Shown: one piece after another, positions 1-64,000 of the stretch
Position numbering within the stretch: the stretch's first letter is position 1
Layout of the letters: the number at the start of each line of letters is the position of its first letter
Origin: Thermodesulfobacteriota bacterium
GTDB taxonomy: Bacteria > Desulfobacterota_D > UBA1144 > Nemesobacterales > UBA2774
Direction: 5' to 3'
Length of the DNA stretch: 64,000 nt
Assembly: GCA_965216785.1 (NCBI GenBank)
Contig: OZ244197.1
Span: 2,624,001 to 2,688,000, forward strand
Position numbers and translations under genes: made by a program
The notes under the pieces: model-generated
What the model was told of the DNA's origin: nothing
Database searches by the model: none
What the model saw: only the letters and a program-made list of their open reading frames with translations

Positions 1-169
1 TGGTCAGACAGCTTCCAAGTATCAAACTGGTCAAGGCTTGGGTAAAACAAGCTAAGAGACTAAAGAGAGTTATTTCCCACTAAAAAGTCTATTAGTCTAC
101 TCTCTTGAACTGACTTCTTTTCTATCCCGACAAGTTTAATCCGGATAAGACTGTTATATGTAAAATGAA

Positions 170-254
170 TGGTGCCGAAGGCGGGAGTCGAACCCGCACG
201 CCCGAAGGCACAGCCCCCTCAAGACTGCGTGTCTGCCAATTCCACCACTTCGGC
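170..254 (-). tRNA. tRNA-Leu(GAG), long variable arm, encoded CCA
   Basis: Reverse complement GCCGAAGTGGTGGAATTGGCAGACACG-CAGTC-TTGAGGG-GGCTG-...GGTTCGACTCCCGCCTTCGGCACCA folds as a cloverleaf; anticodon GAG. Confidence 0.96.
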
Positions 255-345
255 ACATATAAATGAGGGTGTAATTACATTGATTCTAGGGAAGGATTAA
301 ATTATCACAAATGCGCAAAAGTTCAAGATTAAACGAGAGCTAAAT

Positions 346-1569
346 TTACGCCCCGTACTTCTGAAGCCTTCCCGCGTGAGAGAGTATTAATGTCATCAGG
401 TCAACCGCCCTGAATGTACCCAGCTCCCCCTTCAAACACTCCCGCTCACCGAAGCTTTCCGCTCCCCCTCCCCTTGCGTACGGCGAGCTAATGAGTATCG
501 GCACCGGGTGCCAGCTATGAGCTCTCATTGTAGCGGGCGTCGAATGATCTCCAGTTACCACTATTACGTCCGGCTCCAGCTCCAAAATATCGGGGACAAA
601 GCTGTCAAATTCTTCGATGACTTTAACCTTGGCGTCAAAATTCCCATCCTCTCCGTAGCTGTCAGTTTTCTTAACGTGTAAATAAAAGAAGTCGTGCTTG
701 CTAAAGTCCCTCTTTAGTGTGTCGATCTCGCTCTTTATGGAATAGTCCTCAACCTCGAGCACCTCCATCCCGACGAGTTTCGACACGCCTCTGTACATGG
801 GATAGGTCGCTATGCACGCAGCGTCGAGACCGTACGCCTCGCTGAATGTAGCCAGCCTCGGGTGTTTCGCAAACCCTCTCATCAGCAAATAATTTGCTTT
901 TTCCTCATCTCTAATTATTTCCGCGACCCGGTTTACGAACTTCTCCACGACCTTAGCGACCTTATCCGCCTGCGGATTATTTCCTGTCGGCGGTATCGGG
1001 CTTCTGCCCTCTTGCTGAGGGTCAGTGTCGTGGATCGCGTCCCCGCCGTCGGGGATCGGCTCCGGGAACGTAAACACAATAGCCGAGCGGTGCTCCATGC
1101 CCGAGGTCATGTTCACTTTAACACCGTCGATCTCCTTTATCTCCTCTGAAATTCTGGATACTATTCTGATATTCTCTTCAGTCGGTATCCTCCCCGCCCT
1201 TCTGTCTGTCACGACAGGCGTATCGCCCTCATATTTTACAGTTGCGAAATTTCCTCTTATAGCCAGGTCGTTCGGGCTCAGATGTAGCCCCAGCCCCAGC
1301 GCCTCCAGTACCCCTCTACCAATTTCGTGCACAAGCGGATCATATCCGAACAGCCCCAAGTGCGCCGCCCCGCTCCCTGGAGTAATGCCCACCGCTACAG
1401 GTGTGTGATGACCCGTAGAGCCTCCCCTTGCTAGCCTGTCCATATTAGGCGTATTTGCCGCCTCAAGCTCCGTCACTCCTCCCTGAGGGAGTCCCCCTAC
1501 CCCGTCCAGTACGCAGAGTACTATTTTAGTGCCGTTAGGCTGCTGTAATTTCTTTATTATTTCCTGCAT
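346..1569 (-). CDS. apgM: 2,3-bisphosphoglycerate-independent phosphoglycerate mutase (ApgM type)
   Basis: VLDGVGG, TELEAANTPNMD, PGSGAAHLGLFGYDP, GRGVLEALG and VTGDHSTP...HSWHPVP motifs. Confidence 0.92.
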   Translation of the reverse strand: MQEIIKKLQQPNGTKIVLCVLDGVGGLPQGGVTELEAANTPNMDRLARGGSTGHHTPVAVGITPGSGAAHLGLFGYDPLVHEIGRGVLEALGLGLHLSPNDLAIRGNFATVKYEGDTPVVTDRRAGRIPTEENIRIVSRISEEIKEIDGVKVNMTSGMEHRSAIVFTFPEPIPDGGDAIHDTDPQQEGRSPIPPTGNNPQADKVAKVVEKFVNRVAEIIRDEEKANYLLMRGFAKHPRLATFSEAYGLDAACIATYPMYRGVSKLVGMEVLEVEDYSIKSEIDTLKRDFSKHDFFYLHVKKTDSYGEDGNFDAKVKVIEEFDSFVPDILELEPDVIVVTGDHSTPATMRAHSWHPVPILISSPYARGGGAESFGERECLKGELGTFRAVDLMTLILSHAGRLQKYGA

Positions 1570-1625
1570 ATCACCCCTCTTATATGTGCTATAAACATTC
1601 TCCCCGACTTTTTCGGGGAATCAAG

Positions 1626-2393
1626 TTACTGCTCACTTAACTCAACTTCCATACCGTCGTATGCGGGCACTATACCTTCGGGAAGCTCACTCTTTAGCTT
1701 ATCGTAGTCAAGCTCATGACCCATGTGCGTAAATACCGCGAGCCCTGGATTTAACTTTTCCACTGTCTTCACAGCTTCTTCTACATTAAGATGCGCTTCA
1801 TGAGGTCTATATCTGAGCGCGCTTATGATCAAAAGCTCAAGTCCCTGGAGCTTGTCCATGGATTCAGGAGGAATACCGCTGCAGTCTGTAAGGTAGGCCA
1901 TATTGCCGATTCTGTATCCGTATATCATCCAGTCGGCATGATATATTTCCACCGGAATCACACTGGCTTCACCGATACCGAACTCGCCGTTTATGATATT
2001 TAGCTCCAGCTTTGGCTTTCCTCCCGCAGATTTAACCCCATCGAATATATAATTAAAATTATTTTCAATGTTTGTAAGGGTTTGAGTGTTTCCATAGCAC
2101 GGAATCACCATCCGGTTCATGAAATTATATGTCCTTAGCTCATCTATCCCGTGAGTATGGTCCGCGTGGGAGTGAGTATAGAGGACAGCATCAAGCTTAG
2201 TAATGCCGTGTCTTAACGCCTGGAACCTTAGATCGGTTGAAGTGTCAATGAGTATATTCTTGCCCCGTGTCTCTACAAACAAAGAGCACCGTGTCCTTTT
2301 GTTTTTAGGGTTTTCAGAAGTACAAACCGGGCATGTACAGCCGATTATAGGCACCCCTGTAGAAGTCGCGCACCCAAGAATAATTACCCTCAT
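1626..2393 (-). CDS. MBL-fold metallo-hydrolase, PhnP/YycJ-like
   Basis: LGCATSTGVP..GCTCPVC, THSHADHTHG, YLTDCS, FTHMGH, AYDG motifs. Confidence 0.9.
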   Translation of the reverse strand: MRVIILGCATSTGVPIIGCTCPVCTSENPKNKRTRCSLFVETRGKNILIDTSTDLRFQALRHGITKLDAVLYTHSHADHTHGIDELRTYNFMNRMVIPCYGNTQTLTNIENNFNYIFDGVKSAGGKPKLELNIINGEFGIGEASVIPVEIYHADWMIYGYRIGNMAYLTDCSGIPPESMDKLQGLELLIISALRYRPHEAHLNVEEAVKTVEKLNPGLAVFTHMGHELDYDKLKSELPEGIVPAYDGMEVELSEQ

Positions 2394-2492
2394 CAGGGAA
2401 AATTTATCATTATCTATGGGTTATTTCAAAAAATAGCCCCTGAAAAACTCCGATAGCCATGGTAAAATGTTAAAGTAAATTATAAAAAATAG

Positions 2493-2521
2493 TTTACAAA
2501 CGACCACAAACCTAATATAAT
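2493..2521 (+). promoter_or_regulatory. sigma70-type promoter of the amidase gene
   Basis: TTTACA-17 bp-TATAAT just upstream of ATG 2534. Confidence 0.65.
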
Positions 2522-2533
2522 TATATTTCTAAG

Positions 2534-4228
2534 ATGATGAGGATGACTACTAAGATACCGCTGATTGCTTTGTTTTTGCTACTATTCGTCTCGCTCGCGC
2601 CTTCTCACGCTGAAGACAGGGGTGAAAAACTCTACACGGAGACCTTTACACTCTATAAAACTCTCGCGGTAGACCCCGACAAAGTTCAGAATAAAGAAAT
2701 ATGGCAAACAATAGCAAGGGCTTTCTATAGTATTTACAAAAATCACCCTTCCAGCTCAAAGGCCCCCAACTCGCTGTTCTTGTCAGGAAAAATGTACGAG
2801 GAAATGGGTGAGCGTTTCAACTCCAGGGACAATCTAGATACGGCAGTCGAATATTCAAGACTGTTCGTCAGGGTATATCCCGATAACCGCCTTGCCGACG
2901 ACGCCCAGTTAAGGGTCGCGCGCATAGTGGAAAAACGAAGCAAACGGGACGCTTATACAGAATATGAAAAGGTAGTAAATGACTTCCCGAACGGCGATAT
3001 GAAAAAGATCGCCGCTCACAAGCTCAAGGATCTAGCTCCATTTAAACCCTCTACAAAGACCGCTTCATCCAAACGTACAAGTAGCTCGGGACTCGTGAAA
3101 GTAAGCCAGATACGTCATTGGTCAACGGATGATTTCACTAGAGTCGTGATTCATGTAGACAAAGAAATGCCCTTTACCTCAAGATTCCTAAAGGCTGACC
3201 CAAAGAACGGCAAACCTCCTAGGTTATTTGTGGACATAAAAGGCACGAGCGTCGATAAGAACCTGTATGTCGAGCCCATAAAAAACGGACTACTTGAGGA
3301 AATTAAATTCGCCCGTAATACCCGAAACCAGGTAAGGGTCGTGCTATATATCAACAGTTTTGATGACTATAAAGTTTTCGCGCTTCAGGAGCCTTTCAGG
3401 ATTGTTATGGACATACACGGGAGCGGAGCAAATAAGGGCGGATATTATGCAAAAGACAACAGCGACTATAAATACGAATCGGGACTTCCGGAGGACAATG
3501 TGTCTTCGTTATCAGAGGCGCTCGGGCTGAAGATAAGGACCGTGGTGATCGACGCAGGCCACGGGGGGCACGACCCGGGAGCGATCGGGCACAGCGGGCT
3601 TAAGGAAAAGGACGTTAACCTAAAGGTCGCAAAAGCCCTTAAAGCCAAACTGGATAAGGACGGAAAGAAGTTTGGTATCACAAAAGTCCACCTTACCAGG
3701 AGCAGCGATAAGTTTATCCCCCTTGAGGAAAGAACCGGTATTGCGAAGAAGCTCGGCGCGGATCTGTTTATCTCGATTCACGCAAATGCGGCCCGGAGTA
3801 AACAGGCCTACGGTACCGAAACCTACATACTCAGCCTAACGAACGACCAGCGCTCACTTGCGGTCGCGGCCAGAGAGAACGCCACAACGAACATATCGAG
3901 GAGCGATATGGAGAATGTGCTCAAGCAATACCTCCTGAGCGCTAAGGTTGAAGAATCAGAGCGTTTTGCCAATTATGTTCAGAAATCTATAATCAGAGAG
4001 GTTTCAAAAAAGCATAAGCCTGTAAAGGATAAGGGTGTTAAGAAGGCGCCGTTCATTGTGCTGATCGGAGCAGATATTCCCTCTATCCTGGTAGAGACAG
4101 CGTTCGTAACTAACCCGATGGAAGAAAAGAGGCTAAAATCCAAAGACTACATTGATGATCTTGCGGACGGCATCTTCACAGGCATCAAACGCTACTCCAC
4201 AGAAGTCCAAACCGCCTCGGTACATTAA
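2534..4228 (+). CDS. N-acetylmuramoyl-L-alanine amidase (signal peptide, TPR-like, AMIN and Amidase_3 domains)
   Basis: IRHWS..FTRVVI AMIN segment; VVIDAGHGGHDPGA, LKEKDVNL, LFISIHANA, PSILVETAF. Confidence 0.92.
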   Translation: MMRMTTKIPLIALFLLLFVSLAPSHAEDRGEKLYTETFTLYKTLAVDPDKVQNKEIWQTIARAFYSIYKNHPSSSKAPNSLFLSGKMYEEMGERFNSRDNLDTAVEYSRLFVRVYPDNRLADDAQLRVARIVEKRSKRDAYTEYEKVVNDFPNGDMKKIAAHKLKDLAPFKPSTKTASSKRTSSSGLVKVSQIRHWSTDDFTRVVIHVDKEMPFTSRFLKADPKNGKPPRLFVDIKGTSVDKNLYVEPIKNGLLEEIKFARNTRNQVRVVLYINSFDDYKVFALQEPFRIVMDIHGSGANKGGYYAKDNSDYKYESGLPEDNVSSLSEALGLKIRTVVIDAGHGGHDPGAIGHSGLKEKDVNLKVAKALKAKLDKDGKKFGITKVHLTRSSDKFIPLEERTGIAKKLGADLFISIHANAARSKQAYGTETYILSLTNDQRSLAVAARENATTNISRSDMENVLKQYLLSAKVEESERFANYVQKSIIREVSKKHKPVKDKGVKKAPFIVLIGADIPSILVETAFVTNPMEEKRLKSKDYIDDLADGIFTGIKRYSTEVQTASVH

Positions 4229-4249
4229 ATACTATCGTATCAATCATCT

Positions 4250-4281
4250 TGTCATTCCCGTATGTATTTATCGGGAATCCA
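4250..4281. repeat. degenerate REP-like palindromic element
   Basis: TGTCATTCCCG...CGGGAATCC inverted repeat after the amidase stop. Confidence 0.5.
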
Positions 4282-4445
4282 TTTACTTCCTTGCTGTGGA
4301 AAAGTACGAGACTCCAAAGAAGCCCCGGCATATTATCAGCTCCGCATACTAAATTAAATTCTCACGTGTTACATGTTATTATTCATTCCAATTATACTAA
4401 TAATGTGTAGCCAATTAGCCTTATCCAGTAATTTTAAGGAGCTCT

Positions 4446-6176
4446 ATGAATAAGAACCAGGAAATAGCCCTCATCTTCGAGCGCATCTCAAACATGCTTA
4501 GCGTGCTCGATGAAAACCCCTTTAAGATACGCGCTTACAAAAAAGCTGCGTTAAATATTTCAGAGCTCGGTGAGGACATAGAGGAAAGAGCCGGTAAGGA
4601 TGACCTGACTTCGATTCCGGGGGTCGGGAAAGACCTGGCGGCCAAGGTTAAGGAATATGTAGACACCGGCAAAATTGCTGAGTATGAGAAGCTTTCAAAG
4701 ACCGTGCCGCTTGAGCTTATCGAGCTTCTAAGAATCCAGGGCTTGGGACCCAAAACCCTCTCGCTGCTGTTCAAAGAGCTGGGTGTGAAGTCAATCTCAG
4801 ACCTTGAAAAAGCGCTCGACGGGGAAGAGATTTTAAGCTTTAAGGGACTTGGCGAAAAGAAGATAAATGACATTAAAAAGGGAATCTCGATTTTTAAACA
4901 GAGTAAAGAGAGAACGCTTCTAGGAGCGGCGCTACCTATTTCAGAGCTCATAATAAACGCAATTGACAATATCCCCGGTACAGAAGGCACCGTGGCCGCG
5001 GGCTCGCTCAGGAGGTTCAGGGAGACCGTGAGGGATATAGACATCCTAACCATGTCCGATAACACTGAGGATACGGTTAAAGCGTTTACCGAAATGCCGT
5101 TTGTAAAGGACGTACTGGCATCCGGCAGCACCAAAGGGAGCGTTATTGCGGGAGACGGGCTTAATTCCGGCATACAGGTCGATCTCCGGGTCGTCGGGCC
5201 CGAGTCCTACGGCGCGGCGCTTCAGTACTTCTCGGGCTCAAAAGCCCATAACGTAAGAGTAAGGTCGCTTGCCACAAAAAAAGGGCTCAAGATAAACGAA
5301 TACGGTGTGTATAAAGGTGACAAAAAAATAGCAGGCGAGACAGAGCGAGAGGTATATGAATCCCTCGGCCTCCCTCTCATCCCGCCCGAGCTCCGTGAAG
5401 ACCGCGGAGAGATTGAAGCCGCGCTTGAAGGCAAGCTCCCCGATCTTATCGAGCTGAGCGATATAAAAGGCGATCTTCACATGCACACCACCTGGAGCGA
5501 CGGTAAAGCGACAATAAAAGAGATGGCCGAGAGCGCTAAGAAGCTTGGATATAAATATGTTGCAATCACAGACCACTCACCCTCATCCGTAATTGCAAAC
5601 GGCCTTTCCGTTAAAAGGCTAAAGGAAAAGAAAAAAGAGCTTGAGGAAGCCGACAAAGAGATAAAGGGAATCAAGATACTTATGGGTACGGAGGTCGATA
5701 TAAAACCCGACGGCACTCTCGACTATCCTGACCAGGTGCTTAAGGAGCTGGACATCGTCATCGCTTCGGTCCACAGCGGATTCAAAATGGATATCGAGAC
5801 AATGACAGAGCGCATTCTGAGCGCTGTAAAAAACCCCTATGTACACGCGATCGGGCACCCTACAGGCAGGCTGATAAACGAGCGCGATCCCTACGAGGTC
5901 GATATCGACAGACTCATTCAAGCGGCTCTAGAGCACGGTAAAGCCCTTGAAGTAAACGGGTCCTACCCAAGGCTCGACCTTAAAGACCTACACGTTAGAA
6001 AGGCTGTTAAGGCGGGGGTAAAAATCATTATCTCGACCGACGCTCACAGTCCCGAGCAGCTTCTCCAGATGAAGCTCGGCATAGGCACGGCAAGAAGGGG
6101 CTGGGTGGAGAAAGGCTCCGTTCTCAATACATTAGAAACTAAAGAGCTTTTGAAATGGCTCTCAATGAACCGGTGA
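4446..6176 (+). CDS. polX: DNA polymerase X / PHP 3'-5' exonuclease
   Basis: ENPFKIRAY, AAGSLRR.RETVRDIDIL, GAALQYFSGSKAHN, PPELRED, DLHMHTTWSDG, ITDHS, STDAH. Confidence 0.95.
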   Translation: MNKNQEIALIFERISNMLSVLDENPFKIRAYKKAALNISELGEDIEERAGKDDLTSIPGVGKDLAAKVKEYVDTGKIAEYEKLSKTVPLELIELLRIQGLGPKTLSLLFKELGVKSISDLEKALDGEEILSFKGLGEKKINDIKKGISIFKQSKERTLLGAALPISELIINAIDNIPGTEGTVAAGSLRRFRETVRDIDILTMSDNTEDTVKAFTEMPFVKDVLASGSTKGSVIAGDGLNSGIQVDLRVVGPESYGAALQYFSGSKAHNVRVRSLATKKGLKINEYGVYKGDKKIAGETEREVYESLGLPLIPPELREDRGEIEAALEGKLPDLIELSDIKGDLHMHTTWSDGKATIKEMAESAKKLGYKYVAITDHSPSSVIANGLSVKRLKEKKKELEEADKEIKGIKILMGTEVDIKPDGTLDYPDQVLKELDIVIASVHSGFKMDIETMTERILSAVKNPYVHAIGHPTGRLINERDPYEVDIDRLIQAALEHGKALEVNGSYPRLDLKDLHVRKAVKAGVKIIISTDAHSPEQLLQMKLGIGTARRGWVEKGSVLNTLETKELLKWLSMNR

Positions 6177-6177
6177 T

Positions 6178-8226
6178 TTGAAAAGAAATATTATGACAGC
6201 TGATACTAATAAAATATCGAAAAAAGACGCGGCTCAGAAAATCAATGAGCTTTCTAAAGAGCTTGAGCGTCACAACTATCTTTACTACGTGAAGAATAGC
6301 CCCGAAATTTCAGACTCAGAGTTCGACGAGAAGTTAAATGAGCTTAAGAAGCTGGAAGCCCAATTCCCGGAGCTTATAAAACCCGACTCCCCCACCCAGC
6401 GCGTAGGCGGCGCAGTCGCAGAAGGTTTTAAGTCCGTCAAACACTCAGTGCCGATGATGAGCATAGATAATATCTCCGACATTGACGGCGCGCTAGACTT
6501 CGATAAAAGGGTAAAGAAAATCCTGGGACTCGAAAACGGTGTCATCGATTATGTGGCCGAACCTAAATTTGACGGCGTCTCCGCCTCACTCACTTATGAG
6601 AACGGATTATTCACAAGGGGCGCTACACGAGGAAACGGCACTGTAGGAGAAGACGTCACCGCAAACCTAAAGACTATAAATACCATCCCGCTCAGGTTAA
6701 GCGGCAATGGGAGCATACCCGAGCTTATCGAGATCAGGGGAGAGGTACTCTATCCGCTGGAGTCCTTCAAGGCACTCAATAACGAGCTTGCCGAGCAGGG
6801 AGAGCCTCTGTTCGCTAATCCCAGGAACGCCGCCTCCGGGGCCATCAGACAGTTGGATTCCGCTATTACAGCGGGAAGACCGCTTGATTTTTATTCCTGG
6901 GGTATAGGAGCTGTACAAGGCTACGATATAAACACAGAGTGGGACATTGTGCAGTCGCTCCGCACTTGGGGGTTTAAGGTCGAAGACCGAATCATGAGAT
7001 GCAAAGGTATAGAAGAGGCCATTTCTTATCAGAAAGAGATTGAGACGGTAAGAGATGATCTCCCTTACGAAGCTGATGGCATAGTGATTAAAGTAAACCG
7101 TAAGGACTATCAAAGAGAGCTAGGAACAACAGCTAAGCACCCGCGCTGGAACATAGCGTATAAATTCAAGCCCCGCCAGGCAACAACGAAAATAAACGAC
7201 GTCACCATACAGGTCGGGCGAGTCGGTCTTCTCACGCCGGTGGCAGAGCTCGAGCCTGTGAAGATTTCAGGTATCACCATAAAGCGCGCGTCCCTTCACA
7301 CGATGGACATAATAAATGAAAGGGACATACGCATCGGCGACACGGTTCTTGTGCAAAGAGCCGGAGACGTCATACCCGAGGTCGTGATGCCTATTAAGGA
7401 AAAGAGGAGTGTGGAGGAAAAAGAAATTGTTATGCCGGACACCTGCCCTTCCTGCGGGACTCCTGTCGAAAAAGAGGGCTCATATTACTACTGCCCCAAC
7501 ATTGCCTGCACAGCCCAGCTAAAGGGACGAATCACACATCTTGCCTCCCGCAGAGCCTTCGACATCGAGGGTCTCGGAGAAAAAATAGTGGAGCAGCTTA
7601 TGAAAGAAGGCCTCGTACATGATATGGGCGATATCTTCAACCTCAAGAAAGAGGCGCTTCTTCCACTTGAAAGATTCGCGGAAAAATCGGCTGAGAACCT
7701 TGAGAAGGAAATAGAAAACGCTAAGTCCGTTAATTTTGAGCGCTTTATAAACGCCCTCAGCATCCGCCACGTCGGTGAGCGCACGGCTCAGATACTGGCC
7801 CACAATTTTCCCGATATATCGGCGCTGATGAGCGCGTCCAGAGAAGAGCTTACTTCAATTCACACCATCGGCTCTGAAATTGCGGAGAGTGTTGCTCACT
7901 TTTTTGAGACAGAGAAAAACACGGAGCTCGTCGATAAAATGCTCCACGCTGGAATCACCATACAATATCCGGAGAATACTCAGGAAAGTGATGAGCTAAA
8001 CGGGCAAACCTTCGTATTTACCGGTGGACTCGAATCTCTCACCAGGGATGAAGCCGCAAAGCTTGTCGAAAACCACGGGGGCCGTACGACATCGTCAGTT
8101 ACCAAGAAAACAAGCTATGTCGTCGTAGGAAAAGACCCTGGGTCCAAATACGAAAAAGCTCTCTCGCTCGGGATCGAGATACTCACCGAAGATGAGTTTA
8201 AAAAACTAATAGATTCATACAAGTAG
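6178..8226 (+). CDS. ligA: NAD-dependent DNA ligase (start may be ATG 6193)
   Basis: HNYLYY, SPTQRVG, EPKFDG, ATRGNG, ANPRNAA, zinc finger CPSC..CPN..C, BRCT domain. Confidence 0.97.
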   Translation: MKRNIMTADTNKISKKDAAQKINELSKELERHNYLYYVKNSPEISDSEFDEKLNELKKLEAQFPELIKPDSPTQRVGGAVAEGFKSVKHSVPMMSIDNISDIDGALDFDKRVKKILGLENGVIDYVAEPKFDGVSASLTYENGLFTRGATRGNGTVGEDVTANLKTINTIPLRLSGNGSIPELIEIRGEVLYPLESFKALNNELAEQGEPLFANPRNAASGAIRQLDSAITAGRPLDFYSWGIGAVQGYDINTEWDIVQSLRTWGFKVEDRIMRCKGIEEAISYQKEIETVRDDLPYEADGIVIKVNRKDYQRELGTTAKHPRWNIAYKFKPRQATTKINDVTIQVGRVGLLTPVAELEPVKISGITIKRASLHTMDIINERDIRIGDTVLVQRAGDVIPEVVMPIKEKRSVEEKEIVMPDTCPSCGTPVEKEGSYYYCPNIACTAQLKGRITHLASRRAFDIEGLGEKIVEQLMKEGLVHDMGDIFNLKKEALLPLERFAEKSAENLEKEIENAKSVNFERFINALSIRHVGERTAQILAHNFPDISALMSASREELTSIHTIGSEIAESVAHFFETEKNTELVDKMLHAGITIQYPENTQESDELNGQTFVFTGGLESLTRDEAAKLVENHGGRTTSSVTKKTSYVVVGKDPGSKYEKALSLGIEILTEDEFKKLIDSYK

Positions 8227-8234
8227 CTTACAAA

Positions 8235-8360
8235 TGTCATTGCGAGCGAAGTAATACCATTCTTATTGTCACCCCGGATTACGTGCCGGGATCTCATCTT
8301 TTTCATTCGCTTTTTTCTTCTCCTCCCCCCATTGCGGGGGAGGATTAAAGGTGGGGGGGC
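8235..8360. repeat. cluster of degenerate REP-like palindromes
   Basis: TGTCATTGCGAGCGAA, CCGG..CCGG and CTCCCCC-ATTGC-GGGGGAG hairpins after ligA. Confidence 0.5.
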
Positions 8361-8430
8361 CATCCTACCTTGAGGCCTTCTAATGACATGTCCTTTACAA
8401 CCATAACGTTTATTCTGTAGAATAGGAGCT

Positions 8431-8781
8431 ATGAAAAAATTTCAAACAACTAAATCAGCGCCCGCCGTAGTAATTATTATCGGAATTTTCACCCTAATAT
8501 TCTCAGGCTGTTTCGGCGAGAAATACAAAATCGAATCACCCAAGGTAAGCGGTGCGGAAGAAGTCTCAAATAGCTGCTCGCAAAACCTGGGACTTGACGA
8601 AGAAGACAGAGAGCAGCTCGCGAAGGTACTCAAGAATAACGGCAGCAAATATAACGATGAATTTAAACTTGAGGCGATGTTGATAATCACAGAATCCGAC
8701 GGCGTCGCGCCCGAGGACAGGAATGCGGTCGAAAAAACCTATTTTTCCTGTATTGAGAATGCAGTCAATACCTCAAAGTAA
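8431..8781 (+). CDS. hypothetical lipoprotein
   Basis: AGGAG RBS; hydrophobic signal ending FSGC. Confidence 0.7.
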   Translation: MKKFQTTKSAPAVVIIIGIFTLIFSGCFGEKYKIESPKVSGAEEVSNSCSQNLGLDEEDREQLAKVLKNNGSKYNDEFKLEAMLIITESDGVAPEDRNAVEKTYFSCIENAVNTSK

Positions 8782-8813
8782 ACTCTGATGGCAATATTCA
8801 GAGAGTCTGCTCA

Positions 8814-9548
8814 CTACCGGGCTCTCTGCCTAACAATCTCATAGAGCATCATCCCGGCTGCGACCGAAGCGTTAAGTGAAGACACTTTCCCTGACTTTGG
8901 GATAGAAACCAAAAAATCGCAGGAATCTTTTACGGATTTAGATAGCCCCCTGCCCTCGCTCCCTATCACGAGAGCTATGTCGAGGTTCTTAAAATCCTGC
9001 TCATATATTGTCTGCTCCGAGTCGGCATCGGCACCGACTATCCAAACCCCGTCTTTTTTTAATTCCTTTATTTCACGCGTGATGTTAACAACCCTGGCGA
9101 CAGGAACATGGTTCACCGCTCCGGAAGAAGCTTTAATTACAGACGGGGTCACGGCAGCGGCCCTGTCTTTTGGTATCACAACTCCGTGCGCTCCCAGGAA
9201 ATCCACCGTTCTGACTATAGCCCCGAGGTTCTGAGGGTCTTCAATATGGTCTAGAATGACAATCAGCAGGTTTTCAGAGCTTTTTCCTGCGGTTTTCACG
9301 ATTTGTGAAATATCCGAGTACTGAAAATCCCGTATTTTTGCCACTACACCCTGATGAGAAGAGTTTCCCGCAAGCCTGTTTAGCGCTTCACGGGGGAGGA
9401 AAGAGACCTTTACGCCTCTTTTTTTAGCAAGCTTTACTATATCGGAGACGTTTGCGGATTTTACGTCCTTATTGACAATAACCTCGTCGATACCGGATCC
9501 CGGGTCAGAAAGGGCTTCATTGACGGGATTTTTCCCGTAGATAATCAT
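8814..9548 (-). CDS. rlmB: 23S rRNA (G2251-2'-O)-methyltransferase, TrmH/SpoU family
   Basis: IYGKNPV.EAL, HQGVVA, LDHIEDPQNLGAIVR, GSEGRGL, SLNASVA. Confidence 0.93.
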   Translation of the reverse strand: MIIYGKNPVNEALSDPGSGIDEVIVNKDVKSANVSDIVKLAKKRGVKVSFLPREALNRLAGNSSHQGVVAKIRDFQYSDISQIVKTAGKSSENLLIVILDHIEDPQNLGAIVRTVDFLGAHGVVIPKDRAAAVTPSVIKASSGAVNHVPVARVVNITREIKELKKDGVWIVGADADSEQTIYEQDFKNLDIALVIGSEGRGLSKSVKDSCDFLVSIPKSGKVSSLNASVAAGMMLYEIVRQRAR

Positions 9549-9592
9549 ATTATTACTCTCATGGTCTGAAATAGTTCCGGGATACTGAGAAT

Positions 9593-10939
9593 TTATTGAT
9601 CTTGTGCGCTCTCTTTTCCAAACTCTGTGCGAGCTTCATCAATTTTAAGAATCACGTTGTCCTTTATCCACTTATTGTCCCACCACTCAATCGGTCTCAC
9701 GGCAACGCCGTTTACATACACCCCATAGTGAAGGTGATCTCCGGCGGCAAGCCCGGTCTCACCGGTTTTACCTATTATATCGTTTTTCTTCAGCCGGTCT
9801 CCCACGTTCACGTCAATTGTGCTCATGTGCCCGTATAATGTAGAAACTCCCATACCGTGGTCTATTATCACCGTATTCCCGTAAATGCCCAGATCGCCCG
9901 CGTATACGACTACGCCGTTATTTGCGGCCTCAATCGGGTAGCGCTTGGTTACAGCCAGGTCATAGCCCAAATGATACTGATTATCTATCGGCTCACCGTT
10001 ATAAATGTAAGTTCTGTGATCCGCGAAATTGGCCTCTACTTTTGAGTTTGAAAGCTGCGTAAACGGCCCTTCCCACATAAGCTCACCTTTGGAATCGCTC
10101 GAGACTTCATTTATCGTAGAATCATTTGCTTTCCTTAATTCGTTGTTAACTTTAAGAAATTTTTCCTTTTGAGTAAGCTCTGTGCTGCTCTCACCGGTAA
10201 GCGGTCCGATTACGTTCTGTATGAAGTTTTCGCTTATGTTTATATCGCTTTCTCTGTAATTTATATTCTTCAGGTCATACGCAAGCCCCGTACGCTTCAT
10301 GTTCCCGGCTTCGTCAACCGCTGCGACAAAGATACTCTGCCCCGGCTCAACGTCGTAGGGATAAGCAAAGAACGCAAAATGCACGTTTTCATCGGAGAGC
10401 CCGGCTTTGTAACCCGGGAAGTAGTAGTCCCCTACTAACACGCCGCTATCGGCTACGTCCGGGGACGTTCTATAGACCACAAGACCCGATCCTCCATGGT
10501 TTATGTACTGCTCAGTACTCACTATATCGAGCTCCGGAGGCTTTAAGTCCAATATGAGTTCCTTATATAAAGTAGATTCATTGCCTGAAAATATCTTTAT
10601 TTTCGAGTGATCCTTAGCGGTTACGACAAGCTCGACCTTCCCCTCTTGAGCCCCCGCTTTTTTCGGATCCAGGACGATTTCGATATTATCCCCCTTTACT
10701 CCTGGAGGATAGTTCTTACTAAAGAGCACAGCTTCCCCACCCTCGCTATTAAGGACAACAGAGACCATTTTCAACCCTGTTCCCTCATCCCTTACCTCAA
10801 GATCAAAAGGCTCTACACCCAGATACTCAGAGTCCAAACCAAGATCTATCTCAGGTGACGTCCACTCGACGGCAGGGTAAATATAAGATAATCCTGCCAC
10901 TATCAATAAAAACAAAGCTATATATAGGTATCTTCTCAT
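9593..10939 (-). CDS. M23 family metallopeptidase, membrane-anchored
   Basis: HLGYDLA, YGNTVIIDHG, LYGHMS, GDHLHY. Confidence 0.9.
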   Translation of the reverse strand: MRRYLYIALFLLIVAGLSYIYPAVEWTSPEIDLGLDSEYLGVEPFDLEVRDEGTGLKMVSVVLNSEGGEAVLFSKNYPPGVKGDNIEIVLDPKKAGAQEGKVELVVTAKDHSKIKIFSGNESTLYKELILDLKPPELDIVSTEQYINHGGSGLVVYRTSPDVADSGVLVGDYYFPGYKAGLSDENVHFAFFAYPYDVEPGQSIFVAAVDEAGNMKRTGLAYDLKNINYRESDINISENFIQNVIGPLTGESSTELTQKEKFLKVNNELRKANDSTINEVSSDSKGELMWEGPFTQLSNSKVEANFADHRTYIYNGEPIDNQYHLGYDLAVTKRYPIEAANNGVVVYAGDLGIYGNTVIIDHGMGVSTLYGHMSTIDVNVGDRLKKNDIIGKTGETGLAAGDHLHYGVYVNGVAVRPIEWWDNKWIKDNVILKIDEARTEFGKESAQDQ

Positions 10940-10984
10940 AACTCTTGCACTCAGTCTCCGTGTTTATGTTTTCCCAAAACCAAT

Positions 10985-11269
10985 CTAGAAATATCGACTA
11001 ATCTCTTTCTCATAGTCGGCGAAATACCTTGGTATAACACTTATGTTAAAGCTGCTCAATATAGATTCCTTAGGCTCACGTTCGAGCAGATATATAAAAG
11101 ACACTTCGACCAACCGTGGCGCCACAATCTTACCTTCTGTAAGGGTCTCGCAATACTCTCTGTCCAGTGTAACCCGGTGCGATGTGCTCGAATCCCCCTC
11201 CACAACCTCCACATCAAAGACCATGTCCGCAGAATCAGAATCAATCTCTTTAATTTTGATTTCAGCCAT
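10985..11269 (-). CDS. conserved hypothetical protein
   Basis: AGAGG RBS; FLLEREPKESIL-type motif; co-oriented with neighbours. Confidence 0.7.
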   Translation of the reverse strand: MAEIKIKEIDSDSADMVFDVEVVEGDSSTSHRVTLDREYCETLTEGKIVAPRLVEVSFIYLLEREPKESILSSFNISVIPRYFADYEKEISRYF

Positions 11270-11353
11270 ATGTTTACACCTCTTTTGAATCTTATCGGGA
11301 ATTATTATAACCTACTCTAAATTAAGCAGAAACAACTTTTTACCAAAATTCTA

Positions 11354-11989
11354 ATGGATATTATCAAATTCGACCACGAAACACACAGTATACGCAGAGC
11401 AGCCGATCTTGTGCTCAGCGCTTATGAGCTCAGCTCACCCGATAACGACCAAACCAGAAAAACTGTTATGGGTCTGATCGAATCCGGCAATAATTTCCTC
11501 GGGCATGAGAACATGTATATATCAATCGAGAACGGTATTATCACAGGACTGATAGTATGTTACGCCGGCAAATCCGGGACTACTTTCCAGGCGCTCATCC
11601 GGCTTCTCACTGAGCTCCGCTTAAAGGAGCTTATTAACCTTATCATTCTTAACGCGGAGCTTTTACATACGGGATACACGCCTGAGCTCTGCGAAGACGA
11701 TTTTTATATCAGCCTCATCGTCGTTGATGAAAACCACAGGGGAAAGAGTCTTGGAACAAAATTGATACAAAAGGCGATAGAAATTGCTAAGGATAAAGGC
11801 TGCACTAAAGTTGTTTTAGACGTCGATTTCGACAACGGGCCCGCCAGAGCGCTCTACGAAAAATTAGGATTTACATTGAAAAATGAAAACCCGACATCAG
11901 TCAAAGGCGCTGTTCCCTCCGAAATTTTTACAATGGAGTATTCAATTGAATATAGGGATCAGGAAATTCGGCATCAGGTAAAGGCATGA
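11354..11989 (+). CDS. GNAT family N-acetyltransferase
   Basis: VDENHRGKSLGTKL and N..ARALYEKLGF. Confidence 0.88.
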   Translation: MDIIKFDHETHSIRRAADLVLSAYELSSPDNDQTRKTVMGLIESGNNFLGHENMYISIENGIITGLIVCYAGKSGTTFQALIRLLTELRLKELINLIILNAELLHTGYTPELCEDDFYISLIVVDENHRGKSLGTKLIQKAIEIAKDKGCTKVVLDVDFDNGPARALYEKLGFTLKNENPTSVKGAVPSEIFTMEYSIEYRDQEIRHQVKA

Positions 11990-11993
11990 GCGG

Positions 11994-12920
11994 ATGAGTG
12001 ATTTCAAAAACAATTTCAGCTGGTCCATTTCCCGCGACTCCCTGTTTAGGGAATGTAAAAGGAAATACTACTACAATTACTACGGCTCTTGGGGCGGCTG
12101 GGAAAGAGATAAAGCCGACAAAGTAACCCGTACTCTCTACGTACTTAAAAACCTTCAAAACATACACATGTGGAAAGGCTCCACCGTGCATTGGGAGATC
12201 GAGAGAATTCTAAAAGAGCTTACCTCTACAGGCCGATTGCCCCCGGAGAGTAAATCGACCCAGAGAGTAACCGAGCTTATGAGAGAGGAATTCAAGTCTT
12301 CCCGCGAGGCTGCGTATTGGAATAAGCAGGGCAGCATGAAAAACGAGACCGCTCTTTTCGAGCACGAATACAAAACAAATACACCCAACGAAACTTGGAA
12401 ACAAAACTACGATGATGTGATTATGTGCCTAGGGAATTTTTACAACTCCGATGTGCTGAGACGTATGGAGAAACTTCCCAAAGAAGCCGTGATTTCGATA
12501 GAAAGCATGACTGCGGCATCACTTTCGTTCACCCCCGAGATCATTTTCGTCAAGCTGGACCTTGCTCTAGAATCAGGGGATGGAATTGAGATTATCGACT
12601 GGAAAACCGGTAAAGCAAAGTCAGATGAGCTTCAGTTCAGGGTATATACACTGTTTGCAAACGAGGAATATGATCTCCCGCCCGATGAAATTATAGTAAA
12701 CGAAGTTAATCTCATGAACGACGAATCATTCAAGCATAATTTTAGCCCCAGGGAGCTAATTGAATCACAAGAGTATATAAACAAAAGCATTGGCGCTATG
12801 AAGAGCATGCTGAAAGATCCTGATGAGAATATAGCCGTCATGACCGATTTCCCCAGAACCGATAACGAAAGGATTTGCGAGTCCTGCAACTTCAAAAAAA
12901 TCTGCTTTGATCTGGATTAA
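11994..12920 (+). CDS. PD-(D/E)XK nuclease (RecB/AddB/Cas4-like) with probable 4Fe-4S ligands
   Basis: WSIS..F.ECKRKYY, GSTVH, KLDL, IIDWKTGK, Q...Y, CESCNFKKIC. Confidence 0.88.
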   Translation: MSDFKNNFSWSISRDSLFRECKRKYYYNYYGSWGGWERDKADKVTRTLYVLKNLQNIHMWKGSTVHWEIERILKELTSTGRLPPESKSTQRVTELMREEFKSSREAAYWNKQGSMKNETALFEHEYKTNTPNETWKQNYDDVIMCLGNFYNSDVLRRMEKLPKEAVISIESMTAASLSFTPEIIFVKLDLALESGDGIEIIDWKTGKAKSDELQFRVYTLFANEEYDLPPDEIIVNEVNLMNDESFKHNFSPRELIESQEYINKSIGAMKSMLKDPDENIAVMTDFPRTDNERICESCNFKKICFDLD

Positions 12921-13027
12921 CTTCAATACCATAATATCCGGCAATTAATTAAACGATCTGCTTTACACTGTGATTTCTGTCATATTACGAATAATGATAT
13001 TATATTTAAGCATAGGGAAAAGATCAC

Positions 13028-14371
13028 ATGTCTGAGCTAGTAAAGAAAATAAACTATTTTTTCACAAACCAACTGTGGTCCATAGATACGAACGCGCTCA
13101 ACAGAACCCGTTCGTTCTTCGTCAATCTGATCAGGCTGCTTTACGTAACCGTCCGTGAATTCATGGAAAACGAGCTCACGCTAAGAGCCATGAGCTTGGT
13201 ATATACCACACTCCTATCACTCGTTCCCCTTCTGGCATTCTGCATTTCACTGCTAAAAGCGTTCGGGGTTGTGGATAATAAGCTCGAGCCTTTTTTATTG
13301 AGTTTTTTAGAGCCTCTTGGCCCCAAGGGTGTTGAAGTATCCAATCAAATACTTGAGTTCATAGGGCGTATAAACTTCGGCGTACTCGGGTTTATCGGGC
13401 TTCTGCTTTTAATATACACTTCAGTATCGGTTATAAATAAGATCGAGGATTCTCTGAATATAATTTGGAAGGTCAAGAAAGGAAGGGGCCTGGCCAGAAG
13501 GTTCAGTGATTATCTTACAATTCTTTTAGTCGGACCGGTACTTATGGTAGCGGCACTCGGCGTGATGGCTACGCTCGAGAGCAATACGGTAGTTACAAAA
13601 ATTTTATCCATAGAACCCCTTGGCACCATAGTCCTATTCGCATGGCAGTTGATACCCTACCTTTTCGTAGTCCTTGTTTTTAGCTTTATTTATATACTGA
13701 TTCCCAATACGAAAGTTAATGTAAAATCAGCACTCCTTGGAGGCGCGATAGCCGGCTTGGTGTGGCATATAGCAAGCTGGGGCTTTACTATCTCGGTCGC
13801 GTCTTCGACCAAGTACGCCGCGATCTACTCGAGCCTGGCGCTTCTTATCATATTTATGATCTGGCTGTACTTAAACTGGCTCATCCTGCTTGCGGGGGCG
13901 CAGATCGCCTTTTGCTATCAGAACCTCAAATTCCTAACGGTCAAAAAAGAGGTGTTCAACCTAAGTACCAAACTGAAAGAGAAACTATCATTAGTTGTGA
14001 TGTTCCTGATCGGACACAGCTTTTATCACGGTGAGGAGCGCTGGACACTCCATTCACTCACCGAGCATCTAAAGCTTCCCCAGGATCCTGTGGAGGAAGC
14101 GGTCAAGGAGCTTGAAGAGAATAAGCTCATTATAGAGACAGGAGACGAGACCCCCTACCTAATCCCGTCAAGATCATTAGAGAACATTAAATTAAAAGAC
14201 ATACTCTGCTCAACAAGATCGGGGTATCATACGGACGAGCTTGAGAATAAGTACCTTTCCATTCCCGAGGTAGACTCGGTTTCTACCGAGGTGGAGAAGG
14301 CAATAGACCATGCGTTAGGCGAGAAATCATTAAGGGACCTAGTGACAATAAAGCCATCTAATAAGAATTGA
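13028..14371 (+). CDS. YihY/BrkB family membrane protein with C-terminal Rrf2-like HTH
   Basis: RAMSLVYTTLLSLVP, IEDSLN.IW, IPNTKV, YAAIYSSLA..WLY..W..LL.GA. Confidence 0.88.
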   Translation: MSELVKKINYFFTNQLWSIDTNALNRTRSFFVNLIRLLYVTVREFMENELTLRAMSLVYTTLLSLVPLLAFCISLLKAFGVVDNKLEPFLLSFLEPLGPKGVEVSNQILEFIGRINFGVLGFIGLLLLIYTSVSVINKIEDSLNIIWKVKKGRGLARRFSDYLTILLVGPVLMVAALGVMATLESNTVVTKILSIEPLGTIVLFAWQLIPYLFVVLVFSFIYILIPNTKVNVKSALLGGAIAGLVWHIASWGFTISVASSTKYAAIYSSLALLIIFMIWLYLNWLILLAGAQIAFCYQNLKFLTVKKEVFNLSTKLKEKLSLVVMFLIGHSFYHGEERWTLHSLTEHLKLPQDPVEEAVKELEENKLIIETGDETPYLIPSRSLENIKLKDILCSTRSGYHTDELENKYLSIPEVDSVSTEVEKAIDHALGEKSLRDLVTIKPSNKN

Positions 14372-14471
14372 TTTACCCTAAAATGCGGCCCAACATCCTT
14401 CTCTACGTTATGTACCGTAACAGCTTCTTTACTAGGATGTTCAAATTTCTCTCTGTAGGTATTGTTTAAAG

Positions 14472-15080
14472 CTAATTTTTAATACATTGCCTAATGCCTT
14501 CCGAAGCTAAACATTTACCAAACAACCCAGATCCTGAAGAGACTAAAAATAGAAATGATGTACTAGTATCAATAGTTAAATTTACGCCTAAGATGCTTAT
14601 ACCTCCAACTATATATACAGTTCCTTTAAGATATTTTAAGTATGATGAATCAACTTTCCCATCAGTTGATAACGCACAAACCGTTCCTGTAATATCCTTA
14701 AGTCTATTTTCAATATCATCATAACCATGAAAATCGTCACTTAATATAGTAGTTGTGATATTTTTAGCATCTTGGAACAAATAATTGACCATTTTAGGAT
14801 CCATACCTGCTTCCAACATAAGTCCTTTTTCAAAACGTATAAAAGTAGAGAGAAAATCTCCCATTGCAATTCTACTTCTTTTAATCTCGCCTTGAAAATC
14901 TTTTACAAGGTTATTCTTTAGATGTTCTTTAAGGATCTGATCATTTAGAATATTGTTTAAAGCGGCACATCCAATCGAAAAAAATTGTCTGAGTGATTCT
15001 GGATCGATATCACCTTTCTCTAAATACTTCAGAGAACCAATCATCGAGTTTGATGCTTCAATTAAATATCTAGCTGACAT
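14472..15080 (-). CDS. hypothetical protein, AT-rich orphan
   Basis: 202-aa ORF with AAGGA RBS and hydrophobic C-terminus; no recognised motif. Confidence 0.6.
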   Translation of the reverse strand: MSARYLIEASNSMIGSLKYLEKGDIDPESLRQFFSIGCAALNNILNDQILKEHLKNNLVKDFQGEIKRSRIAMGDFLSTFIRFEKGLMLEAGMDPKMVNYLFQDAKNITTTILSDDFHGYDDIENRLKDITGTVCALSTDGKVDSSYLKYLKGTVYIVGGISILGVNLTIDTSTSFLFLVSSGSGLFGKCLASEGIRQCIKN

Positions 15081-15194
15081 AGGATATTTCCTTTAAATAT
15101 TTTTATAATAACTAGTTATCGATATCTTATTATAGTCGCTAATTGCTGTCAAGCTTTAACCCTTATAATTGTATTGAAGAATGTGGGTATCACC

Positions 15195-16010
15195 CTAATT
15201 ACACCTAAGCTTCCCGTTATCATTCCAGAGACCGTTTTTACAGTTTTTAAACCTTATGCTCGTATGCTTCCATTTTCCGTTCTTATTCCTGCACTCGGCC
15301 TCCAGCACATTACCTTCTTTATAGATGTTCTTACAGCTGTCCTTATAGCTTCCCGGAGGGAGTTTTCCACTACCTCCGCCAGCGCTGCCGCATACCAGTT
15401 TGCCGTTATCGTTTGAAATATTCTTATTGCATTTTTTATAGTTAATACTCGTGTTCTTCCACTTCCCGTTTCTATTCTCGCATTTAGAGTAGAGTCTGCC
15501 TCCCTCGGTGTAGGAGTCTTTGCACGAGTTTTTGTAGCTTCCTTTGGGCAGCTTTGATCCGTTTTTCTTGCTGCAGCTAAGCTCTCCGTTATCGTTCCAT
15601 ATATCTCTGTTGCAGTTTTTATAGTTAATACTTGTCTGCTTCCATTTGCCGTTTCTGTTCTCACAGCTCGCTTTTAGCTTTTTCCCCTGTACCTTAATAT
15701 CTCTACAGCTATTTTTATAACTCCCCGCCGGAGGCTTCGGAGCTGGTTTCTGTTTACATTTGAGCGCCCCGTTTTCGTTCCGGATATCCCCTTCGCAGAA
15801 CTCTATATTTATCTTCGTACTTGTCCATTGACCTTTTTCATTTTCACAGTTCGCGATTAAAAAATCACCTGCAACGTGTAGATCCTTGCATGTTTTTTTA
15901 TAGCTTCCTTCCGGTATCTTCGACTGTGCCGCCGCAAAAACGCCCGATAGCGCGGTCAGCGCAAGCACGACTGAAAAAACACGGATAAATTGAAGTAGAT
16001 ATAAATTCAT
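15195..16010 (-). CDS. secreted protein with four cyanovirin-N-homology (CVNH)-like repeats
   Basis: Signal peptide then 4x P.GSYK.SC......L.A.C.N.NG.W..T.I....C...I.N.NG.L.C; start moved to ATG 16010 behind AGGGGG. Confidence 0.85.
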   Translation of the reverse strand: MNLYLLQFIRVFSVVLALTALSGVFAAAQSKIPEGSYKKTCKDLHVAGDFLIANCENEKGQWTSTKINIEFCEGDIRNENGALKCKQKPAPKPPAGSYKNSCRDIKVQGKKLKASCENRNGKWKQTSINYKNCNRDIWNDNGELSCSKKNGSKLPKGSYKNSCKDSYTEGGRLYSKCENRNGKWKNTSINYKKCNKNISNDNGKLVCGSAGGGSGKLPPGSYKDSCKNIYKEGNVLEAECRNKNGKWKHTSIRFKNCKNGLWNDNGKLRCN

Positions 16011-16205
16011 AATAGTATTTCCCCCTAAATTTTCTTTCCAGAATACTAAAACATTCACACTCACCTTGTCAATCTGTTTTATGGAAGTTTACTCATTATA
16101 CTATTGCAGTAATATATAGATAAAATTAAGACCCCTACGCATTGTTTTTGAATAAGCCGGTGTAGTGTATAATTTGATTTCTTCATCCCTACAGGAGAGA
16201 AGCTA

Positions 16206-18620
16206 ATGTACGGTATCACCATTAAATATTTCTTAACATTATCAGCGGCTTTTCTCTTTATACTACAAATCACGGCACCGTCGCTCGCGGCGAATATAGG
16301 AATAGTATTCGACGGCCCGTCTAATCTGAATAAAAGTACGCTGGATGCCTATAAAAAAGAGATTATAGACCTTACCGAAGGCGAGTTTGATATATCTTTT
16401 CCTGAAAAGGATATCCTAGTATCGGATTGGACTGCTTCTGGTGTTAGAAGCTCCATAGACAAGCTTCTTAGAGACTCTAGCGTCGATATAGTTATCACTC
16501 TCGGCATTATTGGATCAACCGAAATCTCGCGGAGAAATAACCTTCCCAAACCTGTCATCGCCCCCTGGATTATAGACACCAACCTTTTGGGTATAGAGAC
16601 TACTCAAGACGGCACCAGCGGCATTAGAAACCTTTATTTTCTTGACACACCCGCGACACTAGACAGAGACATAAGCGCGTTTAAAGAAATTGTGGGATTC
16701 CAAAAATTGGCTCTCCTTTACATGCCGATTGTAACCGACCTTGTGCCCGAGATTGAAGGCTATGTCATCGATGTAGCCAGAGCAAACGAGATAGAGATTT
16801 TCTTGCTGCCCGAAAGGGAATCTGTGGAAAGCACTCTTTCGGCCATCCCGCCCGACATTGAGGCTGTGATAGTAACACCGCTTCTTAATTATACGGACGT
16901 TGAGATTGCCAAGCTCTACGACGGGCTCATCGAGAGAGGACTGCCGAGTTTCTCGATGATCGGCCTGAGGGAAGTAGAGCAAGGCGCCCTTATCGGTCTC
17001 ACCCCTGTGCTCGACATCACGAGACAAGCAAGAAGAGTCGCGCTCGCCGTGCAGAGCATACTCCTGGGCGAGGACCCGGGGGATCTACCGGTTGAGTTCA
17101 AAGAGCAAGAAAAACTGACGATTAACATGTCCACGGCAAGAGCTATTAACTTTTACCCGAGATGGAGTGTAATGACCGACGCCGATCTCATAAACGATGT
17201 TTCCGAGGATACGGGACGCGCCCTCACTCTCGAGCAAGCCGTCGATGAATCCGTAAAAGTTAATCTAGACATCCTAGCAGCCGATCAGTTCGTTGCCGCA
17301 GGTGCAGAGAACGTAAGGCTTGCGCTCTCAGAGCTACTTCCCCAGTCAGAGATATTTCTCGATAACAACTATATAGATAAAGACCGCGCCGCGGCGAGCT
17401 TCGGCACCCAGCCCGAGCGCTCTATCAGCGGTGTTGCAAACCTGAGGCAGCTAATTTACTCTGACTCCGCCTGGTCAAACCTCACTGTGCAGAAACGCCT
17501 TCAGGACGCGAGAAAATACAGCCGCGACGAAATCAGGCTCGACATCATCGCAGCGACCTCAATTGGCTATTTGAACGTGCTAAGGGCAAAAACAATAGAA
17601 AACATACAAAAAGACAACCTCAAGCTCTCCAAATCAAACCTTGAGATCGCAGAAGTACGCCGCGATATAGGGGTCGCTAGCCCTGCGGAAGTATACCGTT
17701 GGGAGAGCGAGATATCCTCAGACAGGATCGAGGTCGTAAACGCGGAAGCACAGAGAAAGAATACAGAAATACTCCTAAACAGACTCCTTCACAGACCTCA
17801 GGGCGAGAAATTCAGCACAGTCGAAACTGGTCTTGACGACCCTACCCTGATCGTAAGCGACCCCAGACTCAACCGCTATATCAATAACCCCGGGGTTTTT
17901 GAGATATTTCTTAACTTCATGGTAAGCCAGGGTCTTGAGCAGTCACCGGAAATATCAAATCTCGAATCTCAAATCGAAGCGCAGGACAGAATACTTAAAA
18001 CTAGTAAAAGAGCATTTTGGCTCCCCACTCTCAGCGCATTCGGCGAAGTGAGACAGTTTTTCTATGAGGGTGGTGCCGGAAGCGAGGTAGAAACCGGATC
18101 AGAATTCCCCGTACAACTCTCTGAGCAGGACGACACAGAGTGGCTCGTGCAGTTTCAGGCTTCGTTCCCGCTCTTCAGAAGCGGCGGGAAAATAGCAGAT
18201 TACCGCCAGGCACGCTCAGAACTCTCACGGCTCAGGTTTGAAAAAGACTCTACAATGACAAAGGTAGAGGAAGAGATAAGAACCTCGCTCAACAACTCGG
18301 GCGCTTCATTTCCAAGCATCCGATTCGCAAACGACGCTTCAGAGGCGGCCCGCAAAAACCTCGAGCTTGTAACCGACTCCTATTCACGTGGAGCGGTTTC
18401 CATCATTGATCTCTTGGACGCGCAGAACGCGGCCCTCTCAGCAGAGCTCAACGCGGCAAACGCAGTGTATGATTTTCTCATAGACCTGATGAACGTACAG
18501 CGCGCGGTGGGTAAATTCGATTTCTTTACCACACCTGAGGAGCGTATGGAATGGTTCAGGGAGCTTGAAGAGTTCTATCTCGACACCAAGCGTCCGCAGG
18601 AAAAACCCAAGACCGAGTAG
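16206..18620 (+). CDS. ABC-type substrate-binding domain fused to TolC-family outer-membrane factor
   Basis: N-half ends IL.GE.PGDLPV...KLTINMSTARAI; C-half LTLEQAV..., YSRGAVSIIDLLDAQ. Confidence 0.85.
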   Translation: MYGITIKYFLTLSAAFLFILQITAPSLAANIGIVFDGPSNLNKSTLDAYKKEIIDLTEGEFDISFPEKDILVSDWTASGVRSSIDKLLRDSSVDIVITLGIIGSTEISRRNNLPKPVIAPWIIDTNLLGIETTQDGTSGIRNLYFLDTPATLDRDISAFKEIVGFQKLALLYMPIVTDLVPEIEGYVIDVARANEIEIFLLPERESVESTLSAIPPDIEAVIVTPLLNYTDVEIAKLYDGLIERGLPSFSMIGLREVEQGALIGLTPVLDITRQARRVALAVQSILLGEDPGDLPVEFKEQEKLTINMSTARAINFYPRWSVMTDADLINDVSEDTGRALTLEQAVDESVKVNLDILAADQFVAAGAENVRLALSELLPQSEIFLDNNYIDKDRAAASFGTQPERSISGVANLRQLIYSDSAWSNLTVQKRLQDARKYSRDEIRLDIIAATSIGYLNVLRAKTIENIQKDNLKLSKSNLEIAEVRRDIGVASPAEVYRWESEISSDRIEVVNAEAQRKNTEILLNRLLHRPQGEKFSTVETGLDDPTLIVSDPRLNRYINNPGVFEIFLNFMVSQGLEQSPEISNLESQIEAQDRILKTSKRAFWLPTLSAFGEVRQFFYEGGAGSEVETGSEFPVQLSEQDDTEWLVQFQASFPLFRSGGKIADYRQARSELSRLRFEKDSTMTKVEEEIRTSLNNSGASFPSIRFANDASEAARKNLELVTDSYSRGAVSIIDLLDAQNAALSAELNAANAVYDFLIDLMNVQRAVGKFDFFTTPEERMEWFRELEEFYLDTKRPQEKPKTE

Positions 18621-18636
18621 AGGATATAAATGTCAG

Positions 18637-19800
18637 ATGGCCAATTTAAAAAATAAAATCTCATTATCCAAAACATTACTTGCATCCCGCCCTCTCTTGG
18701 CGCTTTGCGTGTTCATTCTACTGCCCGTGTTCGGGTGCGGCGGGGGCGGAGATGAAGTTACCGAATCCATCAGGCCGGTCCGCTACCTGGAGGTCCTGTC
18801 AATCGGGGGAGGAAAGCTAAGGACTTTCACAGGGGTTGCCAAAGCCGGAGTCGAGTCAAACCTGAGCTTTAAGGTCGCGGGCACCATTCTCGATCTTCCC
18901 GTCAAACTCGGAGATAAAGTCACGGAGGGCGCACTCATAGCCGAGATCGACCCTAGCGATTACCTGATACAAAAACAGGAGGCTGAGGCCTCGCTTATAA
19001 GCTCTCAGGCACAGGCCAGAAACGCGCAATCCGACTACAGCCGCATTAGAGCGCTTTACGAGAACAATAACGCTTCCAGAGGAGAGCTCGATAATGCAAG
19101 GGCCTCTTCAGAATCCGCAGACGCACAGGTAGAGGCCGCTAAAAAGAGGCTCGAGCTTGCGGACCTTCAGCTGAGCTACACAAAGCTCACCTCTCCTGTA
19201 GACGGCGCGATAGCCGACGTATACGTTGAAGTCAACGAAAACGTGTCCACAGGTGAAAAGATCGTCACCATAACGTCGGGCTCAAATACGGAAGTTAACG
19301 TAGCTGTACCTGAGATCCTTATATCGTCTATAACAGAGGGGAGCCCGGTTGATATCAAGTTCGATGCGATTCCCGGGAAGATGTACACAGGCACCGTAGT
19401 GGAAGTTGGGGTTTCCTCAACAAGCGTTGCCACCACTTTTCCCGTAACAGTCAGGGTTAACAGTGAAAACGGCAATATTCTCCCGGGTATGGCCGCAGAG
19501 GTCATTTTCCGTTTCGAGTCCGCGGACGGTAAAAGTAAGATAATCGTCCCTTCTGTCTCCGTTGGCGAAGACAGGGAGGGGCAGTTTGTGTTTATTCTTG
19601 AGACAAATCCAAACGTTGAGGGAAACTCCCAAAACGCGGTCGCAAGGAAAAAGGCTGTTAGTATTGGCGACATATCCGCTGAGGGCATTGAAATTACAGA
19701 GGGTTTAGTAGGTGGAGAGCTCATCGTTACAGCCGGAGTAAGAAGGATAATCGACGGACAAAAGGTCAAACTGCTAGAAGCGCCTGAAACCGCTCAATGA
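18637..19800 (+). CDS. RND efflux periplasmic adaptor (MFP), lipoprotein
   Basis: VFGC lipobox, IRPVR, LSFKVAG, LSYTKLTSPVDG, ILPGM. Confidence 0.9.
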   Translation: MANLKNKISLSKTLLASRPLLALCVFILLPVFGCGGGGDEVTESIRPVRYLEVLSIGGGKLRTFTGVAKAGVESNLSFKVAGTILDLPVKLGDKVTEGALIAEIDPSDYLIQKQEAEASLISSQAQARNAQSDYSRIRALYENNNASRGELDNARASSESADAQVEAAKKRLELADLQLSYTKLTSPVDGAIADVYVEVNENVSTGEKIVTITSGSNTEVNVAVPEILISSITEGSPVDIKFDAIPGKMYTGTVVEVGVSSTSVATTFPVTVRVNSENGNILPGMAAEVIFRFESADGKSKIIVPSVSVGEDREGQFVFILETNPNVEGNSQNAVARKKAVSIGDISAEGIEITEGLVGGELIVTAGVRRIIDGQKVKLLEAPETAQ

Positions 19801-22800
19801 ACATTACTCGCTTTTCTATAGAAAAAAACAGAATCACCCTCACCGCGCTCGTCGTAGTAGTGCTTGCGGGGTTCCTATCATATTTCAATATGTCCCGCTC
19901 AGAAGACCCGGGCTTCATCATACGTACCGCCCAGGTTACTACGTACTGGGGCGGCGCAAGCCCCGAGCGCGTGGAGCAGCTGGTCACGGACAAGCTTGAG
20001 AAAGTAATACAGGAAATGCCCGAGATTGACTTTATCAACAGCACCTCAAAAACCGGCATATCCGTAATAAATGTAAACGTTAAAGAGAGTTACACGGACA
20101 TGAGGCCCATCTGGGACAGTCTCAGAAGAAAGGTCGACAGGGCCCGCACAGAGCTTCCGGATGACGTAGAAGGCCCTTTTGTAAATGACGAGTTCGGAGA
20201 CGTATTCGGGATCGTGATTACCCTCATCGGCGAAGGCTTCAGCTACAGAGAGCTCAAGGACATTGCCGACGAGGTCCGTGATGAGCTCTTATTCATACCC
20301 GATGTCGCAAAGGTCGAGATTTACGGGGCCCAGGAAGAGCGGATATTCGTCGAATACAGTAACGCCCAGCTCTCTGAGCTCGGCATATCCCCTAGCCAGC
20401 TAAGGGACATACTCACTTCAAGGAATATCATAGTGCCCGGCGGAGATATAGACACGGAGTACGAGAAGATTGTACTCGAACCCTCTGGAAATTTCTTTTC
20501 ATTTGACGAAATAAAAACCGCGAAAATCCAGCTGCCCGATATGAATGAGGTCATATACCTCCAGGATATAGCGGATATCTCAAGGGGTTATATAGACCCT
20601 CCGGAGCAGATGATGAGGTGCTCTGGAGAGAGATGTCTTGGGCTAGCGGTATCCATGCGCGAGGGCGGCAATATAATAGAGATGGGCACTCAGGTAAAGG
20701 AAGTTATCGACAGGGTCCAGGGCTTCTACCCGATCGGAATCGAGTTTGATTACGTCCAGTTCCAACCCGAGCCCGTGGCTAAAAAGGTTAATGACTTTAC
20801 CAGCAACCTGCTGCAGGCTGTAGCCGTTGTAGCGCTCGTAATGCTATTTACGCTCGGGCTTCGAACCGGCTTGATCGTGGCTTGCCTTATTCCCGCCGCC
20901 ATGTTGATGTCACTCATGATAATGGGTTTTCTGGATATCGGACTTGACCAGATCTCTCTTGCAGCACTCATTATTGCGCTCGGTATGCTTGTTGATAACG
21001 GCATCGTGATGTCTGAATCGATTATGGTACAGATGTCGGGAGGTAAATCCGTAAAGGACGCCGCCATAGACTCCGCCAAAGAGTTAAGACTGCCGCTTCT
21101 GATTGCGTCCCTGACAACCGCGGCAGCGTTTCTTCCCATTTATCTTGCTGAATCAGCTGTGGGCGAATATACGGCGTCACTATTCAAAGTAGTCTCCATA
21201 ACGCTGCTTAGCTCATGGATACTCTCAATTACAGTAATCCCGCTTCTTTGTGTGAAGTTTTTAAGAGTAAAACCCGAGAGCGTGAAAGACAGGTTCGGAT
21301 CAAACTTCTACACTCTGTACAGAAATTCTCTGATAAGAGGACTCAAAAGCCCCTATATCTCCATATGTATTATTGCCGTCATCTTCGCGCTCTCGATCTA
21401 CGGCTTCCGTTTTGTACCGTCGATATTTTTTCCCCCGAATGACAGACCTACTTTTACAATAGACCTGAATTTACCCACGGGAACCCCGATTAAACGCACC
21501 GAAGCCGTAACGATTGAGATTGAAAAATTTATAGAGAAAAACTTTGAGGTAAACGAAGACAGAAAAGAGGGTATTACCAATTGGGCCGCATTCGTCGGCC
21601 AGGGAGCGCCCAGGTTCATACTGTCATATGGTCCCGAGCCGCCGAGTCCTGATTACGCTTTTATTATTGTTAATACATCGTCAAGGGAAATTATCGACAG
21701 TATCATCCCCGAGATAGAAAAATTCTGCCTGGACAACTTTCCAGATCTCAAACCCACTATCAGGCCGCTTGATCTCGGCCCCCCGGCCTGGCCTCCTGTA
21801 GAGGTACGCATATCGGGACGCGACACTGACAAGCTCTTTGATATAGTGAGCGAAGTGAAAGCAAAGCTCGCGTCGATTCAGGGCACCAAGCTTATTGACG
21901 ACGATTGGGGAGCCAGATCCAAGAAGTTTTTAGTGAACATAAACCAGCCGCGCGCTCTGAGGGCGGGCGTCACAAGCCAGGACATAGCTGTGTCGCTTCA
22001 AACATATCTTAGCGGCATGGACACTACAGAGTTCCGGGAGGAGGACAAGCTTATACCCATCACCATGCGCTCAGTGGCTTCTGACCGTGACAACATCGGC
22101 AAGCTCGAGAGCTTAAACGTATTCGTACAGAGCTCAGGTAAATCACTCCCGCTTAAGCAGGTAGCCGATATCGAAGTCGCCTGGCAGCCGGGGAAAATCG
22201 TAAGACGAGACAGACTAAGAACCGTGACCGTGGAATCTCTGCTCGACCCGGGCTATACCGCCAGTGAGATTAACGCCCAGCTCAGACCATGGCTGGAAAA
22301 GGAGCAAAAGTCTTGGGGACTTGGATATTACTGGGAGCTCGGCGGAGAAACCGAAGAAGCGGATAAGGGGAACGCGTCTATCGCCGCGAAGCTTCCAATA
22401 GCCGCTATGATCATTCTTCTCCTCCTGGTCGGCCAGTTTAACTCACTCCGAAAACCCGCCATAATACTAATAACCATACCTCTGGGCATTATCGGAGTGG
22501 TAATCGGACTGCTCGTAACCAATTTATATTTTGGCTTCATGACGCTCCTGGGGATAATTTCACTCTCGGGGATTGTAATAAATAACGCGATTGTACTCCT
22601 GGACAGGATAGATATAGAGATTAATGAGAACGGGCTCGAGCCCGCAAGAGCCGTAGTCGTTTCCGCCGTAAGACGGTTCCGTCCGATAATACTTACTACA
22701 GTAACGACTATTTCAGGCCTCCTTCCACTCTGGATAGGCGGTGGTCCCATGTGGGAGCCTATGGCGGTCGCAATTATTTTCGGTCTGCTCTTCGCAACCA

Positions 22801-22874
22801 TGCTTACCCTTGGAGTTGTACCGGTACTATATTCTCTGTTCTACAGGGTAAGTTTCAGAGACTTTAAATACTAG
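19797..22874 (+). CDS. RND efflux permease (AcrB/D/F family)
   Basis: SEDPGF, GASPERVE, ALGMLVDNGIV, RFRPIILT; ATGA overlap with MFP. Confidence 0.95.
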   Translation: MNITRFSIEKNRITLTALVVVVLAGFLSYFNMSRSEDPGFIIRTAQVTTYWGGASPERVEQLVTDKLEKVIQEMPEIDFINSTSKTGISVINVNVKESYTDMRPIWDSLRRKVDRARTELPDDVEGPFVNDEFGDVFGIVITLIGEGFSYRELKDIADEVRDELLFIPDVAKVEIYGAQEERIFVEYSNAQLSELGISPSQLRDILTSRNIIVPGGDIDTEYEKIVLEPSGNFFSFDEIKTAKIQLPDMNEVIYLQDIADISRGYIDPPEQMMRCSGERCLGLAVSMREGGNIIEMGTQVKEVIDRVQGFYPIGIEFDYVQFQPEPVAKKVNDFTSNLLQAVAVVALVMLFTLGLRTGLIVACLIPAAMLMSLMIMGFLDIGLDQISLAALIIALGMLVDNGIVMSESIMVQMSGGKSVKDAAIDSAKELRLPLLIASLTTAAAFLPIYLAESAVGEYTASLFKVVSITLLSSWILSITVIPLLCVKFLRVKPESVKDRFGSNFYTLYRNSLIRGLKSPYISICIIAVIFALSIYGFRFVPSIFFPPNDRPTFTIDLNLPTGTPIKRTEAVTIEIEKFIEKNFEVNEDRKEGITNWAAFVGQGAPRFILSYGPEPPSPDYAFIIVNTSSREIIDSIIPEIEKFCLDNFPDLKPTIRPLDLGPPAWPPVEVRISGRDTDKLFDIVSEVKAKLASIQGTKLIDDDWGARSKKFLVNINQPRALRAGVTSQDIAVSLQTYLSGMDTTEFREEDKLIPITMRSVASDRDNIGKLESLNVFVQSSGKSLPLKQVADIEVAWQPGKIVRRDRLRTVTVESLLDPGYTASEINAQLRPWLEKEQKSWGLGYYWELGGETEEADKGNASIAAKLPIAAMIILLLLVGQFNSLRKPAIILITIPLGIIGVVIGLLVTNLYFGFMTLLGIISLSGIVINNAIVLLDRIDIEINENGLEPARAVVVSAVRRFRPIILTTVTTISGLLPLWIGGGPMWEPMAVAIIFGLLFATMLTLGVVPVLYSLFYRVSFRDFKY

Positions 22875-22965
22875 ATTTTGACAAATGCAGTTATTTTGCA
22901 TATTTTCATATCCTAAGGCGGGGGTCTTAATATAATTTTCAGTACATCTGTGAGGACTGGAGATA

Positions 22966-24138
22966 ATGACTAAATACATATATTGCACTTCTTGTTACGT
23001 AATACTCGGCGCTCTCTTTTTGATCACCGCAGCCTGCGGTGGGGGTGATGATCCATCTAACCTACCGCCGCCTAAGATACAGGTATATGTAACAGAGGCT
23101 ACCGATGTCCCGATATTCAGGGAATTTGTAGGTGAAACACTTGGGGACAGTAATGTAGACATAGCTGCCCGTGTGCAGGGTTTTCTGGAAAAAAGGCATT
23201 TTGAAGAGGGCTCTTTTGTAAAAGAAGGTCAACTTCTCTACACGATAGAGAGCCAGCCGTTTGAGGAGAAGGTAGCAGAGGCACAGAGCGTGCTTGCCAC
23301 AGCCCAGGTAAACCTGGCAAACGCCGAAAGCGACCTATCAAGGATAAAACCCCTAGCCGCAGAAAACGCTATAAGCCAGATCGACCTTGACGCGGCCCAG
23401 GCAAGGTATGAAGCGTCTGTTGAGGGCGTGAAAGCTGCCGAAGCGGGTCTCAGAGCAGCCGAGCTTGAGTTAAGCTATACGAAAGTATACTCACCCATAA
23501 ACGGCGTTATCGGCAAATCAAGGGCCGAAGAAGGAGATTTCGTCGGCGGAAGCGCTAGTACAGTAGTCCTAACCACTGTCTCATACATCGATACGATGGC
23601 AGTTCAGTTCTACCTCACACAGGACGAATACCTCGAAGCCGCCCGCAGGATTGATGCGGAGACAAAAGAAGAAGATGTAGAACCTGAAGATGATACGAAC
23701 AACCTTGTGCTCATACTATCTGACACCCAGGTTTATGAATATAAAGGCAAATTTGATTTCATAGACAGAAATTTTGATACTCAAACTGGCTCAATTCTCG
23801 TCCAAACCCTTTTCCCCAATCCAAACCAGCTTCTACGCCCCGGGCTCTTCGCAAGGGTGCGCGCAGAGGTAGATGTTATTAAAGACGGAATACTAGTACC
23901 CCAAAGGTGCGTTATGGAGCTTCAGAGTAAATTCAACGTCCTTGTAGTTACACCTGAAAACAAAGTAGAGAACCGCCAAGTAGTCACAGGTCCTACTGTA
24001 AAGAGCTTCTGGCTCATCAAAGAAGGCCTCAAACCAGGAGAAAGGGTAATTTATGAAGGGCTCCAGCAAGTAAAAGAAGGCCAAGTCGTAACCCCGGAAG
24101 TAGTAGACATCAAAATCCCTGATCTAGAGAGTATATAA
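22966..24138 (+). CDS. RND efflux periplasmic adaptor (AcrA/MexA-like)
   Basis: TAAC lipobox, ARVQGFL, LSYTKVYSPING, LLRPGLFARVR; TTGACA-17-TATTTT upstream at 22878-22906. Confidence 0.92.
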   Translation: MTKYIYCTSCYVILGALFLITAACGGGDDPSNLPPPKIQVYVTEATDVPIFREFVGETLGDSNVDIAARVQGFLEKRHFEEGSFVKEGQLLYTIESQPFEEKVAEAQSVLATAQVNLANAESDLSRIKPLAAENAISQIDLDAAQARYEASVEGVKAAEAGLRAAELELSYTKVYSPINGVIGKSRAEEGDFVGGSASTVVLTTVSYIDTMAVQFYLTQDEYLEAARRIDAETKEEDVEPEDDTNNLVLILSDTQVYEYKGKFDFIDRNFDTQTGSILVQTLFPNPNQLLRPGLFARVRAEVDVIKDGILVPQRCVMELQSKFNVLVVTPENKVENRQVVTGPTVKSFWLIKEGLKPGERVIYEGLQQVKEGQVVTPEVVDIKIPDLESI

Positions 24139-24144
24139 GAGTAA

Positions 24145-27100
24145 ATGGGCAATTTTTTTGTAAACAGGCCAATAGTAGCAATGGTGATCGCCATTGTTAT
24201 GGTTATAGTAGGATTCGTTTTTATGGGCGGCCTGCCTATTGAGCAGTACCCTGATATAACTCCCCCCATCGTCCAGGTAAGAGCAAGCTATACCGGCGCT
24301 AACGCCATCAGCGTGGAAGAGTCGGTTGCGACACCGCTTGAGCAGGAGATAAACGGCGTTGACAACATGATCTACATGAAATCAACGAACGCTAACGATG
24401 GTACTATGGCCATTGACGTCTCCTTTGAGGTAGGCACTGATCCTGATCTAAATACCGTTTTTACGCAAAACAGGGTTGCCGCGGCAACAGCTAAGCTCCC
24501 CGAAGAGGTTACAAGACTGGGTGTAACGACCGAAAAGTCACTTCCGAATATACTGATGCTGATCACTCTCACTTCTGATGACGGGAGATTCGATCAGAAC
24601 TTTCTTGGAAACTATGCACTTATAAACATCCAGGACACCCTGGCGCGTATTAGGGGCATCGGCCGTGTTCAGGTACTAGGCGCGAGCGACTACTCTATGC
24701 GCATATGGATAAAGCCCGACCGAATTGCACAGTTGGGTATAACAGTGAATGAAATAGTAGACGCTATACAGCAGCAGAGCGTACTTGTCCCGGGTGGACA
24801 GTTCGGTGCAGAACCCGCGCCTCCCGGTACTGAATTTACATATACCGTAAGGCTGCCTGATCGGCTGAATTCCCCAGAGGAGTTCGGCGAGGTCGTGGTA
24901 AGGACCGGCGAAGGCGGCTCACAGGTTAAGATCAAGGATATAGCCAGAGTTGAGCTTGGGGTCGAGACCTATAATGCCTTCACCAGGCTAAACGGGCAGG
25001 AATGCACAGTTATCGCTCTATACCAGGCGCCCGGGTCAAACGCTACCGAGCTTGCGAGTATTGTTAAAACCACAATGGAAGATATTTCAAAGTCCTTCCC
25101 CCAAAGCATGCAGTACGACATCTCTCTTGATACTACGCTTGCAATCACTGCAGGTATAAAAGAGATTGTTATCACCCTTTTTGTGGCACTTGCCCTTGTT
25201 ATCCTTGTTGTATTCATTTTCATTCAGGACTGGAGAGCGGCTCTTATACCGACCATAGCCATACCGGTATCGCTTGTCGCTGCATTTATGGTATTCCCCG
25301 CTATTGGTTTTACCATCAACGTGCTCTCTCTTCTCGGTCTCGTGCTTGCCATCGGCATCGTGGTCGATGACGCGATCGTGGTAGTTGAGGCCGTGCAGGT
25401 AAATATTGAAAACGGTCTGTCGCCCAAGGAAGCGACAGCTAGAGCCATGAGCGAGGTTACTGCGCCCGTGATTGCCACCACACTCGTTCTCGTCGCGGTT
25501 TTCATTCCGGTCGCCGTAATGGCCGGCATTACCGGGCGATTATACCAACAGTTCGCTATTACAGTTGCGGTCTCAGTCGTATTCTCTTCAATTAACGCCC
25601 TGACGCTCAGCCCCGCCCTGTGCTCGATGCTGCTCAGGAAAAGACAACCCGCAAAAGGAATTCTCGGCCGTTTCTTTGAAAAATTTAATGACGCCTTTGA
25701 TAGGGTGACAGATAAATATACAAGCCTTGCGCGGCTTACGACCGTTAACGTGAAACGCGGACTGGTATTCATAGGGATACTTGTAATCGGGCTGATTTTC
25801 CTGGCTAGGATACTCCCCGGAGGGTTTATGCCTGAAGAAGACATGGGCTATCTTTTTGTTAATATCCAGCTCCCCGACGCGGCTTCTCTACAGAGATCAG
25901 ACGCTGTAACTAAAAAAGTAGAAGGGATAATAGAGCAGTTTGATCAGGTTGAGTACATCACTTCAGCCGCAGGGTTCAGCCTTCTTTCAGGAAGCTTTTC
26001 ATCAAACGCTTCATTCATATTCGTTTCGCTCAAAGACTGGAGCGAGCGGGACGAGACAGCAAACGAAATCGTTGATCTACTCAATATAGCATTCAGGACT
26101 CAAATCAATGAAGCCCAGGTCTTTGCGTTCGGGCCACCCGCTATCCCAGGACTGGGCAGCGGCTCGGGTTTTACAATGATGCTTCAGGACCGAAGCGGTA
26201 ACACCCCCGAGTACCTTGCAGAACAGTCTGCAAGATTCATGCAGGCAGCGCTTCAAAGACCCGAAATAGGAGCTATATTCACAACATTCCGCGCGAATGT
26301 ACCTCAAAGATTTATGGATATAAATACCGATAAAGTGCTTAAAGCGGGCATTCCGCTTAACAACATTTACAGCACCGTAGGGACCTTCCTCGGAGGAACA
26401 TATGTAAACGACTTCACACGGTTCGGAAGACTGTACAAAGCGTATGTACAAGCAGAGCCGGAGTACAGGCAGAGCCAGAATCAAATCAACTTTTATTATG
26501 TTAAGAATTCAAACGGCGACAGTGTCCCGCTTGCCGGTTTTGTGAATATTAAAGATATTACCGGGCCTGACTATACGAACCGCTTTAACTTATATAGATC
26601 AGTTGAGCTAACTGGCGGCCCTGCACCGGGATACACTTCGGCGCAGACACTTACAGCGCTTGAAGAGGTTGCTGCACAGGTACTTCCCGCCAACATGGGC
26701 TATGCTTGGAGCAATATGTCCTATCAGGAAAAGGCAGCTTCAGGCTCAGCCGGGGTAGTGTTTTTGTTCGCGCTCGTATTCGTATTCCTCATTCTATCCG
26801 CTCAATATGAAAGCTGGTCACTACCGTGGAGTATTTTGCTCGGCACACCGTTTGCAATATTCGGAGCGTTCCTGGGACTAGTCATAGCAAGGCTTTTCAG
26901 TGAGAGTTACGAGCTTAATATTTTTGCCCAGATTGCGCTGGTTATGCTAATTGCCATGGCGGCTAAGAACGCCATTCTAATCGTGGAATTCGCAAAACTT
27001 GAGTTTGATAAGGGACTATCCCTCTTCGATGCAGCGATTAAAGCGGCACAGTTAAGATTCAGACCTATTCTAATGACGGCATTTTCGTTTATTCTAGGAG

Positions 27101-27291
27101 TGCTTCCGCTCGTTGTGGCCTCAGGCGCAGGAGCCGAGGCTAGGGTTGTAATGGGTGTTGCACTACTGGGCGGTATGTCTATAGCGACACTTCTTGGAGT
27201 GTTTTTCTACCCGATGTTCTTTGTGTTGATAGGAAAGATTGGAAAATACGAGGAAAAACGTGATTTAGAGGCCAAGACTGAAACCACTTAA
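24145..27291 (+). CDS. HAE1-type RND multidrug efflux permease
   Basis: FFVNRPI, QYPDITPP, GIVVDDAIVVVE, AKNAILIVEFA, RFRPILMT. Confidence 0.96.
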   Translation: MGNFFVNRPIVAMVIAIVMVIVGFVFMGGLPIEQYPDITPPIVQVRASYTGANAISVEESVATPLEQEINGVDNMIYMKSTNANDGTMAIDVSFEVGTDPDLNTVFTQNRVAAATAKLPEEVTRLGVTTEKSLPNILMLITLTSDDGRFDQNFLGNYALINIQDTLARIRGIGRVQVLGASDYSMRIWIKPDRIAQLGITVNEIVDAIQQQSVLVPGGQFGAEPAPPGTEFTYTVRLPDRLNSPEEFGEVVVRTGEGGSQVKIKDIARVELGVETYNAFTRLNGQECTVIALYQAPGSNATELASIVKTTMEDISKSFPQSMQYDISLDTTLAITAGIKEIVITLFVALALVILVVFIFIQDWRAALIPTIAIPVSLVAAFMVFPAIGFTINVLSLLGLVLAIGIVVDDAIVVVEAVQVNIENGLSPKEATARAMSEVTAPVIATTLVLVAVFIPVAVMAGITGRLYQQFAITVAVSVVFSSINALTLSPALCSMLLRKRQPAKGILGRFFEKFNDAFDRVTDKYTSLARLTTVNVKRGLVFIGILVIGLIFLARILPGGFMPEEDMGYLFVNIQLPDAASLQRSDAVTKKVEGIIEQFDQVEYITSAAGFSLLSGSFSSNASFIFVSLKDWSERDETANEIVDLLNIAFRTQINEAQVFAFGPPAIPGLGSGSGFTMMLQDRSGNTPEYLAEQSARFMQAALQRPEIGAIFTTFRANVPQRFMDINTDKVLKAGIPLNNIYSTVGTFLGGTYVNDFTRFGRLYKAYVQAEPEYRQSQNQINFYYVKNSNGDSVPLAGFVNIKDITGPDYTNRFNLYRSVELTGGPAPGYTSAQTLTALEEVAAQVLPANMGYAWSNMSYQEKAASGSAGVVFLFALVFVFLILSAQYESWSLPWSILLGTPFAIFGAFLGLVIARLFSESYELNIFAQIALVMLIAMAAKNAILIVEFAKLEFDKGLSLFDAAIKAAQLRFRPILMTAFSFILGVLPLVVASGAGAEARVVMGVALLGGMSIATLLGVFFYPMFFVLIGKIGKYEEKRDLEAKTETT

Positions 27292-27301
27292 GAGAGTAGT
27301 A

Positions 27302-28765
27302 ATGAAAAAACTGAACTTACAAATTCTAATACTCTTAACAGCATTCATATTTTTGAGTGCTTGCATGGTTGGGCCTGACTTTAGAGAGCCTGAGTTCAGT
27401 GATTTACCAGACGAATTCAGGTTCGCAGATGAATATGACCAGGAAGAAGTAAACCTTAAGTGGTGGGAGCTATTTAACGACCCGGTATTGGTTTCCCTTG
27501 TTAATACCGCTCTTGCTGAGAATAAAGACCTCCTGATAGCCATTAGCCGAATAGAGGAAGCGCGCTCTTTTTTAGTTTTTACAAAAGCCGATCTCTACCC
27601 CAGATTTGACCTGCAAGGAGGGGCAAATAGAGGCAACTTCAACGGCGGTATTATTACGAGTGACCCCGATGAGCCCACGAACAGCGCGTTTATATCCCCT
27701 GTTGTAAATTGGGAGATAGATTTCTGGGGCAAGTTCAGAAGAGCCAATGAATCTGCCAGAGCACAGCTTCTTTCTACAGAATACGCGATGAACACTGTCC
27801 AGATCAGCTTGATTTCTGAAGTTGTGGGTACGTATTTTCTTCTCCTTGATTTTAAAGAGAGGCTAAGGGTATCAGAGGAGACCCTGCAGTCACGGCAAGA
27901 TTATTTAGAGATAATACAAAAGCGTTTTAATAAGGGTGTAATCCCTGAGATTGATCTAAATCAGGCTCAGGTGCAAAAAGAGATAGCCGCAGGTGCTGTT
28001 CCCGTAAATAAGAGACTCATTGCCAATACTGAAAACGCATTAAGCATATTACTGGGCAGGTTCCCCGAGTCCATACAGACCGATCTTGACCTGTATGAGC
28101 AAACTATCCCGCCCGATGTGCCGGTTGGGCTGCCCTCTTCACTTTTAGAGCGAAGACCCGATATACTCGAAGCTCTATACTTCATACAGGCGCAGAACGC
28201 GCTTATAGGCGTTGCGGTCGCTGAAAGGTTCCCGGCCATAAGCATTTCCGGAGCGGTAGGAGCTGCAACAAATGAGGCGGCGCAGATGACCATTGACGGC
28301 TTTGTGTGGTCAATCGCCGCAGGGTTAACAGGGCCTATATTTAACTTCGGTCAGGATAAAGCCCGGGTTGAGATTGAAGAGGCAAGAACAGAGCAGGCGC
28401 TATATAACTACCAGAATGTAGTGCTTAACGCTTTCAGAGAGGTATCGGACGCACTCATAGAAATAACGACATACAGAGAGCAGATCGCCGCGCTCAGCAA
28501 GCAGGCAGCCGCAGCCGAGAACGCAAATCGTCTCTCAAAGCTCCGCTACGACCAGGGGTTTTCAAGCTACTTGGAGGTGCTGGATTCAGAAAGGGCTCAG
28601 TTTGACGCAGAGCTTGCGCTGTCTCAGGCAACCCAAGAGTACTACAGCTCCTATGTGAGATTATACAAAGCCCTAGGCGGCGGCTGGATATCGCCTGAGG
28701 AAATGGCTGAGAGTAAAAACCAAGAATCCGAGTTCAATCAAGATTTCCAGTATAATACAAAGTGA
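27302..28765 (+). CDS. outer-membrane efflux lipoprotein (NodT/OprM family)
   Basis: LSACMVGPDF, WWELFNDP, WEIDFWG, LPSSLLERRPDI, LYKALGGGW. Confidence 0.95.
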   Translation: MKKLNLQILILLTAFIFLSACMVGPDFREPEFSDLPDEFRFADEYDQEEVNLKWWELFNDPVLVSLVNTALAENKDLLIAISRIEEARSFLVFTKADLYPRFDLQGGANRGNFNGGIITSDPDEPTNSAFISPVVNWEIDFWGKFRRANESARAQLLSTEYAMNTVQISLISEVVGTYFLLLDFKERLRVSEETLQSRQDYLEIIQKRFNKGVIPEIDLNQAQVQKEIAAGAVPVNKRLIANTENALSILLGRFPESIQTDLDLYEQTIPPDVPVGLPSSLLERRPDILEALYFIQAQNALIGVAVAERFPAISISGAVGAATNEAAQMTIDGFVWSIAAGLTGPIFNFGQDKARVEIEEARTEQALYNYQNVVLNAFREVSDALIEITTYREQIAALSKQAAAAENANRLSKLRYDQGFSSYLEVLDSERAQFDAELALSQATQEYYSSYVRLYKALGGGWISPEEMAESKNQESEFNQDFQYNTK

Positions 28766-29418
28766 TGCAATTCTTATACGAGTTGTTTTCCTACATTATA
28801 GTTGTAGTGGTCGGACTGCTTCCGATAGCAAACCCCTTCAGCACGGCGCCCGTATTCCTCTCGCTTACCTCTAAGCTTGATCCTGTTTCCAGAAAGAAAG
28901 TACTGAAACTAACCTGCATATATATGTTCTCAACATTGATAATATTCCTTCTTGCTGGGGCGCTGATCCTGAGCTTTTTTGGAATTAGCGTCGAAGCGCT
29001 AAGGATAGCTGGCGGCCTCATTCTGACAGTACTGGGCTTCAGGATGCTATTCCCAAGCCCTGTAGCGGAAAACGAACATACAGATGTCCGTACATTCGAG
29101 CAGGCAAGAGGGCTTGCTTTTACCCCGCTCGCCATGCCCATGCTCAGCGGCCCGGGCTCAATAGCCGTTATAATCAGCATGGCGGCCCAGATATCAGAGA
29201 ACCCGAGCTTTCCCATGAGGCTTGCGGGTTATGCGGTCGTAGCGCTGGGAATACTGATCACAGTGAAAATTTGCTGGATTGTGCTGCGAAGCTCAACAAA
29301 GATAACAAAATTCCTCGGTCCCACAGGCATCGACGCTATGACAAGGATTATGGGTTTTATAATCATATGCATCGGCGTTGAGTTTACAGTCTCGGGGATT
29401 AAGGGATTCATCCAATAG
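28762..29418 (+). CDS. MarC family membrane protein
   Basis: IANPFS..PVF, FFGIS..ALRIAGG, PLAMPMLSGPGSI, TRIMGFII. Confidence 0.92.
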   Translation: MMQFLYELFSYIIVVVVGLLPIANPFSTAPVFLSLTSKLDPVSRKKVLKLTCIYMFSTLIIFLLAGALILSFFGISVEALRIAGGLILTVLGFRMLFPSPVAENEHTDVRTFEQARGLAFTPLAMPMLSGPGSIAVIISMAAQISENPSFPMRLAGYAVVALGILITVKICWIVLRSSTKITKFLGPTGIDAMTRIMGFIIICIGVEFTVSGIKGFIQ

Positions 29419-29475
29419 ATTTAATCAATTTTATACCCAAGATTCTATAAACCGAGATACAGAAAAGCCTCCGGA

Positions 29476-29859
29476 CTATTTTTTCTTTTCTGGCTCAAAG
29501 ACCTCGGGGTCAGCGCAAAGGGCCCAGGACATAGCCTGCGCCTCACCAGGATTGTTATTCATATTCGTGCAAACCGCAAACCACGCGTTATTAGCGTCCG
29601 GGCTCGGAGCGCTTACTGTCAGTAGAACCCTATTCTCTGTACCCATGAATCCGAGGCACACCCCTCCCCCGCTGATTAAAGTTTTCCCGGACGGGCATGT
29701 ACTGGTCGCAGATACGGTCTTCCCCGAGGGTATGGAAACGACATCAGACTCCACTTTTACAGTGGTTATACCACCATTTTCCGCGTTTACGTACATTGGA
29801 AGCACCGCTAGAAAACCTAGCGTAAATACTAAAGCAAATGTGATATAGCTGTTATTCAT
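29476..29859 (-). CDS. hypothetical secreted Cys-containing protein
   Basis: GGAGG RBS, signal peptide, ATSTCPSGK..ISGGG motif. Confidence 0.75.
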   Translation of the reverse strand: MNNSYITFALVFTLGFLAVLPMYVNAENGGITTVKVESDVVSIPSGKTVSATSTCPSGKTLISGGGVCLGFMGTENRVLLTVSAPSPDANNAWFAVCTNMNNNPGEAQAMSWALCADPEVFEPEKKK

Positions 29860-29984
29860 TTTAAACCCTCCATCTGTTTAGATTATATCTATAAGAATAC
29901 TCAATCTAACTTATAATCCGAAAGTGTTTTAACACATAGTCTTACCGGCCTAAGGGGGTTATAATTAAAGTTGTAAGTTGTAAT

Positions 29985-30536
29985 ATGAAACAAGTGCAAA
30001 ACTGGAGCGTTACAATTAAAAAAATCTGTCTTACAGCAATAATACTTACTTTCCTGCTCACGGCCACAGCCGGCTTCACTCAGACTACGGAATCCGGTGA
30101 ATCTGAGAGTCAAGAAGCCCTTGAACAAGCGCCTAAGGTTATAGAGCAGCCAGCCTATGAGTATTACTATTGGCCGGAAGAGGATTTAAACAATTTTGAT
30201 CTTTCCACCATGGGATCCGGTAAAAGCGGCAGTACTCTTGGTGATAAATCCAAGAGGACAAGTAATGTAGAAGCAAATGAATATCTAAAGTCAAGAAAAG
30301 AAGAGCGGCAAGAGAAAACCGATAGTAAAGAAGACACTGAGTCCGCTAAGAAATCGAGTGAACCTCTTTATGTAGAGCCTGTAGAAAAACCCCTCACAAA
30401 TTCACCTTCTGGAAAGCCAATATACGAATGGAAGGATGAAAACGGCACTTTACACATGACAAACGACTTGGGCAAAGTTCCGACCGAATACCAAAACCAA
30501 TTTTTCGAGTCTGAGACTCAAGACTCCGGCCAATAA
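29985..30536 (+). CDS. secreted protein with C-terminal DUF4124-like motif
   Basis: Signal peptide; IYEWKDENGTLHMTND..KVP. Confidence 0.75.
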   Translation: MKQVQNWSVTIKKICLTAIILTFLLTATAGFTQTTESGESESQEALEQAPKVIEQPAYEYYYWPEEDLNNFDLSTMGSGKSGSTLGDKSKRTSNVEANEYLKSRKEERQEKTDSKEDTESAKKSSEPLYVEPVEKPLTNSPSGKPIYEWKDENGTLHMTNDLGKVPTEYQNQFFESETQDSGQ

Positions 30537-30570
30537 AAGATTTTAAGAATTACATCAAAGTAGGTGGAGC

Positions 30571-30792
30571 CTACTTATCGTGAAAGCGGCCTTCTCCGTG
30601 CTGTTGATCAGGCGCATTCCTCTTTGAGTCGAGTTTTTCCTCATACTGCTCTTTATATTTATCACACACGGAGGGATCGGCCTGATTTTCCCTCATGCAG
30701 TCTCTATATCTTGCTGAGGGCCTGTCCCACTCAAGCCCGCTGCATCCGCCCGCGAATATTACTACTGCCAAAAACATAATGATTTTTATCAT
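30571..30792 (-). CDS. small hypothetical lipoprotein
   Basis: AGGC lipobox after hydrophobic stretch; extra Cys pair. Confidence 0.65.
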   Translation of the reverse strand: MIKIIMFLAVVIFAGGCSGLEWDRPSARYRDCMRENQADPSVCDKYKEQYEEKLDSKRNAPDQQHGEGRFHDK

Positions 30793-30911
30793 TCACCACC
30801 CCGCCTTTTAAGTTAATACATCGAAAAACAGAATAAACACAGAGAGTTAAACATGGCCCGGGCCGAAACCCGGACCGTTTAAGTTTATCTGGCTTAATGG
30901 GTTAAGAAAAC

Positions 30912-31286
30912 TCAATTAAGAACGTTGTAACCCCTACCTCTCATACAGTTTCTGTAAATATCCTCATAACCTTTTTCCGAGTCGTATACACCCTTGGCTC
31001 CGCCCGCTACGCCTCCGATTACAGCTCCGTATGCAAGCCCCTTAACTGCGTCGCCCGCAATTGCGCCGATCAGCGCTCCGGTACCGGTTCCTACAGCTCC
31101 GCCCACTACCGTATCCTTTGCGGTGTCTTTCCAGCCGGGCGCTCCCTGCTTGGCTATGGCTCTGCATTCAGCCTGGTCCCTGTAATACCTGTCAGAGTTA
31201 TTAACACTCTGAGGGTCTACGACAGGCGTATAGGTCTGACATCCGAGAACTGCTAGGCTTAATACTAAAAATGCGATTATTTTCAA
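30912..31286 (-). CDS. glycine-zipper lipoprotein
   Basis: TTG start at 31286 behind GGAGG; VLGC lipobox; GGAVGTGTGALIGAIAG; YRNCMRGRGY. Confidence 0.8.
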   Translation of the reverse strand: MKIIAFLVLSLAVLGCQTYTPVVDPQSVNNSDRYYRDQAECRAIAKQGAPGWKDTAKDTVVGGAVGTGTGALIGAIAGDAVKGLAYGAVIGGVAGGAKGVYDSEKGYEDIYRNCMRGRGYNVLN

Positions 31287-31351
31287 TTTAATTTCCTCCG
31301 TATCGGTATTTTCTTTCGATAATAACAGTTTACTGACAGATAACTTCAATG

Positions 31352-32029
31352 CTACTGTTTTATCTCTTCCGCAACTTCAACGTGATCGCCACCTATAGCG
31401 TCTTTGAGCTCATAGCCGACAAGCGGCTCGTAATCCCCAAGCTCGTAATCCCGTATTGTCAGCTCACATTTACTAAGCCCGTTCTCGGCAAAACAGGAAT
31501 AGGACAAGTTTGTTCCGGCTATACCGTTCTTCCCGTCTTTCACGACTACAGAAGGAATGAGTCCGAAGTTATGCACATCAAAGCCGCCTTTTGCGTTCTT
31601 GGAAACACGGAACAGACCAATGAACTCGACTTCATTAGTGTCAAGCGGCGCGGCGTCGGGGTTCTCAACCGTAACCCTTCGCGCCTCTTCGTAAATAATA
31701 GCCGTGTTGCCAAGGTTATTTACCCTATCAAGGATATTCACCGTGATCTTTTGTATCATCCTACCGTCCTGAGTCTTAGTAATTACCCTCTGTACCGGCA
31801 CTTCAAAAGAGTTGCCACCTGAATTTATAGGCTGTCCGAATTTTCTTTCGGTTACTACCTGAATACCATTTTCCTCAACTGTCGTTGAAAGAGTTTTTCC
31901 CGCTAGCAGACTGTCATAGAGCTGCCTGAATTCCGCGGCGCTCATATCAGGCTCCGCAGCCTGAAGGCCCACAGCGCCCGCCATCATTAACGCTATAGCA
32001 AATATGCTTATTTTTATCTTGCTCATCAA
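31352..32029 (-). CDS. hypothetical secreted protein
   Basis: GGAGG RBS, signal peptide ending LQA, no recognised domain. Confidence 0.75.
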   Translation of the reverse strand: MMSKIKISIFAIALMMAGAVGLQAAEPDMSAAEFRQLYDSLLAGKTLSTTVEENGIQVVTERKFGQPINSGGNSFEVPVQRVITKTQDGRMIQKITVNILDRVNNLGNTAIIYEEARRVTVENPDAAPLDTNEVEFIGLFRVSKNAKGGFDVHNFGLIPSVVVKDGKNGIAGTNLSYSCFAENGLSKCELTIRDYELGDYEPLVGYELKDAIGGDHVEVAEEIKQ

Positions 32030-32151
32030 AACCTCCCTGTATGTAGTTTAACAACCTAAACTCTCACCATAATAACTATAATAATATACCAATTCAAGTA
32101 GACAGAAGGCCCTATTTCTTCGAAGGTAGCCCGTGGTGTATAATTACGCAC

Positions 32152-32670
32152 ATGAGCCAGGATCCGGAAGAAAGTAATAGTAGCACATCCGGTAGTGACA
32201 GCGAAAAAAGACAGTTTATTCTCCAGGTTGTACAGCCGGGGCTTGCCGGACTTATGGACGGTACGGTTTCATCGCTCGCCCCTCTTTTTGCCGCGGCGCT
32301 TGCGACGGAAGACAGCAGGACCGCGTTCCTTGTAGGGCTTGCTACGGCGGTCGGCGCGGGCATCAGCATGGCGTTTTCAGAAGCTCTCTCGGACGACGGT
32401 AAAATAAGCGGCCGCGGGAGCCCATGGCTCAGAGGGCTTGTAGAGGGCGGAATGACTTTTCTCGGCGCCATTGGCCACGCGCTGCCCTTTTTAATACCGC
32501 ATTTCTGGACAGCTTTTATTGTGGCGAGCGTCGTAGTAGGCATCGAGCTTGTCGCAATCGCTTATATTAGAAATAAATACATGGACACCCCATTTCTCAA
32601 GGCCGCGTTTCAGATAATAGTCGGGGGCGTCATAGTACTCGCCGCCGGAATCCTTATAGGCAAATCATAA
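32152..32670 (+). CDS. VIT1/CCC1 family protein resembling the membrane domain of MbfA
   Basis: VQPGLAGLMDGTVSSLAPLFAAA, GAGISMAFSEALSDDG. Confidence 0.88.
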   Translation: MSQDPEESNSSTSGSDSEKRQFILQVVQPGLAGLMDGTVSSLAPLFAAALATEDSRTAFLVGLATAVGAGISMAFSEALSDDGKISGRGSPWLRGLVEGGMTFLGAIGHALPFLIPHFWTAFIVASVVVGIELVAIAYIRNKYMDTPFLKAAFQIIVGGVIVLAAGILIGKS

Positions 32671-32847
32671 TATGCTTTAAGAATATATATACAAAGCATA
32701 ACACTATGTGCAATAGCGGAACTACATATAAGCTCAGAAATATTTCTATCTTAAATATGCTGAGAAATTGGTCTGGGTATGGATTTCAAATATAAAGAGT
32801 TTGTGACGGACCTGCGGGCGAAGATTTGATATTCCGATTCAGGTATC

Positions 32848-34902
32848 TCAGCTTGCCGATATCGCCCCTTCGTGCCTATGGAGCCTCTCGAGCACATAGC
32901 TAATCATTTTATCCCTCCTCACATAACCTTTAACGTATAGGTTTGAGAGATTGTCCACTACCGGGACCCATTTGAGATCGTGCTCTCTCATCGTAGCTGC
33001 TACAAGAGGGGGCGCATCGTTCTCTGTAACTACTACGGGAGAGCTTGTCATAAACTCACTCACCTTCATATGCGGCCTCGCTGTATGCTCGACGGCATTG
33101 AATATATCGGTGCGCGTAATAACCCCCTCGAGCTTATTCCCCTGATCTACAACACAGCAAAATTCAAGGTCTTCGCCTCCGAGAAGTTTAACAGCGTCTT
33201 CAAAGGTATCTTGAGGCGACAGAGTAACCGAAAGCGGACGGATAAAAGTGCTTAGATTTAAACCCTCCAGAATATTATAGGCAAGCGGCATCTTCTGCCA
33301 GATGTTCCCGGTGCGCCTCTTAATTGCATCAGCTAAAAAATCCTTAAAAGGAGCCAGTGTGCCGGATATCTGCTCAAATACTTTCCGCCCGATCACAGTT
33401 ACTTCAAGGTGTGTCTTAGCCCGGACGCTGGAGCTTCTTTCTCTATGCTCTAAAAGCGCCATCTCGCCAAAGAAGTCGCCTTTGCCCAATATTGCGATAA
33501 CTTCCTCATCTTCTCCCTCACCTGAATTCTTCAGGATTTCCACCTCACCTTCCTCAATGATATAAAAGTTATTCGAAGGGTCGCCTTTTTTAAATACATA
33601 ATCACCCGGTATGAAATGAGAGCGTGAGATCCTCTCAGTCTGTATCACTCTCGCGTAGGCCAGGTCGCGCGAGTAAAAAATCTCCCATGCCCAGTCAAAC
33701 CCCACTTTTACCCTGTGAGAGAGCTGAGGGAGCTTAAACAGATACACCGAGCGCCAGAGGAACCAGGCCATAAACCCGGATATTCGCATCCCCAGAAACT
33801 CTGCCACAGCGTTATGCCCCCCAATCGCGCAAAGCTGACCGAGCGGCCTAAAATAAAAGGGTTTTGTCTCCTCCCCACGCATCACCCTTACTATATTTTG
33901 AGCAGTCTGGCGGCCCTGCCGCTCCGCGAACTGCCCTGTAGGTGTACAAATACTTCCGTCATAACTGTTCGTAATCACTGAGCAGTCACCGACTGCCCAA
34001 ACGTTAGATTGTCCCCTCAGCCTCATGTCGGGCTCAGTAAGAAGCCTACCGCGCTCTTTTTCCACATCGAGCGCTTGAACCACTTTTACGGGCGCGTTCC
34101 CTACAGTGCTTACGACTGTCGCCCCTTCTATGGTAGCGCCGTCCGCGAAGCCCACACCGTCCTTCGTTACGTAAGACACTCTATGGTTTAGCACAATGTC
34201 GATCCCGGCTTTTTCCATTTTTTCCCTTGCAAAGTCCCTGAGACTGGAGCTTACCTCGGGGAGTATCTGGTCCCTTGAATGAATAAGTGTTACCTTGATG
34301 TCTTCTTCTGTGATGTTTTTGTAATATTTATGCGTGTCCCGTACCAGATCGTTTATTTCCCCGGCTACCTCAACTCCGCTGAATCCGCCCCCGACAATGA
34401 TAAAAGACATGTACCAGGGTCTTCGCGTCTTATCATCTGATATCTCAGCGTTTTCCATTTGCTGGATAATGTGATATCGAAGCGCTATTGCGTCCCCGAC
34501 CGTTTTAAGAGGGTAGGAATGATCTGCCATACCGGGTATCTGGCCCATATTTACATCTGAACCCGTCGCTATCACAAGATGATCATAGTCCATCCGTCCG
34601 ATAAGGCTCCGGTCACCCGAATATTCAACGTAATTGTTTTCAATATCTATTTTTGTAATATCCTCGGTCCTGCAATAAACACCCGGAAGCATTTGCCTTA
34701 AAGGGACCGAGATTGGCTCAGGGCTTATCGAAGCGCCCACGACTTCTGCAAGGAGCGGCTGAAAAACCATATAGTTCTCACTATTAAATAGAACTATCTG
34801 TGCTTCTTCACCCTTAAGCTTACGTCTAAGAGTAGCTGCGCACTTTACTCCCGCAAACCCGCCCCCCAGTATGATAATTCTCTTTTCAGGCCGATCAGTC
34901 AT
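32848..34902 (-). CDS. type II NADH:quinone oxidoreductase-like flavoprotein fused to cNMP-binding and paired CBS domains
   Basis: GGGFAG, FQPLL.EV, VGGGFSGVEVAGE, WAVGD; then FYIIEEGEV..GDFFGEMALL...RSSSVRA; then GVITRTDI, VSEFMT. Confidence 0.9.
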   Translation of the reverse strand: MTDRPEKRIIILGGGFAGVKCAATLRRKLKGEEAQIVLFNSENYMVFQPLLAEVVGASISPEPISVPLRQMLPGVYCRTEDITKIDIENNYVEYSGDRSLIGRMDYDHLVIATGSDVNMGQIPGMADHSYPLKTVGDAIALRYHIIQQMENAEISDDKTRRPWYMSFIIVGGGFSGVEVAGEINDLVRDTHKYYKNITEEDIKVTLIHSRDQILPEVSSSLRDFAREKMEKAGIDIVLNHRVSYVTKDGVGFADGATIEGATVVSTVGNAPVKVVQALDVEKERGRLLTEPDMRLRGQSNVWAVGDCSVITNSYDGSICTPTGQFAERQGRQTAQNIVRVMRGEETKPFYFRPLGQLCAIGGHNAVAEFLGMRISGFMAWFLWRSVYLFKLPQLSHRVKVGFDWAWEIFYSRDLAYARVIQTERISRSHFIPGDYVFKKGDPSNNFYIIEEGEVEILKNSGEGEDEEVIAILGKGDFFGEMALLEHRERSSSVRAKTHLEVTVIGRKVFEQISGTLAPFKDFLADAIKRRTGNIWQKMPLAYNILEGLNLSTFIRPLSVTLSPQDTFEDAVKLLGGEDLEFCCVVDQGNKLEGVITRTDIFNAVEHTARPHMKVSEFMTSSPVVVTENDAPPLVAATMREHDLKWVPVVDNLSNLYVKGYVRRDKMISYVLERLHRHEGAISAS

Positions 34903-34950
34903 ATGAATCGCTCCATCCCTTTAGCATACTACAGTGATATAAGTCTGTTG

Positions 34951-35364
34951 TTAAGAACCTACCTCGGCTGCTCCAGCGCTAAATAGTTTCTTTATGTTCC
35001 ACTCGCCGGGGCCCGTTATCGCCAGAGCGGCAAACACAATCATATATAAAAGCGCTTTTTCCCACTTCGCAAACGGGTCACCGTTTATCATAAGATGTAT
35101 TACGAAGGCCGCGATAAACATATTTACCGCCGCTATGAATGCCGAGATTCTGGTAAATAATCCTGCTATAATCAGCAAGGGAAAAACGGTCTCAGCCGAT
35201 ATTGCCATATAACCCGAGATAAGCGGCATAGGTATTCCCACATTTGCCACATGCTGTATGAAAGGGGAAGGGTTCAGAAGCTTCGGAAGCCCGTGGGCAA
35301 TAATCATAATAGCGCTCACTGAGACTCTTAATACCAATAGTCCCGCATTGTAACTAATATTCAT
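34951..35364 (-). CDS. DoxX family membrane protein
   Basis: LLVLRV, HGLPKL, GLFTR.SA, GPGEW. Confidence 0.88.
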   Translation of the reverse strand: MNISYNAGLLVLRVSVSAIMIIAHGLPKLLNPSPFIQHVANVGIPMPLISGYMAISAETVFPLLIIAGLFTRISAFIAAVNMFIAAFVIHLMINGDPFAKWEKALLYMIVFAALAITGPGEWNIKKLFSAGAAEVGS

Positions 35365-35395
35365 TCTAATTCCTCCAGTTCAGTGTAAGTGATGT

Positions 35396-36259
35396 TCAAT
35401 AATTTCCAATAGGTATGCTTAGCGTGACTCCGGAGCGTTTTCCGTCAGTATCTTTAAAAACAATCAGAGTTTCTAAGTTTGAATCTTGTATATCCCGGCC
35501 TGAAAGCGCCCGGACTTCGAGCTTAATATCTGTTCTTCCTTTTCCCCCTGTATCATCGATAGTAACATTTCCGACCGAGAACTCATCACCATCAGCAGGG
35601 TAGAGCTCTATATCGCTCAAAGATTTCTCGTAACTAAGGGAAATGTGAATAATTTCCGAGACCCCGTTTTTTCCCGCGCTGCGAATATCTACTTTAAACG
35701 GGCTGTTCTTATCCGATGCTACAAGAGGGAGCGTACTTTTCCACTCCGAGAAAAGGGCTGTATTCGCACGCTCTTGCCCTTCCGATACAGGAAGACTCTG
35801 TTTAATCTCCGCTTTACCCGGTATGCATATCTCCTCACAGCTTACCCACGACACCTCTGCCGCTAAATCTATCATTGAGCCCGTCTTTAAACCCTCGGGC
35901 ACATTCACATTCGAAAACAGGAGTAGAGAACCCTCATAACCATAGTCAGTTATATCACCCGCCCCGGTAAACTCCTGAGGCAGCGGCCAGTTCAGATCAT
36001 CTGCGGCAAACCCCTCCGGCAGTTTGAAGCGAACCTTTGTCGGAAGCCCCGTATCCCCCGAGTTCTTCCAGTAAATATGCCAGTGTGGAATAATCTCAAA
36101 CAAAACTCCTGCTTTAAAAGGCTTTCCCGGTACAATCGCGTTTACGTCCGTAACGAGGCTTACCTTTACCGGGGACGGAACTTCTTCAGCTTCAGAAGCT
36201 TTAAGAGCAAACAAGAAAGCGGAAGTCAGCACTAAAATGGCAAATAGTATAGTTCTCAA
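35396..36259 (-). CDS. secreted DsbD-N-like thiol:disulfide interchange domain protein (start uncertain; TTG 36259 chosen)
   Basis: WHIYWKNSGDTGLPT, WPLP, YGYE, WVSCEEICIPG. Confidence 0.82.
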   Translation of the reverse strand: MRTILFAILVLTSAFLFALKASEAEEVPSPVKVSLVTDVNAIVPGKPFKAGVLFEIIPHWHIYWKNSGDTGLPTKVRFKLPEGFAADDLNWPLPQEFTGAGDITDYGYEGSLLLFSNVNVPEGLKTGSMIDLAAEVSWVSCEEICIPGKAEIKQSLPVSEGQERANTALFSEWKSTLPLVASDKNSPFKVDIRSAGKNGVSEIIHISLSYEKSLSDIELYPADGDEFSVGNVTIDDTGGKGRTDIKLEVRALSGRDIQDSNLETLIVFKDTDGKRSGVTLSIPIGNY

Positions 36260-36330
36260 AGATTTACACCGTTTCTCAATATCAAGGTACTTAAAATATA
36301 CGGCACACCAGGCTGGATAAAAGGGAAATA

Positions 36331-36801
36331 TCATCCGTACCAATTCTCAGTCGGCACTTTCACTGCCAGCACTTCACCTTTGGCACATAATTTTTCATTT
36401 GAAAAAAGCTCGCAAGTAACTGTGATCTTTCTGCCGTCTCTCTTAAGAATCTTTGCCTTTAAATTAACGGCCTCGGAAGTTGGGACGGGCCTTAAATAAT
36501 CTATTTTCATAGACCCTGTAACACACCATAGAAGCGGCTCCGTATCAAGCGCTCTTCCCTCCTCTCTGTAGCAGTCAGCGATGGCAGTGCAGATCGAATG
36601 GCAGTCTATGATTGTGGCTATTATACCGCCGTTTAAATACCCGTCAGGTCCCGCCTTAAAATGCTCCGGTGGGTTCCACTTACAGACAGTTGCCCCCTTT
36701 TCAGACCAACGGCTTTTAATTTGCAGCCCGTGCGGGTTATGCGCTCCGCAGCCCCAGCAGTCGTTATGTTCCCAGTAATCCTGAAAAGCTTTTTCGCTCA
36801 A
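36331..36801 (-). CDS. PaaI/hotdog-fold thioesterase
   Basis: CWGCG..NPHGLQI, LNGGIIATIIDCHS, IDYLRPVP. Confidence 0.88.
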   Translation of the reverse strand: MSEKAFQDYWEHNDCWGCGAHNPHGLQIKSRWSEKGATVCKWNPPEHFKAGPDGYLNGGIIATIIDCHSICTAIADCYREEGRALDTEPLLWCVTGSMKIDYLRPVPTSEAVNLKAKILKRDGRKITVTCELFSNEKLCAKGEVLAVKVPTENWYG

Positions 36802-36830
36802 CTGATCATCTCCTTCGTATAATATTTAAG

Positions 36831-37922
36831 CTAAGAATCCTGAACCGCGCGTCCGCCTTTAATTTGAAACTCTTTCATATCTCCCTCGAACACAACCTCT
36901 TTTTTACTCGGAGTCGTAATAAAGACCTGTCCTGTAAAATCTTTAAGCAATCTGAATATGAATTTTTTTCTTCTCTCATCAAGCTCACTCGTTACGTCGT
37001 CAAGCAGGAGCACGGGAGTTTTCCCTAACGTTTCTTTTATTAGCCCTATCTCTGAAGCCTTGAGCGCAAACGCCAGGTTTTTAGCCTCTCCCTGTGAGGC
37101 AAAAGATGAGGCGTCATTCCCCGCAACTTGAAAGGTAATCGAATCCCTGTGCGGCCCGGCTGTAGTGTGACCACGCTTTTTGTCCTTTTCGAAACTAGAC
37201 TCTAACTCTCTCAATAAACCTCGGGCTGGGTCTTTTCCGGCATCAAAAGAGCAAGTGTATATTATATCTATCTCAGCATCTATCCCAGAAGAGAGCTTAT
37301 ATAACTTATTCAATCTGGGTCTGAGCTTTTTTACATATTCTTTTCTTTTAAGGGCTATCTTACCCCCGGTCTCAGCAAGTTTTTCATCCCATACTTCAAG
37401 GTTGCCCGGGCTCAGCCTGTGCGATTTGGAAAGTACTGCGTTACGCTGCGTAAGCGCGCGGTGATACTGCTTTAGGCCCTGCAGGTACTCGGGCTCAAGC
37501 GCTGATATCAGGGCATCCAGGTAACGCCTCCTATTCTGCGGGCTCCCTTTTACAAGCTCGATGTCCGAGGGCAGGAAGGACACCACCTGGTATCTCCCAT
37601 GAACACTTGATGCCCTATAGACTATCTTGCCATTGAGCCTTATAGTCCTTTTCTCTCCTCCGATATAAATATGCACCTCGTCGAGACCGCCGGAGGACTC
37701 GATTTCACCCTTAATCCTGCACTCCTTTTCAGAGAAAGTAATAAGCTCATCGTGCTTCACCTGCTTAAATGGCTTAAACGTAAGGAGAAAATGCACCGCC
37801 TCGAGCAAGTTTGTCTTGCCCTGGGCATTAGCGCCGTGTATCAGGTTCACGTGCTCGCCGAATGTGAACGTCTCGGCCCTGTATGAGCGGAAATTCTTCA
37901 GTGTAAGAGATTTAAGTATCAC
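36831..37922 (-). CDS. recF: DNA replication and repair protein RecF
   Basis: NFRSY, GANAQGKTNLLEA, GSP..RRRYLD, GPHRD, ASQGE, LLLDDVTSELD; start moved to GTG 37922. Confidence 0.95.
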   Translation of the reverse strand: MILKSLTLKNFRSYRAETFTFGEHVNLIHGANAQGKTNLLEAVHFLLTFKPFKQVKHDELITFSEKECRIKGEIESSGGLDEVHIYIGGEKRTIRLNGKIVYRASSVHGRYQVVSFLPSDIELVKGSPQNRRRYLDALISALEPEYLQGLKQYHRALTQRNAVLSKSHRLSPGNLEVWDEKLAETGGKIALKRKEYVKKLRPRLNKLYKLSSGIDAEIDIIYTCSFDAGKDPARGLLRELESSFEKDKKRGHTTAGPHRDSITFQVAGNDASSFASQGEAKNLAFALKASEIGLIKETLGKTPVLLLDDVTSELDERRKKFIFRLLKDFTGQVFITTPSKKEVVFEGDMKEFQIKGGRAVQDS

Positions 37923-38089
37923 GGGTTTGCTTTCATCCAGGCTGCTTTGGGAAATTATAATAAAGATAAGCTCTATTATCAATGAAGACGCCGGTAGAGC
38001 CTTCTCGATCAGGCTCACAGAAACCTTTAGAATACGAAAATATTCTTGACCCTCAAATGCTCGAACGGTATTATCTTTTCAGGGTTACG

Positions 38090-40240
38090 ATGATAGCGCT
38101 AAAGATAAAAGAGATAGCGAAAAAAGACTCCGGGAAAGGGTTTGCCCGCTTAAATCCGGACGATATGCACGAGATCGGTGTAGACGCTTGGGACCTTGTA
38201 GAAATCGGCGGCAAAAGAAAGACCATAGTCAGGGTGATGCCGCTTGAAAAGTCTCTTCGACATAAATCGGTTATACAAATAGACCCCATCACCAGAGAAA
38301 ACGCCAGAGTCGATATAGACGAGCATGTGTTCGTGAAGAAAATCGAATCAAAATCGGCGACCAAGGTCGTCTTATCCCCTAAGAATAACGAACTTCTTTA
38401 TAACGGCAACGAAACTAAATACCTCCTCGACCGCCTTGACGGTTATCCCGTAACACTGGGAGATAGAATAAGGCTCAAACTCCCGGGTACGGGAGAAGAG
38501 GAGTTCAACGTATCAGGAATTATCCCTTCAAACTCTGTAATAATAAGGGCTTCCACAAAGATAGACATAAGAAGACGGTCCAAGGAAAAATTCGACAGCT
38601 CAAGAGTAAGCTATGACGACGTAGGCGGGCTCCAGGAGCAGATTACGAAAGTAAGAGAGATCGTAGAGCTTCCCTTAAGATACCCTCAGCTTTTTAACAA
38701 GCTCGGAATAGATCCCCCTCGGGGCATCCTGCTTGTCGGACCTCCGGGCACCGGCAAGACGCTTCTGGCCAAGGCCGTAGCCTATGAAACAAACGCCAAC
38801 TTCCAGGTAATAAACGGTCCCGAGATAATGCACAAGTTCTACGGGGAGAGTGAGGCCAGGCTGAGAGATCTGTTCGAGATTGCCGCCAGAAACCAGCCCT
38901 CGATCATATTTCTTGACGAGCTCGACGCGATAGCTCCCAAGAGGGATAAAGTATCGGGAGACGTTGAGAAAAGAATAGTATCTCAGCTGCTTTCGCTAAT
39001 GGACGGACTCAAGCAAAGGGGCAATATAGTTGTAATAGGAGCAACCAACCTACCCTCCGCTCTTGACCCCGCTCTCAGAAGACCGGGCCGCTTCGACAGA
39101 GAGGTCAGCCTCGAGGTACCCGACAGAAACGGCAGGGCTAAAATATTCGAAGTCCATACGCGCGGAATGCCTCTATCACAGGACATCGACCTTGAAAGAC
39201 TTGCAGACCTCACACACGGGTACGTAGGAGCGGACATTGAGAACCTTTGCAGGGAGGCGGCAATGAAATCACTAAGACGCTCCCTTCCCGATTATGACGA
39301 GAACGATCCCGATTCGATGGACACAAAGAACATCGTGCCCGTTTCCGTAGAGACCTCAGACTTCATGGACGCCCTAAAAGATGTAGAGCCTTCAGCCATA
39401 AGAGAGATTTTCGTTGAGATATCAAAAGTCACATGGGACGATATCGGAGGGCTTAAAGATACCAAGGAAAAACTGCTCGAAGCCGTAATCTGGCCTTTTA
39501 AGCATAAAGACCTATTTGAAATAATTGACGCCAAAGCGCCCAAAGGGATACTCCTTTGCGGTCCTCCCGGAACCGGGAAAACACTGCTTGCCAAAGCGCT
39601 GGCCAACCAAAGCGGCGCTAATTTTATCTCTGTAAAAGGGGCCGAGATACTCTCAAAATACGTTGGAGAGTCAGAGCACGCGGTGAGAGAAGTATTCAAA
39701 AAAGCAAAGCAAGTAGCTCCCTGCATCGTGTTTTTCGACGAGATTGACGCGCTTGCTCCGTGCCGCAGAGAAACAGACGGCACTAGGGTTTCGGAAAGAG
39801 TGGTAAGCCAGCTCCTTACCGAAATGGACGGTGTAGAAGACCTTAGAGAGGTACTCATACTGGCCGCTACTAACAGGGTTGACATTGTGGACCCTGCGCT
39901 TCTGCGCTCAGGGCGCTTCGACCTTATTCTGAATATCCCCTACCCCGATGAGACTGAGCTCATGGAGATACTCAACATTCACACCCGCGGAAAACCCATA
40001 GCGGACGACGTAAAGCTAAAGGAGATAGCGCATAAGACCAAAGGGCTATCGGGGGCCGATGTTGAGCTTCTATGCCAAAGGGCTTCGATGCTCGCGATTA
40101 GAGAGCATTTAAAAGACAGAAGAAAAAAGCTTAAAATCTCAGAGCGCAATTTCTCAGACGCTCTGAGCGAAATAAGGAAAAAAGTCATCGGCAACTACGG
40201 AGACTTCCAAAAGGAGCACCCCGGTCAGTACCGTGCCTAA
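38090..40240 (+). CDS. CDC48/p97/VAT family double-AAA ATPase
   Basis: CDC48 N domain; [15 protein letters not shown] twice, FLDELD and [19 protein letters not shown]; TTGACC-17-TATTAT at 38046-38074 supports the 38090 start. Confidence 0.93.
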
Positions 40241-41063
40241 CGAAATAGCGCTTTACGTTATCTCATTCCTACTTGGCACTGTGCTTGGGAGTTTCCTGAA
40301 CGTCTGTATCTACAGGATTCCAAGAGAAGAGTCGATAGCATTCCCGCCTTCCCACTGCCCGCAGTGCGGACATAAAATAAAGTTCTATAACAACATTCCC
40401 ATACTAAGCTACTTACTGCTTGCAGGTAAATGCGCGGACTGTAAGTCAGGCATATCTGCTGTCTATCCGTTTGTAGAGGTTCTATCGGGCCTGCTTCTAC
40501 TATTAACCGTATATACATTTGGTCTTACGCTTCATACGCTCTTTTACGCCGTATTTATTTTTGCCCTTCTGGTAATCACGTTTATTGATCTTGAGCACAT
40601 GATTATCCCCAATATCATAAGTCTCCCCGGCATTATCGTAGGACTTATATTTAACGCGCTCATAACGGATTGGCCCCACAGCCGTGAGCTGATCGAAGGG
40701 GCCTCTATGAGCCTCGGAGGCTTTTTCAGTCTGCTTAACGATGTGCCGTTCCTTGATTCCGTATTCGGAGCCGTTCTCGGAGGAGGCGTGCTGCTGCTTA
40801 TCGCCTTTCTTTACGAGGTAATACGTAAAAGGGAAGGCATGGGCATGGGCGACGTAAAGCTGCTTGCAATGATAGGCGCCTTCATAGGCGTACAGGGAGT
40901 AGTATTCGTCATATTGATTAGCTCAGTTCTGGGCACTGTAGTCGGTATATCTGTAATACTCTATAAGAGGGGCGATCTTAGATACGCCCTTCCCTTCGGC
41001 CCTTTTCTCTCCATAGCCTCTGTGATTTACGTATTCACCGGCGGCTTTAGCCTTCAAATCTAA
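40233..41063 (+). CDS. pilD: prepilin peptidase/N-methyltransferase (A24)
   Basis: GSFLNVCIYRIP, SHCPQC, GKCADC, FIDLEH, GMGMGDVKL, PFGPFL. Confidence 0.94.
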   Translation: MPNEIALYVISFLLGTVLGSFLNVCIYRIPREESIAFPPSHCPQCGHKIKFYNNIPILSYLLLAGKCADCKSGISAVYPFVEVLSGLLLLLTVYTFGLTLHTLFYAVFIFALLVITFIDLEHMIIPNIISLPGIIVGLIFNALITDWPHSRELIEGASMSLGGFFSLLNDVPFLDSVFGAVLGGGVLLLIAFLYEVIRKREGMGMGDVKLLAMIGAFIGVQGVVFVILISSVLGTVVGISVILYKRGDLRYALPFGPFLSIASVIYVFTGGFSLQI

Positions 41064-41152
41064 TTAACACCCGGCGCGCAAACTGCACTATAATTAATAA
41101 TGCAAAGAGAACGCGCACTTACAACTGCGCAAAAAAGGCAGCTTCAAATAAA

Positions 41153-42658
41153 ATGCGCTATACCGGTATTACATCAGAAATACTGATAAATATTCTTTTT
41201 ATCACTGCAGTGGCAATGTTCCTCATAGGCTTAATCGCCTTTAAGGTGACGGAGAGGATTGCGCTTCAGGGCAAAATCGATAACGTAAAATCACTCACAA
41301 GCGCAATTGAGAAATCGTACTTCAAGGAAAACGACATAGAGGACGGTATCGAGTTTTTAAAAGAAGCTCTGCCTGAAGGGGCTTGGATGGTTGTTTCAAC
41401 AAACGAGGGCTCTATCATCTCCGGTACGTCCACAGCGGATAAGATCGCTGCTAAGAGCGACCCCCTAATTGCCCGGGCATTAACCTCAGGAGAAATAGCC
41501 GTCGATATCGAGGGTTCGAATATCCCGCCCATAACAAGCTACAAGGGGTTTAAAACCGCAATACCTATAGAGCTTGCAGAGGGAAATAAAGGAGCAATAC
41601 TCATCTCCCAGCCCCTGAGCGCGCTTGAGGACAATATCATTCTGAACCAGCGTCTCATAGCGCTTTGGATAATCCTCTTTCTCATCGTGATAGCGTTTTT
41701 CGGTTTCTACATACTGTCCAGAAGGGTCATCAAGCCCGTTCGCGAGCTCATTAACATCACGGAGAAGATAGCGGCGGGCAAGTTCCCCGATTCTAAAAAC
41801 ATAGGGAAAGTAAAAGAAATCAACCAGCTATACTCGGCCTTAAGGGTAATGTATGAGGAAATAGAGGAAGGAAAGAAAAAGCTAAGAGATAAGATATATG
41901 AATTGGAGCAAAAAAATACGGAGCTGGAACAGACCCAGGGGGAGCTGATCGCCTCTGAAAAGCTTGCCTCACTCGGCAGGCTCTCTGCGGGAGTGGCTCA
42001 TGAGATAGGAAACCCCCTAAGCGCCATCAGCGGTTATGTAGATGTGCTCAAGCGTAGCCCGCGCTTAGACCCCGAGACAACATCTCAGTATCTGGGCGAC
42101 ATACAAAGGGAAATCGAGAGGCTGGATAATATCATAATAACCCTCCTTGAGTACTCGAGGCCCAAAAAGTTTGAGCCGCAGATACTAGACATTAACTCCG
42201 TAATAAAAGACAGCATCGACATTATAGATCGCCAGGGAATATTAAAAAATATCTACATTAAGCAGAACTTAACCGAGGAGCCGGCACTTATTGAGGCGGA
42301 CCCTCACCAGCTCGCTCAGGTAATAATAAACCTTATTCTCAACGCTAAGGACGCAACTGAAGATAACGGTGAAATTATCGTCACCTCCGGCGCGGGCCCG
42401 GGTGAAAGCGTATTTATAAGCGTAAGAGACAACGGAGCCGGCATACCCAGCGTTTTGCTAGACCGAATCTTTGACCCGTTTTTCACAACCAAAGAACCGG
42501 GTAAGGGAACCGGGCTCGGGCTTTCGGTTTCCCAAAGAATTGTAGAGGCTTTCGGCGGCACCATGACGGTAAGAAGCGAAGAGGGTAAAGGAGCCCTTTT
42601 CACACTCATGTTCCAAAGGGTAAGAGATTATGACAAAGCAGAAAATTTTAGTAGTTGA
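41153..42658 (+). CDS. membrane sensor histidine kinase (HAMP, NtrB-like)
   Basis: EKLASLGRLSAGVAHEIGNPL, NLILNA, DNGAGI, DPFFTTK..GKGTGLGL. Confidence 0.93.
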   Translation: MRYTGITSEILINILFITAVAMFLIGLIAFKVTERIALQGKIDNVKSLTSAIEKSYFKENDIEDGIEFLKEALPEGAWMVVSTNEGSIISGTSTADKIAAKSDPLIARALTSGEIAVDIEGSNIPPITSYKGFKTAIPIELAEGNKGAILISQPLSALEDNIILNQRLIALWIILFLIVIAFFGFYILSRRVIKPVRELINITEKIAAGKFPDSKNIGKVKEINQLYSALRVMYEEIEEGKKKLRDKIYELEQKNTELEQTQGELIASEKLASLGRLSAGVAHEIGNPLSAISGYVDVLKRSPRLDPETTSQYLGDIQREIERLDNIIITLLEYSRPKKFEPQILDINSVIKDSIDIIDRQGILKNIYIKQNLTEEPALIEADPHQLAQVIINLILNAKDATEDNGEIIVTSGAGPGESVFISVRDNGAGIPSVLLDRIFDPFFTTKEPGKGTGLGLSVSQRIVEAFGGTMTVRSEEGKGALFTLMFQRVRDYDKAENFSS

Positions 42659-43991
42659 CGACGAGAAAGGGATCAGAGAATCCCTCACAATAATACTCGA
42701 GATTGAAGGGTACGATGTGCTCTCCGCCCCGAATGCGGACAAAGCGCTTGAGCTTGTAACGGAGGGCTCAAAGTTTGACTTTATTATCTGCGACATAAGG
42801 CTTCCGGGCAAAAACGGTATAGACTTCCTTAAGGACATACGGGAAAGGGGCGTCTCCTCAGTAGTTATTATGATTTCCGCATACGGCACTATCGAGACTT
42901 CGATCGAGGCCATTAAGACCGGAGCCGACGATTACATCAACAAACCTATCAACTCTGAAGAGCTCATACTAAGGATGCGTATGGCAAAGGAGAGAAAAGA
43001 GCTTCAAATAGAGAATAAGAACCTAAAAAAAGAGCTTGGCTTCATGGGAGAGTTGAAGCAAATAGTGTATTCGAGCGAGGTTATGAAAGGGGTGCTCGAG
43101 CTTTCAATGAAAGCCTCTCAGTTTAAAACGACAGTGCTGGTAACAGGCGAGAGCGGAACTGGAAAAGAGCTCATAGCTAGAACGATCCATAACGGCAGCA
43201 ATCGTAAGGACTGCCCGTTTGTAGCTGTAAACTGTGCCGCAATACCCGAGACATTAATGGAAAGCGAGCTATTCGGGTATGAAAAGGGAGCTTTCAGCGG
43301 AGCGAGCGCCGCGAAAACAGGCCTGATAGAAGAAGCTGATGGAGGAACGCTGTTTTTAGATGAGATCGGAGAAATCCCGCTATCCCTTCAGCCAAAACTT
43401 CTCAGGGTGCTTCAGGAGGAGGAATTAAGACGGCTCGGAGATACAAAAACCAGGAAAATAGACCTGAGAGTGATTGCGGCCACATCACTCGACATACAGG
43501 AGGCCGCAAAACAAGGCAGCTTCAGAGAAGACCTATTCTACAGGCTAAACGTATTCCCCATTCACATACCTCCGCTCAGGGAGCGTAAAGATGAAATCCC
43601 GCTCCTGGTAAGCCACTTCATAACAAAATACAATCAAAAACTCAACCGAAGCGTGAAAGACGTTACACCGGAAGTCATGAGCGCTATGATGCACTATGAG
43701 TGGTTCGGAAACATAAGAGAGCTTGAGAATGTGATTGAGAGGGCAATGATTCTGTCAGATACCGATCATATTATTAAAATAGAGCTTATGAACGGCGAGA
43801 GAAAGGACAATTACAGAATAGATACATGGCTCAACTCTCTTAGCTTCGAGGAAGCAAAGCAGACGATTGAGCGCAAGTACATCGAGAGGGCTCTCTCTGA
43901 AACCGGGGGTAACCGCACTAAAGCTGCCAAAATACTCGGAATCAGTAGACGCTCCCTCATCTATAAGCTTAAAGAATATCAGGAGCATTGA
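42630..43991 (+). CDS. sigma54-dependent response regulator (NtrC/PilR/AtoC family)
   Basis: ILVVDDE, GESGTGKE, ESELFG..KGAFSGA, FREDLFYRLNV, Fis-type HTH. Confidence 0.94.
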   Translation: MTKQKILVVDDEKGIRESLTIILEIEGYDVLSAPNADKALELVTEGSKFDFIICDIRLPGKNGIDFLKDIRERGVSSVVIMISAYGTIETSIEAIKTGADDYINKPINSEELILRMRMAKERKELQIENKNLKKELGFMGELKQIVYSSEVMKGVLELSMKASQFKTTVLVTGESGTGKELIARTIHNGSNRKDCPFVAVNCAAIPETLMESELFGYEKGAFSGASAAKTGLIEEADGGTLFLDEIGEIPLSLQPKLLRVLQEEELRRLGDTKTRKIDLRVIAATSLDIQEAAKQGSFREDLFYRLNVFPIHIPPLRERKDEIPLLVSHFITKYNQKLNRSVKDVTPEVMSAMMHYEWFGNIRELENVIERAMILSDTDHIIKIELMNGERKDNYRIDTWLNSLSFEEAKQTIERKYIERALSETGGNRTKAAKILGISRRSLIYKLKEYQEH

Positions 43992-44155
43992 TCTCTGGTA
44001 ACAATCCCCGTAGTGGTTACAGCGGAAGTGTTCTTATCAATTTTATTCACCTTTTCCCTTCGTGCACATTCGTGTTAATCCGTGGTTAAATAGCTCTGTT
44101 GCCCTTTAGTACTAGATACTATCCCAACCCCGGTTCTCATGGTTTAATTACTGTC

Positions 44156-45577
44156 ATGCGAAAACGTGTCGTAATCGTGGGCGGAGGCCTGGCCGGACTT
44201 TGCGCAGCCCACAGGATCGTCGAGCTCCGGAGAGAGAAAAACCTCGACCTGGAAATCTTATTGCTTGAAGCGGGCCAAAGAGCAGGCGGCGTAATACATA
44301 CGATAGAAAAAGAGGAGTGTTTGATTGAGCTTGGCCCCGATTCATTTATTACGACAAAGCCCTGGGCTCTTGAGCTGTCTAAAAGACTTGGGCTAACCAC
44401 TGAGCTTATCGGGACCGAGGAAGGTAAGAGACGCTCGTTTGTCTTAAGAAACAGAAAGCTAGTACCGCTCCCGGAAGGTTTTCATATGCTTGCCCCGGGC
44501 AGCGTCATATCGTTCCTAAAAACACCGTTATTCTCATGGAGCGGCAAAGTAAGAATGCTCATGGACCTCATAATCCCCAAAAAGCGTGTAGAAGACGAGA
44601 GTCTCGCGTCGTTTGTAAGGAGAAGGCTTGGCGATGAGGCATTTGAGCGCGCGGCTCAGCCCATGGTAGGCGGCGTTTACACGGCAGACCCAGAGACCCT
44701 CAGCTTGCGTGCCACCATGCCCCAGTTTATCGAGATGGAAGAGAGGTATGGAAGCGTAATAAAGGGTATTTTCAGCGCCCAGCGGAAAAACGCTAAAGAG
44801 AAAAGAGACAGCGGCGCCCGCTACAGTATGTTTCTAAGCTTCAAGAACGGACTCAGGACTCTTATAGAAGCGATTATAGAAAAACTTCCCGAACACTCTT
44901 TAAAACTAAACCGAAGAGTAGAGCGGATCGAGCGCGCCGAAAAGGGTTTTCAGGTCATCACAACTGAGGGCGCAGAAAAAGCGGACGGAGTTATAGTAAC
45001 AACCCCGACTTACATAGCGCAAGAGCTCCTGGAAGGTTTGGATCCGGCTCTGGCAAAAGAGCTCGGGGAAATTGAATACGCCTCCTCTGCAATTCTGGTA
45101 TCGGTATACAAAAGAGAAGATATAGCCGATAAAATGGACGGATTCGGGTTCGTCGTACCATCTACTGAAAACAGCCCCCTACTTGCCTGCTCATACTCAA
45201 GTGTGAAATTCTCCGGGCGTGCTCCCGAAGGGCAAATAATTTTACGCTCATTCGTGGGCGGAGCGCTCGACCCTGACATTTTAGAGCTTTCGGAGCAGGA
45301 AATAACTAAAACTATTAACAATGAATTACATTCTATACTTGGTATTTCGGCAGAGCCCCTATTCTCGATACTGCAAAGATACCCACGTGCCATGCCTCAA
45401 TATAAAATTGGCCACCTGGATACTGTTCAGAGAATTGAAAAGCGGGTAAAAGAGCTTCCCGGCTTAGAGATCGCGGGAATCGCTTACAGGGGAGTTGGAA
45501 TACCTGACTGCGTACATTCCGGTGAAAAGGCTGCGGAATCGCTTATAGGTACTTTATACAATAATAACAGCAAGTAA
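44156..45577 (+). CDS. hemY: protoporphyrinogen/coproporphyrinogen oxidase (HemY/HemG type)
   Basis: VGGGLAGL, ELGPDSF, DESLASFVRRRLG, GFGFVVP, AMPQY..GH, GVGIPDCV. Confidence 0.92.
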   Translation: MRKRVVIVGGGLAGLCAAHRIVELRREKNLDLEILLLEAGQRAGGVIHTIEKEECLIELGPDSFITTKPWALELSKRLGLTTELIGTEEGKRRSFVLRNRKLVPLPEGFHMLAPGSVISFLKTPLFSWSGKVRMLMDLIIPKKRVEDESLASFVRRRLGDEAFERAAQPMVGGVYTADPETLSLRATMPQFIEMEERYGSVIKGIFSAQRKNAKEKRDSGARYSMFLSFKNGLRTLIEAIIEKLPEHSLKLNRRVERIERAEKGFQVITTEGAEKADGVIVTTPTYIAQELLEGLDPALAKELGEIEYASSAILVSVYKREDIADKMDGFGFVVPSTENSPLLACSYSSVKFSGRAPEGQIILRSFVGGALDPDILELSEQEITKTINNELHSILGISAEPLFSILQRYPRAMPQYKIGHLDTVQRIEKRVKELPGLEIAGIAYRGVGIPDCVHSGEKAAESLIGTLYNNNSK

Positions 45578-45584
45578 CATAGCA

Positions 45585-46166
45585 CTACTCATGTTGTGCT
45601 TCAAGTCTTTTCCTTCTCGTAATCCAGCCGTAGATCTTCCTTATCGAGAAGAATATTAGCACTATGACAGCAACCGCGGCGACTGCGGGCATAGCAATCG
45701 CAAGTATCGACATAACTATGGAGCTTCCCGCTTCAGCGGTTGATACAACCGGGTTTCCAATCCCTCCGGTTGTTACGGTAGAAGCAACCCTTGTTATGCT
45801 CGTAAATCCCTGAACCGTGCCGGCAACGCCTCCCCCAACTATCACGGCAAGCGCCCATTTCAAAAGCGGAGTCATTTCTGTAACAGCCGAGGCCATCACT
45901 ATGGTTCCAGCAACCGTAGCCGCGGGAACCGCTATAGTATCAAGCAGGTTATCGAGCCATGGGATGTAGTAGGCGGCGACCTCACATATCGTAGCTATGG
46001 CAAAAGCGGCTAAGGCGGGATAAGTGGCTATCCACTCAAATTCAGGCGAGAGTGTAAGGGAGCCCGAGAGCGATGCAATACTCATTATTAGGAGCGGAAC
46101 GAATATTCTGAACCCGCACGCTGCTGCAAGCCCTACCCCGAGAAATACTCCAAGCATAGTCTCCAT
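45585..46166 (-). CDS. DUF4126 family membrane protein
   Basis: GVGLAAACGFR.FVPLL, AYYIPWLDNLLD, GNPVVST.E. Confidence 0.85.
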   Translation of the reverse strand: METMLGVFLGVGLAAACGFRIFVPLLIMSIASLSGSLTLSPEFEWIATYPALAAFAIATICEVAAYYIPWLDNLLDTIAVPAATVAGTIVMASAVTEMTPLLKWALAVIVGGGVAGTVQGFTSITRVASTVTTGGIGNPVVSTAEAGSSIVMSILAIAMPAVAAVAVIVLIFFSIRKIYGWITRRKRLEAQHE

Positions 46167-46302
46167 ACACTTTACCTCCGTATGATTCAGGACATATAAA
46201 ACTCCCCGTTATTTCAATAAATAGTATATGAAGGGGCATTCTCAATATCAAGCTCTAATTCGGAAGGCATGCCGATGATACAGAACTAGACGGGACGGGT
46301 GT

Positions 46303-46731
46303 CTATTTCCCCTTCTTCTCTACACTCTCAACTTTTATATTATAATAGAGCTCTTTACCGGCGAGCGGGTGGTTATAATTAATCGTTACATTCTCCTGGG
46401 TCACTTCCATAACATAACAGTTACCGTGAGGAGTCTGTAGAATTTGCCCTTTTTCAGGTGTGAGTTCCACTCCATCGAATACCTGAGCCTCAATTACTTG
46501 TATCAGCTCTGGGTTCTCATGACCGTAACCCTCTTCAGGCGGAATCTTAAACTTCTTCTCGTCCCCCTCTTTCATACCCATAAGCTCTTTCTCTAGACCG
46601 CTCACTAATTCACCTTCACCAATTACACCCGTAAACGGGTCCTGCTCAAAAGTGTGAAAGGTTGAGCCGTCCTCAAGCCTTCCCTCAAAATTCAGTGTAA
46701 CCTTATCGCCAGTCTCAATAGCGTCACTCAT
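46303..46731 (-). CDS. FKBP-type peptidyl-prolyl isomerase, SlyD-like (no His-rich tail)
   Basis: GRLEDG, GLEKELMGM..G, IPPEEGYG, NHPLAGK.L. Confidence 0.9.
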   Translation of the reverse strand: MSDAIETGDKVTLNFEGRLEDGSTFHTFEQDPFTGVIGEGELVSGLEKELMGMKEGDEKKFKIPPEEGYGHENPELIQVIEAQVFDGVELTPEKGQILQTPHGNCYVMEVTQENVTINYNHPLAGKELYYNIKVESVEKKGK

Positions 46732-46883
46732 CTGGAGACCTCCTGTTGTATTCAAAACGCTTCGTATGATAACATTAAGCTTGTAAAATTTCGAGCCATT
46801 AATGAAAATATAGAAAATATATATCTATTCAAACCTGGTATAATTAATTCTCTGAATAAATACTCAATAGGGAGGATTTAGCT

Positions 46884-47645
46884 ATGAAGCTTGAAAACAA
46901 AGTAGCGCTAATCACGGGAGGAAGCCTCGGGCTCGGTAAGGCCACGGCTTTCTTATTCGCCCAGGAAGGAGCCAAAGTCATTATTACCGGAAGGACAGAA
47001 AGTAAACTCCAGGAAACAGTTGAGGAAGCAAAACAGCAAGGGCTAGAGATTGATTATTTGGTCGGAGACGTATCAGATGAGCAGAGGACTATAGAAACCG
47101 TTAAGCACATTATAGATAAGTACGGTAAAATCGACATTCTATTTAATAACGCGGGCGTGCTTTATCTCGGCACTACTCACGAGACCGATACCGAGATATG
47201 GGATAAAACATTCGCGATTAACGTAAGAGGCACTTACTTAATGTCTAAGCATGTGATCCCTCATATGCTGGAAAAAGGTTACGGCGTAATCATAAACAAC
47301 TCCTCGATTCTCGGACTTAAGGCAGTGCCTGGCGTAGCTGCATACAACGCCACAAAGGGCGCCGTAACACAGCTTACTCGAAGCACTGCGCTTGAGTACG
47401 CGGACAAGGGTATCCGTGTAAACGCCATCTGCCCGGGAACAATCGTAACGCCCATGGTCGACGGCTTGCTGGACGCTATGCCGGATAGAGACGGGGCAGA
47501 AGAGCTCTTCAAGTCATTCCACCCAATTGGACGATTTGGAACCCCTGACGAAATCGCGCATGCGGTACTTTTCCTCTGCGATGACAACGTGGCGTTTATG
47601 ACAGGAACCATGCTATCGGTAGACGGCGGCTGGGTTGCCAGATAG
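46884..47645 (+). CDS. SDR family oxidoreductase
   Basis: ITGGSLGLG, NNAG, YNATKGA, IRVNAICPG, VDGG. Confidence 0.95.
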   Translation: MKLENKVALITGGSLGLGKATAFLFAQEGAKVIITGRTESKLQETVEEAKQQGLEIDYLVGDVSDEQRTIETVKHIIDKYGKIDILFNNAGVLYLGTTHETDTEIWDKTFAINVRGTYLMSKHVIPHMLEKGYGVIINNSSILGLKAVPGVAAYNATKGAVTQLTRSTALEYADKGIRVNAICPGTIVTPMVDGLLDAMPDRDGAEELFKSFHPIGRFGTPDEIAHAVLFLCDDNVAFMTGTMLSVDGGWVAR

Positions 47646-47792
47646 CTTGATAAAAGATTTGCGTCCTTGATTAAGTGCCCGCTTAAGCTTCATCACGGAA
47701 ACAATTTTCACCCGCGACTGGACAATTGTATCCGTTTGTAGGTATATATATTGAGAATCAGAAAACATGGATTTTTAGAGGAGAATGGAAAA

Positions 47793-48116
47793 ATGAGATT
47801 TATTACAACACTGACTCTTGCTTTAGTAATGTCGCTTAGCCTGCTCACTGTAAGCAGCCACGCAAAGAACTACTTTCCGCTAACGCCCTCTCAAAAGCAC
47901 TTCACCGCCATCATAGTACAGCTAAAGACCTTCAGGTCTGTTGAGTGGGAATCCCCCGTGTCTATGTGGGTGCGAATACCCTCAAGCCAAAGGAGCCGCG
48001 CCCAGGAGCTCGCCAACACGATTGAGGACAGAGCAAGAGACGCCCTCAAACAGCCCTTCTGTGTTCACATCTACGTTAAGAAAGGCGAAACCGCAGCCCG
48101 CTCCTGCGTTTATTAA
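47793..48116 (+). CDS. hypothetical secreted protein
   Basis: Signal peptide ending SHA; Cys pair near C-terminus; GAGGAG upstream. Confidence 0.65.
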   Translation: MRFITTLTLALVMSLSLLTVSSHAKNYFPLTPSQKHFTAIIVQLKTFRSVEWESPVSMWVRIPSSQRSRAQELANTIEDRARDALKQPFCVHIYVKKGETAARSCVY

Positions 48117-48144
48117 GATTTCCACAAAGATACCGCTGAAGAGT

Positions 48145-48172
48145 TGTCAATCTGAGCAGAGCGAAGAATCTC
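48145..48172. repeat. degenerate REP-like element
   Basis: TGTCAATCTGAGCAGAGCGAAGAATCTC resembles GTCATCCTGAGCGAAGCGAAGGATCTC-type repeats. Confidence 0.45.
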
Positions 48173-48266
48173 AGCCCGGATAGCAATACTCATTGAAATC
48201 CCGGCGGATTATATTATCCTAATCTACCTATAAAATTTTGATGCCATCTTTTGCAAGCGAAAATAA

Positions 48267-48341
48267 GCCGACGTAGCTCAGCGGTAGAGCAGCTCACTCG
48301 TAATGAGCAGGTCATCGGTTCAATTCCGATCGTCGGCTCCA
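48267..48341 (+). tRNA. tRNA-Thr(CGT), encoded CCA; integration target
   Basis: GCCGACGTAGCTCAGCGGTAGAGCA-GCTCA-CTCGTAA-TGAGC-AGGTCATCGGTTCAATTCCGATCGTCGGCTCCA. Confidence 0.97.
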
Positions 48342-48460
48342 ATGTTTACTGATAGTTACATCACTATTAGGTACTGGATAATTACCAGTGTCTTCTCCCT
48401 GTCTAACCACTACACTTTAATTTATGTCTACTGTGAATCTTACGCAGGAGGCAAAGACTA

Positions 48461-49501
48461 ATGGCTTCATTAGTATTCAAACATAATAGTTACTATGCTG
48501 TATTCAGTGTTAATAAGAGGAAGAAGTGGATAAGAATCGGTAAGGTTAGTAAACCAGAAGCGAAGAAAATTCTTAAACAACTGGAAGCTGAACATCTAAA
48601 AGGGAAATTGGGATTAGTAGAAAATAAGCAAATCCTACTGGATGATTTTCTAAATGAATATCTAGCCCACTCTAAAACGAATAAAGCCCCAAATACTTAT
48701 AGGCTGGAAAAAGGAATAGCTAAAACTATTAGATCACATTTCGGTAATATTCTTTTAACAACAATTGATAACCGCGGGCTAGATACTTATAAAGCAAGCA
48801 GAGTAAATAAAGGGTTAAAACCTTCAAGCATTAATAGAGAAATAATGGCTATTAAATATATGCTAAGGAAAGCTTATGATTGGAAGTATATTGAGCATAT
48901 ACCTAATATTAAGTTATTAAAGATTCCCAATAGACCTGTTCAATTTTTATCAGTGGATGAAATTGACAGTCTAATTAACCATTCGAGCATATGGTTAAAG
49001 CCAATAATAATGGTATTGCGTAATACTGGTATGAGGATAGGCGAGCTACTCAACTTACGCTTTAATGATATAGATTTAGCTAGAGGATATATAACTGTTA
49101 GAAGCCCGAAAACTAATAATTATAGAATAGTTCCTATTAACAATGAGCTTAGCACCCTACTCCATTGGCTTACTAATAATTATATAGCCCCGAAGGGTTT
49201 AACTGTTAAGCCTCGATCCAACTTACATAAGGAATATTTGTTTTGTCATTCAGATGGAACTAGAATTAAGAGCATTAAGACTAGTTTTAATAAAGCATGT
49301 AAAAGAGCAGGTATTAAAGCCACTGTACATATGCTTAGACACAGCTTCGCTTCATATTTAGTAATGAATGGGGTGGATTTAGTATCGGTTAAAGAGTTAT
49401 TAGGCCATACAAGTATTAATACAACAATGATTTATTCACATATATCTAATGAGCATAAGAATAATTCAGTTTCTAGGTTGCCATGGTTGAACAACTATTA
49501 A
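48461..49501 (+). CDS. tyrosine integrase with N-terminal arm-binding-like domain
   Basis: Catalytic set apparently intact: TGMRIGE, PKT, HMLRHSFAS, LLGH, TMIYSH; AGGAGG RBS. Confidence 0.95.
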   Translation: MASLVFKHNSYYAVFSVNKRKKWIRIGKVSKPEAKKILKQLEAEHLKGKLGLVENKQILLDDFLNEYLAHSKTNKAPNTYRLEKGIAKTIRSHFGNILLTTIDNRGLDTYKASRVNKGLKPSSINREIMAIKYMLRKAYDWKYIEHIPNIKLLKIPNRPVQFLSVDEIDSLINHSSIWLKPIIMVLRNTGMRIGELLNLRFNDIDLARGYITVRSPKTNNYRIVPINNELSTLLHWLTNNYIAPKGLTVKPRSNLHKEYLFCHSDGTRIKSIKTSFNKACKRAGIKATVHMLRHSFASYLVMNGVDLVSVKELLGHTSINTTMIYSHISNEHKNNSVSRLPWLNNY

Positions 49502-49514
49502 TTCATTTAGATTG

Positions 49515-50222
49515 TTAGTGGCATAGATCCTTTATTGCATCATAGGCTAGGAATAAGCCTAATTCCCCAGCTTTAGATAGGTCTAAGCACCCGGAGTCTA
49601 TTTGACCAATAGCTAATTTAGACATGCCTCTTCCCATATATCCTTTAGCATCCTTAGAATTTAACTGTATAACTTTGTTGAAGTCTACAATACTACCTCT
49701 ATAGTCTCTTAATTCAGATTTGGCAAGCCCCCTTATCAAATAAGTGTAAGAATCATTAGGCTCCAATTCAATACATTTACCAAAATCCTTCATAGCTTCA
49801 TCATAAAAACCCAATTTAATTTTTACACTACCCCTATTTGTATATGCATGACAATTATTAGGGTTAATTTCAAGAGCTTTATCATAATCTAGCATAGCCC
49901 CACTATAGTCACCTAATCTAGACATTGCACCACCTCTAGAGGCGTATGCACTAGAATCGTTTGGGTTTAACTCTATTACTTTACTGTAGTCTGCTATTGC
50001 ACCACGATAGTCACCCAGCTGATATTTAGAACTACCCCTACCGCTGTATGCATCAGTATCGTTAGGTTTAAGCTGTATAACATTACTGTAATCTATTATT
50101 GCACCTTTGAAGTCTTTATTACCAAATTTAATAAAGGCATTGAATCTGTAGTCTTCAACGTTTTGAGCTATGGCGAAATTAGTGAACAAGGTTAAAATAC
50201 ATATAATTACAGCTACTTTCAT
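49515..50222 (-). CDS. secreted TPR-repeat protein
   Basis: Signal peptide; 34-aa repeats AY..RG.....LGDY.GA..DY.K.IEL.P; cap GCLDLSKAGELG. Confidence 0.9.
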   Translation of the reverse strand: MKVAVIICILTLFTNFAIAQNVEDYRFNAFIKFGNKDFKGAIIDYSNVIQLKPNDTDAYSGRGSSKYQLGDYRGAIADYSKVIELNPNDSSAYASRGGAMSRLGDYSGAMLDYDKALEINPNNCHAYTNRGSVKIKLGFYDEAMKDFGKCIELEPNDSYTYLIRGLAKSELRDYRGSIVDFNKVIQLNSKDAKGYMGRGMSKLAIGQIDSGCLDLSKAGELGLFLAYDAIKDLCH

Positions 50223-50289
50223 AATTGCTTTATAATAACACATAGATCATGGTAATATAAAGTTGTCATTGACTAAAAGGATAGTATTT

Positions 50290-50607
50290 ATGAAATCATC
50301 TAAATCTATTGCTTTACTAGCCATGTTTGGCTTTTTATTAATATGCATAGGTTGTGCATCACACGAAACAGAAAATATGTTGAACGCTGGATTAGGAAAT
50401 ATGACATATGAGAATTCTTTGCAAATGTTTGGAGCTCCGTATATGTGTGCCGAGGAAGGTAGAACCAAAACATGTACTTGGATATATGGAAGTAGCAAAT
50501 TTGGTTGTGTCGGTAAAGTTTGTGGCACCGTCGACCCACCGACAGCTTATCTAACTTTTGTAAATGGCGTATTAAGTAATTGGCGATTGACCGGTAAATG
50601 GAAGTAA
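50290..50607 (+). CDS. small Cys-rich lipoprotein
   Basis: CIGC lipobox; FGAP...TWIY...LTFVNGVLSNW resembles a BamE/SmpA-like fold. Confidence 0.75.
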   Translation: MKSSKSIALLAMFGFLLICIGCASHETENMLNAGLGNMTYENSLQMFGAPYMCAEEGRTKTCTWIYGSSKFGCVGKVCGTVDPPTAYLTFVNGVLSNWRLTGKWK

Positions 50608-50678
50608 AATTATCATACAACCTGTTGATAATCAGATTAATAATATTCGTATTGCTACCTAATAATTTCAGCTAATGG

Positions 50679-51500
50679 TTATTGACATAATATGTTTATA
50701 TTATTATATGCTTGAAAATACCCCATTTCACCTGCTTTAGATAGGTCTAAACATCCAGATTCTTTTTGACCTAGTAATATTTTAGCAATTCCCCTGTAAT
50801 TATATGCTTGAGCATCATTGGGAGTAAGTTCAATGACTTTGTTATAATCTACTATCGCACCACGATAATCGGCTTGTCGATATTTAAAACTACCCCTGTT
50901 GTAATATGCTTGAGCATCATTGGGAGTAAGTTCAATGACTTTGTTATAGTCAATCAATGCACCTCTATGATCACCCAATACAATCTTAGTATTAGCCCTG
51001 TTACCATATATTTCAGCGATATTCGGGTCTAGCTCTATAGCCTTGTTATAGTCAATCAATGCACCTCTATAATCACCCAGATTGAACTTCGCATTTCCTC
51101 TGAAATAGTATGCCCTTGTGAAAACAGAGTCTAATAGAATAGCCTTGTTAAAGTCTTGTATCGCTCCTCTATAATCATCCAGGCGGATTTTAGCTTCACC
51201 CCTCTGAAGATACCCATCAGGAATACCAGGGTTTAACTCAATAGCCTTATTGTAATCTTTTATAGCACCTCTATAGTCACCCAGCATACTCTTAGCTAAA
51301 CCCCTGCCCCCGTATGCTGAATACGCAACAGGCCCATTAATCTTTGTTAACTCTATAGCTTTATTAAATTGTTCTATGGCACCTGTATAATCACCTTTTT
51401 CAACATTTTCTATTCCAGCATTAAAAAAATCCTTTGCTGTTTGCGCCAGAATTAAGTTTGGAATCATAACAAGTAAAAAAATAAGACCTATTATTTTCAT
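50679..51500 (-). CDS. secreted TPR-repeat protein, paralogue of 49515-50222
   Basis: Signal peptide; about seven TPRs; cap GCLDLSKAGEMG. Confidence 0.9.
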   Translation of the reverse strand: MKIIGLIFLLVMIPNLILAQTAKDFFNAGIENVEKGDYTGAIEQFNKAIELTKINGPVAYSAYGGRGLAKSMLGDYRGAIKDYNKAIELNPGIPDGYLQRGEAKIRLDDYRGAIQDFNKAILLDSVFTRAYYFRGNAKFNLGDYRGALIDYNKAIELDPNIAEIYGNRANTKIVLGDHRGALIDYNKVIELTPNDAQAYYNRGSFKYRQADYRGAIVDYNKVIELTPNDAQAYNYRGIAKILLGQKESGCLDLSKAGEMGYFQAYNNINILCQ

Positions 51501-51581
51501 AGTTACCTAACTTTCCCTAATAATCACAATAAAATAGACCGTATTATTTATCAAGTAGCTTTTTAATCTAAAGCTAATAGC

Positions 51582-52592
51582 CTAGTTTGTCATAAATAAA
51601 AACTTATCTTCATCATAACCAGAAGAATAATATTCAAATTGCTCTCTAATCATTTCAGCCAAGTGATTAAATATCGATTCATCCTGTACAAGTTTTACAA
51701 ATTCTGAGTAGCTAGGCCTTTTATAAAATGTTTTCCTCTTAACAGCTTCCTCTAGTATGTTGTCAAAATGAATACATTTCATTAGCCACTCCATAGTATC
51801 TTTAAGAGCCAGCCATAAGGGAACATTTCTCTCTAGTTCAATAAATAGACTTTTTAGTACCTTCTCCTTTTTACTCAGTTTTATCACATCAGCTCCTACT
51901 CCGAGACTTATATATTTATATAACGTCTTAAAATCACCTCTCACATAAGCTTCAAGCATAAATAGAAGTAGTTCATTAAAGCACGGTTCTATTACATTAG
52001 CCACTCTTTCTAAATGGATTTTAATATCATTACCGCCTTTATTTAACCGTTTCTCTCCCAATATATACTTAGAATTTGTAAAGTTTATTACTGAGAAAAA
52101 TTCAAGGTTATCTGTATATATCACATATAAGAATACGCCCTTACCTGTAGTCCCATTGGCTTCTTTGGCCCTATTTAAATCTAATAAATACTCACTATAG
52201 TCATACTCAACTGGGTTTATATTCAACTCTTTATCTTTCCACACCCCACATCTATCGATATACGAATAATTCTTAGTGCTATTTTCAATATTAAAGTGAT
52301 CGCCAGTCAAATATTTCTTAATGGATTCCCTATGAGCCTTACTGAATTTGTATGGGGTACTATCATCTAAATTATCGATACGTTTTAGCTCCTGTATACC
52401 GTGATGAACACAATATTTCCCCAGTATTAATCTATCTATATCATAGTCGTACCAACCCTTCGGATACCTGATATTAGGTTGTCTATTTATTGTTTTCACT
52501 AAGACATCATAATTGTCATTGTAAATACAACGGGTATAAAGCTGAAAGTTGTTAAACATCTCCGGATTTCTTAGATTAGCTGTTTCTGTCAT
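51582..52592 (-). CDS. hypothetical protein (336 aa)
   Basis: Long ORF in AT-rich DNA, GGGAG RBS, no motif recognised. Confidence 0.75.
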   Translation of the reverse strand: MTETANLRNPEMFNNFQLYTRCIYNDNYDVLVKTINRQPNIRYPKGWYDYDIDRLILGKYCVHHGIQELKRIDNLDDSTPYKFSKAHRESIKKYLTGDHFNIENSTKNYSYIDRCGVWKDKELNINPVEYDYSEYLLDLNRAKEANGTTGKGVFLYVIYTDNLEFFSVINFTNSKYILGEKRLNKGGNDIKIHLERVANVIEPCFNELLLFMLEAYVRGDFKTLYKYISLGVGADVIKLSKKEKVLKSLFIELERNVPLWLALKDTMEWLMKCIHFDNILEEAVKRKTFYKRPSYSEFVKLVQDESIFNHLAEMIREQFEYYSSGYDEDKFLFMTN

Positions 52593-52723
52593 TTTTATCT
52601 CCCTTCTTAAAACTTATTTGCCTTATATATTTTCATGTAGTGTTGATAGAATTAGAATTCGTATAATGCTGGAGCTATACCTATCTATCAACTGTCTATT
52701 TTATTTCTAGAAGCACGGTAGCA

Positions 52724-52990
52724 CTACATTAGATCACGCTCAGAATGGATTTTAATCATTCGTTCACGGGCTAATTCTCTCTGTTTAGTTGATACCTTCT
52801 TTGGAGGGCTAATTTTAACCCAGTTCTTAGGTACTATGTAAACCTCATAATCGGCCTGCTTATGACTCGGCTCCACGCCTAATTTCTTCATTCTGGTTTT
52901 AACCCGTCTTTGTCTGGTAGTTATGCTTGCGGTATCTTCTGCATCGTTAAAATTAATAACTGTCTCGGTTTCTAGTTTAGTTAGACTCAT
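52724..52990 (-). CDS. small basic hypothetical protein of mobile-element type
   Basis: GAGGA RBS; ETVINFN.AE.TA...VPK.WVKI.PP.K.S..QRE pattern recalled from phage/ICE hypotheticals. Confidence 0.75.
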   Translation of the reverse strand: MSLTKLETETVINFNDAEDTASITTRQRRVKTRMKKLGVEPSHKQADYEVYIVPKNWVKISPPKKVSTKQRELARERMIKIHSERDLM

Positions 52991-53014
52991 TATCCTCTAC
53001 ATTCCTCCTATATC

Positions 53015-53311
53015 TTATTCTTTATTTAGCGGTGGTACTAAGTAATAATCTGGATCTCTATGACCCTCGCGTCGGTTATCATTGGCAAACATCATATAAT
53101 TGACATTCCCGTCTTCTGTTGTCTCCGCATAATCAATGACCTTTTGTAAATCTTCCTTTGTCATACTGACGGAGAAGTATGGCATATCGTATCCATCTCT
53201 AGCGTATAACCAGGCCGCACCCCAGGTTATAAACTCCTTCTTATCATCTTTAACATGTTTCACCTCTTCCTTAGCCGATATCCGAAAAAATGACCTTTTT
53301 TTCTTAGACAT
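53015..53311 (-). CDS. small hypothetical protein, DUF736-like
   Basis: GAGGA RBS; GAAW, PYFSV, F.ND....H.DPDY motifs. ORF likely real, family call tentative. Confidence 0.6.
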   Translation of the reverse strand: MSKKKRSFFRISAKEEVKHVKDDKKEFITWGAAWLYARDGYDMPYFSVSMTKEDLQKVIDYAETTEDGNVNYMMFANDNRREGHRDPDYYLVPPLNKE

Positions 53312-53481
53312 ATCCTATTCCTCGCTTGTTTATTTTATTCAGTATATGACATATTCAACTACTTTATATCACCTACTGAACAATATTATTCATAATTAGT
53401 AGTCGTAGAATTTAGATGGTATTAATCCAGGATACTTTAAACCAAATTTGATTGATATTATCACCCATCCATCTAATTCAA

Positions 53482-53526
53482 CACAACAAAATGTGTTATA
53501 AATACATAGAACCACAATATGTTGTG
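53482..53526. promoter_or_regulatory. tandem NrdR-box-like operators overlapping a leftward promoter
   Basis: CACAACAAAATGTG (53482) and CACAATATGTTGTG (53513), 31 bp apart; TTGACA on minus strand at 53529-53534. Confidence 0.55.
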
Positions 53527-53759
53527 TTTGTCAAGTATTTTTCACAAATTGTGGTAGATTAGTGTAAATATCTAATGCAATGTCTGAACATATGAAAACA
53601 ATTGAAGATTAAGTGAAAATAATATGCTCAATAAGGGAAAAGGCTATTAAGTCAATATAACCCGCGGCTAGTTATTAACTTTATTAAACACGTCTACCCC
53701 CTATATATAATTAATATATATACACGGTTAATATATGGGTATTCATGATTTAACTGTAA

Positions 53760-54070
53760 GCTTAATGTTTAATAATAACTGCACGTTTATTAAACGTAAG
53801 TATTTAACCTTTACTAATGAAAAGAAAAACATATGTTTAATAAACATACGTACTAACAAGTACCTACATGTATCTAATAGTTAATACATACGAACTAATA
53901 GTTAATGCGTATGTATTAACTGGTAATACATATGATAAACTAGTAGAATAAGTGGTAAACCAGTAGAACTTATGGTAATCAATTGGTAGTATTCTTTTCA
54001 TTTAGTAAAAACTGGTATATATGTTAATACATGTGTTATGTAGTAACCAATGGTTATGTATTAACTAGTT
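53760..54070. repeat. nested inverted-repeat cluster in non-coding AT-rich DNA
   Basis: AGTTAATACATACG/CGTATGTATTAACT (53879-53921); GTTAATACAT/ATGTATTAAC (54023-54065); TTTACTAATGAAAAGAA/TTCTTTTCATTTAGTAAA (53810-54009). Confidence 0.75.
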
Positions 54071-54678
54071 ATTAGGCCCGGATTAATCATTACTGGATTA
54101 AATAAAGCTTATTGACCTTTAAACAAATATAATTTACTAGACCCTGATTACCATTTAACTATTTAGCATCCATGTACCCTTATCAACTCATGATTAATCG
54201 TTGAAAAATCCGCATAATAGACATTCTGTGCATAATATTGGGAATTAATTATCATATATTTATAGATGGTTACAATACACACTTAAAGTAATAATCTCTT
54301 GCTTACTATGTGGAATTTAGTAGATTATGATAATTGTATATTAATACCGGATAACTATTCCCCCAATACTTGTATATGTTATATATAAAGTATATAGTAT
54401 ACTAATCCACGGGCTGGTGGTAGAGTAGCTGGGATGGATAATTTACCCTTTATGGCGGGCTAATCTATTATGAGCATTTGATAAATGTGGATTAGTATTT
54501 AATAGAAAACAATGTTCTTAGACATTAGATGACAATCTACTAACATAAACCAATAATGACCTATTCCCTTATGATTTATATTCAATCATCTCTTTATCCA
54601 GCCTTAGACTAGCTGTACAATTGTTTATGAATATTGTACAATGCTTGTCAATTATTGATTCTAAAGGAGAATGGATAA

Positions 54679-55950
54679 ATGAATAGACTTAAATTATTCT
54701 TACCTATAGTAGCTTTAATATTTATTTTTGCGCTGCATCAACAACCTGCAAACGCCGAAGATATAACTCCTGTAATCAGGCAATTAACAAACTTCGATAG
54801 TGACGTTCTCCCAGGCAGAAGACCTGTAAGCCAGGACGGGTCGTTGATAGCGGCAAGTAGCGGTGAAAATATTAACGGCGGTAACCCGGATGAGAACGGT
54901 GAGATATATTTATTTCACGTACCTGTTTTATCTATCCGTAATATTGATCAAATAACCAATACCTCTAACTGTTTCAACTTCGATCCCACTATAAGCGGCG
55001 ACGGAAACATAATAGCTTTTATTTCAGACTGTGATATTACGGGACAAAACCAGAATAACCTTCAGCAGGGCTTCTTCTTTAATAGGCTAAGCGGTCAGTT
55101 CACCCAGTTCACGAATAATACGAATGGAAATGTTTCAATAATTGTGATAAGCAAAGACGGCTCGACTATCGCAATCAGATCAACCATGAACATAAACGGC
55201 GGTAATCCGGATTTCAGCGATGAGATTTTCACCTTTAACATTAATAGCGGGACGCTAACGCAGATTACTATGTCTAATACTGACAGTACTGATCCGGATA
55301 TAAACGCCGACGGGTCTGTTATAATTATGAGATCGCGGGCCAACTTCACGGGACAGAACCCGACAAACCGAAACCAGGTTTTTAGATACGACGGAAATTT
55401 CCAACAAATCACAAACATTACCACGGGAACTACAACTCTCCCATCGGTAAACGACGACGGGTCAATTATATCGTATGGCTCAAACGGGGACGTTCTTTTA
55501 CCAAACCCTGGATTTATTCATCGGATTTACTTGTACGACAACAATACAGGTACGACCACGCAAATAACCAATAACAATACCGGGAGCTCTAATATCCCAA
55601 CCCTTAGCGGTGACGGCAAGAGGCTGTTATTCAAATCGAACGGTGATGTATTGGGACCCGGTAACGGCTTTGATCAGCTTTTCTTATATGAGATGGGCGT
55701 AATTACTCAGCTCACGAATTTTACCGGCGCTGAAGTTGATAATATATTTCAGCCTAGTATAAGCTGTGACGGAGAGTCTTTTGTTTTCGGTGGGAACGTA
55801 CCAGATAGTAGAATTCAGCTTTTCAAGGGGCTATTCGAGGTTCCGGTGAGGCCTATTCCTACCCTTTCAGAGTGGGGTCTAGTAGCTATGGCTGGAGTAT
55901 TGGGAATCGTAGGTCTACTAGCTATTCGCAGAAGAAAAGCACGGATTTAG
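54679..55950 (+). CDS. IPTL-CTERM sorted surface protein with TolB/PD40-like beta-propeller repeats
   Basis: Signal peptide; repeats QITN....P.IS.DG..I.F.S; tail VRPIPTLSEWGLVAMAGVLGIVGLLAIRRRK. Confidence 0.92.
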   Translation: MNRLKLFLPIVALIFIFALHQQPANAEDITPVIRQLTNFDSDVLPGRRPVSQDGSLIAASSGENINGGNPDENGEIYLFHVPVLSIRNIDQITNTSNCFNFDPTISGDGNIIAFISDCDITGQNQNNLQQGFFFNRLSGQFTQFTNNTNGNVSIIVISKDGSTIAIRSTMNINGGNPDFSDEIFTFNINSGTLTQITMSNTDSTDPDINADGSVIIMRSRANFTGQNPTNRNQVFRYDGNFQQITNITTGTTTLPSVNDDGSIISYGSNGDVLLPNPGFIHRIYLYDNNTGTTTQITNNNTGSSNIPTLSGDGKRLLFKSNGDVLGPGNGFDQLFLYEMGVITQLTNFTGAEVDNIFQPSISCDGESFVFGGNVPDSRIQLFKGLFEVPVRPIPTLSEWGLVAMAGVLGIVGLLAIRRRKARI

Positions 55951-56009
55951 TAATTCATAATTCCCCCTTATCTATCCTCCTCCTGCAGGCAATTAGGGGG
56001 GAAGCTGGT

Positions 56010-56035
56010 ATGAGGGGAGTTTTGGCTCCCCTCAT
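56010..56035 (+). terminator. stem-loop after IPTL gene 1
   Basis: ATGAGGGGAG-TTTTGG-CTCCCCTCAT; U-tract weak. Confidence 0.55.
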
Positions 56036-56091
56036 TAAAATCCATCTGTCGACCTATAGCTGGGCCTAATCAACTGATGAGATATATAGCG

Positions 56092-56323
56092 CTATTCTAC
56101 TATTGAACCCCCAGTAACAACATGATAAATTAGATACTTACGCAGGAGGCATATGCATTAAAAGTGTCTAACCATTATCTAACCATTCAATCGTATTTAG
56201 TTAATGTGAGGTCTTATGCTAGATAATTTATCAAGTGTTAACAGCTCATTAGCTGACCAAATATTAGCTAATATCTCACTCGTAATGAGCAGGTCATCGG
56301 TTCAATTCCGATCGTCGGCTCCA
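56092..56323 (+). repeat. 232-bp right-end repeat copy 1 (arm plus 49-bp att core)
   Basis: Matches 58375-58606 with one visible mismatch (ACAGCTCATT vs ACAGCTCCTT). Confidence 0.95.
56103..56131 (+). promoter_or_regulatory. outward-facing sigma70-type promoter in the right arm (second copy 58386-58414)
   Basis: TTGAAC-17 bp-TAAATT with extended -10 TGn. Confidence 0.6.
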
Positions 56324-56563
56324 GTAAATACTAGGACTTTCTCCGACTCACGGCGAGAACATCTAGGGCTTTCTACCCATTGTCTACCAACTAGAACCTC
56401 TTGCTTTAGATGACAACCTACTATTATTAACTAATAATTGCCCATTCCCTTTTGATTTGTATAGTCAGTTATCCCTTTATCCAGCCTTTGACTAGTGTTT
56501 ACATTGACCTACACATGTAGTAGAATAGCTACAATATTTTTGTTTAAAGGAGGATATTAAACA

Positions 56564-57322
56564 ATGTTTACAACCAACAGACTTTATTTATCAGTGTTAT
56601 TAATAGCTGTGTTAGCAGTAGTTCCAATATGGTCAGCTAGTGCACAGGATCCGGATCAAGTAGACAGTGTTGACCCATTATTTATCGATCATTTAAACCT
56701 AATCAGTGAAATGACAGTTCCAAATGTGCTCATTGAGTTTGACGACATGCCGCAGGGACCCACAACAATCGAAGATATACTGAACACATTCCCCGATTCA
56801 TGTCTTGGGAATATCACTATCACATCCAAACAGCCACCCTTTGTAGGATCGTCTGGTATATATAATTCTAACACAGGCGGTGGTAGAGCGCTTGCCTTAA
56901 ATCCCGATAATTCAGGTGGTTTATATCTTGTAGATCCGGGGGGGCTTTTTCGCCCGAATGATGACATAGTTATCGATTTGATTGTGCCTGTTAGACAGAT
57001 AGGAATTGAATTAGGCGACGTGTCTGGGACAATGAGTGCTGAGTTTTTTAACGGCGCCGTGTCTCTTGGAACTATTGGCTTACCTATAAGCTCAGTTGAC
57101 AGGACCAATACAATAGAAAGTGATATTGCATTCAATCGCGTTGTAATATCTTCACCATTTGCACCTGATCTTATTGATTTTGTAATGCCCTCTGTCAGAG
57201 TACAGTTGTGTAATTTCGTAAGACCTATACCGACGCTTTCCGAATGGGGTCTAATAGCTATGGCAGGAGTATTAGGAATAATCGCTATTTTGGCTATCCG
57301 CAGAAGAAAGGCAGCTGCCTAA
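56564..57322 (+). CDS. IPTL-CTERM sorted surface protein, unknown beta-rich passenger
   Basis: AAGGAGG RBS, signal peptide ending ASA, tail VRPIPTLSEWGLIAMAGVLGIIAILAIRRRK. Confidence 0.92.
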   Translation: MFTTNRLYLSVLLIAVLAVVPIWSASAQDPDQVDSVDPLFIDHLNLISEMTVPNVLIEFDDMPQGPTTIEDILNTFPDSCLGNITITSKQPPFVGSSGIYNSNTGGGRALALNPDNSGGLYLVDPGGLFRPNDDIVIDLIVPVRQIGIELGDVSGTMSAEFFNGAVSLGTIGLPISSVDRTNTIESDIAFNRVVISSPFAPDLIDFVMPSVRVQLCNFVRPIPTLSEWGLIAMAGVLGIIAILAIRRRKAAA

Positions 57323-57356
57323 TCGGCAACCAACTTATACAATACAATTTAACTTT

Positions 57357-57383
57357 AAAAAGGGGAGCTTCGGCTCCCTTTTT
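57357..57383. terminator. intrinsic terminator, probably bidirectional
   Basis: AAAAAG-GGGAGC-TTCG-GCTCCC-TTTTT. Confidence 0.88.
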
Positions 57384-57539
57384 AGTTTGGTTTTAATATC
57401 TATAAATCCAACTTAAATCCTTGTTGACATATGGGGTGCTAGACAATTATTGTAATATATTAATATTGTGTTGGTACACATTGGTTACAACTTAAATTTG
57501 ATTGTGCATGAATAAGTAATACTTACATAAGAAGGAGCT

Positions 57540-58265
57540 ATGATTATGAGCAATCAATCAATGGTTATTGGAAATGAATCTGCAAACTGTAGAAAATCTA
57601 ACTGGTGTAGAATCACTACAATTTTATCCATTTTATTACTAGGTATGTATATCGCATCACAGACTGTATTGGCAGCAAACCCGACGGATCCAGAGTGGGT
57701 ACTGAAAGCCAACTACGTAGATGCTTGCAGTTGCGACGTGGCATGCCCCTGTATCTTCGGTCAGCCATCAACTCACGGTTATTGTAAGGGTGCAACATTG
57801 GTGGAGATCACAGAAGGATATTATGGCAAGGTCGACCTAACTGGTGTGAGTGTTCTGGCTGTGTACAACAGTGGCAAATGGATTAAATTTTTTGTTAGTG
57901 AGAATGCAACCAAAGAACAGACAGATGCAGTAGTTGAATTCCTCCCGGTCGCTGAAGGTTTCTTTAAAGCTCCTATCCGCGAAGTAAAGAACCAGCCAAT
58001 ATCAGTATTACGTACAAGTGACAAAGTGAAAATTTCTACTGAAGAGACTCTAATCGAGTTAGAGCAGATACAGAATGCCAACGGAGACCCAATCAAGGTA
58101 CTAGGATTACCTGCTCATGGATTCCCGGGCTTGCCCTATCTTGACCATACACAATATAAAACAGTAACATTGGTACATGATAGTGAAAAGGAAAAATTCA
58201 ATTTTTCTGAGACCAATGGGTACACAGCAAGGATAGATGCTTCTAGCGATTCGAAAGAGCAATAA
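57540..58265 (+). CDS. DUF1326-like secreted metal-binding protein
   Basis: W.LKANYVDACSCDVACPCIFG..STHGYC, I.EG.YGKVDLTG. Confidence 0.82.
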   Translation: MIMSNQSMVIGNESANCRKSNWCRITTILSILLLGMYIASQTVLAANPTDPEWVLKANYVDACSCDVACPCIFGQPSTHGYCKGATLVEITEGYYGKVDLTGVSVLAVYNSGKWIKFFVSENATKEQTDAVVEFLPVAEGFFKAPIREVKNQPISVLRTSDKVKISTEETLIELEQIQNANGDPIKVLGLPAHGFPGLPYLDHTQYKTVTLVHDSEKEKFNFSETNGYTARIDASSDSKEQ

Positions 58266-58374
58266 CTAAAGATCTAAATTACGTGTTTCTACCAAACTAT
58301 TAGATCCAGTCGACTCAAACATCCATTTCTCAACCCTTATACAGGCCTAACCAATTTAGTAAGAGTTACTACCC

Positions 58375-58606
58375 CTATTCTACTATTGAACCCCCAGTAA
58401 CAACATGATAAATTAGATACTTACGCAGGAGGCATATGCATTAAAAGTGTCTAACCATTATCTAACCATTCAATCGTATTTAGTTAATGTGAGGTCTTAT
58501 GCTAGATAATTTATCAAGTGTTAACAGCTCCTTAGCTGACCAAATATTAGCTAATATCTCACTCGTAATGAGCAGGTCATCGGTTCAATTCCGATCGTCG
58601 GCTCCA
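58375..58606 (+). repeat. 232-bp right-end repeat copy 2 (arm plus 49-bp att core)
   Basis: Direct repeat of 56092-56323. Confidence 0.95.
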
Positions 58607-58713
58607 TTGTTTATAGTAAGTTACACCACATTTAGATACTGGCTCACGGATATTATCTACCCAACTCACTGTTATTCATGCCTACTGAGAATCTTACACG
58701 GGAGGCAAAACTA

Positions 58714-58899
58714 ATGGCTACACTAGTCCACAAGTATAAGAGTTACTATGGGGATTTAATCTATGGCCTATCATTCGGTACCTGTTGTGGAATCGTAAGA
58801 CCAATACCGACACTTTCTGAATGAGGTCTAATAGCTATGGCAGGAGTTTTAGGGATAATTGGGTTACTGGCACTCCGAAGAAGAAATCAAACAGCATAA
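58714..58899 (+). pseudogene. chimeric relic: integrase N-terminus fused in frame to an IPTL-CTERM tail with a Trp-to-stop change
   Basis: Reads MATLVHKYKSYYGDLIYGLSFGTCCGIVRPIPTLSE*GLIAMAGVLGIIGLLALRRRNQTA*; compare integrase start MASLVFKHNSYY. Confidence 0.88.
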
Positions 58900-58968
58900 A
58901 CTGAAAGAATAAATCTGATCACACAAACGGGAACAGTACACTCAAACCGATAAAGAAAGATAAGAGCA

Positions 58969-60645
58969 TTATCTTTCTTTGCCCCTCTGCCGCAAATATT
59001 TATCGATATCCTCCACATTCTTTTGGTTAAATTTCTTAAAAGTCGTAAAGCCGTCGCTCGTCATTAAAATATCGGTCCTGTTCCATACGGCTAAATTGAC
59101 ATCCCTGTCCGATGTTGCGGATAAATTGTCTTCGAGCTGTTTCAAAATCTCAGGGGATAGAGTATCTGTACCGATGGTCTCGACTAAAACATACCAAGAT
59201 TCGCCCTTTGGCCTGTGATGAATGTTTATCGGGATAATATTGCTGTATTGTTCAAACTCTCCTAATAACGCTTCATCGATCTCACCCCTCAATCGTTCTT
59301 CCTCCTCTGTAAAGCCTGCGTAAATGTAGCCGGGAAGAAGGTCTCCGCTCGCATCGGAATAGGTAATTTCTTCATTTTTTATAATGAGGCTCATCTTTGG
59401 GTTTTGCATTTTACTTCTCAGGTCCTCCTGAAGCTCCCCTATCTCGCTCTCCGTAAGATTCCTATAGCTCTGTATTGTAGCGACAACGGTCGGCCCGCGG
59501 AGCAGTTCAACATAGTCTACATCTACGAGCGACATACCGTGCCAGTGGGTAAACCTTTCTATAAGCTCTTTCTCGATTACATTCACGGCTTTTTTCCAGT
59601 CGGTAAGCGATTCCTTAAGAAAGAATCCATCGAGGTTCTGTCTGATGACGTTCTCGCCCGACCCAATAGCGCCAACGTCTTGAGCAAGTACATTCCTGAA
59701 TATAAGCTCTGTAGGTTTCTTTGTCTGCTCTTCGATATTCTTCTGCACCGCTTCGACCTGATAGGGCGTTACCGTCCTCGGACTCTTTATATTTGCCAAT
59801 ACGTACAATTTCCCATTTTCCTCGTCGTAAATAAAACCGTCGAGCGATGTTGTATGAAGCTCTATCATTGCTGATTCCAAAATGTTTTTAATGGTGTTGC
59901 TCAAGTACCTCTCCTGGACAATCTCGATAAGTGAGTAGGTAAGGAACACGCATACGGCTAGAAATCCGATAATTGCCAGACCAAAACGCCTGAGCAGGTC
60001 TTTGGTCGAGACCGAGATCCACCACGGGGAAAGGCCTGCAAGCATGAACGTCGTACCGGCAACTAGCAGTATCGACAGGAAATTTGCAAAAAACAGCATA
60101 AAGGAGCCGAATGCCCCGTAGTAATAGCCGAGCGAAACGCATATACCGGTATTTGATAACGGAGGCACAATGGCTGTAGCTATCGCAACGCCGGGGAGAG
60201 CCGGACTCAATTTTTCATCTATCATAGCATACGCCCCTGCAAAACCGGCCAGTACCGCTACCATAAGATCGAGCAGGGTGGGCTTGGTTCTGGCGAGCAT
60301 TTCAGGGGTTGCTGCAAGCTCCAGAGGCAAAAATCCGATCAGACCCGCAGAAACAATCGCCAGTATGGCACCCAGAATTACTGAGCGCAGGGCTGTGGCC
60401 AGAAGACGGGGTTTGCCTATGACTATGCCAAGGGTGATGCCTATTATGGGGGTCATAAGAGGCGAAACCAGCATAGCTCCGATAATGACCGCAGTGCTGT
60501 TGGATATAAGACCGAAGGCAGCGATGAGTGAAGCAGTGGCCAGAAGAGCGTAGAATCTAAAGCCCGGCTCTGACCCGGTACTGATCTCCTCAATTATTTG
60601 TTCTTTACGCTGCTCAGATACCCTGGTAAAAAATTTAGTAATCAT
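58969..60645 (-). CDS. DUF389/TIGR00341-like membrane protein with long C-terminal extension
   Basis: NSTAVIIGAMLVSPLMTPI, ARTKPTLLDL, LPGVAIATAIVPPL. Confidence 0.88.
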   Translation of the reverse strand: MITKFFTRVSEQRKEQIIEEISTGSEPGFRFYALLATASLIAAFGLISNSTAVIIGAMLVSPLMTPIIGITLGIVIGKPRLLATALRSVILGAILAIVSAGLIGFLPLELAATPEMLARTKPTLLDLMVAVLAGFAGAYAMIDEKLSPALPGVAIATAIVPPLSNTGICVSLGYYYGAFGSFMLFFANFLSILLVAGTTFMLAGLSPWWISVSTKDLLRRFGLAIIGFLAVCVFLTYSLIEIVQERYLSNTIKNILESAMIELHTTSLDGFIYDEENGKLYVLANIKSPRTVTPYQVEAVQKNIEEQTKKPTELIFRNVLAQDVGAIGSGENVIRQNLDGFFLKESLTDWKKAVNVIEKELIERFTHWHGMSLVDVDYVELLRGPTVVATIQSYRNLTESEIGELQEDLRSKMQNPKMSLIIKNEEITYSDASGDLLPGYIYAGFTEEEERLRGEIDEALLGEFEQYSNIIPINIHHRPKGESWYVLVETIGTDTLSPEILKQLEDNLSATSDRDVNLAVWNRTDILMTSDGFTTFKKFNQKNVEDIDKYLRQRGKER

Positions 60646-60769
60646 ACCGTTTATCGCACATGCTATATGATATAATAATTATGAGATTCAACATAATGCA
60701 CACTTTTAATAATTACATAGGTGTCATCTAATTCAATACTAAGAAGGTTAAAATCGCTCAAAAATTCAA

Positions 60770-61459
60770 ATGGGGACGGAAAATGATCAGGGACTTAATC
60801 TTGCTATAATACTCGAAGGTTTCGAAGGCTTCATCCTTATTATAGTTTGTACATTATTCTGGCCGATTCTACGCTATATTCTCCGAAACATAGGAACAAC
60901 CCTAGAAGAAAGAGAAAGGGAGTGGCCCGGAGATACACTACTTGAACGAGCTGACCGGACTTCGACACGCGCAATTAATATAGACACTAACCCCCATAAT
61001 ATTTGGCCCTGGATTGTACAGATAGGCCGAGATAAAGCGGGGTTCTATTCTTATGAATCTGTTGAGAACCTAGCCGGACTCGATGTAAAGAACCGGGAAA
61101 CAATAGTACCCGAATTCCAGACTTTGAGAGAGGGGGAATTTATATCCCTTCATCCAAATGGTCAGGGTGTCTATGCGGATAAAATAAAACCTAATGAGCA
61201 CCTTATATGCAGGGACTGGAAAGATGATTCAAAGATCGAGGAGCTAAGACCAGTATCCAAAAAAACATGGTCATTTTACATAGTTCAAGTCAATACAGAT
61301 AGATCACGGCTCATTATAAGATCATGCGAAGAGACATTGCGCCCAGATTTCCTTCACGTTCTCGTAACACTTTTATTTATGGATCCTATTGATTTTGTGA
61401 TGGAGTATAAAATGCTTCGTACAATCAAACGGCTGACCGAGGGTTGTGAACTAACATGA
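60770..61459 (+). CDS. conserved hypothetical protein, SRPBCC-like
   Basis: GTT.EE....PGD, TRAI.I...P..IWPWIVQIG.DKAGFYSY, FVME.KML..IKR..E. Confidence 0.8.
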   Translation: MGTENDQGLNLAIILEGFEGFILIIVCTLFWPILRYILRNIGTTLEEREREWPGDTLLERADRTSTRAINIDTNPHNIWPWIVQIGRDKAGFYSYESVENLAGLDVKNRETIVPEFQTLREGEFISLHPNGQGVYADKIKPNEHLICRDWKDDSKIEELRPVSKKTWSFYIVQVNTDRSRLIIRSCEETLRPDFLHVLVTLLFMDPIDFVMEYKMLRTIKRLTEGCELT

Positions 61460-61683
61460 AATTTCTCCAAAAAACTGAACATAAGAATAAGGGCTTTAGA
61501 GCACCTAACATAAACAATATCAGATAGTTAAATTAGAGTGCATCACGCTTACGATCGGTTCACAAAACCACTCAATTTTATCCCTTCTTAGCTAGTATCC
61601 AGAACACTTACAGACGCCATTAACTGAGACAGATAAAAGGGAAACAGTACTATACCTTCTATATCCTGTTTTGACCTATAAAC

Positions 61684-61860
61684 TCATTCGACCACTCTAT
61701 TATCTTTAGAATTATAGTTATTACGGGCTTTTTCTATTGCACTAGAATGTGTCCTACCCCATTTATCTATAGAAATAAATATGTTTTCTAGTGATTTCCC
61801 AATATCGGTTAGTGAATACTCAACCCTGGGTATTATTTCAGGGTAGTGCTTGCAGTCTAA
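61684..61860 (-). pseudogene. 3' fragment of a second HxlR/DUF24 regulator
   Basis: Minus frame reads KHYPEIIPRVEYSLTDIGKSLENIFISIDKWGRTHSSAIEKARNNY...*; no start codon, stop upstream. Confidence 0.75.
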
Positions 61861-61886
61861 TGCTAACTTTTCTCTAGAAGTTTAGT

Positions 61887-62234
61887 CTATCTTTTATCAT
61901 AAGCTGCACGTGAGTGTTCTATCTTGGAGTAATTGGTTGCTGCCCACTCAAAGAGCGGCAACAGTATTTCCACTATTTGCTGGCCGCGCACAGTTAGTTC
62001 ATAAGAAACCGCAACCGGCGGGCCGGGATCGACTGAACGAGTTAAATAACCATCACGTTCCAGGCTGCGCAGTTTCTCGGACAGTACTCTTTGCGAAATG
62101 CCACCGAGTTTTCGTTTGATCGCCCCAAACCGCAACGCACCATCCGAAAGCTCGGTAAGTATCAGTATTTGCCATTTACTCGTGATCCCAACAATCACTT
62201 TCCGGATCGGGCAGTCAGCTACGTTTTCGGACAT
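61887..62234 (-). CDS. HxlR/DUF24 winged-helix regulator with N-terminal Cys
   Basis: AGGAGG RBS; DCPIR, SKWQILIL, RFGAIKR, ISQRVLSEKLRSLERDG, PVAVSYELT. Confidence 0.92.
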   Translation of the reverse strand: MSENVADCPIRKVIVGITSKWQILILTELSDGALRFGAIKRKLGGISQRVLSEKLRSLERDGYLTRSVDPGPPVAVSYELTVRGQQIVEILLPLFEWAATNYSKIEHSRAAYDKR

Positions 62235-62246
62235 AGTTACCTCCTG

Positions 62247-62301
62247 CATACTTAGTGTTAAAACAGTTACTACTTGACACTTAGTATGAAAGTAATACCA
62301 T
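62247..62301. promoter_or_regulatory. divergent promoter with inverted-repeat operator
   Basis: CATACTTAGTGT (62247) and ACACTTAGTATG (62277), one mismatch, overlapping TTGACA-16-TACCAT. Confidence 0.55.
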
Positions 62302-62354
62302 ATTAACTTCAGAAAACAAAATCGAGACAGGCGCAAAAAAGGAGGTGTTCAGTC

Positions 62355-63122
62355 ATGTCAAATAAGGAAAAAGCAGTTGCAATTGTTGAAGCCTTTGAAA
62401 CAGGAAGCTCTAAAGTATTGGACTATATAAGTGATGAAAAATACATTCAGCACAACCTGGGTTTCCCGGACGGGAAAAATGCTATAGTTGGTTTTTTTGC
62501 AGATAAGCCAACAGGCATTACTGTCAAAATACATAGAGTAATAGAGGAAGGTAATACGGTAGCTCTACACAGCACTTACGGAGGTGTTTGGAACAACGGA
62601 ACACCACAGGTGGCTTTTGATGTATTTAAGTTTGAAAATGGCTTGATAGTAGAGCATTGGGATAATCTGCTTGATGTTGCTCAACCTAATCCAAGTGGTC
62701 GTACCCAGACAGATGGACCTACGGAAGTGAATGATTTGGAACAGACCGAAGCCAACAAAAAAGTGGTTACCCGCTTGATGAATGAAGCATTTTTAGGAAA
62801 CGATTACAGCAAAATTACCGAAATGATTAGCCCTAAAAAGTATATTCAACATAACCCTCAAGTTTCTGATGGACTAGATGGGTTTAACGATTTTCTCGCT
62901 GATTTAGCTGAGCAGAATACCACGATGAGCTATTCAAGCTCTCATCAAATCATAGCTGAAGGAGATTTTGTGCTCACTTTAGCCGATGGGACGTTTGGCG
63001 ATCAGGAAGTAGCTTACTATGACCTATTTCGTCTCGAAAACGGATTAATTGTAGAACATTGGGATTTGGTGTCTGAAATACCACCAAAGTCTGAATGGCA
63101 GAATCAAAATGGAAAGTTTTAG
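62355..63122 (+). CDS. tandem SnoaL/NTF2-like domain protein
   Basis: Two YIQHN...DG / D.F..ENGLIVEHWD units; GGAGG RBS. Confidence 0.9.
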   Translation: MSNKEKAVAIVEAFETGSSKVLDYISDEKYIQHNLGFPDGKNAIVGFFADKPTGITVKIHRVIEEGNTVALHSTYGGVWNNGTPQVAFDVFKFENGLIVEHWDNLLDVAQPNPSGRTQTDGPTEVNDLEQTEANKKVVTRLMNEAFLGNDYSKITEMISPKKYIQHNPQVSDGLDGFNDFLADLAEQNTTMSYSSSHQIIAEGDFVLTLADGTFGDQEVAYYDLFRLENGLIVEHWDLVSEIPPKSEWQNQNGKF

Positions 63123-63757
63123 TGAATAATGACATAGAGCTTGTATATGTAATGGATCCGCATTGTGGGTGGTGTTTTGGATTTGGAAAAGTAATTTTAG
63201 ACTTGTTTGAAATATACAAAGACAATTCGTTGGTCAACTTTGACATTAAGCCCGGAGGATTGTTTTATCCTGCAATTGAAATCGAAGAGGGCTTTGCTGA
63301 TGGCAAGCGCCCAATTGCCAAGCGTATCGAAGAGTTGGCAAAAGTGAAGTTTTCTGAAAATTATTTCACCAAAATATTAGGAACCGGAAGTATACTAGAT
63401 AGCGAACCTCCAGCCAGAGCTATTTTATCTATTAAGAAAATAACCCGAGATATCCTTGTTCAATTTACTGAAAGATTACTTGAAAAAGAATTTATCTTTG
63501 GCAAGAACACTTCATTTGACGAAACTATTTTTGAATGTATCAAAGAGTTCAAAGTTGAAGAAGCAGCGTTCGAAAAACACTACAATTCAGCCGAAATGAA
63601 GCAGCAAGTGATTTTAGAATTTCAACAAGCTCGTAGTATGGTGACAGGTTTTCCTGTGCTTTTTGTGAAACACAAGAATCAATTAACAAAACTGGCAGGG
63701 GGTTATGCACCAAGAGAACGATTGGTAAAAAAAATAGAAGCTTTATTGGTAGAGTAA
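63122..63757 (+). CDS. DsbA family protein (cytoplasmic type)
   Basis: YVMDPHCGWCFGF, VTGFP; GTG start overlapping the upstream stop. Confidence 0.88.
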   Translation: MNNDIELVYVMDPHCGWCFGFGKVILDLFEIYKDNSLVNFDIKPGGLFYPAIEIEEGFADGKRPIAKRIEELAKVKFSENYFTKILGTGSILDSEPPARAILSIKKITRDILVQFTERLLEKEFIFGKNTSFDETIFECIKEFKVEEAAFEKHYNSAEMKQQVILEFQQARSMVTGFPVLFVKHKNQLTKLAGGYAPRERLVKKIEALLVE

Positions 63758-64000
63758 GCTAGACTTCATCTGATATTTGCCATCATCATTTTGTAACCAC
63801 CGGGGAGAAATTGAGTTGACCTTGTTTTCCTTTGATTCTTTTACAGCATTCAGAGTATAAATAAACTAAGAAGTGCCATAAAATAATCAGCATTGACAGT
63901 AGATTATACTAGAGCACATCAGGCTTACGTTATGTTCACAATACCACTAATTTATACCCCTTCTTCTACAGCATTCAGGCTATAAATGTGTCAGGAAGAA

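Follow-up and report, generated by a model that had tools for sequence, protein, structure and literature searches.

The final nucleotides of a tRNA-Thr(CGT) gene recur twice downstream of it in the genome studied here, and each of the three copies is followed by a gene, or the remains of one, for a protein with an IPTL-CTERM sorting signal. Does this array represent a dedicated system that delivers interchangeable surface-protein cassettes, as a preliminary description proposed, or a stack of ordinary islands in a genome rich in such cargo? We analysed a window of 64,000 nt, to which plain coordinates refer, within a genome (G000) that consists of one 3.12-Mb contig without N. The target gene and the two additional copies of its end are as follows:

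48267..48341, + strand: tRNA-Thr(CGT), the integration target; att core copy 1 is 48293-48341
56275..56323, + strand: att core copy 2, at the junction between modules 1 and 2
58558..58606, + strand: att core copy 3, an exact repeat of the tRNA-Thr(CGT) 3' end

All three 49-bp copies that had been reported, beginning at 48293, 56275 and 58558, were recovered; a search against the genome placed the last 49 nt of the tRNA at 56275-56323 and 58558-58606 with 100% identity (E=4e-17). The arm preceding the second and third cores is also common to both (56092-56323 versus 58375-58606, 232 nt with one mismatch, A56248/C58531). A paired arm-type motif is found four times in G000, every copy at a Thr-type att arm, with no control hits, and the att sites are of the lambda type, combining a tRNA core with arm sites. 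Direct repeats of the tRNA 3' end delimit the units and a tyrosine integrase with its catalytic residues lies beside the tRNA, both hallmarks of tRNA-targeted islands. The division into modules by att copies stands as far as the three cores are concerned, but module 3 has the left att only.

Such exact repeats invite the suspicion that module 2 arose by mis-joining of a repeat or exists as a free circle, and short-read contigs do end at both the 49-nt core and the 232-nt arm, which leaves the order of the modules dependent on the single-contig assembly. Against this, two sequencing runs from the source sample each give module 2 as one 2107-nt contig at single-copy depth, 86 compared with 81-88 for its neighbours; the shared arm reaches about 1.7 times single-copy depth, the two runs show both alleles of the arm difference, and the left arms are unique. 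Although these contigs neither establish the module order nor exclude a free circle at 1x, they argue, together with the uninterrupted chromosome contig, that an assembly artefact is very improbable. Depth is flat across the array, and no excision product was seen in contigs that cannot resolve the 49-nt core. Contig joints that might have been excision products were rejected, as they are accounted for by a copy of the att junction in a tRNA-Ser island of G000 and by other paralogues. X5, X6 and X7, represented only by low-depth pieces of 151-213 nt, were left out.

Module 1 contains an integrase, backbone genes and both arms:

48342..48460, + strand: left arm, which contains one arm-type site (48402) as well as the integrase RBS
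48461..49501, + strand: tyrosine integrase, 346 aa, with all six catalytic positions
49515..50243, - strand: TPR protein; TPR genes are present in related elements too
50263..50607, + strand: 114-aa ORF with a weak phrog_3135 match
50679..51500, - strand: second protein annotated as TPR
51582..52592, - strand: 336-aa backbone protein, no Pfam, NCBIfam or PHROG match
52724..52990, - strand: 88-aa ORF, 70% identical to an ORF of the L045 Thr element
53015..53311, - strand: 98-aa ORF, no family match
53312..54524, no strand: AT-rich non-coding stretch (27-29% GC) with inverted repeats
54525..54678, + strand: promoter-like box of the IPTL slot, conserved, also in module 2 and the Ser-island copy
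54679..55950, + strand: IPTL-CTERM gene 1, 423 aa, PD40 beta-propeller passenger, PF18203/TIGR04174 above cut-off
56037..56274, + strand: right arm, with paired arm-type sites at 56167-56185

The integrase retains R192, K217, H290, R293, H316 and Y325 and, as previously claimed, is the only intact one in the array. The left arm of the module is similar to its counterparts in the relatives' Thr elements, the seven closest having z values of 11-32. Homologues of the 336-aa protein lie directly behind PolB in the G011 and G056 elements and in L047, and the AT-rich stretch, which has short motifs in common with the G021 element, may be origin-like. Module 1 lacks the PolB that fuller family members carry, and we recognised neither transfer nor capsid genes in it; its spread would thus need a helper or DNA uptake.

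The tRNA-Thr locus varies among relatives, where we found filled, empty, tandem, IPTL-bearing and IPTL-free states. The L045 site is filled by a 4.6-kb element whose integrase is 60% identical to that of module 1, and its counterpart in G026, with flanks 99.6% identical, is empty, an allele that could also reflect collapse of a MAG at the repeat. The G017 site is empty as well, and G027 has no element behind the tRNA. Three att copies form a tandem array without IPTL at the same tRNA in G021, another IPTL-free tandem array lies at tRNA-Pro in G000, and integrase relics occupy Thr-type sites in G012, G018 and L059. The conclusion that this integrase family targets tRNA-Thr(CGT), is mobile there and builds tandem islands is supported, and to that extent the proposal that one integrase family repeatedly delivers cassettes holds; it is not supported for the cargo, IPTL being present in one of the six complete elements (PolB in three) and missing from the other five.

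The family PolB (PF03175) was found in 4 of 33 family genomes, its single G000 homologue lying in the tRNA-Pro island, and the absence of matches when genome contigs were searched for related loci with a single PolB query is therefore a limit of sensitivity. No match to it was obtained among phages or PDB sequences, and only two weak partial ones among 72,556 plasmids, so that we assign it to PF03175, with piPolB identity no more than a possibility. None of 23 candidate stretches in viral contigs held a relative of the integrase.

IPTL genes occur at the Thr locus in 4 of 18 relatives, including three of the five genomes of the nearest genus (g2), where the genes differ; the closest relatives, G001 and G002 of the same genus, lack coverage of the locus. 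The downstream DUF389 gene is unusable as an anchor because its matches in relatives are about 50% identical, the same as its own paralogue.

Module 2 is a much smaller unit:

56324..56405, + strand: left arm, with paired arm sites at 56372-56390
56406..56563, + strand: second copy of the promoter-like box, 82% identity over 90 nt
56564..57322, + strand: IPTL-CTERM gene 2, 252 aa, PF18203/TIGR04174 above cut-off, no Pfam passenger
57358..57383, + strand: terminator hairpin typical of IPTL genes across the genome
57540..58265, + strand: DUF1326 gene, the cargo other than IPTL
58318..58557, + strand: right arm, almost the same as the module 1 right arm; arm sites paired at 58450-58468

It keeps attL and attR, with site pairs at 56372 and 58450 and flanking cores, but has no integration or transfer genes; its two genes are the only ones present. 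This would make it a cis-mobilisable remnant, still open to excision by the module 1 integrase either singly or jointly with module 1. The paired arm sites and intact IPTL gene also suit a more elaborate scenario, in which a PolB-less branch of the family is a dedicated shuttle for exosortase H (XrtH) substrates, whose integrase-less mini-modules circularise and re-insert as an integron-like means of surface diversification. A left end 97% identical and a right arm 98% identical to those of module 2 were indeed found in X9, a run of another study, at a depth of 2-4. On the other side, the left end was found in none of the 32 family genomes searched, DUF1326 travels with the IPTL gene, and the left-arm site pair also precedes an integrase relic in G012, which points to derivation of module 2 from an integrase-bearing element. 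The mismatched arms, of the G005/G012 type on the left and close to module 1 on the right, further suggest an internally deleted composite.

Module 3 is broken, which again speaks against a dedicated shuttle:

58607..58713, + strand: left arm; the stretch 58558-58750 is 77% identical to 48293-48497
58714..58899, + strand: scar of a deletion that joined the integrase start, in frame, to an IPTL gene end; premature stop at 58822

From 58714 the relic reads through 12 codons of integrase-like sequence, then through the final residues of an IPTL passenger and into the tail, with a TGA at 58822. The claim that each module holds an IPTL gene or relic is thereby borne out, with genes at 54679 and 56564 and this scar as the third, and both module 2 and module 3 have the look of products of decay rather than of purpose-built cassettes. 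No arm or core was found within the next 47 kb. The lack of a right att leaves room for coincidence, in that the module 3 IPTL gene might have been a resident neighbour of the tRNA locus, captured when a deletion extended from the integrase across attR, with the other two genes as chance cargo in an IPTL-rich genome. A 97%-identical scar in X8, from a separate study, implies that the deletion is old; IPTL genes also adjoin tRNA-Leu (183 nt) and tRNA-His (32 nt), and in G003 the tRNA-Thr gene is followed immediately by an IPTL gene, with neither att nor integrase within 13 kb. The G003 gene, however, occupies a place where G021 and G018 have other sequence and is itself an insertion, and the promoter box and the homologous stretch that module 1 shares with the Ser-island copy, both described below, show common descent of the slot. 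We therefore consider coincidence improbable.

How common is this cargo? G000 has 60 IPTL tails, and all but one of the 32 family members have IPTL matches, between 3 and 59 in each genome. XrtH is present in 28 of the 32 family genomes; a complete genome devoid of IPTL, the only such case, yielded no XrtH. As stated earlier, XrtH is not in the window; a genome-wide profile search located a single copy at G000:C1:983605, about 4.5 kb from an ORF that we take, from reading its sequence, to be GroEL-like. TIGR04174, TIGR04177 and NF041730 all score above cut-off in G000, as expected of an XrtH/IPTL-CTERM system, and its IPTL proteins are likely, by prediction, to be sorted to the surface by XrtH. 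Compared with known systems of this kind, the substrates are unusually many (up to 59 matches per genome) for one chromosomal XrtH.

Fifty of the 60 tails lie outside the 14 tRNA islands of G000. The remaining ten fall within 5% of the genome, an enrichment that favours a dedicated shuttle when counted per gene (p=0.01) and loses force per island (p=0.07), as IPTL is present in four of the 14 islands and absent from ten. Genome-wide, IPTL loci are not significantly nearer to tRNAs or integrases than chance (p=0.07-0.58). Nor did any of 26 integron-integrase matches in G000 exceed the cut-off, and the idea of a dedicated integron-like cassette system is not supported by these figures. Pure chance cargo is nevertheless too weak a reading, because IPTL is linked to all three modules, to the Ser-island att copy and to relics in G012, G018, L059 and L047, more often than would be predicted from a spacing of one gene every ~50 kb.

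The passengers of the modules differ, as had been noted, but their tails are not especially alike: nucleotide identity between modules is 72-81%, against a median of 61% and a 90th percentile of 73% for 55 genomic tails, and for both module 1 and module 2 the best-matching tail belongs to a gene elsewhere than in the array. A special similarity of tails within the array was accordingly rejected.

What the module genes do share is their setting. The promoter-like box was found in 3 of 60 IPTL upstream regions, all linked to Thr arms, and the three genes behind it carry a PD40, an uncharacterised and a C-type lectin passenger, so that one slot holds three unrelated passengers, as a shuttle would. 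A scan with promoter/terminator consensus was at chance level (17 versus 15.7); the IPTL genes of modules 1 and 2 each have their own box. The third box belongs to the IPTL-rich tRNA-Ser island, where a fourth Thr arm-core junction sits between IPTL genes, as expected of a captured circle junction. Module 1 and this copy are homologous over 462 nt spanning tail, terminator, arm and core, while the passenger of the Ser-island lectin matches paralogue 2140675. Similarly, the module 2 gene matches paralogue G000:2705203 only over the 5' 71 nt (80%) and the 3' 168 nt (85%), with like tail and terminator and an unrelated centre. These patterns suggest passenger exchange with IPTL paralogues, anchored on the conserved tail of ~100 nt and the terminator.

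Taken with the differing IPTL genes at the Thr locus in genus g2, these points keep the dedicated shuttle in view, but with IPTL in so few complete elements and islands we regard it as unlikely. Equally doubtful is a bolder version, in which Dadabacteria PolB/integrase elements spawned PolB-less shuttles with a fixed slot, and domain swaps with the ~60 XrtH substrates plus mobile minicircles would make a two-step surface diversifier. In that version minicircles would excise, re-insert at tRNA-Thr and recombine into the tRNA-Ser island. The explanation that we favour, and think probable, is a tandem stack of small tRNA-Thr(CGT) islands of one integrase family, eroded by deletion, with IPTL as cargo from the ~60-gene host family; an ordinary island stack with locally common cargo is likely, rather than a dedicated integron-like cassette machine.

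In such a stack, one tyrosine-integrase family would have integrated repeatedly and site-specifically at tRNA-Thr(CGT), with subsequent erosion by deletion. Each new element would enter at the regenerated core beside the tRNA and push older ones outwards. The right end of the element in this host lineage may be a slot composed of promoter box, gene, tail, terminator and arm, whose passenger could be swapped with IPTL paralogues by recombination anchored on tail and terminator, judging from the similarity patterns. This exchange would be independent of the integrase and would act on chromosomal IPTL genes too.

Several known systems offer parallels. In Dehalococcoides, tandem islands bounded by direct repeats lie behind a stable-RNA gene, ssrA, and carry recurrent cargo of one expanded family, rdhA; 16 of 31 have an integration module and 15 do not, and integration and cargo modules have separate histories (PMC3146451). 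Those islands use tmRNA, a serine integrase and a 20-bp repeat, whereas tRNA-Thr, a tyrosine integrase and a 49-bp repeat are used here; the present cargo is also predicted to be surface-sorted, the modules are three and small, and most family members lie outside islands. Module 2 fits the definition of the ICESt1-related CIMEs of Streptococcus, for which integration, decay that keeps attL and attR without integrase, and new insertion at the regenerated site are described (PMC5704250). As no conjugation module was recognised in module 1, ICE-type cis-mobilisation does not apply as such. Prochlorococcus tycheposons are likewise small elements that target tRNA genes by means of a tyrosine integrase; they carry replication genes along with adaptive cargo and remodel islands (10.1101/2020.12.28.424599). 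The replication gene of the present family, however, is a PF03175 PolB and the cargo is different. Like pipolins (PMC11551731, 10.1101/2020.04.24.059261), fuller family members have a family-B polymerase together with a tyrosine recombinase and att repeats of tRNA type, yet module 1 has no PolB and family elements measure 4.6-8 kb against ~20 kb; with no PolB inside and the only G000 homologue in the tRNA-Pro island, membership of modules 1-3 in the pipolins was rejected.

Integrons are defined by IntI and attI/attC. The array resembles them in lining up several short units at a single site, headed by one recombinase, and differs in its tRNA-core, arm-type att sites, in a promoter-like box for each unit and in modules of 2.3-8 kb. 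The module 1 integrase scores 102 bits against TIGR02249 (cut-off 265). Integron membership was rejected because IntI is lacking and the repeats are tRNA cores with arm-type pairs, attI/attC being judged here from the type of repeat.

Accretion at tRNA genes with integrase-less remnants, including single-family cargo such as rdhA, is thus an already described, ordinary architecture. Our literature search, whose coverage lay outside subscription journals, found no paper on this combination, and neither IPTL nor XrtH occurs in the accessible text of 10.1101/2023.06.07.544157. The value of the finding is specific to the lineage: in Dadabacteria, a family of exosortase H substrates has expanded to tens of genes per genome, with direct signs that passengers have been exchanged at a conserved tail, and small tRNA elements are one route by which IPTL genes can move. 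If module 2 can indeed be excised, and if there is turnover of the slot between strains, the locus would offer a testable mechanism for placing C-terminal sorting signals on unrelated domains.

The tandem feature behind tRNA-Thr(CGT) is real. As the preliminary description had stated, the last 49 nt of the tRNA gene recur exactly at 56275 and 58558, and its placement of the IPTL-CTERM (hereafter IPTL) genes, the relic and the sole intact integrase agrees with ours. GC content falls to 27-45% over 48500-59000, against about 46% around it, in a genome (G000) assembled as one 3.12-Mb contig. The dehydrogenase neighbouring the locus has cluster-mates labelled Candidatus Dadabacteria or Thermodesulfobacteriota. 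An assembly artefact had been considered; however, in contigs from two source-sample runs, module 2 is a single 2107-nt contig with a depth equal to its neighbours, the arm common to modules 1 and 2 has about 1.7x depth, and each run shows a different allele of the single arm difference. The repeats are therefore real, the order of the modules being taken from the assembly. The locus comprises:

48267-48341, tRNA-Thr(CGT)
Module 1 (8.0 kb), integrase, two TPR genes, four ORFs without Pfam match, AT-rich stretch
Module 1, right part, promoter-like box, PD40 IPTL gene, right arm
Module 2 (2283 bp), left arm, box as in module 1, IPTL gene, DUF1326, right arm
Module 3, left arm, then an in-frame fusion of 12 integrase codons with the last part of an IPTL gene, premature stop

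Low-GC genes (HxlR, SnoaL, DSBA) from 60770 to the window end at 64000, extending to about 64.5 kb, may be what erosion has left of the outermost island.

The att sites are of the lambda type, with a tRNA core and arms bearing paired TCTA(A/C)C(C/A)A sites; the genome contains this pair four times, each time at a Thr-type arm, and the control gave no match. The right arms of modules 1 and 2 differ at 1 of 232 positions, whereas the left arm of module 2 is unrelated to that of module 1 (z 0.7-1.5) and resembles arms of two relatives, G005 (z 11) and G012 (z 7.8), which lie next to an integrase or its relic. This combination suggests, at the sequence level, that module 2 is a chimeric, internally deleted element. 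No right end of module 3 was found within 47 kb; a 97% identical copy of its scar occurs in a run from another study. Decayed elements have repeatedly kept no more of the integrase than its first 12-57 codons (window 58714; L027:6475-6666; L059:142-405; L064:9998-10144), and that of L059 terminates in an IPTL-type terminator. The right arm at 56130-56150 repeats the integrase RBS region of 48437-48460 (TTACGCAGGAGGCA) behind a TG-containing -10-like box, conserved in relatives, which is perhaps a promoter or regulatory site from which the integrase would be expressed in the circle, or, in the tandem array, the module that follows.

Related integrases (53-84% identity) occur at tRNA-Thr, Pro, Met, Leu and Ala genes. 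The tRNA-Thr site is empty in G017 and in G026, where the flanks are 99.6% identical to those of the 4.6-kb element on L045. Among the six att-to-att elements (module 1, the G000 tRNA-Pro element, G005, G021-B, L045 and G056), IPTL is found in module 1 alone and PF03175 PolB in three. Partial or decayed elements carry IPTL genes in G012, G018, L047 and L059, and none within the available DNA of G011, G021-A, L044, L046 and L048. Module 1 is without PolB, yet it retains a 336-aa gene that adjoins PolB in relatives; a pipolin identity of modules 1-3 was rejected, as none of the three contains a PolB. The family PolB has 39 homologues (E<=1e-10), and plasmid, phage and PDB collections yielded nothing strongly similar to it, so that its identity as a pipolin polymerase is not established. 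Compact elements of 6-8 kb at tRNAs (G000:C1:109834-116017, L071; L024, L037, L078, L080) combine a related integrase with a PolB of ~750 aa ending in an HTH, and are possibly an undescribed self-synthesising family, distinct from pipolins. A three-part tRNA-Pro(CGG) array (G000:C1:77157-116017) has elements 5' and 3', three integrases and no IPTL genes. By ORF reading, a third Thr module of G021 (L096:776-818, L026:5400-12000) holds heavy-metal efflux-like ORFs and no IPTL.

IPTL tails number 60 in the genome, at 29 loci with relics included (54 by TIGR04174). Exosortase H, which the preliminary description had not seen in the window, is present as a single XrtH with a partner gene 1.7 Mb away; among 32 family genomes, 31 have IPTL matches and 28 XrtH. 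The 14 tRNA-repeat-bounded islands, 5% of the genome, contain 10 of the 60 tails, six of them in one island, against 2.7 expected (p=0.010); in this count the relic of module 3 was scored as outside. Counted per island, 4 of 14 hold any IPTL (expected 1.65, p=0.067), and IPTL loci are not significantly nearer tRNAs or integrases across the 29 loci. The supposed excess of IPTL genes in islands is significant per gene, but not per island. Behind tRNA-Thr(CGT), tails occur in 4 of the 18 relatives that have this tRNA and downstream DNA (G003, G012, G018, G022), among them three of the five in genus g2; as kin, the relatives are not independent. The stretches covered were about 4 to 15 kb long. 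The exception is G012, with 0.5 kb between the tRNA and the end of its contig and with the IPTL-arm-core junction on a different contig. G010 and G016, in which the link to the tRNA is not assembled, are excluded; in G032 an IPTL gene is 7.5 kb away from an att fragment without a link to the tRNA. The expected variability of this locus was recovered, as empty and filled sites and as IPTL in these four relatives, but regular IPTL delivery was not, given the one complete element in six. From the relatives and the mixed island statistics, IPTL is therefore a recurrent cargo in the lineage and no rule. The first 640 kb of G000 has none of the 60 tails, and many tails are followed by a near-identical hairpin (GGGAGCTTCGGCTCCC). 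In genus g5 (L045:14866-17407; L035; L086), tRNA-Thr is directly followed by a tandem of three secreted paralogues that gave no IPTL match.

A tRNA-Ser(TGA) island (G000:C1:1598985-1618899, L070) carries six IPTL genes or relics and an AEP primase. Within it lies a fourth Thr att (arm 87%, plus core; junction 1606810-1607264) with an IPTL gene on either side. This copy is homologous to module 1 over 462 nt (80%) of tail, terminator, arm and core, and in the upstream box; its passenger, the domain ahead of the tail, is a C-type lectin that in its first part resembles the chromosomal paralogue at 2140675. The box occurs in 3 of 60 IPTL upstream regions, each Thr-arm-linked. Similarity of the module-2 gene to the paralogue at 2705203 is confined to the 5' 71 nt and the 3' 168 nt. 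From these alignments we infer that passengers have been exchanged, with the conserved tail and terminator serving as the anchor; DNA uptake is a possible route, as a lead only, because a ComEC-family gene is present. The intact arms of module 2, the Thr att junction in the Ser island and the conserved slot (box, passenger, tail, terminator and arm) would also suit a dedicated shuttle of IPTL cassettes, which we consider unlikely. We rather favour, as the probable explanation, repeated site-specific accretion at tRNA-Thr followed by decay of the elements, whose IPTL cargo would come from an expanded host family and would undergo tail-anchored domain swaps inside the slot.

Accretion and decay agree with the three-step scheme for CIMEs, integrase-less remnants keeping attL and attR, in PMC5704250. 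Dehalococcoides ssrA arrays are similar in accretion and in islands with family cargo but no integration module (15 of 31 islands, together holding 38 rdhA genes; PMC3146451), and tycheposons are a further analogue. The stack acts somewhat like a cassette array, yet it is not an integron: in family searches of the genome, no integrase passed the cut-off for the integron type. The combination does appear undescribed, as had been supposed, in literature outside subscription journals on IPTL-CTERM, on exosortase with genomic islands, on Dadabacteria with exosortase (for which no paper turned up) and on PEP-CTERM with cassettes and integrons. The architecture of the tRNA-Thr stack is of a known type, and its lineage-specific details merit follow-up.

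Follow-up and report, generated by a model that had tools for sequence, protein, structure and literature searches.

An array of three modules at tRNA-Thr(CGT)

The DNA analysed here, referred to as the window, is a stretch of 64,000 nt (contig OZ244197.1, positions 2,624,001 to 2,688,000), and all coordinates are positions in it. ARAGORN and blastn showed that the last 49 bp of a tRNA-Thr(CGT) gene, starting in the anticodon stem, form a core that is repeated along the array. Cores lie at 48293, 56275 and 58558, and all are 100% identical to the 3′ end of the tRNA gene. From the target outward, the tRNA is followed by module 1, which carries an integrase, then by a cassette (module 2) and finally by the relic of module 3, so that decay rises with distance from the tRNA. 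Module 1 measures 7982 bp, and modules 1 and 2 together 10265 bp. The core-to-core spacing of 56275 to 58558 confirmed the cassette length of 2283 bp given in the initial annotation. Module 3 starts with a left arm that is 77% like that of module 1 and misses one repeat unit, after which 12 integrase-like codons are fused to an IPTL tail, with a stop inside; the next 62 kb yielded no right end of this module. An IPTL gene or tail is present in all three modules. An Rfam scan of 53300-59000 returned tRNA fragments and weak matches only.

Table 1. Features of the array, with the evidence for each
Feature	Position	Strand	Evidence
tRNA-Thr(CGT), target gene of the array	48267..48341	+	ARAGORN, blastn
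Module 1 left arm	48342..48460	+	Repeat search, alignment
Module 1 tyrosine integrase, 346 aa, predicted helper	48461..49501	+	Pfam Phage_integrase E 3.6e-37; PHROG 1 E 1.5e-68
Upstream region of module 1 IPTL gene	54525..54678	+	Homologous DNA in the cassette (56406-56563) and near 1.608 Mb
Module 1 cargo: 423-aa protein with a TolB-like propeller and an IPTL-CTERM tail	54679..55950	+	Pfam PD40 and IPTL-CTERM
Right arm of module 1 (R1)	56037..56274	+	Box at 56140; arm-repeat pair at 56167 and 56178
Core copy 2, 49-bp tRNA 3′ fragment: right end of module 1 and left end of cassette	56275..56323	+	100% to tRNA end
Cassette left arm (L2), two arm-type repeats at 56372 and 56383	56324..56405	+	Repeat search, alignment
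IPTL upstream region, joined directly to L2	56406..56563	+	Sequence comparison
IPTL-CTERM protein, 252 aa	56564..57322	+	Pfam E 2.7e-08
Intrinsic-terminator-like hairpin	57358..57383	+	Folding against shuffles
Solo terminal repeat of an IS3-family element	57396..57447	+	nhmmer E 2.7e-09
DUF1326 protein, 241 aa	57540..58265	+	Pfam E 3.9e-19
Right arm of cassette (R2)	58318..58557	+	Box at 58423; arm-repeat pair at 58450
Core copy 3, shared by the cassette (right end) and decayed module 3 (left end)	58558..58606	+	blastn
Module 3 relic	58607..58899	+	Sequence comparison

The cassette carries two genes and no recombinase

Pfam recognised both genes that had been proposed for the cassette, one for an IPTL-CTERM protein and one for a DUF1326 protein (Table 1), and both reading frames are open. 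A tblastn search with the module 1 integrase gave a best E of 0.58 against the cassette; with two genes, neither of them a recombinase, the earlier description of the unit as recombinase-free and non-autonomous is supported. The paired repeats described for its left arm were also located. The IPTL-CTERM protein has a hydrophobic leader at its N-terminus and is predicted to be an exosortase-type surface protein; its middle domain has no family assignment. The genome holds 50 IPTL genes. Homologues of the cassette IPTL gene were found in 3 of 100 other genomes, none of them in an arm-bounded unit within about 1.5 kb. The DUF1326 gene is single-copy in the genome, and its homologues in the relatives searched are at most 40% identical.

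The hairpin behind the IPTL gene folds at -18.2 kcal/mol (z -4.3), and none of 200 shuffles was equally good, in agreement with the strong terminator that had been annotated. The exact 16-bp core of this hairpin occurs in 20 of the 50 IPTL genes of the genome, so the terminator is not specific to the cassette. The annotated promoter fared less well, since sigma-70-like matches occurred at chance level (20 vs 18.6 +/- 4.4 in shuffles), which leaves as support the conservation of the upstream region and a motif resembling a ribosome-binding site. The cassette had been said to contain only its arms and these two genes; it also holds a solo IS3-family end, whose outer end points towards the DUF1326 gene. 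The profile used for this repeat was built from 19 genomic copies, that of the cassette included, and gave 29 matches, among them the left end of an IS with an rve transposase at C1:1323500. An IS-derived non-autonomous element (MITE or mobile cassette) was rejected because there are no terminal inverted repeats at the ends of the cassette and the one solo IS3 end is internal.

Module 1 encodes an intact tyrosine integrase

The reading frame of the module 1 integrase is whole and has all of the R-K-H-R-H-Y motifs, which we take to be the catalytic set of tyrosine recombinases. The left arm in front of it has one exact arm-type repeat (48402). A degenerate partner lies 11 bp ahead of this repeat, and a GCAGGAGGCA box overlaps the ribosome-binding site of the integrase. 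Scans of the module matched the integrase, TPR and IPTL families only. Neither relaxase, conjugation nor T4SS genes were recognised (Pfam on the seven main ORFs; PHROGs and NCBIfam on the integrase, the IPTL protein and four further ORFs), nor was a capsid gene in the Pfam, PHROGs and NCBIfam scans. Three ORFs (336, 98 and 88 aa) had no family match. The search for an excisionase was negative: a single-sequence model of the 88-aa candidate was poor (pLDDT 59) and had no Foldseek match at E 0.001, and the neighbours of the candidate in the Atlas have no Pfam family. On its gene content, module 1 would be a mobile genomic island rather than a demonstrated ICE or IME. A close-relative search of viral contigs returned no close relative of its integrase. 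A phage satellite or prophage was rejected, as PHROGs matched the integrase plus weak hits of unknown function, with no packaging, primase or satellite gene among them, and neither a relative nor the arm was found in viral contigs.

The right arms of the genome are a patchwork of each other

The ends of module 1 and of the cassette (56092-56323 and 58375-58606, 232 bp each) differ, as had been noted, at a single base (56248 A vs 58531 C). Within the arms proper, 182 of 183 positions are identical between R1 (56092-56274) and R2 (58375-58557). The adjacent sequence had been called unrelated. Our alignments showed instead that R1/R2 homology continues 55 bp outward, 56037-56091 matching its counterpart at 36/57, and that 56406-56495 is 82% identical to 54525-54612; the upstream region of the module 1 IPTL gene shares homology with that of the cassette and with the stretch near 1.608 Mb, in matches of 90 bp (82% identical) and 61 bp (87%). 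Identity between the arms falls abruptly at 56092 (182/183 inside vs 36/57 outside, Fisher p 5e-14).

A third right arm, at 1.607 Mb, follows R1 over 56037-72 (34/36) and R2 over 56073-91 (20/21), and matches at only 154/183 where R1 and R2 agree at 182/183. Because this arm matches R1 and R2 in turn, the arms recombine, and the three right arms of the genome are a patchwork of each other. The near-identity had been ascribed to recent activity or homogenisation. The abrupt drop at 56092 and the patchwork third arm fit homogenisation better than recent movement.

The cassette left arm is most like those of siblings with an integrase

L2 aligned best with the left arms of integrase-bearing siblings in two other genomes, G005 and G012 (scores 16 and 10, against shuffled means of about -20 with sd about 5), whereas its score against the module 1 left arm was -7. 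This likeness points to a sibling element, not module 1, as the origin of L2. L2 stops before the box and the integrase start and so lacks the GCAGGAGGCA box that the module 1 left arm and the right arms have. At about 56405 it switches to the IPTL upstream region, a point that we infer to be a deletion junction.

Two further deletion relics start alike, namely module 3 and a locus in G012 (G012:C100), in which an integrase stub with 42 matching codons comes after the arm. Integrase-less units bounded by tRNA-Thr fragments were also seen in G021, G022, G013, G019 and G004, and tandem arrays of the same type in G021 and G012. None of the 32 other family genomes searched had the left end of the cassette itself. 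An empty-site comparison with two same-genus genomes (80-82% complete) yielded no contig past tRNA-Thr. The junction between L2 and the IPTL region recurs, with 7 differences, in a 251-bp contig from another study (run X6), and a second X6 contig has the right arm with 4 differences in 222 bp, followed by different DNA for which the genome and the stored loci gave no match; both contigs are short, low-depth and unlinked. Arm divergence of 1/232 within the genome does not differ significantly from the 4/222 of the X6 arm (p 0.21).

Arm repeats recur beside tRNA cores and integrases in other genomes

The arm-repeat pair occurs five times in the 3.12-Mb genome, every time in an attachment arm, and the reversed-pattern control gave no occurrence. 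Over 101 genomes chance matches to the pattern were many and the control was about as frequent; we therefore used only matches beside a tRNA core or an integrase, and inspected 29 stored loci. In G005, G012, G021, G022, G043, G034 and G055 the pair occupies corresponding positions next to tRNA cores and integrase homologues. The exact pattern was present at three metagenome loci and two genome loci, the latter on the same contigs as G012:C100 and G021:C42 and hence not independent, and at none in viral contigs. Position and co-occurrence together predict that the pair marks the arm sites of one integrase family in Dadabacteria-type genomes, whose arm-type repeat and att layout would thereby be defined. 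The search of genomes and metagenomes that had been proposed also found the arm beside other cargo, and a one-off duplication, the outcome named as refuting a mobile cassette, is thus set aside.

Of the 10 right arms seen in this subfamily, 5 have an IPTL gene no more than one gene upstream of them. Together with the IPTL sequence in all three modules, this is what would be expected if the small elements formed a tRNA-anchored cassette shuttle for surface proteins in Dadabacteria-type bacteria. Recombinase-free circles with four intact arm sites would be captured and released by a neighbouring integrase, and the shared IPTL tail, terminator and IS end would act as portable homology for loading new exosortase-anchored genes, an integron-like system made from phage-type att sites. 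The other five arms lack the gene, the genome is rich in IPTL genes anyway, and no circle was seen. We regard such a shuttle as very unlikely; if true, it would be a new route diversifying surface proteins.

The cassette is single-copy, and no excision products were seen

Depth was taken from the contigs of four deep runs, all from one sample, the probable source; contigs drop rare forms. The contig unique to module 2 had depths of 287, 86, 84 and 74, module 1 of 276, 81, 89 and 85, and the right flank of 285, 88, 81 and 89. Module 2 therefore equals its flanks in all four runs, as expected of a single-copy unit without an excess of circles. The shared-arm contig had depths of 483, 149, 149 and 131, about 1.5-1.8 times that of module 2. 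The one contig joint listed for these runs came from an IPTL paralogue, and none corresponded to an excision circle or an empty site. No second copy of the cassette was found in the genome by blastn, and no RNA run was among the runs listed as containing it. Eight of the nine runs listed were examined, all except X9, and of these X5, X7 and X8, mostly isolated, identical 151-bp pieces at low depth, were excluded as evidence.

The tandem order could in principle be an assembly artefact in which alternative alleles of different cells were stitched together via the 232-bp repeat, given that no listed contig bridges this repeat and that the deep runs share one sample. Alternative alleles would split the depth, and the full depth of the module 2 contig makes this unlikely; with the raised depth of the shared-arm contig and the same-type arrays in G021 and G012, we consider an artefact highly improbable.

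The initial annotation had proposed a self-standing mini-element, a 2283-bp circle excised and re-integrated in trans by the module 1 integrase independently of module 1. Such a circle would hold both repeat pairs intact, 108/97 bp before and 49/60 bp after the core, a more complete set than the left arm of module 1 itself has; the two open frames and the X6 contigs, in which the junction recurs and the right arm leads into different DNA, also speak for it. Against it stand the single-copy depth, the missing circle joint and second copy, the absence of the left end from the other family genomes, IPTL homologues that lie outside arm-bounded units, the lack of a recognisable relaxase or capsid gene in module 1, and a left arm that appears to come from a sibling. 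The X6 contigs are short, shallow and unlinked, and recombination accounts for the arm identity. Independent travel of the cassette is accordingly improbable.

A probable deletion derivative behind module 1

The cassette probably arose by deletion from a sister integrative element. Placed in tandem behind module 1, it would be excised along with its neighbour by the module 1 integrase, as a CIME-like passenger. An integrase-bearing sibling would have integrated at the tRNA anticodon arm, in front of module 3, which was already in place; its own integrase and middle would have been lost in a deletion starting at about 56405; and the DUF1326 unit would have been joined at the IS3 end. Module 1 would then have integrated at the restored tRNA, displacing the cassette outward, and homologous exchange would have equalised both right arms over 183 bp. 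An integrase blind to the difference between R1 and R2 would excise either module 1 (7982 bp) or modules 1 and 2 (10265 bp). The cassette alone could rarely pop out, by the integrase or by RecA-mediated exchange within the 232-bp direct repeat. The analysis identified no route by which the modules would leave the cell.

With one degenerate repeat in the left arm of module 1 and no GCAGGAGGCA box in L2, recombination could be weak or absent. On a rival reading the cassette would be a fixed relic on which no integrase acts any longer, its arms equalised by RecA-type conversion or unequal exchange, and it would be kept or popped out like any chromosomal DNA. The lack of excision products in the contigs, the failure to recognise an excisionase and the clearly dead module 3 next door agree with this; the whole integrase frame with all its catalytic motifs, the three identical cores, the two intact repeat pairs of the cassette and the GC content of module 1, still AT-rich at 34.7% vs 46% for the genome, do not. 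A fixed relic is, on balance, unlikely.

For the co-excised passenger, the structure is analogous to the published pattern of CIMEs and tandem accretion. By sequence, the flanks are of attL and attR type, with two intact 49-bp cores and repeat pairs placed as in the siblings. Between them are only the IPTL and DUF1326 genes, with no integrase, excisionase or transfer gene. The unit lies in tandem with an integrase element and farther from the target, and the likeness of L2 together with its junction to the IPTL upstream region suggests deletion from a larger element, the parent being absent from the sequences compared. Taken together, these features point to a CIME in the broad sense.

Relation to known systems

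Integron gene cassettes and IS-derived mobile cassettes are small recombinase-free units, those of integrons being arrayed by a tyrosine recombinase. Our cassette resembles them in being small, recombinase-free and arrayed beside a tyrosine recombinase, but its boundaries are 49-bp fragments of a tRNA gene with phage-type arms, where the others have attC hairpins or paired terminal inverted repeats, and its two genes have upstream regions of their own. An integron cassette array was rejected: TIGR02249 scored 102 bits against a cut-off of 265, the boundaries are tRNA fragments, and the ends have no long inverted repeat.

The cassette is probably an ordinary passenger element of a kind described before. 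The available text on streptococcal CIMEs and ICESt1/ICESt3-type accretion (PMC5704250, PMC7563491) likewise describes units without integration or transfer genes that keep their att ends, stand in tandem and decay outward, with the most decayed elements farthest from the target; at 2283 bp the cassette is within the classical CIME size of 1.2-13 kb (PMC7563491). Unlike in those systems, as far as the same text describes them, no relaxase or T4SS was recognised here in the integrase-bearing neighbour; integration is into tRNA-Thr(CGT), recombination has left the right arms near-identical and the host is Dadabacteria-type. The accessible parts of a study of Dehalococcoides (PMC3146451) report tandem islands at ssrA bounded by target-gene repeats, as here, 15 of them without an integration module and read as possible CIMEs. 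There too the cargo belongs to a gene family expanded in the host, rdhA in place of IPTL-CTERM, and module swapping by recombination was inferred in both cases; they use a serine recombinase and a tmRNA target, whereas our array has a tyrosine integrase, paired arm repeats, a tRNA target and a unit of 2.3 kb.

PAISt of Streptomyces turgidiscabies, in the portion of the report available (PMC4057263), likewise has an integrase-less att-bounded module beside an integrase module, with three possible excision products, and gives a precedent for such a module excising via the sites of its neighbour. Excision and transfer were shown there, with modules of 105-674 kb, whereas no excision product was seen for the present array. 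Related tandem elements of the SXT/R391 type recombine to hybrids and deletions (PMC5812530, available part), a precedent for the patchwork arms; they are complete conjugative elements, some with Bet/Exo, none of which was recognised here. Literature searches found nothing on the present elements, and IPTL-CTERM was unmentioned among the matches listed, in a coverage outside which most subscription journals lie.

The importance of the co-excised passenger is modest: it would add an uncultured lineage to those with tandem accretion and gene capture of the CIME type. Such units escape island finders that depend on an integrase (PMC4383910). At 27 bp from the core, the one base that differs between the arms would let raw reads separate excision products made by the integrase from most of those made by RecA.

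The cassette is a member of a tandem array at tRNA-Thr(CGT)

The genome analysed (G000) is a single 3.12-Mb contig with a GC content of 46%, of which the window covers G000:C1:2624001-2688000. Judging by the sources of distant IPTL homologues, the host probably belongs among Dadabacteria-type bacteria. Downstream of its tRNA-Thr(CGT) gene, two unaltered copies of the last 49 bp of the tRNA serve as cores that delimit units of 7982 bp (module 1) and 2283 bp (the cassette). The core starts at the anticodon stem, which is reported as a frequent crossover class among tRNA islands (PMC4383910). Module 1 carries the gene of a 346-aa tyrosine integrase whose catalytic motifs are whole, along with genes for two TPR proteins and a TolB-like IPTL protein and further, unassigned ORFs; the module 1 proteins scanned included none recognisable as an excisionase, relaxase or packaging protein. 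As the initial annotation had stated, the cassette carries no recombinase, and its two genes encode an IPTL-CTERM protein of 252 aa and a DUF1326 protein of 241 aa. Beyond the third core, module 3 comprises a left arm 77% like that of module 1, followed by 12 integrase-like codons fused to a stop-containing IPTL tail, and no right end was found within 62 kb beyond this core. The array thus has three members, whose decay grows with distance from the tRNA.

Copy number was assessed from contig depth in four runs, all of a single sample that may be the source; such contigs would not reveal rare circles. Depth was 287, 86, 84 and 74 for unique cassette sequence, 276, 81, 89 and 85 for module 1, 285, 88, 81 and 89 for the right flank, and 483, 149, 149 and 131 for the shared arm. 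No contig bridging the 232-bp repeat was among those listed in the four runs. These depths fit a chromosome with a single cassette and two copies of the arm, and argue against an abundant circle. They also make it highly improbable that the cassette is an assembly artefact made of stitched alleles, since it stood at full single-copy depth, with the shared arm higher, in every run.

Module 1 contains 1.37 kb of AT-rich non-coding DNA (27-29% GC in the middle) with inverted repeats, possibly an origin or regulatory region, short blocks of which reappear in sibling elements (L026, L046). A candidate directionality factor is an ORF of 88 aa that has no Pfam match and falls in a phage-type family (Atlas score 0.95; weak PHROG 1709).

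The arms are attachment-type arms of a single integrase family

A repeat pair with 11-bp spacing occurs five times in G000: in the right arms of module 1 and the cassette (R1 and R2), in the cassette left arm (L2), in another right arm, the third, at 1.607 Mb, and in a tRNA-Pro element with a 59%-identical integrase, where it lies in the left arm. As a control, the reversed pattern gave no match in this genome. In seven relatives (G005, G012, G021, G022, G043, G034 and G055) the pair lies roughly 100 bp 5′ or 50-60 bp 3′ of tRNA cores, and also just 5′ of integrase homologues (42-77% identity); only these contexts were counted, as the bare pattern has many chance matches across 101 genomes. 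By their position, and by analogy with lambda-family attP layouts, the repeats probably bind the integrase. Between the repeats and the core of R1 lies an IHF-like sequence, with one mismatch to the consensus, and the genome has three IHF/HU-family genes.

Searches with the arm in genomes and metagenomes, a check that the initial annotation had proposed, located the right arm beside other cargo, so a one-off duplication does not explain it. Of 40 relatives, blastn found it in two; a pattern search added one more (G045), and three metagenome contigs also contain it. In G021, G022, G013, G019 and G004, tRNA-Thr fragments likewise bound units that have no integrase, though none of these units carries this repeat pair.

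Positions of array features, arms and related loci (bare coordinates refer to the window)
Feature	Position	Remark
tRNA-Thr(CGT)	48267-48341	array target
Cores	56275, 58558	
GCAGGAGGCA box	48442, 56140, 58423, 58696	
88-aa ORF	52724-52990	module 1
AT-rich region	53312-54678	module 1
Cassette IPTL gene	56564-57322	
IPTL paralogue	G000:C1:2705206-2706006	25 kb off
Solo IS3-family end	57396-57447	start of DUF1326 unit
Third right arm and core	G000:C1:1606806-1608080 (L001:6807-8081)	minus strand
Cargo 5′ of right arm	1.607 Mb, G000	C-type-lectin IPTL gene
Cargo 5′ of right arm	G012	IPTL tail
Cargo 5′ of right arm	G021, L046	small proteins
Cargo 5′ of right arm	L047	OmpA-like gene, judged from sequence
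Right arms in tandem unit	L045:463-620, 1419-1560	small gene after arm, in place of tRNA core
tRNA-Pro(CGG) array	G000:C1:77160-116017	
Family-B DNA polymerases	L029:9159-11381 (G005), G000:C1:111376-113643	PF03175 E 2e-22 and 5e-20

The third right arm and its tRNA-Thr core (one mismatch) stand behind the lectin-type gene, 1.07 Mb from tRNA-Thr, within an island with tRNA-Ser(TGA) at one end and, at the other, a copy of the first 41 bp of this gene. The left part of the piece breaks off at a solo IS3 end, and another left-arm type lies 3′ of the core; it looks like a displaced fragment of a tRNA-Thr array. The two arms of locus L045 are ~960 bp apart with an IPTL gene between them, and both end in a degenerate core start, after which the same small gene, rich in cysteine, takes the place of the tRNA fragment.

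The box, a short conserved motif, forms the integrase ribosome-binding region and is also a conserved right-arm motif, with no ORF 3′ of the right-arm copy; the two copies seem to co-vary in G021 and G005. In the second tandem array, at tRNA-Pro(CGG), all three modules have an integrase, two of them lying 3′ and one 5′ of the tRNA, and a 260-bp stretch of the array resembles the arm 5′ of the G021 tRNA-Thr core. Elements of ~6-6.6 kb whose integrases are of the same family encode a family-B DNA polymerase of 740-755 aa with a C-terminal helix-turn-helix.

Origin of the cassette arms

The 232-bp ends up to each core differ at a single base, as had been claimed. The adjacent sequence, described as unrelated, did not prove so: R1 and R2 agree at 182/183 positions over 56092-56274 and, after a sharp drop, still at 36/57 immediately 5′ (Fisher p 5e-14 for the drop). 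The third arm matched each of them at 154/183 positions of the former interval, and was closest to R1 in 56037-72 (34/36) and to R2 in 56073-91 (20/21). Because the G012 and G021 arms are only 73-77% identical, the 99.5% identity of R1 and R2 does not stem from constraint alone. The patchwork of right arms argues for homologous exchange among sibling right ends, and the sequences point to such exchange as the likely source of the near-identity; homologous exchange has been reported in SXT/R391 tandems (PMC5812530). Of the two explanations first offered, recent activity or homogenisation, the patchwork favours the latter, and identity is no evidence of recent cassette movement.

The best alignment scores of the cassette left arm were with left arms of integrase-bearing siblings, 16 for G005 and 10 for G012, against -7 for module 1 and -22 for module 3 (shuffled controls: mean about -20, sd about 5). 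At ~56405, L2 passes into a region 82% identical to DNA upstream of the module 1 IPTL gene, and this switch point precedes the box and integrase start present in siblings. The cassette left end would be accounted for if a sibling element had lost, in one deletion, everything between its left arm and its IPTL upstream region. Comparable relics are module 3 and G012:C100, a contig with IPTL tail, right arm, core, left arm, integrase stub and cargo in order. The cassette left end had no match in 32 other family genomes; the same left-arm/IPTL junction was found, with 7 differences, in a 251-bp contig of a public run from another study (X6).

Probable capture in cis by the module 1 integrase

R2 equals R1, so the integrase would likely pair the module 1 left end with either, giving a 7982- or a 10265-bp circle; capture of the cassette in cis, via the 10265-bp composite, would follow. 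A cassette-only circle would hold all four repeats and could arise by the integrase, or by RecA acting on the 232-bp repeat. That the cassette is an independent mini-element mobilised in trans, as first proposed, seems unlikely. L2 lacks the box that the module 1 left arm (L1) and the right arms have, and L1 has one degenerate repeat, features that would count against efficient recombination. A dead relic is a rather unlikely reading. From its sequence, we regard the cassette as probably a passenger captured in cis by the module 1 integrase.

Cis-mobilizable elements (CIMEs) are described as having lost integration and transfer genes while keeping attL and attR (PMC5704250), and classical ones as spanning 1.2-13 kb and, in tandems, as the members most distant from the target (PMC7563491). 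Fifteen such islands are reported at ssrA in Dehalococcoides (PMC3146451), and an integrase-less module of PAISt is reported to excise as a circle (PMC4057263). The cassette would work alike and, by sequence, falls within the broad definition; the strict one calls for a parent that was an ICE or IME, which makes the cassette at most a candidate. No account of this element family was among the papers listed by the literature searches. The cassette is a real feature and a fresh instance of an already described CIME-like kind. Integron cassettes, IS-bounded cassettes and satellites were also considered, and membership tests placed it in none of them.

Cassette cargo

The IPTL gene had been credited with a promoter and a strong terminator; the strong terminator stood, and promoter-like matches were no more than chance. 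A pattern search found 50 ORFs with an IPTL-type tail in G000, and 20 of these genes have exactly this terminator; the genome has one exosortase-family match. Within ~1.5 kb of the homologues of the cassette IPTL gene, present in 3 of 100 other genomes, there was neither an arm pair nor a tRNA-Thr core. The boldest reading, in which the element is anchored at a tRNA and shuttles genes for IPTL surface proteins, is quite unlikely.

A profile built from 19 copies of the solo IS3-family end gave 29 matches in G000, one of them at the left end of an IS carrying an rve transposase. Six of the 29 stand 59-79 bp 3′ of an IPTL gene and its hairpin, as if IPTL tail, terminator and IS3 end moved as a single block. 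The DUF1326 gene would have arrived in the cassette at such an end. At its start the cassette IPTL gene is 80% identical to its paralogue over 71 bp, and across the tail and terminator 85% identical over 168 bp, yet the two proteins are only 35% identical.

Follow-up and report, generated by a model that had tools for sequence, protein, structure and literature searches.

Positions 58607-58899 of the window, the whole stretch of 64,000 nucleotides that was analysed, directly follow the third of three copies of a tRNA 3' end, and they raise the question of how the start of an integrase and the end of an IPTL gene came to share one reading frame. The original prediction saw there an older sister of the neighbouring elements that had lost its whole interior. 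By a modest balance of probability the segment is a deletion scar: the left end of a sister element and 12 of its integrase codons fused in one frame with the 3' end of an IPTL gene, likely the element's own cargo, in a relic that is likely inert.

The array starts at a tRNA-Thr(CGT) gene whose last 49 bp are repeated exactly at 56275-56323 and 58558-58606, giving three att copies in a row. Its features up to the third copy, all on the + strand, are the following.

48267-48341, +: target tRNA-Thr(CGT), with its last 49 bp (48293-48341) as att core
48342-48460, +: left end and leader of element 1, with a TCTAACCA-type repeat and a ribosome-binding site
48461-49501, +: intact tyrosine integrase of element 1, 346 aa, above the cut-off of Pfam PF00589
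54679-55950, +: IPTL1, a PD40 beta-propeller protein with an IPTL-CTERM tail, final gene of element 1
56087-56323, +: right end of element 1 with paired TCTAACC repeats, plus att copy 2 (56275-56323)
56324-56405, +: left end of element 2, paired repeats at 56372-56389, no integrase, abutting IPTL upstream DNA
56564-57322, +: IPTL2, 252 aa, whose body matches no Pfam family
57540-58265, +: DUF1326 gene, second cargo gene of element 2
58370-58557, +: right end of element 2, sharing 99% identity with its element 1 counterpart
58558-58606, +: att copy 3, an exact match to the tRNA 3' 49 bp (48293-48341)

Element 1 (48342-56323) thus comprises an intact integrase, TPR genes and IPTL1, followed by a 237-bp right end with att. 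Paired repeats commonly serve as arm sites of tyrosine integrases, and the TCTAACCA-type repeats at the left end probably have this role. The integrase ribosome-binding stretch CTTACGCAGGAGGCA (48439-48453) recurs in the right ends (58422-58437), just 5' of the paired arm repeats. About 1.1 kb of element 1 (53400-54520) is AT-rich and non-coding, with short direct and inverted repeats near 53785-53944, and is possibly an origin. The array has no recognisable conjugation or relaxase gene.

Element 2 (56324-58606) is a 2.3-kb integrase-less cassette that keeps both ends and att copies. Its left arm runs straight into IPTL upstream DNA, which reads as another collapse of an element's interior, here with a gene still whole. 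The right ends of the two elements (56087-56323 and 58370-58606) share 99% identity, in contrast to much more divergent left ends, a pattern that suggests recent homogenisation.

Behind att copy 3 the following features were delimited.

58607-58713, +: left end and leader of the remnant, with GGAGG at 58701-58705
58714-58749, +: codons 1-12 of a sister integrase, MATLVHKYKSYY
58748-58750, +: deletion junction, an ATG common to sister integrases and the IPTL paralogue
58750-58803, +: last 18 codons 5' of the IPTL motif, as in the gene family of C1:2705206 (C1 denotes contig positions of this genome)
58804-58899, +: IPTL-CTERM tail, with TGA at 58822-58824 replacing a Trp codon
58969-60645, -: DUF389 gene, the second paralogue in the genome, 69 bp past the tail, where terminator and right end are expected

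The resemblance to the integrase leader, claimed from two quoted strings that are both present, is solid. Local alignment of 58607-58755 with 48342-48500, att excluded, scores 93, while shuffled sequences average 17.2 with a maximum of 33 and 196 AT-rich control windows inside element 1 reach at most 22. Three parts taken separately also score above all 2000 shuffles: the non-coding leader with 59, the att-proximal 44 nt of that leader with 30, and the coding start with 34. The leader and 12 codons have 67-74% identity to four sister left ends. At the site of the sisters' paired TCTA(A/C)C repeat the remnant leader is 11 bp shorter than that of element 1 and retains a single repeat copy (58656-58664). 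The locus thus starts at a tRNA 3' repeat with an adjacent integrase fragment, and the content of the site varies among relatives, as in decayed tRNA elements.

Positions 58714-58899 translate in one frame as MATLVHKYKSYY-GDLIYGLSFGTCCGI-VRPIPTLSE*GLIAMAGVLGIIGLLALRRRNQTA* (asterisks denote stops), in agreement with the predicted run into the IPTL motif and the TGA at 58822; the frame is not among the ORFs of at least 50 aa. The 45 nt that separate the two halves have no match in the integrase, in IPTL1 or in IPTL2. After codon 12 their single genome-wide match is the 3' end of the IPTL gene G000:C1:2705206-2706006 (81% over 53 nt), and the 56 nt before the IPTL motif are 80% identical to this gene versus at most 41% to the other 51 tails. 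The alignment with this paralogue is gapless from 58748 to 7 nt past the stop. Since similarity to the integrase ends and similarity to the paralogue begins at 58748-58750, at an ATG common to seven sister integrases and to the paralogue, the junction is a single in-frame deletion joint with 3-bp microhomology.

The expectation that the tail would align with the two IPTL tails of the window was borne out in part: the tail is closest to that of IPTL2 (83%), but the preceding 45 nt match neither gene. Likewise, an integrase start does precede an IPTL end as in element 1, but the IPTL half is not of the IPTL1 family and its body matches the C1:2705206 gene, so that the layout of the remnant is no copy of element 1. 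With the stop read as X, the tail reaches 58.0 bits against an HMM built from the tails of this genome and has the IPTL motif, the helix and the basic end. Reading of TGA as Trp was considered and rejected: the codon is TGG in 53 of 55 tails and TGA terminates 323 of 1330 long frames.

Repeats of 49 bp and 237 bp flank the region and the genome has many similar IPTL tails, a setting in which an assembly could join the wrong copies. Such a misassembly, or a chance resemblance, is practically ruled out by the shuffles, none of which in 2000 attains the observed score, and by contigs that span the junction. Runs X1 and X4 come from one sample, possibly the source of the genome, and are used as an assembly check and not as independent support; one 23.5-kb contig covers junction and stop (58577-61500) with 0 differences. 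A contig from another study also spans the junction. It belongs to X5, a related strain, and covers 58558-58857 with 13 differences and no gaps (record 19); a second X5 contig covers 58810-60966 with 14 differences.

The related strain also orders the events. At 58824 the whole X5 depth of 27.7 shows G, hence TGG in place of TGA, an allele seen in four X5 contigs and, weakly, in two short X7 contigs at depth 4.3. The junction is present in X5 but the codon at 58822 is TGG, which places the stop later in time than the deletion, and the tail, described in the prediction as dead, deserves that word in this strain and not in X5. At 58688 and 58700 X5 carries the bases of sister elements, which makes these positions private changes in the copy of the present genome. 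X5 depth is 0 over 48451-54764 and 57471-58372, most of elements 1 and 2, while remnant and flank are present; the remnant is likely the oldest layer of the array. As regards excision or circular forms, the element contigs of X1 have flank depth (80.9-88.3) and there is no att-to-att joint among those listed, which speaks neither for nor against excision because contigs lose rare forms; a joint 56073-58356 derives from a copy in the tRNA-Ser island.

The locus could have arisen in five steps. Element 3 would have integrated at tRNA-Thr(CGT), its tyrosine integrase recombining at the 49-bp core. Illegitimate recombination would then have deleted the integrase beyond codon 12 along with the interior and most of the IPTL gene, a joint that had a 1-in-3 chance of falling in frame. 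A left-arm repeat would also have been lost, as would terminator and right end, and the remnant would likely have become unable to excise as a consequence. Elements 2 and 1 would next have integrated on the tRNA side, displacing the remnant outward, and TGG would finally have changed to TGA in this lineage only.

The predicted loss of the interior of an older sister is thus backed by the left end, by the pinned junction and by the presence of the remnant in a related strain. The membership of the IPTL gene in that element is less secure: a fuzzy search found no right arm pair and no fourth att in 47.6 kb downstream (C1:2682900-2730500). The tail might have belonged to an outside neighbour in the accretion zone, the same deletion having crossed the right end and att of element 3, in which case the scar would say nothing of an integrase-IPTL layout. 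This has some probability, though less than an origin as own cargo. It agrees with a tail that no right end or att follows, with the 57-60 IPTL tails of the genome, with the position of the closest paralogue 22 kb downstream within the same variable zone, and with IPTL genes that lie directly after att at C1:1606810 (C1:1605284-1606648) and after the tRNA in the relative G003. The variable zone starts at the remnant, the outermost part of the array, and gives way to conserved backbone at C1:2730416, a distance from the tRNA of 58 kb versus ~6 kb in G003. The hairpin terminator of the family is absent after the remnant tail, a point weakened by a downstream fold of -12.5 kcal/mol, the 12th weakest of 55. 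The terminator is missing under either model, and the event that removed it could have taken the right end too. Moreover, all three intact Thr-type right ends of this genome, two in the window and one in the tRNA-Ser island, have an IPTL gene on their inner side with shared upstream DNA; together with the closeness of the tail to IPTL2, this makes own cargo the likely source.

The third of these right ends (C1:1606810-1607098, L080:10811-11047) lies with its att among IPTL genes of the tRNA-Ser(TGA) island. It has no matching left end and is similar to element 1 over 462 bp, from IPTL tail through att. DNA upstream of IPTL1 matches genome-wide only that upstream of the other two right-end IPTL genes (window 54525-54644 and 56406-56495; G000:C1:1608019-1608079). 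The bodies of the three proteins are unrelated: PD40, an unknown fold and a C-type lectin. The start of IPTL2 matches only the C1:2705206 paralogue; start and terminator are common to the two genes and the body is not.

The claim that the remnant is independent evidence for a recurring integrase/IPTL pairing was overstated: it comes from the same site and genome, among 57-60 tails, and sisters elsewhere mostly have no IPTL gene. Outside this genome an IPTL gene was found inside the element at one of six informative ends, those without being G021:C42, G005, G027/L086, L085 and L087 (a further G021 end with 300 bp of flank was excluded). The tRNA-Pro sister element, 59% identical, has none. Three of 34 scanned loci, some short or redundant, hold an IPTL tail. 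A right-arm scan of metagenomes gave three loci, none with an IPTL tail; a single-integrase scan of genome contigs gave no match, and viral contigs reached at most 38% identity. These counts do not describe a dedicated integrase-IPTL element family; the pairing is a local habit of the lineage, not a general one.

IPTL tails themselves are a host trait: 32 of 33 genomes of the family have between 5 and 77 of them. In the present genome 11 of 60 lie in tRNA islands (rotation p 0.025), and four of ten tRNA islands hold them (p 0.069), this island being counted in both figures. IPTL clusters are not enriched near tRNAs (p 0.21-0.37), and tails adjoin tRNA-Thr(CGT) in three of nine other genomes (rough p 0.025-0.11). 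The enrichment in tRNA islands is borderline.

In G012:C100 an IPTL tail, right end and att are followed by a 43-codon integrase stub, which is evidence that truncation behind att recurs. The BLAST ends had raised the suspicion of the same breakpoint in G012, which was rejected on the length of that stub. In L039:3712-11746 (G022) tRNA-Thr(CGT) is followed by more att copies without an integrase, and the second segment holds two very short IPTL frames. No undeleted element 3 came up when the DNA of 60 relatives and of 119 genomes of the class was searched, and the leader matches obtained there end at the junction. The two genomes of the same genus have a completeness of 80-82%, and the G002 contig stops before the tRNA.

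The fusion could also have been kept as a functional membrane peptide of 61 residues. It would be translated from the ribosome-binding site of the integrase, have the IPTL tail as its anchor and perhaps be a substrate for cleavage by exosortase H, and only this strain would have lost it. The frame is continuous, GGAGG is intact, the stop reads TGG in X5 and, weakly, in X7, and an exosortase H gene exceeds its family cut-off at C1:983605. Among the eight of 13 X5 differences that are listed, five being unseen, six fall in 107 leader bases and two in 144 coding bases (Fisher p 0.076), which leans toward constraint on the fusion. A function is nevertheless very unlikely. No signal peptide or folded body remains, the N-terminus being an integrase start and the TGA preceding the helix. 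Among nine candidate proteins of 33-107 aa, eight were matched, all eight by the tail only. The junction was not found in 119 other genomes of the class, and one joint in three would be in frame to begin with. The genome has further broken IPTL tails that have no full body (C1:1063500 and C1:1612477), so that orphan tails are common debris.

As a deletion scar the remnant is one decayed layer in a stack of elements accreted in tandem behind a tRNA gene, and decay of this kind is ordinary. It is a well-resolved case of stacked tRNA-island decay that dates the layers, first the deletion and later the stop. In a review that lists Pavlovic et al. 2004 among its references, elements stack at one att with copies of the tRNA end between them, the older ones decaying by deletion into CIMEs (PMC5704250). 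Element 2 fits the definition given there, both ends being kept and the integrase lost, whereas the remnant, with codons 1-12 of the integrase left and the right end gone, is more decayed and is not a CIME. Tycheposon islands of Prochlorococcus (10.1101/2020.12.28.424599) likewise have partial tRNA copies, newer elements displacing older ones and fragmented integrases, in a different host lineage; the cargo here consists of TPR and IPTL-CTERM proteins.

The better lead than the remnant is the IPTL slot with shared flanks, together with the integrase-less element 2. The Thr(CGT) elements of this lineage may carry at their right end a slot for exosortase-anchored surface proteins, with unrelated bodies (beta-propeller, C-type lectin and two unknown folds) swapped by recombination via the shared upstream DNA and the conserved tail, and with remnant and element 2 as worn-down products; as it stands this idea is rather unlikely. 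If true, it would offer a route for the spread and reshuffling of IPTL-CTERM surface genes, and a mobile cassette for surface variation would become testable. These proteins are abundant and their domain is scarcely named in the literature searched. An IPTL tail and XrtH form a pair of substrate and enzyme. The genome agrees with the IPTL-CTERM/exosortase H system (TIGR04174, TIGR04177) in the tail motif, hydrophobic helix and basic end and in its exosortase H gene; the remnant differs in having neither signal peptide nor body, and a stop at the Trp codon.

Truncated integrases are also described in pipolins (PMC11551731), and the piPolB motif is given as KH-X8-KTRG in another report (PMC5695915). 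Like pipolins, the full-length sister elements of G005, G011 and G056 and the one at tRNA-Pro in this genome combine a tyrosine integrase that targets a tRNA with a polymerase of family B (PF03175; PMC5695915, PMC11551731). The array of the window has no PolB and is not a pipolin; the sister PolB matches this genome only at C1:111370-113604. Three full sister PolBs were aligned and differ from those of pipolins in having no KH-X8-KTRG motif; their PolC motif is STDSV, with one Asp. These sisters would be self-synthesising elements at tRNAs, yet lack the motif by which pipolins are recognised. Their PolB genes (L036:4659-6881, L037:6803-9049, L047:7098-9413 and G000:C1:111376-113643) code for proteins of 740-770 aa with a C-terminal HTH.
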